Assembly: GCF_006345805.1 (NCBI RefSeq)
Contig: NW_021824029.1
Location: forward strand, 1 to 19,678
Direction of reading: 5' to 3'
Length of the DNA: 19,678 bases
Source: Octopus sinensis
Lineage: Eukaryota
Below the pieces are notes generated by a model. That model saw only the letters and a program-made list of their open reading frames with translations. It searched no databases and had not been told where the DNA came from. The position numbers were made by a program, and so were the translations under genes. Position 1 is the first letter of the stretch, and every line of letters starts with the position of its first letter. Below, one piece after another: positions 1 to 19,678 of this stretch.

Positions 1-129
1 GATCCACTTAGTCTACAAATGGTTTCTTCGTTAATGTAGTGTATATGATAGAGTCTAATAATATTTATTAGACTGTAAAAAAACTACAATCAATTTATTC
101 AGATATTAATTAAACTTCTCCTTCTAGTC

Positions 130-300
130 GCTACATCCTCTATTCGCAAGGTTATTCAGGTAGGCAAGCCCGCCTCGTTCCCTTCGATGTACTGACAGGC
201 ACTGGGGATGTTGAAGACACTTATTTGGTGATAAATCTGGTTTATTCTTTTGTCCAGTTCAAGCGTTCTTTTCCAAGGTTCAACTCTGTTCCTGTAAAAA
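130..300 (-). mobile_element. Decayed non-LTR retrotransposon fragment (post-RT thumb region, R4/RTE-like)
   Basis: Minus-strand translation across frames gives LELDKRINQI then LQHPQCLSVHRRERGGL. This resembles the L..LD...R..L...HP.....RL..PR..GGRGL stretch that follows the RT core in R4/RTE elements. Frameshifted and short. Confidence 0.35.
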
Positions 301-959
301 ACAATCATTGTTTGTAGTGAGTGATTGGTTTTGTTTATAGTGAGTGATTGAATGTGTTTGTTTATTGGTTTTGTTTATAGATGAGGCAGTGAGCTGCGTG
401 AAAATCTGACAATTCTGAGAAGAAAAATCAAAAAAAATGAAATTCCCGAAATTATGGGAAAAAATTATGTTTTCCTACATCATTCTGCGTAGAGAGAGAA
501 TTCAGCACTCTTAATAGTATGATCGGAAAAAAAGAAACAAACTAAACATAGAAGAAAGAGGATAAATTAGAATTACAATTACGAAAAAAAGTAAATTTTG
601 AAGTTTTTGAACGTACCCGGTTTTTGGAATAACGACCCAAAAAATTACATAAGTCATTTTATTTTCTACTGAAAATAGTTATAAAATAAATTATATCATG
701 TTTAAATAATTTCTGAAGCTATTTCTGATTTTGGTGTATCTCACAAAACCTATTAAGCAATGTAATTTTCTTTTCTTTTGAATCATAAAAAACTTTCCTC
801 CCATTCTTTTTTGAATCCCCTATTTTCTTGTACTATAATACGATACTGTTTAGGGACAACAGACATTAGACAATTTTCCACGTGAATGAATTGAAATTTA
901 ATTTTATAACAATTATTAAAATTTTTTTAATCCAATCATTTATTTTTGCAGGGCCGCAT

Positions 960-1381
960 TTAAGAATTACTGCTTTTGATCTTCTCCAGTGCTAAGTTTT
1001 CGATCGTGAGAATATAACAGAGGTTAAAGCTGTCAGCCTCAATTACGCGCTGAGCAGGTTTTTGAGGTTCCATAGTATTCGGTTCAGAAACATTCTTGGT
1101 TTTAATGGGAGCTCTTTTTTGTCCTTTTGCGCTAACTTTCGGTACCATATCCACAAAAATAGTCTTTAAAATAAATTGACCTTTTATCCAAAGAGCTAAA
1201 ATTAATTTGGAATTAAAAGTGAAAATAGTTCCAACCAGTCTTTACTATAATTTCCTGAATCGGTATCTCAAATAGTAGTTCTTTTTTAAATCCACTTCTT
1301 TTGACGTCCTGCACTCAACAGTACAATTGGTACCTCTAATAGACCTCCCTTTGGAATGTTTTCTACTTTGGAAAAGATCAT
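960..1381 (-). CDS. Putative 3-exon gene, 118-aa protein of unknown function (weak PIG-X-like motifs)
   Basis: Exons 1381-1334, 1308-1236 and 1195-960, joined by GT-AG introns of 25 nt (1309-1333) and 40 nt (1196-1235), give an open 357-nt frame: MIFSKVENIPKGGLLEDVKRSGFKKELLFEIPIQEIIVKTALWIKGQFILKTIFVDMVPK...KSSNS*. This extends the track ORF 960..1154. The 25-nt intron matches the sizes seen in neighbouring genes. Confidence 0.5.
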
Positions 1382-1511
1382 TATTTTAGAAAAACAAAAA
1401 TATTGTATTTAAAATAAAAATATTCCTAACTATAATTGCCAAATTAATCAAAATTAGACAAAGTTTATGAAACATTTTTTATCGCAAAATGAATTTTTAC
1501 AATCTAAGTAA

Positions 1512-2936
1512 CTATTTATTTTTCGTATCAACGATGTGTTGATGTAATCTGTCCTCCGTGTTACTAAGACGGTGTTCGAGTACACCCACAGTCTACATAG
1601 TTATTTCCATATCCAACCTCTGTCAACATGTCCAATTGTCCTGTTATTCTATCGAGAGCCTGTTTTATATTCAAGACAAATTCAGAAAAATTTTCATCTG
1701 TTTGTCCACCGTTGAGCTGTTTAACATGATTCTGAGGATCTTCATTTCTCGGAAGACTTTGATCCTCCGCAGCTGAACAATAGTCGGTCTCGTATTTTTT
1801 CATATTAGTCTCATTTTCTTTTTCCTGCACTTTTTTAACCGCCAAATCAAAATTGGTTTTCCACAAAAAAAGTTGTTCGTCTGCCCCGCCTGTTGCAAAG
1901 TTTTGGCCGTCACATGAAAACTTGATTGCTGTGACCGAGTCCTTAAAGGTCACGTGTCTCAACAAACTTTGTGACCGTGGATTGTGTAGAAGAGTCTCCC
2001 TTCGATCAAATCTAAAACTTTGGCTGTTCCATCAGAGGAGGCAGTGATTAAATAGTTCCCGGAAGGGTGGAAGGAGATGTCGTTTACTGAGGCATTGTGC
2101 ACTAAAAATAATTTTTAAATAAAAAACCAGCATAGTTTTGAATTAGTTTATAACTACGAATGTCCCAGATCTTGACTGAACCATCGTCAATTCCTCCTCC
2201 AATAAAATACCCCCCAGGATGGAATCTGATTGATGTCCCTCGAGAGTTATCAAGACGGAAAGTCTGGACGGGGTCTTTGATAGCTCGATCCCACAGACGG
2301 ACAGTCTTGTCGTCACTTACAGAAGCAAAACTACGGCTGTCTGGCGAAAAACTTAAATTTGTCAAAACTCATTACCTCGCTGACCTAACCCAATTCGAAT
2401 GATGAATGTACGAGGATTGGAATCTCTGTCTGTGAGTTGTCCATATCTGTAAGAAGAACTCCTAGCTTATATACCTTAACTGACTTGTCGTCAGAACATG
2501 TGATAAAGCTTTGCCCGTCGTGACTAAATTCGACATGTCGGACAGCAGCAGTGTGCCCGACGAAGCTTGTACTTTCACCTTTCCTACTAATGATATGATC
2601 GAGGTATACGCTGAAGGAATCCACAGTCTTACGGTCTTGTCCTTCGAAGAAGAGGCCAACAATGCTCCTGACGGAGAGAAGGAGACGCAAGTCGTGGAAT
2701 CCTTAATAATCAGTCAATTTTAATACTTTGTGCCCAGCAAGTCTTATCACGTGTAGACGAGGATAGATTTTCCATAAAATTACTGCGGAGTCCAACGATG
2801 AGGAGGCAAGTTGTTTTCCATTTACATTAAAGTCAATTCCAGTTATTGTATCTCGATGTCCTGACAAACTTTGTTGTAAAGAGGGCGAGGACTCATCCTT
2901 CCAAATAATCTAATTAATTACTTGCACTGTCTTCAT
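1512..2936 (-). CDS. POC1: POC1 centriolar WD40-repeat protein, 9 exons, 407 aa, intact
   Basis: The spliced frame is open from ATG 2936 to TAG 1512. Introns (all GT-AG): 2898-2921, 2702-2726, 2587-2609, 2447-2474, 2352-2375, 2102-2127, 1942-1967, 1593-1617 (23-28 nt). Seven WD repeats ([119 protein letters not shown]). C-terminal POC1 coiled coil [22 protein letters not shown]. Confidence 0.93.
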
Positions 2937-3149
2937 TTTCGCTATTTCCTAGCAACAATTTATAATTATTCTTTAAAATTAGTAATATTAAAAATATTAT
3001 TTGTCTTTATAGATGAGAGTTATTAAACTAAAACTCGCAAAGTACTTTGAGAGAATACAGTTGAAGACAAATTCCGCGTTTTAACAAATATTTGACTTTA
3101 TTCATTTTCAGATTATTAGTATTAAATATATCTTGGGTTTTTACATATG

Positions 3150-3935
3150 GGTAGGAGGGCTGGTTTGGTACGGAGAAAGACTACTTTATCAAACAGTTAA
3201 ACAAGACAAGACGTATCGCATTGAAACTGCCTTACAGAGTACAACTTGACAGAAGGCTTGAAGACTTGCAAGAGTCCTATCCGGATGGTCCTGGAGAAAG
3301 GTTGTTTTGAGTAATTATAATTGGATTGGCATGGAAGGAGACACTTCGGTGCTTTTTAAATCTTAATCAGCTGCCAAATTGAAGAGCCTGTGGATGCGAT
3401 GACGTATACGATTTTTTCTTGAAAAAGTTTACTACGGTCCACGATGACCTTTGTAAGAAAGTCGCGAATATCATATATGGAAAGTACACATCTGGTGAGT
3501 GGTTCTACACAGGGATTACCCATCTTACTCCCAAAAATAAAATTTGTGACTCACCCAAGAACCTGAGGCCGATTACTTGCATGTCAAATCCATATAAACT
3601 TGTAACAAAATGTGTGAACAGAAAATTGACGAACTACATTGAAGCATACAATTTGATCAGCGACAAGAAGAATGTGCCAAGGAGCCAAAGAGCAGACATT
3701 GCCCAACCAATGTGTCCATCAACAAAATGGGAATAATTTGCCTTCTGCCTGGATTAATGTAAAGAAGGCTTTTGACTTACAATCACGAGTTTCTGTATCA
3801 AGTCCTCGATAACTCCGGCCTTCCCCATTGGATTGTGGATTTATCAAGGAAATTGTCACGAAATGGAAGATCAAGCTGAGATTTAATCAAAAAGATTGGT
3901 GAAGTGAAAATGGGAAGAGGGATCTTGCAGGATGT
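3150..3935 (+). mobile_element. Degenerate R4/Dong-clade non-LTR retrotransposon RT remnant
   Basis: WFYTGITHLTPK..SPKNLRPITCMSNPYKLVTKCV (track ORF 3419..3736), preceded by a degraded LPNW.SCGCD motif and followed by W.NVKKAFD and GILQ(G)D. Frameshifts and stops are present; truncated at ~3935. Confidence 0.8.
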
Positions 3936-4222
3936 ATCCTACAAATTTGTCTTTTTAATTGAACTGGATTTTTTACAGATAAAAACAATACATTTGAATA
4001 ATTAAAATGAGCAATTTTTTAATCTTTTTTGATAGATATTTTTTAATGCCTCATTTTATTCGGCATATTTTTTTAAGAATTAAAAAAGTCAATTTTTAGT
4101 ACAAAAATATAGGTTCGTTCAAATTTTAAAGTGAGTTATGCTTTAATTTTTCAAAAAAATAATTAAAAGTCAAAATACTTCATATTTTATGGGTAAAAAC
4201 GTAAAATACTAAAATTTATTAA

Positions 4223-4252
4223 GTGGTTCCATGACTTTTTGAGCCAACTGTA
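4223..4252 (-). repeat. Probable Tc1/mariner-type terminal inverted repeat with flanking TA (solo end)
   Basis: The reverse complement reads TA-CAGTTGGCTCAAAAAGTCATGGAACCAC, similar to Tc1-family termini (TA-CAGT....CAAAAGT..TGGA.CAC). The partner TIR was not found in the window. Confidence 0.4.
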
Positions 4253-4529
4253 ATGACGACACGAGGGTTCTAAATACAGCGTTGATAGAGAGAATGTCAC
4301 GTACAAACTGGTGTCTGGTGACTCAGAAGCAGTAAGGCAAAGAGAGTTGTCAGACATTCCCACTCACATGTTCTTCGGGATGTGTTTTATGGGTGGAACA
4401 GATGGGTTTAATGGTTAAAAAGGAGGAGACATGGGCGTCTTCAGCATTTATTGTGTATGGCAAAGTACCCATTTTTTAATAAAGTAGTCTCTCATCAATT
4501 GGACGTCAACTCATTCCTCTTCAAACTGT

Positions 4530-5230
4530 CCTGCTTTCGAAGTTCTTTGAAAATTCCCCTTCGATTCCAAAGTCAGCAAGGATACAAGTTTCCAAATGTC
4601 TTACTTCCTTCATCAACGTCTCACGTCTAATAGTTGGGAAGCATGACCTCGTATAATCAGTTTTGCCCCACTGGCGCACGGAGCCCCTATCCGCACTGGG
4701 AAAATCCACATCCTCTCGCAGAATTGATTAAAGAGAACATCAACAGAATCTCTTCGCACCCAATAACAACCTTGCCTCATGTTTATCGCAAACATTCCCA
4801 AAATAACAAAAGAACACCTTACAGGAGGACACCCTGAATGATCGTGTTTGTGTCAAACTAGCCGTGGGTGACGTCCGGGCTGCTATTCGCAGTCTCAAAC
4901 GACGACAATTTCCAAATTGAACAATATTATTCCAAGCCCACTTGACCACCTATTTAAGGAAGGTGGAAAGGTCTTCTTAGCCATTCAACAGGACCAACTG
5001 TCAAAAGACCAAGACTTTAGCAACCAGAAGCGCATCACCCCGATTCAATTACTTACAGATGTTCCCCCCGTCCGTTCCGCACTTGGGTTGGGTCCAGAGT
5101 CCAACATCGGGAAAAGCTAAGAAAGCTTGCTTTGCTCACTCCACAAAATCATCGTATTCTCACGGCCCGGATAAAATCCGGTCAGTCTATTAAAAAACTT
5201 TGACGTTGAAAAAGTCAGGTTTCTAACATC
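4530..5230 (+). mobile_element. Decayed CRE-clade non-LTR ORF, region N-terminal to RT
   Basis: Fragmented translation IPKSARIQVSKCLTSFIN...SNSWEA, RVCVKLAVGDVRAAIRSL and a GPD.IR motif, typical of the pre-RT region of CRE-type ORFs. Many disruptions. Confidence 0.6.
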
Positions 5231-5289
5231 TATCATCACTATTCAATCAACAACAATGTGATTCCGTCAATATGAAAACAGGCCCTAAT

Positions 5290-5430
5290 AAGACCGATAC
5301 TGAAGCCTGGATGCTAAGAGGAGACCCGACATCTTTCAGTCCGATTTCTCTGTTATGTTTGTTTCCCAGCAGAGCTTGGAAAATGGTTCCTCACTGTGAA
5401 TACAACCAAAACGGAAATCACGGAAGTTCG
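5290..5430 (+). mobile_element. Possible scrap of an APE-type (Jockey/I-like) RT
   Basis: ILKPG...DPTSFSPISLL resembles the RT-proximal IPKPG...P.SYRPISLL motif. Very short and degraded. Confidence 0.3.
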
Positions 5431-5551
5431 ATGTCAAAAATTTTAATTAAATCGGAAAAAGTCTATAGTCGGGATGGACAGGATTAAAAAATTAATTATT
5501 TTCGTAGTTGATAAATCAATAATAAGATTGTTTGAAGTTTATAGATAAATT

Positions 5552-6868
5552 TTTTTTTTTTTATTTTACAAACGAAAAGAGTTAAAATGCGCAGCGGATC
5601 GATGGCAATTCCCGAGTCTGATCGACTCGTTGGGATCTTTCGTGGCAACCACGAGCTTAGATCCAAGGCGGCGGAGAAACGATAGCGTCTGCGGCCGATG
5701 ACTCCAGAGGTTTCCACCGCGACTGCAGTGAATTGGTGATTCTTTGCCAGGACCCGGTACTTCTTCTGTTTTGTTAGTTCCGCCTGCTTTGCAACTGAGC
5801 CCGGTTCCGAAGCGGAGACAATTAGATTCTTGGCGGAGAAAATGTCGGAACAGGTGGCGTCCCGATAAGGCATTTCCCTTTTTCAACGGGAAGATTGACA
5901 TGCCATCCGGGCGCTTACCGTCGCCTCTGTCGAGCCCGACTGGTTCGAGCTCATTAGGAAACCCCGCCGTCGTTAGGGCACGGCTCACGGTGTCGTTGAT
6001 GGCGGCGTGTCGTGTGAAACGTCCGGCACTACGTGAGCAGGAGAGGGGATGATGGCCAAATGAGTCCACTCTCAAACCGCAGCGGCACTGGTGGTGTTCT
6101 GCAAATGGGAAGTCCGAGGCGGAGAGAGACGGAAATCCTTACACAGTCGTTGTCCATTAAGGTGCCGATTGACGCCATAGGGATTGCTGTAAGCCATACA
6201 CCAGAATATGGTTGCGAGGCGGCCAATAAGCAAGCCAAGCGATGTTGATTGAGTTTCGGCTTGAGCTGTTTATCTTGTGGTCGCAGAGGATCCGGTCCCA
6301 TTGGCCTTGAGCGTGTGTATTCTCCGGGATTTCCAGAGACATCCCTTGCCAGCAACTTTCTGCGGCGACCGACTCTGTGTTCATAGATGATTCGGTTACG
6401 GATTGGAGAATCTCCTGGACCAGATCGTTTGTCGCATTAACTGAAGATAAGTACGCCGGGATAGAAAGGTCGACAGATGATCGGATACCAATACCGCCAT
6501 GGCTTATAGGAAGGGTGGCCTGTTGCCAACCGATCTCATCGAGGGTAATATTGCAAATGGACTCCAAGCTGGATTTAAGCGAAAAATCAAATGATTCGAG
6601 AGCCCTCAGGTTAAAGAAACATGGGGCACTTCTGAGGATAAATAGAAGCTTTGGAATTGCAAAACAGTTGCGTAGGAAAAACAGGCCGGAATGGGAATCG
6701 ATTTTTGCTAGTTTGTTAGAAATTGCCACTAGCGAGGATGTTTAAGCATATAGGGACGATTCAACACCCAGATTAGATATAGGGGACCCTAAGATTTTCA
6801 AATTTTCGATCAAGGTCCTGCGGATATTTGGAAGGACATTCGAGAACGTATTAAATACAGAGGTAAAA
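5552..6868 (-). pseudogene. Non-inverted 3' part of the CRE ORF: thumb, zinc knuckle and restriction-like endonuclease
   Basis: [137 protein letters not shown]. Several frameshifts and an apparent small deletion near the C-terminus. Confidence 0.88.
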
Positions 6869-7568
6869 GGAAGAAAAAAGGCGGGATCCGCCCTATTGCT
6901 GTTGGTACATTTTTTCGCCGTCTAGCTTCCAAAGTAGCCTGTAGACAAGTTACCAAGTCTTTGGGTCAGGAACTACGCCCGTTTCAGTTGGGCGTCGGTG
7001 TCCGCGGCGGCTGTGAAGCTGCTGTCCATGCTGCAAGAAAGTTTATTTCCGCCTCAACCGAAAGGCCGGATAACGCCTCTGTACTCGTGAAGCTAGACTT
7101 GACAAATGCCTTCAACAGTCTTCGTCGGGACTGTATTCTCGAAACTTGCTACCGCCGTGCTCCCTCAATTGCCCGCTTGGTATCTATGGCTTACTCCAAG
7201 CCAAGCCTTCTTATTGCCGATGACCAAATCCTACATTCCAGCAACGGTGTTCAACAGGGCGACCCACTTGGCCCGTTGCTTTTTGCCCTGACGATCGATC
7301 CTGTTGTTCGGAACATCTCATCTCGTTTCAATGTATGGTACCTGGACGACGCTACTATCGGAGGTCCGGTAGCTTCTGTCCTTAAAGATTGGAAAATCTG
7401 ATCCCCTCCCTTAATTCTCTTGGCCTATCCATCAATCCACTCAAATCCGAAATTGCCAATATTGGCTTTACCCCAGAAGATTTTACCTCTGTATTTAATA
7501 CGTTCTCGAATGTCCTTCCAAATATCCGCAAGACCTTGATCGAAAATTTGAAAATCTTAGGGTCCCCT
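6781..7568. repeat. 88-bp inverted duplication (arms 6781-6868 and 7481-7568)
   Basis: 7481-7568 is the reverse complement of 6781-6868 with one mismatch (7531 vs 6818). Confidence 0.95.
6869..7567 (+). pseudogene. Inverted CRE reverse transcriptase core
   Basis: KKGGIRPIAVGTFFRRLASK, FQLGVGVRGGCEAAVHAAR, KLDLTNAFNSL, GVQQGDPLGPLLF, WYLDDATIGG, LGLSINPLKSEI. One frameshift at ~7390. Confidence 0.9.
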
Positions 7569-7669
7569 TATAGATAAATTGATAGATTAACATTAATTGA
7601 AGGTCAGTGTAATCATTTGGCCCATGTCACATAATACACCATTTTATTCAGGAAATCAATAAATTAATT

Positions 7670-7960
7670 TATGACGACCAAGAAATTGATTTTCAAGAAC
7701 AGTTGATCGAAGTACGAAATTCGCAGTTTCGCAAGTTGACATTTAATTTGCATTCGATTATGAAATTCTGTATTTCTGTTATTAATGAATATCCAATCTT
7801 AAGTAAAAATGCACTGGAAGTGATAGTTCACTTTCCAACCATTTATTTATGTGAAATGGAAAAGTCTTGTTATTCTGACTAAACTGCTTTGAATTAAAAT
7901 GATCCCGATTCAAACGGAGGTTAAACTGCAAACATATTTATAGATTATTGAATTTTCATA
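7670..7960 (+). mobile_element. hAT (Buster/Charlie, ZBED8-like) transposase C-terminal dimerization-domain remnant
   Basis: QEQLIEVRNS ... EYPILSKNALEVIVHFPTIYLCE matches the Buster-type EYP.LS..A...L.PF.TTYLCE.GFS motif. Degraded downstream. Confidence 0.6.
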
Positions 7961-8697
7961 CAGTAAAATTTAAATAAATATAGAAATCGTCAAGAAATAA
8001 GGTTTTGTAGAAAAGTCAAAAAATTTATTGAATAGTTAAAATGTAAAAAAGATTAAATCATTGCAAAAATAAGACAAATACAATTACAAAATATCAAATA
8101 TTATAAGAAATTCTGTAAGTCAACAATATATTTAATCAATTTTAATACAAAATTAACCATTAATACAAGAAAATAAATTAAACAAATAAAACAATAAGCA
8201 ACAACAAAACAAAATACAAATAATAACGTGTGAATATTTTATTATAATATAATTAAAATTTGTCCTTGAATTTATTTATAATAATCATATAACTATCAAA
8301 ATATATCAAATAATCATATAACTCGGACCACAAGGGTATTTTAAATTTTGAGGATTGTTGGAATCACCTAATATTATCCTAATTAGCTGTTGGTGATTCT
8401 TAGGTTAAATAAATAAAAAAATAAAATAAAACTAACTAGGATTGACGAGTGATGCCGTCATCAGTGATACTACTGCGGAACCGAATGTCTACTTCAGCCA
8501 CACTCGAAAAGAAAAATAGATGTAGCAGAGACACATGTCTTCGTTCGTCTTCCTTTGGATTAGTTAGTTTCCTAATAACATTTTCTCTCTCTTTTTAATC
8601 TTATGTGGCTGGCACAAGCGAGATGTTAACATTCCGTTCTCATCTTGCGGCAGGGCTTCTTGTTGTTGTTAACTATCAAAAAAATAATAGCTTACGA

Positions 8698-8741
8698 GCG
8701 TTGTCATCGCGGTGGCCCGGGTTCGATTCCCGGTCGGGGAG
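8698..8741 (+). pseudogene. 5'-truncated tRNA-Asp(GTC) (3' half only)
   Basis: Anticodon loop TT-GTC-AT (GTC at 8703-8705), T-arm CCGGG-TTCGATT-CCCGG, acceptor 3' strand TCGGGGA plus discriminator G, as in eukaryotic tRNA-Asp. There is no D-arm and no 5' acceptor strand upstream. Confidence 0.7.
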
Positions 8742-8748
8742 TTTTTTT
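8742..8748 (+). terminator. Pol III-type T7 terminator after the tRNA-Asp remnant
   Basis: Seven T immediately 3' of the discriminator base. Confidence 0.6.
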
Positions 8749-8781
8749 GCAACCGTTATTTTATATTCGCTAATTTTTTAA

Positions 8782-9040
8782 ATGAGACGGCCAAAATAAA
8801 AAAATAACAAGAACTCGGACGCCGCTTTATTTTTGCACCAATCGCACTGGAGACATCAGGCATCGCCGGGCCTCTAACCTCGGCCTTTATCAGCGACATC
8901 GGGAGGAAATTGGCCCATAGGACGAAAGAGCCACTCGAGTTTTGTGGCTATTGCAGAGGATATCCATCGCCATTATCCGTGGAAACACGCACGCGGTACT
9001 TACCGCAAGAGGGCGCGTGCTTTAGCCCATCGGAGATTCT
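8782..9040 (+). mobile_element. CRE-clade 3'-end fragment (endonuclease C-terminus)
   Basis: NETAKIKK*QELGRRFIFAPIALETSGIAGPLTSAFISDIGRKLAHRTKEP...WLLQRISIAIIRGNTHAVL. Confidence 0.8.
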
Positions 9041-9391
9041 CTTTTGTTCATTCTTAACTTAATTTGTTCCACTGTTTATATAACAATTTACGTATCAAAC
9101 AAGAAAAATTGAATGAATCTTCCTCTTTTTCACTGCGGAACAGTCGTCTGATATGGTCTTTATTTCTCTCGTTCATGCATAGTGCTTGGAGGTTTATACA
9201 ATATGCATTGTTCAATGACATCGTGAAATGAGCTGTAGATGAGGTCGTATTTCTTTCACTACTCCAACCTGTTCGGGTAGACCGGGGGATAGGCAACATT
9301 CTGATGGGATGACCATTTTCTTTCTCAAGTGTGAAAAAACGATATTATTTGTAATATAAATTAATTTAATGAAATTCCGTCAAATCTAATT

Positions 9392-9959
9392 TTGCACGCT
9401 CTATCGTGTAGACGCAGTGCTGGCCGCATCCCGCGTCACGCGGCTCTTAACGATCTTATCAGGAGAGCCCTGGAAATGGCCGGAATCCCCTCCCTGCTTG
9501 AACCCTCTGGGATCGATCGGGGGGACGGAAAAATGCCTGACGGGATCACTGTGTTTCCCTTCAACAGGGGGAAGCCTCTTGCCTGGGATGCCACGTGTGT
9601 GGACTCTTTCTCGCCTCAGAACCTGCTGATGTCCGCATCCGCCCCTGGATCTATTGTCACAACTGCAAAAAGATGCGGAAGTACTCCTCACTTACGGAGA
9701 AGTTCCAATTCCTTCCATTCGCGGTTGAGACTTCCGGTTCCTTGGGCAGTAAGGCAATCAGCTTCGTTCAGGAGATCGGGTCCCCCATGTCTGCCATCCA
9801 GCGACGGCCGCCCGCAATCAAGATGGTTTTTCGAGCGGATATCCCTTGCGATAGTACGCTCTAATTCTTTCTCGATCGCGTAGGCTTCCCGCCCATGAAG
9901 TTTTTGAACATTTGACCGAATTCTTTTTTAGAATAAAGTGGAACTTTTCAAAAAAAAAA
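9392..9959 (+). mobile_element. CRE-clade 5'-truncated copy (zinc knuckle end, RLE, 3' UTR, AATAAA, poly(A))
   Basis: HALSCRRSAGRIPRHAALNDLIRRAL, EPSGIDRGDGKMPDG, WDATCVDSF, FAVETSGSLG, WFFERISLAIVRSN. AATAAA at ~9932 and an A run at 9951-9959. Confidence 0.85.
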
Positions 9960-10224
9960 TTTGTGTTAATAAATTTTTTAAATGCTTTTTGAAATTCTTT
10001 TATTGCGAGCCAATTTTTATATCCATTTTAAACAGTAGACTTTTCATTGTCGATAGGTTTGCAACCTAAGAGGGACTTTGATTGAAACATTTTTTTAATA
10101 GATACAAAAAGGTCCGAGAGGAAAGACGAGCTCGATCTGCGATCATTACCAGAGAATTGTTAGATATCAGTCAAACGGATAGTTTTCAGAGATTCAGAGA
10201 TTCTCTGTCTCAACAAGAGGATTC

Positions 10225-11020
10225 GCATTTGGATTCGCGTGCATCGCCGATAAGGACCAAGTGTCTGTGTCCCAGATCAGGCATTTGCCATTTCGGAATG
10301 GGAAGGTTGTCATCCCATCGGGGCCTTTGCCGTCTCCCCTGTCCAGACCGACTGGTTCGAGTACATTTGGGAAACCGCCAGCATTGAGTGCTCTTGAGAT
10401 GAAGTCGTTGAGTGCTTCGTGAGTGCTCCGGCGGCACGAGAAGGCGGCAGATGGCAAGTCCCAATCGGAGAGCAACTCTAATCGGGAGGGTTCGTCATCC
10501 AACAACGAGCCCGTTGATGCCCACGGAAAGGCTCGAGCCAGGAGCCACTTGATTTATGTTCTGCGGAAAGCAAGCACGCCAGGTGTTGTTGGTCCAATAA
10601 GCGCTGTAGCTTGGTGACGGAGTGTGCTGCCCAGATCTCGTCCAGTCCCTCTGTCTGCACATCTCAGAAAAGTTGCCAGCTTGGCGGCGGTCCAAAATTT
10701 TTGCAGGTTATCAGCCGGTAAGTCCAGGGAAAGTTCGTTGAAGGAGTAGAACTTCTTGGACAAGCTGACGGCTTCTGGAAACTGAGGAGAAATGCGTATG
10801 CGGCGCCAGGTCTTTGGAGACCGATCCCTCCAAACCTGACGGGAAGTTTGTCTTCGTCCAACTGATTTCGTCGAAGGCGATGTTCAGAACTGCTTCCGTG
10901 GACGATTTTAGGGAGGTTTTTTAGGATGGGAGTAGAATGGCAGGCAGCTGAGCGTGTATAGCCGTTTTGAAATGTTCACACTGCTTTTCATGGGGGAAAG
11001 CGATGTGCGGGTCCAGTGAG
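10225..11020 (-). mobile_element. Heavily deleted CRE-clade fragment
   Basis: [76 protein letters not shown]. Internal deletions and frameshifts. Confidence 0.8.
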
Positions 11021-11614
11021 AAAATGGTTAAATTATTATTATTTTATTAATTATTAGACTTTTTCAGAGAAGATGGTTATTTTTACTTTAAAATGCTATT
11101 TGGTATCCGGGGTGACGAATTTTCTGATATCGAAAAGAAAAATCATTATTAAAAAAAACATAACGACCCTCCCAATTGAACACATCTATCTACTATTCTA
11201 GTAATGCCTGTGGACTAACTAATTTAAATTATTTTATTTATTTTAACAATAGTTATTTTTATTTATTGTTTTTGAACCGAAAAGATGTAACTTTATTAAC
11301 CTAAAAACTAATAAAAATTAAATAAATAAACAATAAAAACACTAAAACTGTTTTTATACGTGAAATTACACAATTCTAAAAATCTTTATTTGAGAAAAAG
11401 ATATTTTTTTGAAGATTTATTAATATTCAAAAAATGAAAAAAAAGAATCACACAGCTCCAAGGAATAGAATCGCATGGCCTTTCCTCCATCTTCACTTAG
11501 TAAACCAATGCTAAGAAGCCAGGAATAAAGACAATATAACCCACGTGATCTGTCTAGAATAACTAGATTTCTCTAATTCAAAAAACCACACAAAAGTGTT
11601 AAAATAATTTAAAA

Positions 11615-12229
11615 TTAAAAAAAATTAGGCGGGTTAAAAATAGAGCTAATTGGCTGGAAATCCGCAGGCGGCCCATCTCGCACGATCAGTCGCTGCAGAC
11701 CAGTGCCATGTTGACCCACACACTCATAGTACTTACAGTCACTCTCGTATGGCGGGAAAAGTATGTCAAAAAACGCACAAGGACCATTAATGGCCGACAA
11801 TTGATGAATGTTCCCAAAATTTGGAGACAAAGTGAGACAACTTTTGGTCTCAGATGTGATCTCTCCCTCCAATTCCCGCCTGCAGATGATCTCAGAGGGT
11901 GACCTTCCCTCCTTGACGGGGGTGAAGGTCTCGACCTTGGCACATCCTTCAATGATCTTTACAAATCCGTTCATTTGGTGGTGGTCGTGGAGTGGGATTC
12001 GGGCATTTTCTGCCAGGATGACTATGAAGGCCATTATTTTAGTATCCTCGAATATTTGGAGGAAGATTTGTCGATATTTGTCCAGGTCGTAATCACTGCA
12101 GGCCGTGAAATTCAGATCGGACTTTTGAACACGGGAAAATAGGTTTTTTAGTTCTTGAAAATCTGATTTTTTGTTTGATGATAAAATGCATTTATAAGCT
12201 GCTTTTCCAATCAGCTGTAAAAGACTCAT
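11615..12229 (-). CDS. ADO: 2-aminoethanethiol (cysteamine) dioxygenase, PCO/ADO family, 204 aa, intronless
   Basis: Cupin motifs IPLHDHHQMNGFVKIIEG, GNIHQLSAINGPCAFFDILFPPY and DCKYY match the ADO/plant cysteine oxidase consensus (HDH...H iron ligands, PPY, C.YY). Open frame of typical size. Confidence 0.9.
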   Translation of the reverse strand: MSLLQLIGKAAYKCILSSNKKSDFQELKNLFSRVQKSDLNFTACSDYDLDKYRQIFLQIFEDTKIMAFIVILAENARIPLHDHHQMNGFVKIIEGCAKVETFTPVKEGRSPSEIICRRELEGEITSETKSCLTLSPNFGNIHQLSAINGPCAFFDILFPPYESDCKYYECVGQHGTGLQRLIVRDGPPADFQPISSIFNPPNFF

Positions 12230-12523
12230 ATCAACAAGAATTTACAACCAAATTCAAATCAGTTTATTATTTTATTTAAATAAATATTTGTTTAATTTAT
12301 TAATAAAAACTGCATTTTATCAAATAATAAAAATTTCTTTAAAAAAAAAATTTATAAACCAAGATCGTGCTAAATCTAGTCATTGAAAATGTCTTGTTCG
12401 GTGGCAGTTTTAATAAGACAGTTTTTAGCTTAAATTGATTTTAGATAAAATATTTATTTAAAATTCAAATAAAATTAATAATTATTATTTTAATCATAAT
12501 ATATTAACAAGTTCCTGGTGGTG
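12230..12523. promoter_or_regulatory. Short AT-rich divergent intergenic spacer (probable bidirectional promoter for ADO and the MAP4K gene)
   Basis: 294 bp of very AT-rich sequence between head-to-head start codons (12229 and 12524). No specific motif assigned. Confidence 0.5.
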
Positions 12524-15244
<2,721 letters not shown>

Positions 15245-15419
15245 GCATTCAATTATATATTGTGTAAATTCGTTTTGTAATGCTTTTGTTTATTTGCTAA
15301 AAACGTTCTGTTACATTTTTCATTTAAGTGTGGAAGGTCGCTTGTTTGACTATGTTCATATTAATATTGTCTGCTTAACCCGGAATATATCTTAGACTCG
15401 TCCGTAATTATCGAGCTTC

Positions 15420-17703
15420 CTATTTGATCAGAATTCCGAGATCTTCCTGTTTTGTGGTAAAGGCTTTATCGGCTTTAATAGAGTCATTCATTTGCGACCA
15501 GACCATTCTGAATTGAAACCAATTGTTCTGCTTTCCAATATTTTCCTTTGCCTCCTAAGTTTTCTTTGCCATTACTTTTAGACAGGCAGACTGTTTTCTC
15601 CAGAGACGGCCTCAAGTAATGTTTTGCGCATGTTCTTAGCTCTCCCACTTCTCGAGGGACGCCTAAATCCAGAGTTCGGTCTGCAGTGGGATTAGAAGAA
15701 CAATTCAAACAACTCGAAAGGGAAAACCGCGACTTACAAAAAGAGCTCGAAAATAATGTTTTGTTCCAAAAATCGAATTTTAAAAAGATGTGCTGAAAAC
15801 TCTGAACAAAATGCTCTCGACCCTGACAACCCAGTTGGAGGAGTCCACCAAATCTGTCGACAAAAAGGTACCCTACTCGGAACCACACAGGAACGACAAA
15901 TTCGAGAACTCGGGACATGTCTCAAGTTGATGACTACGCCGCTCAAAAAAAGTAAATTTTTAAATTTATGTTCGGAAACACGCCAAGTGCAATCTCTGAG
16001 CAACCTCAATCATTCAAACGTTCTAACAGAAAGAGAAGCGTCCAGAAAGAATAAAGTTCAAATTTTGTTTTTATTCCAAGATTCGGTCGTCTTTCAAAAA
16101 CGTTTTTGCGTTTAATCGAGGACCAAAGACCTCCGAGCCGTCAGCGGAGTCAGCGCGTCCGTTTCTAAAATTGCAGGTCGAAGAGTTATGTGGCGGATAT
16201 AAACGAATTGTGCCAACTTTTACGAGAAAAGGAGTTGTATGTCGCAGATTTGCAACTTGAAATTGTCAGCCAAAAAAATTATATAAAAAATTTGGAAAAA
16301 CGTCTCGACAATGTGGAAAAGACGCATCGGACGGAAATGATTTCGAGGCGGAAATCAAGTGATTCCATAAATTACATCAACGACACAAAAAACGGTAATT
16401 CTGAACAAAAAATAATGCCCAAGCAAATTTGAGTGATTCGTTGGATTCCGCGGAAATCATGAGTTCGTTGTACGTGCTCACAAATAACAAAATTAAAAAA
16501 GTATTTAATTAGTTCAATTCCAGAGCTTTGTTGGGAATCTATTACTGAGTCACAATGTAAAATGATGTGCCCTGCTGGTCAGCGTAAAGAAGGTCTTCAA
16601 GGCATGGAGCAGTCACTCACTCATAGAACTACCTCAACTCGATGAACTCGAATGTGGGACTCAGTCTCGAGAGCGTCTCCTCCCTCGTCGTGGGAAAGAA
16701 ACTGTGGTCGAACGGTACCCTTGCATTTTCGATTGGCAGAGCAGGGCGAACTAGCCGACCCTCCATGTGCCTTTCTGAGGGGGTATTGTGATCGGATATA
16801 CATATTACTCAAAGGCAAACAAACTGGTTGAGTTGTAGGGGCCAAGAAGGGAGCCTTTGATGAACTGGCTTTTGACTTGCTCGTTTCCAAGTCGCTTCTT
16901 TCGCGATATATGAACGATGTTGTGACTAAAAAGAGACTCATTCTTTGTGGAATTCGACTGAGTGGAAAATTCCAAATAGTCCGCCGTCTGGCCGAGCATT
17001 TCAGAGACAATTCAAAGTTTGTTTTTTGCAGTTATCGTAGTTCGACCAATGTGGAAATCCGACAAATTTACACTTCCCCGGAAACAAGTCTTGCAATGTC
17101 ACTCAACTCGATCGTCGACAACCTCAGGACTCCCTGTACCATCATTCTAATAAAAAACGTGGACATGTCGAAGGAAGAGAACGTGAGTCAGCCAATCCGC
17201 AAGTTCTTTAGCAGAATACGTAACTCCAAGTGGCATTCTCGTGTGACCTGTATAGTGTGCTCATCCTGGGTACCTGTCGCAAACACGGAAAACTGGTTAA
17301 ACAACTGGAATTGGAGTACAACTTCAAAATCCACCACCTGACCTCACACATGGAACCCCTGACCAATATTCTCCCGTGGGTGGTCTTCCGTGAAAGTATC
17401 AACTCGGAGAATTCCATGAAAAACTGCAGAAGAAACCGACAAGTTGCTACTTTTTTGGACTCGACGTGGAAGTAAATTGAAGAATTGATTGAGTCACACG
17501 GAAACGGGGAGGCGGTGATCGGTCCCTTTTTATTTGTTGATATTCCCTATGGCGGGAACGTGGGTGATTGGTTTGTCCGTAAATGGAACGACAGAATAAT
17601 CCCGCTGTTGAGACAAGCTCTCCACTCCACGCCCTCGACGGAACCCTTCGAGTGGGTCATGGAACGGATTCCGTGGAAGGTGACTCGACTGTTGATTAAC
17701 TGA
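15420..17703 (+). CDS. unc-53: Neuron navigator / unc-53 / sickie homolog, strongly shortened, disrupted in this assembly; start codon not located
   Basis: Coiled coils, IRSSFKNVFAFNRG, LLREKELYVADLQLE, VGLSLESV, PPCAFLRG, DELAFDLLVSKSLLSRYM..VV.KKRLILCG...GK..IVRRLAEHF, HMEP, ESHG...VIGPFLF..IP, WF..KWNDRIIPLL and PFEWVMERIPW are collinear with the NAV C-terminal AAA region. Micro-introns include 15617-15640, 16470-16512, 16602-16626 and 16815-16838. Frameshifts and two in-frame stops are present, so it could be a pseudogene. Confidence 0.8.
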
Positions 17704-18379
17704 CTTGGAAATATTCACAAATAGTCTGTTTTATTCTTCTTTTAACCGAATTTATTCTTCTTTTAATCAAAATATAGTCAAATCAAACACAACAAATAAA
17801 GCAATTTTTCAACTGGAATCAAGTCTTGTCAACGTTGCCCATCCGTGAGTCCTTCCGGAACGACATAGTTGCAGAAAGGGGATATCCTACCTTCTCTGGT
17901 CACATTACTAATTAAAACTCTTTATTATGATAAAACCTTTGCAGGAAACAAATGAAGTTTTGCTCGGCGATGAGAATCATCCCCCACCTCCATCTCTTTG
18001 CATACAGAAAAAACTGTAATGAGATGTGTGCTTAAAAACATTTGATATATTACTTTAAACGGAGTAGTTTTTAATCTGTCAGACTTTTTTATTAAAATGT
18101 CGAAATGCATATAAATATCACATTAATACAAAGAAACTAATTAATTGTTTAACTAAGTCCCAAGCTTTTGAAGTGAACAGGGAGTGGCCCTTTTTCCTCC
18201 TCCTCGTCTCTGGCTCTGTAGACCTCCGAGGATATGCAGTCCAGCGCTCATCGTTGACTAAATGTCAGGAAAAGACTGGAACCCCAAAGACTGAGGGAAC
18301 AGTTTAAATGGTTAGTATGATCGACATTTGTTCGAATTAGGCAGTGAGGACTCTGCTTAGTAGTTCTAGGTACACGACA

Positions 18380-19610
18380 AACAGCAATATGCTGTCGCTA
18401 TGTAATGTGGTCCTCTCTAGCATTTGTTATATTGTAGATGCACAATAAATCTGTCCATCACAGTTGCAACAATTTTATAAACCACAAAGAAGAAAGTTGA
18501 GGACTGGAAGAGAAAATTGGAACTTGTTCGAAAGCACTTTGAGCGTAGATTTACAGATGAAGAGAAAAAAATCACCTATGATATTCTCAGGTCGCTGAGT
18601 TACAAAAAATCAAAAAAGGGAGAGAAAGAAAGAATTATATCGCATATCGAAGACACTATAAAAATATTAGAAAAGAAAATTACTGTGTATGAGTTCAGAA
18701 GGGAATTCAACCACGACAACCGCTCTTTCGAATTATATCAAAGAGCGTTCTACAGATCTTTGGATCCTGCTGATCATTTATCATCTAGCATGTTTAACCC
18801 AAATAAGTGTTTTAATTTTTGGAAAGATATTTGGTCTAAAAGAACCAATATCTGTCAAAATGAGAAAATGAACTTGCCAGTCAGACAAATTGGGCAGAAT
18901 CTGATATATTCTCTGTTAGTCAAGAACTTTTCGAAGATGTTATAAAATATCTTCCAAATTGGAGATCCTGTGGCTGCGACGGGGTGTATAATTTTTTCAT
19001 TTAACATTTCGAATCTTTACATCCGTATATCTATACTGAAGTCTTAAAAATTTGTAAAGAAGAGTACATACCGAACAATTGGTTTTACACTGGGATTACT
19101 TACCTCATCCCAAAGAAGCCTAACTCGAATCTGCCAAAAGACCTCAGACCCATAACATGCTGCCAAACCTGTATAAAGTTCTCACTAAATACGTAACTGT
19201 GAAATTAACAAATTATTAGGAATATTATTCGCATGTTTCGGATAATCAAGTGGAAGCTGAAGCTCAACCTGAACAAAAAAATAATCGAAGAAATTTGAAT
19301 AAAGTTCGGGACCCTACAGGGAGATGCTTTATCTCTACAGTTATTACGCTTGTAATGGACCCATTGAGCCGATGAGATGATGGAAAAATAAGTGCAGAGA
19401 TCAAAGCACGTATAAAGAGACTAACAGGCACGAAACTGAATGGTATTAATCTCTTTAAAGCTTTGAATGAGCACGCTTTGTCCTTTTACAATTATTACTG
19501 AGACCTGCAAATTGTCAGAGACAATATCTCCCTCGTACATACCTTGGAACAGGATTGGAATTAATATCGATGAAGAGCGAGAGAATGTTACTGGAATTCT
19601 ATACTGACAT
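18380..19610 (+). mobile_element. Degenerate R4/Dong-clade non-LTR retrotransposon (pre-RT region and partial RT)
   Basis: KKKVEDWKRKLE, YQRAFYRSLD, CFNFWKDIWS, LPNWRSCGCDGVYNFF, WFYTGITYLIPKK, KDLRPITC, LYKVLTKYV, LVMDPLS, TKLNGINLFKALNEHALS. Frameshifts and large internal deletions. Same family type as 3150-3935. Confidence 0.82.
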
Positions 19611-19678
19611 AAAAAAATCGGTAGGCTGTCTGGGAAAGGCTGGTATTCTGCGGACTGAAAATTTAATGAAAACCCATT

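Follow-up and report, generated by a model that had tools for sequence, protein, structure and literature searches.

A 5′-inverted insertion with the geometry of twin priming in an octopus LINE of the restriction-like endonuclease type

A 2016-bp insert at positions 5552-7567 of the window (the whole 19.7-kb stretch of octopus DNA that was analysed) consists of two oppositely oriented pieces of a non-LTR retrotransposon, with an exact 13-bp target-site duplication (TSD) on both sides. The insert most probably arose in one retrotransposition event in which both nicked target strands served as primers, that is, by twin priming. Twin priming is said to have been described by Ostertag and Kazazian in 2001 for the 5′ inversions of mammalian LINE-1 (L1). 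The element found here is a young octopus non-LTR retrotransposon with the domain order PHD finger, reverse transcriptase (RT), CCHC motif and restriction-like endonuclease (RLE). The conclusion that the locus represents a known mechanism in a new LINE group, as a natural case of twin priming by a cephalopod RLE-type LINE, is well supported by the evidence set out below.

The initial annotation of this DNA had described a twin-priming geometry, and we recover it in the same order: TSD, inverted piece with its RNA-3′ end at the flank, head-to-head junction, direct piece, A-tail and TSD (Table 1). The two TSD copies are exact, as first described. The 3′ ORF that had been drawn on the minus strand up to 6868 comprises the RT thumb, CCHC motif and nuclease followed by a short 3′ UTR, interrupted by indels, and the upstream RT core that had been placed on the plus strand matches Pfam RVT_1 (E 5.8e-12). 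The poly(A) tract reported for the left end is present but, at 11 A, is slightly shorter than had been implied; it amounts to 13 A with the final TT of the TSD included. Compared with two O. sinensis copies, the start of the tail is shifted about 25-30 nt upstream within the 3′ UTR.

Table 1. Features of the inverted insertion and its target site, in window coordinates.
Feature	Position	Strand	Remarks
Left TSD copy, TTATAGATAAATT	5539..5551	+	3′ end ..AAATT-3′ on + strand, putative first-strand primer
A-tail, 11 A on - strand (T-run on +)	5552..5562	-	
Non-inverted (direct) 3′ piece: RT thumb, CCHC, restriction-like endonuclease, stop codon, short 3′ UTR	5563..6868	-	
CCHC motif and PD-(D/E)xK restriction-like endonuclease coding region, frameshifted	5670..6105	-	profile 780-925
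88-nt overlap arm in direct piece	6781..6868	-	reference L001 6294-6381
Internal head-to-head junction, 5′ end of direct piece against 5′ end of inverted piece	6868..6869		
Inverted 5′ piece: RT core, motifs 1 to about 7	6869..7567	+	RVT_1; profile 320-550
88-nt overlap arm in inverted piece	7481..7568	+	last base T 7568 common to TSD
Right TSD copy	7568..7580	+	complement ..CTATAA-3′ on - strand, putative second primer

The single TSD brackets the entire composite, with both pieces inside it. With at most one mismatch allowed, the 13-mer has three matches in the whole window compared with 0.12 expected from shuffles, and none of 200 shuffles of the window reaches three. The third match is a one-mismatch site at 8269-8281. 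The target is AT-rich intergenic DNA downstream of an ADO gene. An ARAGORN scan of the window gave no tRNA. The inverted piece lacks a 3′ end, an A-tail and a TSD of its own, and it adjoins the flanking TSD with its RNA-3′-most base. The direct piece, which maps to profile positions 523-925, is damaged by about four 1-nt indels, a 30-bp deletion and one stop.

We mapped both pieces onto a same-family copy in O. sinensis contig VCDQ01012976.1 (L001), which spans the whole ORF (989 codons, interrupted by one stop and by a short stretch that is out of frame). Window 6868-7568 on the plus strand aligns to L001 5683-6381 with 97.6% identity, and window 5555-6868 on the minus strand aligns to L001 6294-7642 with 95.4% identity including indels. 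The two pieces are colinear, adjacent segments of one L001 copy that overlap by 88 nt. Read on the element sense strand in reference coordinates, the order is TSD, antisense 6381 to 5683, sense 6294 to the tail, TSD. Substitution divergence from L001 is 1.29% for the inverted piece and 1.90% for the direct piece (Fisher p = 0.37). Because these divergences are indistinguishable, the pieces belong to one subfamily and are not two insertions. The initial annotation had named an origin of the two segments in different subfamilies as a finding that would speak against a single event; instead, both map to L001 and have diverged from it to a similar extent.

The same mapping bears on cDNA snap-back, in which the first cDNA folds back at its 3′ end and serves as its own template before being joined to the upstream target. 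Snap-back junctions with antisense sequence have been documented for R2-family proteins in human cells (PMC11371274), but snap-back re-copies only first-cDNA sequence, whereas 611 of the 699 nt of the inverted piece lie upstream of the direct piece (reference 5683-6293, compared with a direct-piece start at 6294). Since most of the inverted piece consists of unique upstream sequence, its template was RNA rather than the cDNA. Simple snap-back is refuted by the reference mapping (88 of 699 nt shared) unless a large secondary deletion is added, and we give it almost no credence as an explanation of this locus.

The overlapping arms form an 88-nt inverted repeat in which 87 of 88 positions are identical, in agreement with the overlap first described; the mismatch is G/A at arm position 51. 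Base 6868 (A) fits both pieces, giving 1 nt of microhomology at the internal junction, and base 7568 (T) fits both the element and the TSD, giving 1 nt at the second priming site. The short TATA match that had been proposed at this second site needs correction: it is 4 nt long but out of register by 1 nt, and its use would predict three C before the TSD, compared with the four observed; the in-register homology is a single base.

An empty site with a single 13-mer, which the initial annotation had suggested looking for, is present between matching flanks at the orthologous locus. We found the orthologue by following the ADO ORF of the window to O. sinensis protein P0121 and from there to locus L002, the flanks of which differ from those of the window by 1.26% substitutions overall. 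Window 5486-5551 aligns to L002 12293-12216 and window 7568-8243 aligns to L002 12228-11507, and the two flank alignments have exactly 13 positions in common, L002 12216-12228. The sequence here is GAAGA-TTATCGATAAATT-GATAGATTAAC, with one target copy (TTATCGATAAATT, carrying one substitution) and without the element. Since the 13-mer occurs once at L002, where the element is lacking, the 2016-bp composite entered as one event. The insertion, absent from the O. sinensis assembly at L002, may be lineage-specific or polymorphic.

The structure could in principle also have been reached in two steps, either by a normal 5′-truncated insertion followed by a local inversion with duplication or by two independent insertions at the same site. 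A later rearrangement would fit a neighbourhood that is structurally unstable, in that several blocks of 0.1-3 kb around the locus differ between the two octopus assemblies. However, a later inversion presupposes a breakpoint that coincides exactly with the element/TSD boundary, together with an 88-bp inverted duplication, and a second insertion is hard to reconcile with a plus-strand piece that has no 3′ end, A-tail or TSD. With one TSD around both pieces, and both pieces missing in the empty site, we regard either of these histories as very improbable.

A family-profile scan of ten octopus loci (about 210 kb) revealed a second composite with the same geometry, from a related family, in O. 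sinensis VCDQ01013100.1 (L005). Its minus-strand piece (9573-9797, profile 152-230) is followed directly on the right by a plus-strand copy that extends from 9842 (profile 245 onward) to the 3′ end at 12050. The composite is bracketed by a 9-bp TSD, ATTGGTGAG, at 9564-9572 and 12051-12059, and these are the only matches to this sequence in L005, compared with 0.15 expected. The break positions lie about 0-40 nt apart in full-length relatives, which makes L005 a gap-type version of the geometry. The L005 family is about 50% identical at the protein level to the window family, the composite has no A-tail, and its target is unrelated to that of the window. We consider L005 a probable second twin-primed example, its colinearity being based on protein-level mapping to relatives, with no same-family reference among the loci compared.

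The profile scan of the ten loci found no further head-to-head pairs beyond the window and L005. Oppositely oriented copies at L003 (8696-9031 on the minus strand, 9232 on the plus strand) and L008 (8709-8849 on the minus strand, 9047 on the plus strand) are independent neighbours, the plus copy in each case spanning from near the 5′ end to the 3′ end. Inverted copies account for two of the roughly 25-30 insertions seen, a count that does not amount to an estimate of their rate.

The second locus is also relevant to the possibility that the window structure is an assembly artefact caused by a chimeric or fold-back long read. The 6868/6869 junction is known from one assembly, and both octopus assemblies contain many 1-nt indels, with about 5 gap openings per kb, a density that suggests long-read data with imperfect polishing. 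However, a fold-back chimera yields a perfect palindrome of adjacent sequence, whereas the repeat here is limited to 88 nt and the other 611 nt of the inverted piece are unique sequence from further upstream in the element. Nor would assembly error produce an exact TSD corresponding to a single-copy empty site, and the same geometry occurs at L005 in a different assembly. We therefore judge an artefact to be exceedingly unlikely.

A different origin would be ordinary single-primer target-primed reverse transcription of the transcript of a source copy in which the 5′ inversion was already present. The window sequence holds nothing against a pre-existing composite of this kind, and the frameshifts and 30-bp deletion of the window copy relative to L001 may point to a defective RNA mobilized in trans. 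The 88-nt arms nevertheless differ at one site, which leaves little time for a separate lineage, and the outer end of the inverted piece would coincide with the RNA 5′ end or truncation point only by chance. No other copy with the 6868/6869 junction was found in the ten octopus loci, and a composite at the source would itself have required twin priming. This origin is quite improbable, and we interpret the insertion below as the product of twin priming at the window locus.

The stitched translation matches O. sinensis protein P0001 (94% identity) and has many relatives at 40-65% identity, from marine samples, Lepidoptera and a barnacle, with no match outside LINE-like proteins. Full-length relatives are about 970-1060 aa long. 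In them a PHD-type zinc finger at the N-terminus is followed by an RT and by a conserved C-terminal block, in which the motifs C-x-C...H...C, RH, E, RPDG, WD-T and K...Y are invariant. In the PDB, the N-terminus has matches to PHD fingers. None of the relatives has a recorded APE domain, the full-length ones showing only RVT_1 and a weak PHD finger.

A profile built from 35 relatives identified R2 proteins as the best match among solved structures (E 1.6e-20). This profile aligns the CCHC, RHN, E, KPD, D-T and K motifs with the R2 nuclease, although this stretch alone is not significant. A single-sequence phmmer search of the PDB matched R2 in the RT only, and a Pfam search gave no family for the nuclease region. 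We also modelled the last 243 residues with AlphaFold2 (pLDDT 89.8). The top seven PDB matches to this model are all R2 proteins (E 1e-5 to 7e-4, TM 0.52-0.59); weak matches to other PD-(D/E)xK nucleases follow, and significance is reached for R2 only. The R2-like predicted fold, together with the lack of a recorded APE domain, bears out the restriction-like endonuclease proposed from the sequence, and at the level of modelled structure the element is confirmed as RLE-type. The proposal that such an element used the two-primer mechanism known from L1 is likewise supported, by the colinearity of the pieces, the empty site, the geometry and the R2-like predicted fold.

We interpret the insertion according to the twin-priming model as summarised in PMC2912911 and PMC12016303. 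The cuts in the two strands of the target, TTATAGATAAATT, were staggered by 13 nt. The first nick would lie at AAATT^G on the plus strand, with the 3′ end ...AAATT annealing to the A-rich 3′ end of the RNA, and the resulting cDNA 1 would run from the tail up to reference position 6294. The second nick would lie 13 nt away on the minus strand, where the end ...CTATAA would anneal internally at 6381 through 1 nt of homology and prime cDNA 2, running from 6381 to reference position 5683. The two cDNA 3′ ends would then be joined through the 1-nt microhomology at 6868/6869, followed by repair fill-in. RTs of the R2 type have strong strand-displacing activity. The 88 nt present in both cDNAs could have arisen if cDNA 1 displaced cDNA 2 on a single RNA, or if two same-family RNAs were used. 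Around the two same-family copies in L001 we found no repeat of at least 9 bp; with these copies lacking a clear TSD, the 13-nt stagger is not established as a family norm.

Some features count against twin priming. Microhomology amounts to 1 nt at each junction, which leaves annealing of the second primer putative, and the 88-nt overlap is well beyond the human L1 range and requires either strand displacement or a second RNA. In addition, current models for R2 place cleavage of the second strand after first-strand synthesis (PMC6895275).

The geometry of the octopus insertion is identical to that of mammalian L1 twin priming, from the TSD through the inverted and direct pieces to the A-tail and second TSD. 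The 13-bp TSD falls within the 10-20 bp range of L1 inversions (PMC4245944), and in both systems there is little microhomology at the junctions. The differences are that the octopus element encodes a restriction-like endonuclease at the C-terminus and lacks an APE domain, that the host is a cephalopod, and that the first nick is at AAATT^G, compared with TTTT^A in L1. The overlap also differs, at 88 nt compared with a median of 12 nt (quartiles 4-17) in human L1 (PMC12016303). Yamaguchi et al. suggested that second priming requires a long 3′ overhang (PMC4245944).

Other systems share some of these properties. The snap-back junctions observed with PRINT (PMC11371274) resemble the octopus insertion in involving an RLE-type LINE protein and in joining antisense element sequence to the upstream target, but they duplicate the first cDNA, whereas the octopus inverted piece is mostly unique upstream sequence. 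A single 5′-inverted insert of Nimb-2_DR in chicken DT40 cells is a rare case outside L1, and the TSDs of this element peak at about 12 bp (PMC4245944). Nimb-2_DR, however, is an APE-type LINE studied in cultured cells, whereas the octopus insertion is a natural germline insertion of an RLE-type element.

The R2 4-way junction model (PMC6895275) matches the octopus element in its RT, CCHC and RLE architecture and in the use of a top-strand 3′ OH as primer. In this model, however, the top strand is cut after cDNA synthesis, with a template jump, and primes on the cDNA (PMC6895275), whereas in twin priming of the octopus insertion the top strand must be cut early and prime on the RNA. R2 also mostly leaves small target deletions, in contrast to the 13-bp duplication found here.

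Among the matches listed, the literature on twin priming concerns mostly mammalian L1, and in what was searched, the literature that touches on both twin priming and restriction-like endonucleases contains speculation or snap-back only. Experimental 5′ inversions come from human L1 in human cells only, plus the one Nimb-2_DR insert (PMC4245944). The octopus insertion suggests that early second-strand nicking and priming on the RNA are possible with the restriction-like endonuclease class. It therefore bears on the order of second-strand cleavage and synthesis in R2-like elements. Such elements are currently being engineered for gene insertion.

It is quite possible, although we advance the idea only tentatively, that twin priming is a general by-product of target-primed reverse transcription and is peculiar neither to the L1 APE nor to mammals. 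Octopus RLE LINEs would then nick the second strand before first-strand synthesis has passed, the 3′ end so released would prime on the RNA with almost no homology, and the RT would copy tens of nucleotides twice, either through strand displacement or with the second RNA of a dimeric RNP as a further template. If true, general twin priming would limit the possible sequence of events in RLE-LINE integration, a matter still under debate for R2. For annotators, the insertion gives reason to seek 5′-inverted copies outside L1; the two loci are a lead for a census, and not a rate.

The CRE-clade placement given in the initial annotation is a tentative label, and the pointers to it are indirect. Within the RLE-type elements, CRE, R2-Hero and R4-Dong types have all been reported in cephalopods (PMC10294476). 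TSD formation is reported for CRE and R4 elements alike (PMC3636483), and the 13-bp TSD does not separate the two. The classical trypanosomatid CRE members target the spliced-leader gene, whereas the target here is AT-rich intergenic DNA. The combination of PHD, SLACS and CRE had no match in the literature searched. The barnacle relative carries the label 'SLACS protein' in one source.

A second RLE-LINE insertion with a 5′ inversion, from a related family, is present at 9564-12059 of another O. sinensis locus, L005 (VCDQ01013100.1). It is flanked by copies of the target-site duplication ATTGGTGAG at 9564-9572 and 12051-12059, between which an inverted N-terminal piece precedes a direct copy, with ~0-40 nt lost between the two break positions. 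No A-tail was found in this insertion.

A related element at 10235-13613 (− strand) of L001, a locus that also carries copies of the window element's family, has a permuted order on a single strand, with profile positions 456-940 (13613-12182) followed by 6-432 (11565-10235). This element, which adjoins the point at which the locus sequence stops (13614), may represent either a rearrangement or a pair of partial copies in tandem. At 9995-20692 of L004, a plus-strand RLE-LINE copy is interrupted at profile position ~772 by a nested block of 8.3 kb containing other LINE fragments.

We also compared the 3′ end of the window copy (5552-5600) with those of both O. sinensis copies (L001 7600-7680 and 1390-1450). 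In the window copy, the 3′ UTR gives way to the A-tail ~25-30 nt sooner, at a position that coincides with an AATAAA-like tract, which suggests that priming took place within an A-rich internal site or that an alternative polyadenylation site was used.

The surroundings of the window insertion differ between the two octopus assemblies. Adjoining its left side, window 3363-5500 shows several more presence/absence differences of 0.1-1.2 kb each relative to 12300-16071 of the orthologous empty-site locus, L002; this region is highly dynamic in structure. It includes an unrelated RT-like ORF that has no Pfam match. To the right, where the window has 3.0 kb of sequence (8243-11266), O. sinensis instead has 540 bp that are unrelated to it (L002 10967-11507). 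The window stretch is a mosaic of at least four 3′ fragments from other RLE-LINEs, the last two of which are arranged tail-to-tail, and the L002 stretch contains a different RLE fragment, into which the annotated ADO gene model extends. At window ~8690-8747, a T-arm resembling that of a tRNA (GGTTCGATTCCCGG) is followed by a T-run; ARAGORN called no tRNA here, and this is therefore probably a tRNA-derived SINE remnant.

Coordinates of features in the window and in the L005 insertion
Feature	Sequence	Position	Strand	Pfam match
WD40-repeat exons, host gene	Window	1564-2690	−	
Unrelated RT-like ORF	Window	3419-3736	+	None
RLE-LINE 3′ fragment	Window	8811-9010	+	
RLE-LINE 3′ fragment	Window	9166-9350	+	
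RLE-LINE 3′ fragment	Window	9392-9877	+	
RLE-LINE 3′ fragment	Window	10914-10242	−	
Single-exon 2-aminoethanethiol dioxygenase ORF, host gene	Window	11615-12229	−	PCO_ADO, E 2.8e-24
Inverted N-terminal piece	L005	9573-~9797	−	
Direct copy	L005	~9842-12050	+	

Host genes in the window are represented by WD40-repeat exons and by a 2-aminoethanethiol dioxygenase ORF that shares 94% identity with the O. sinensis protein.
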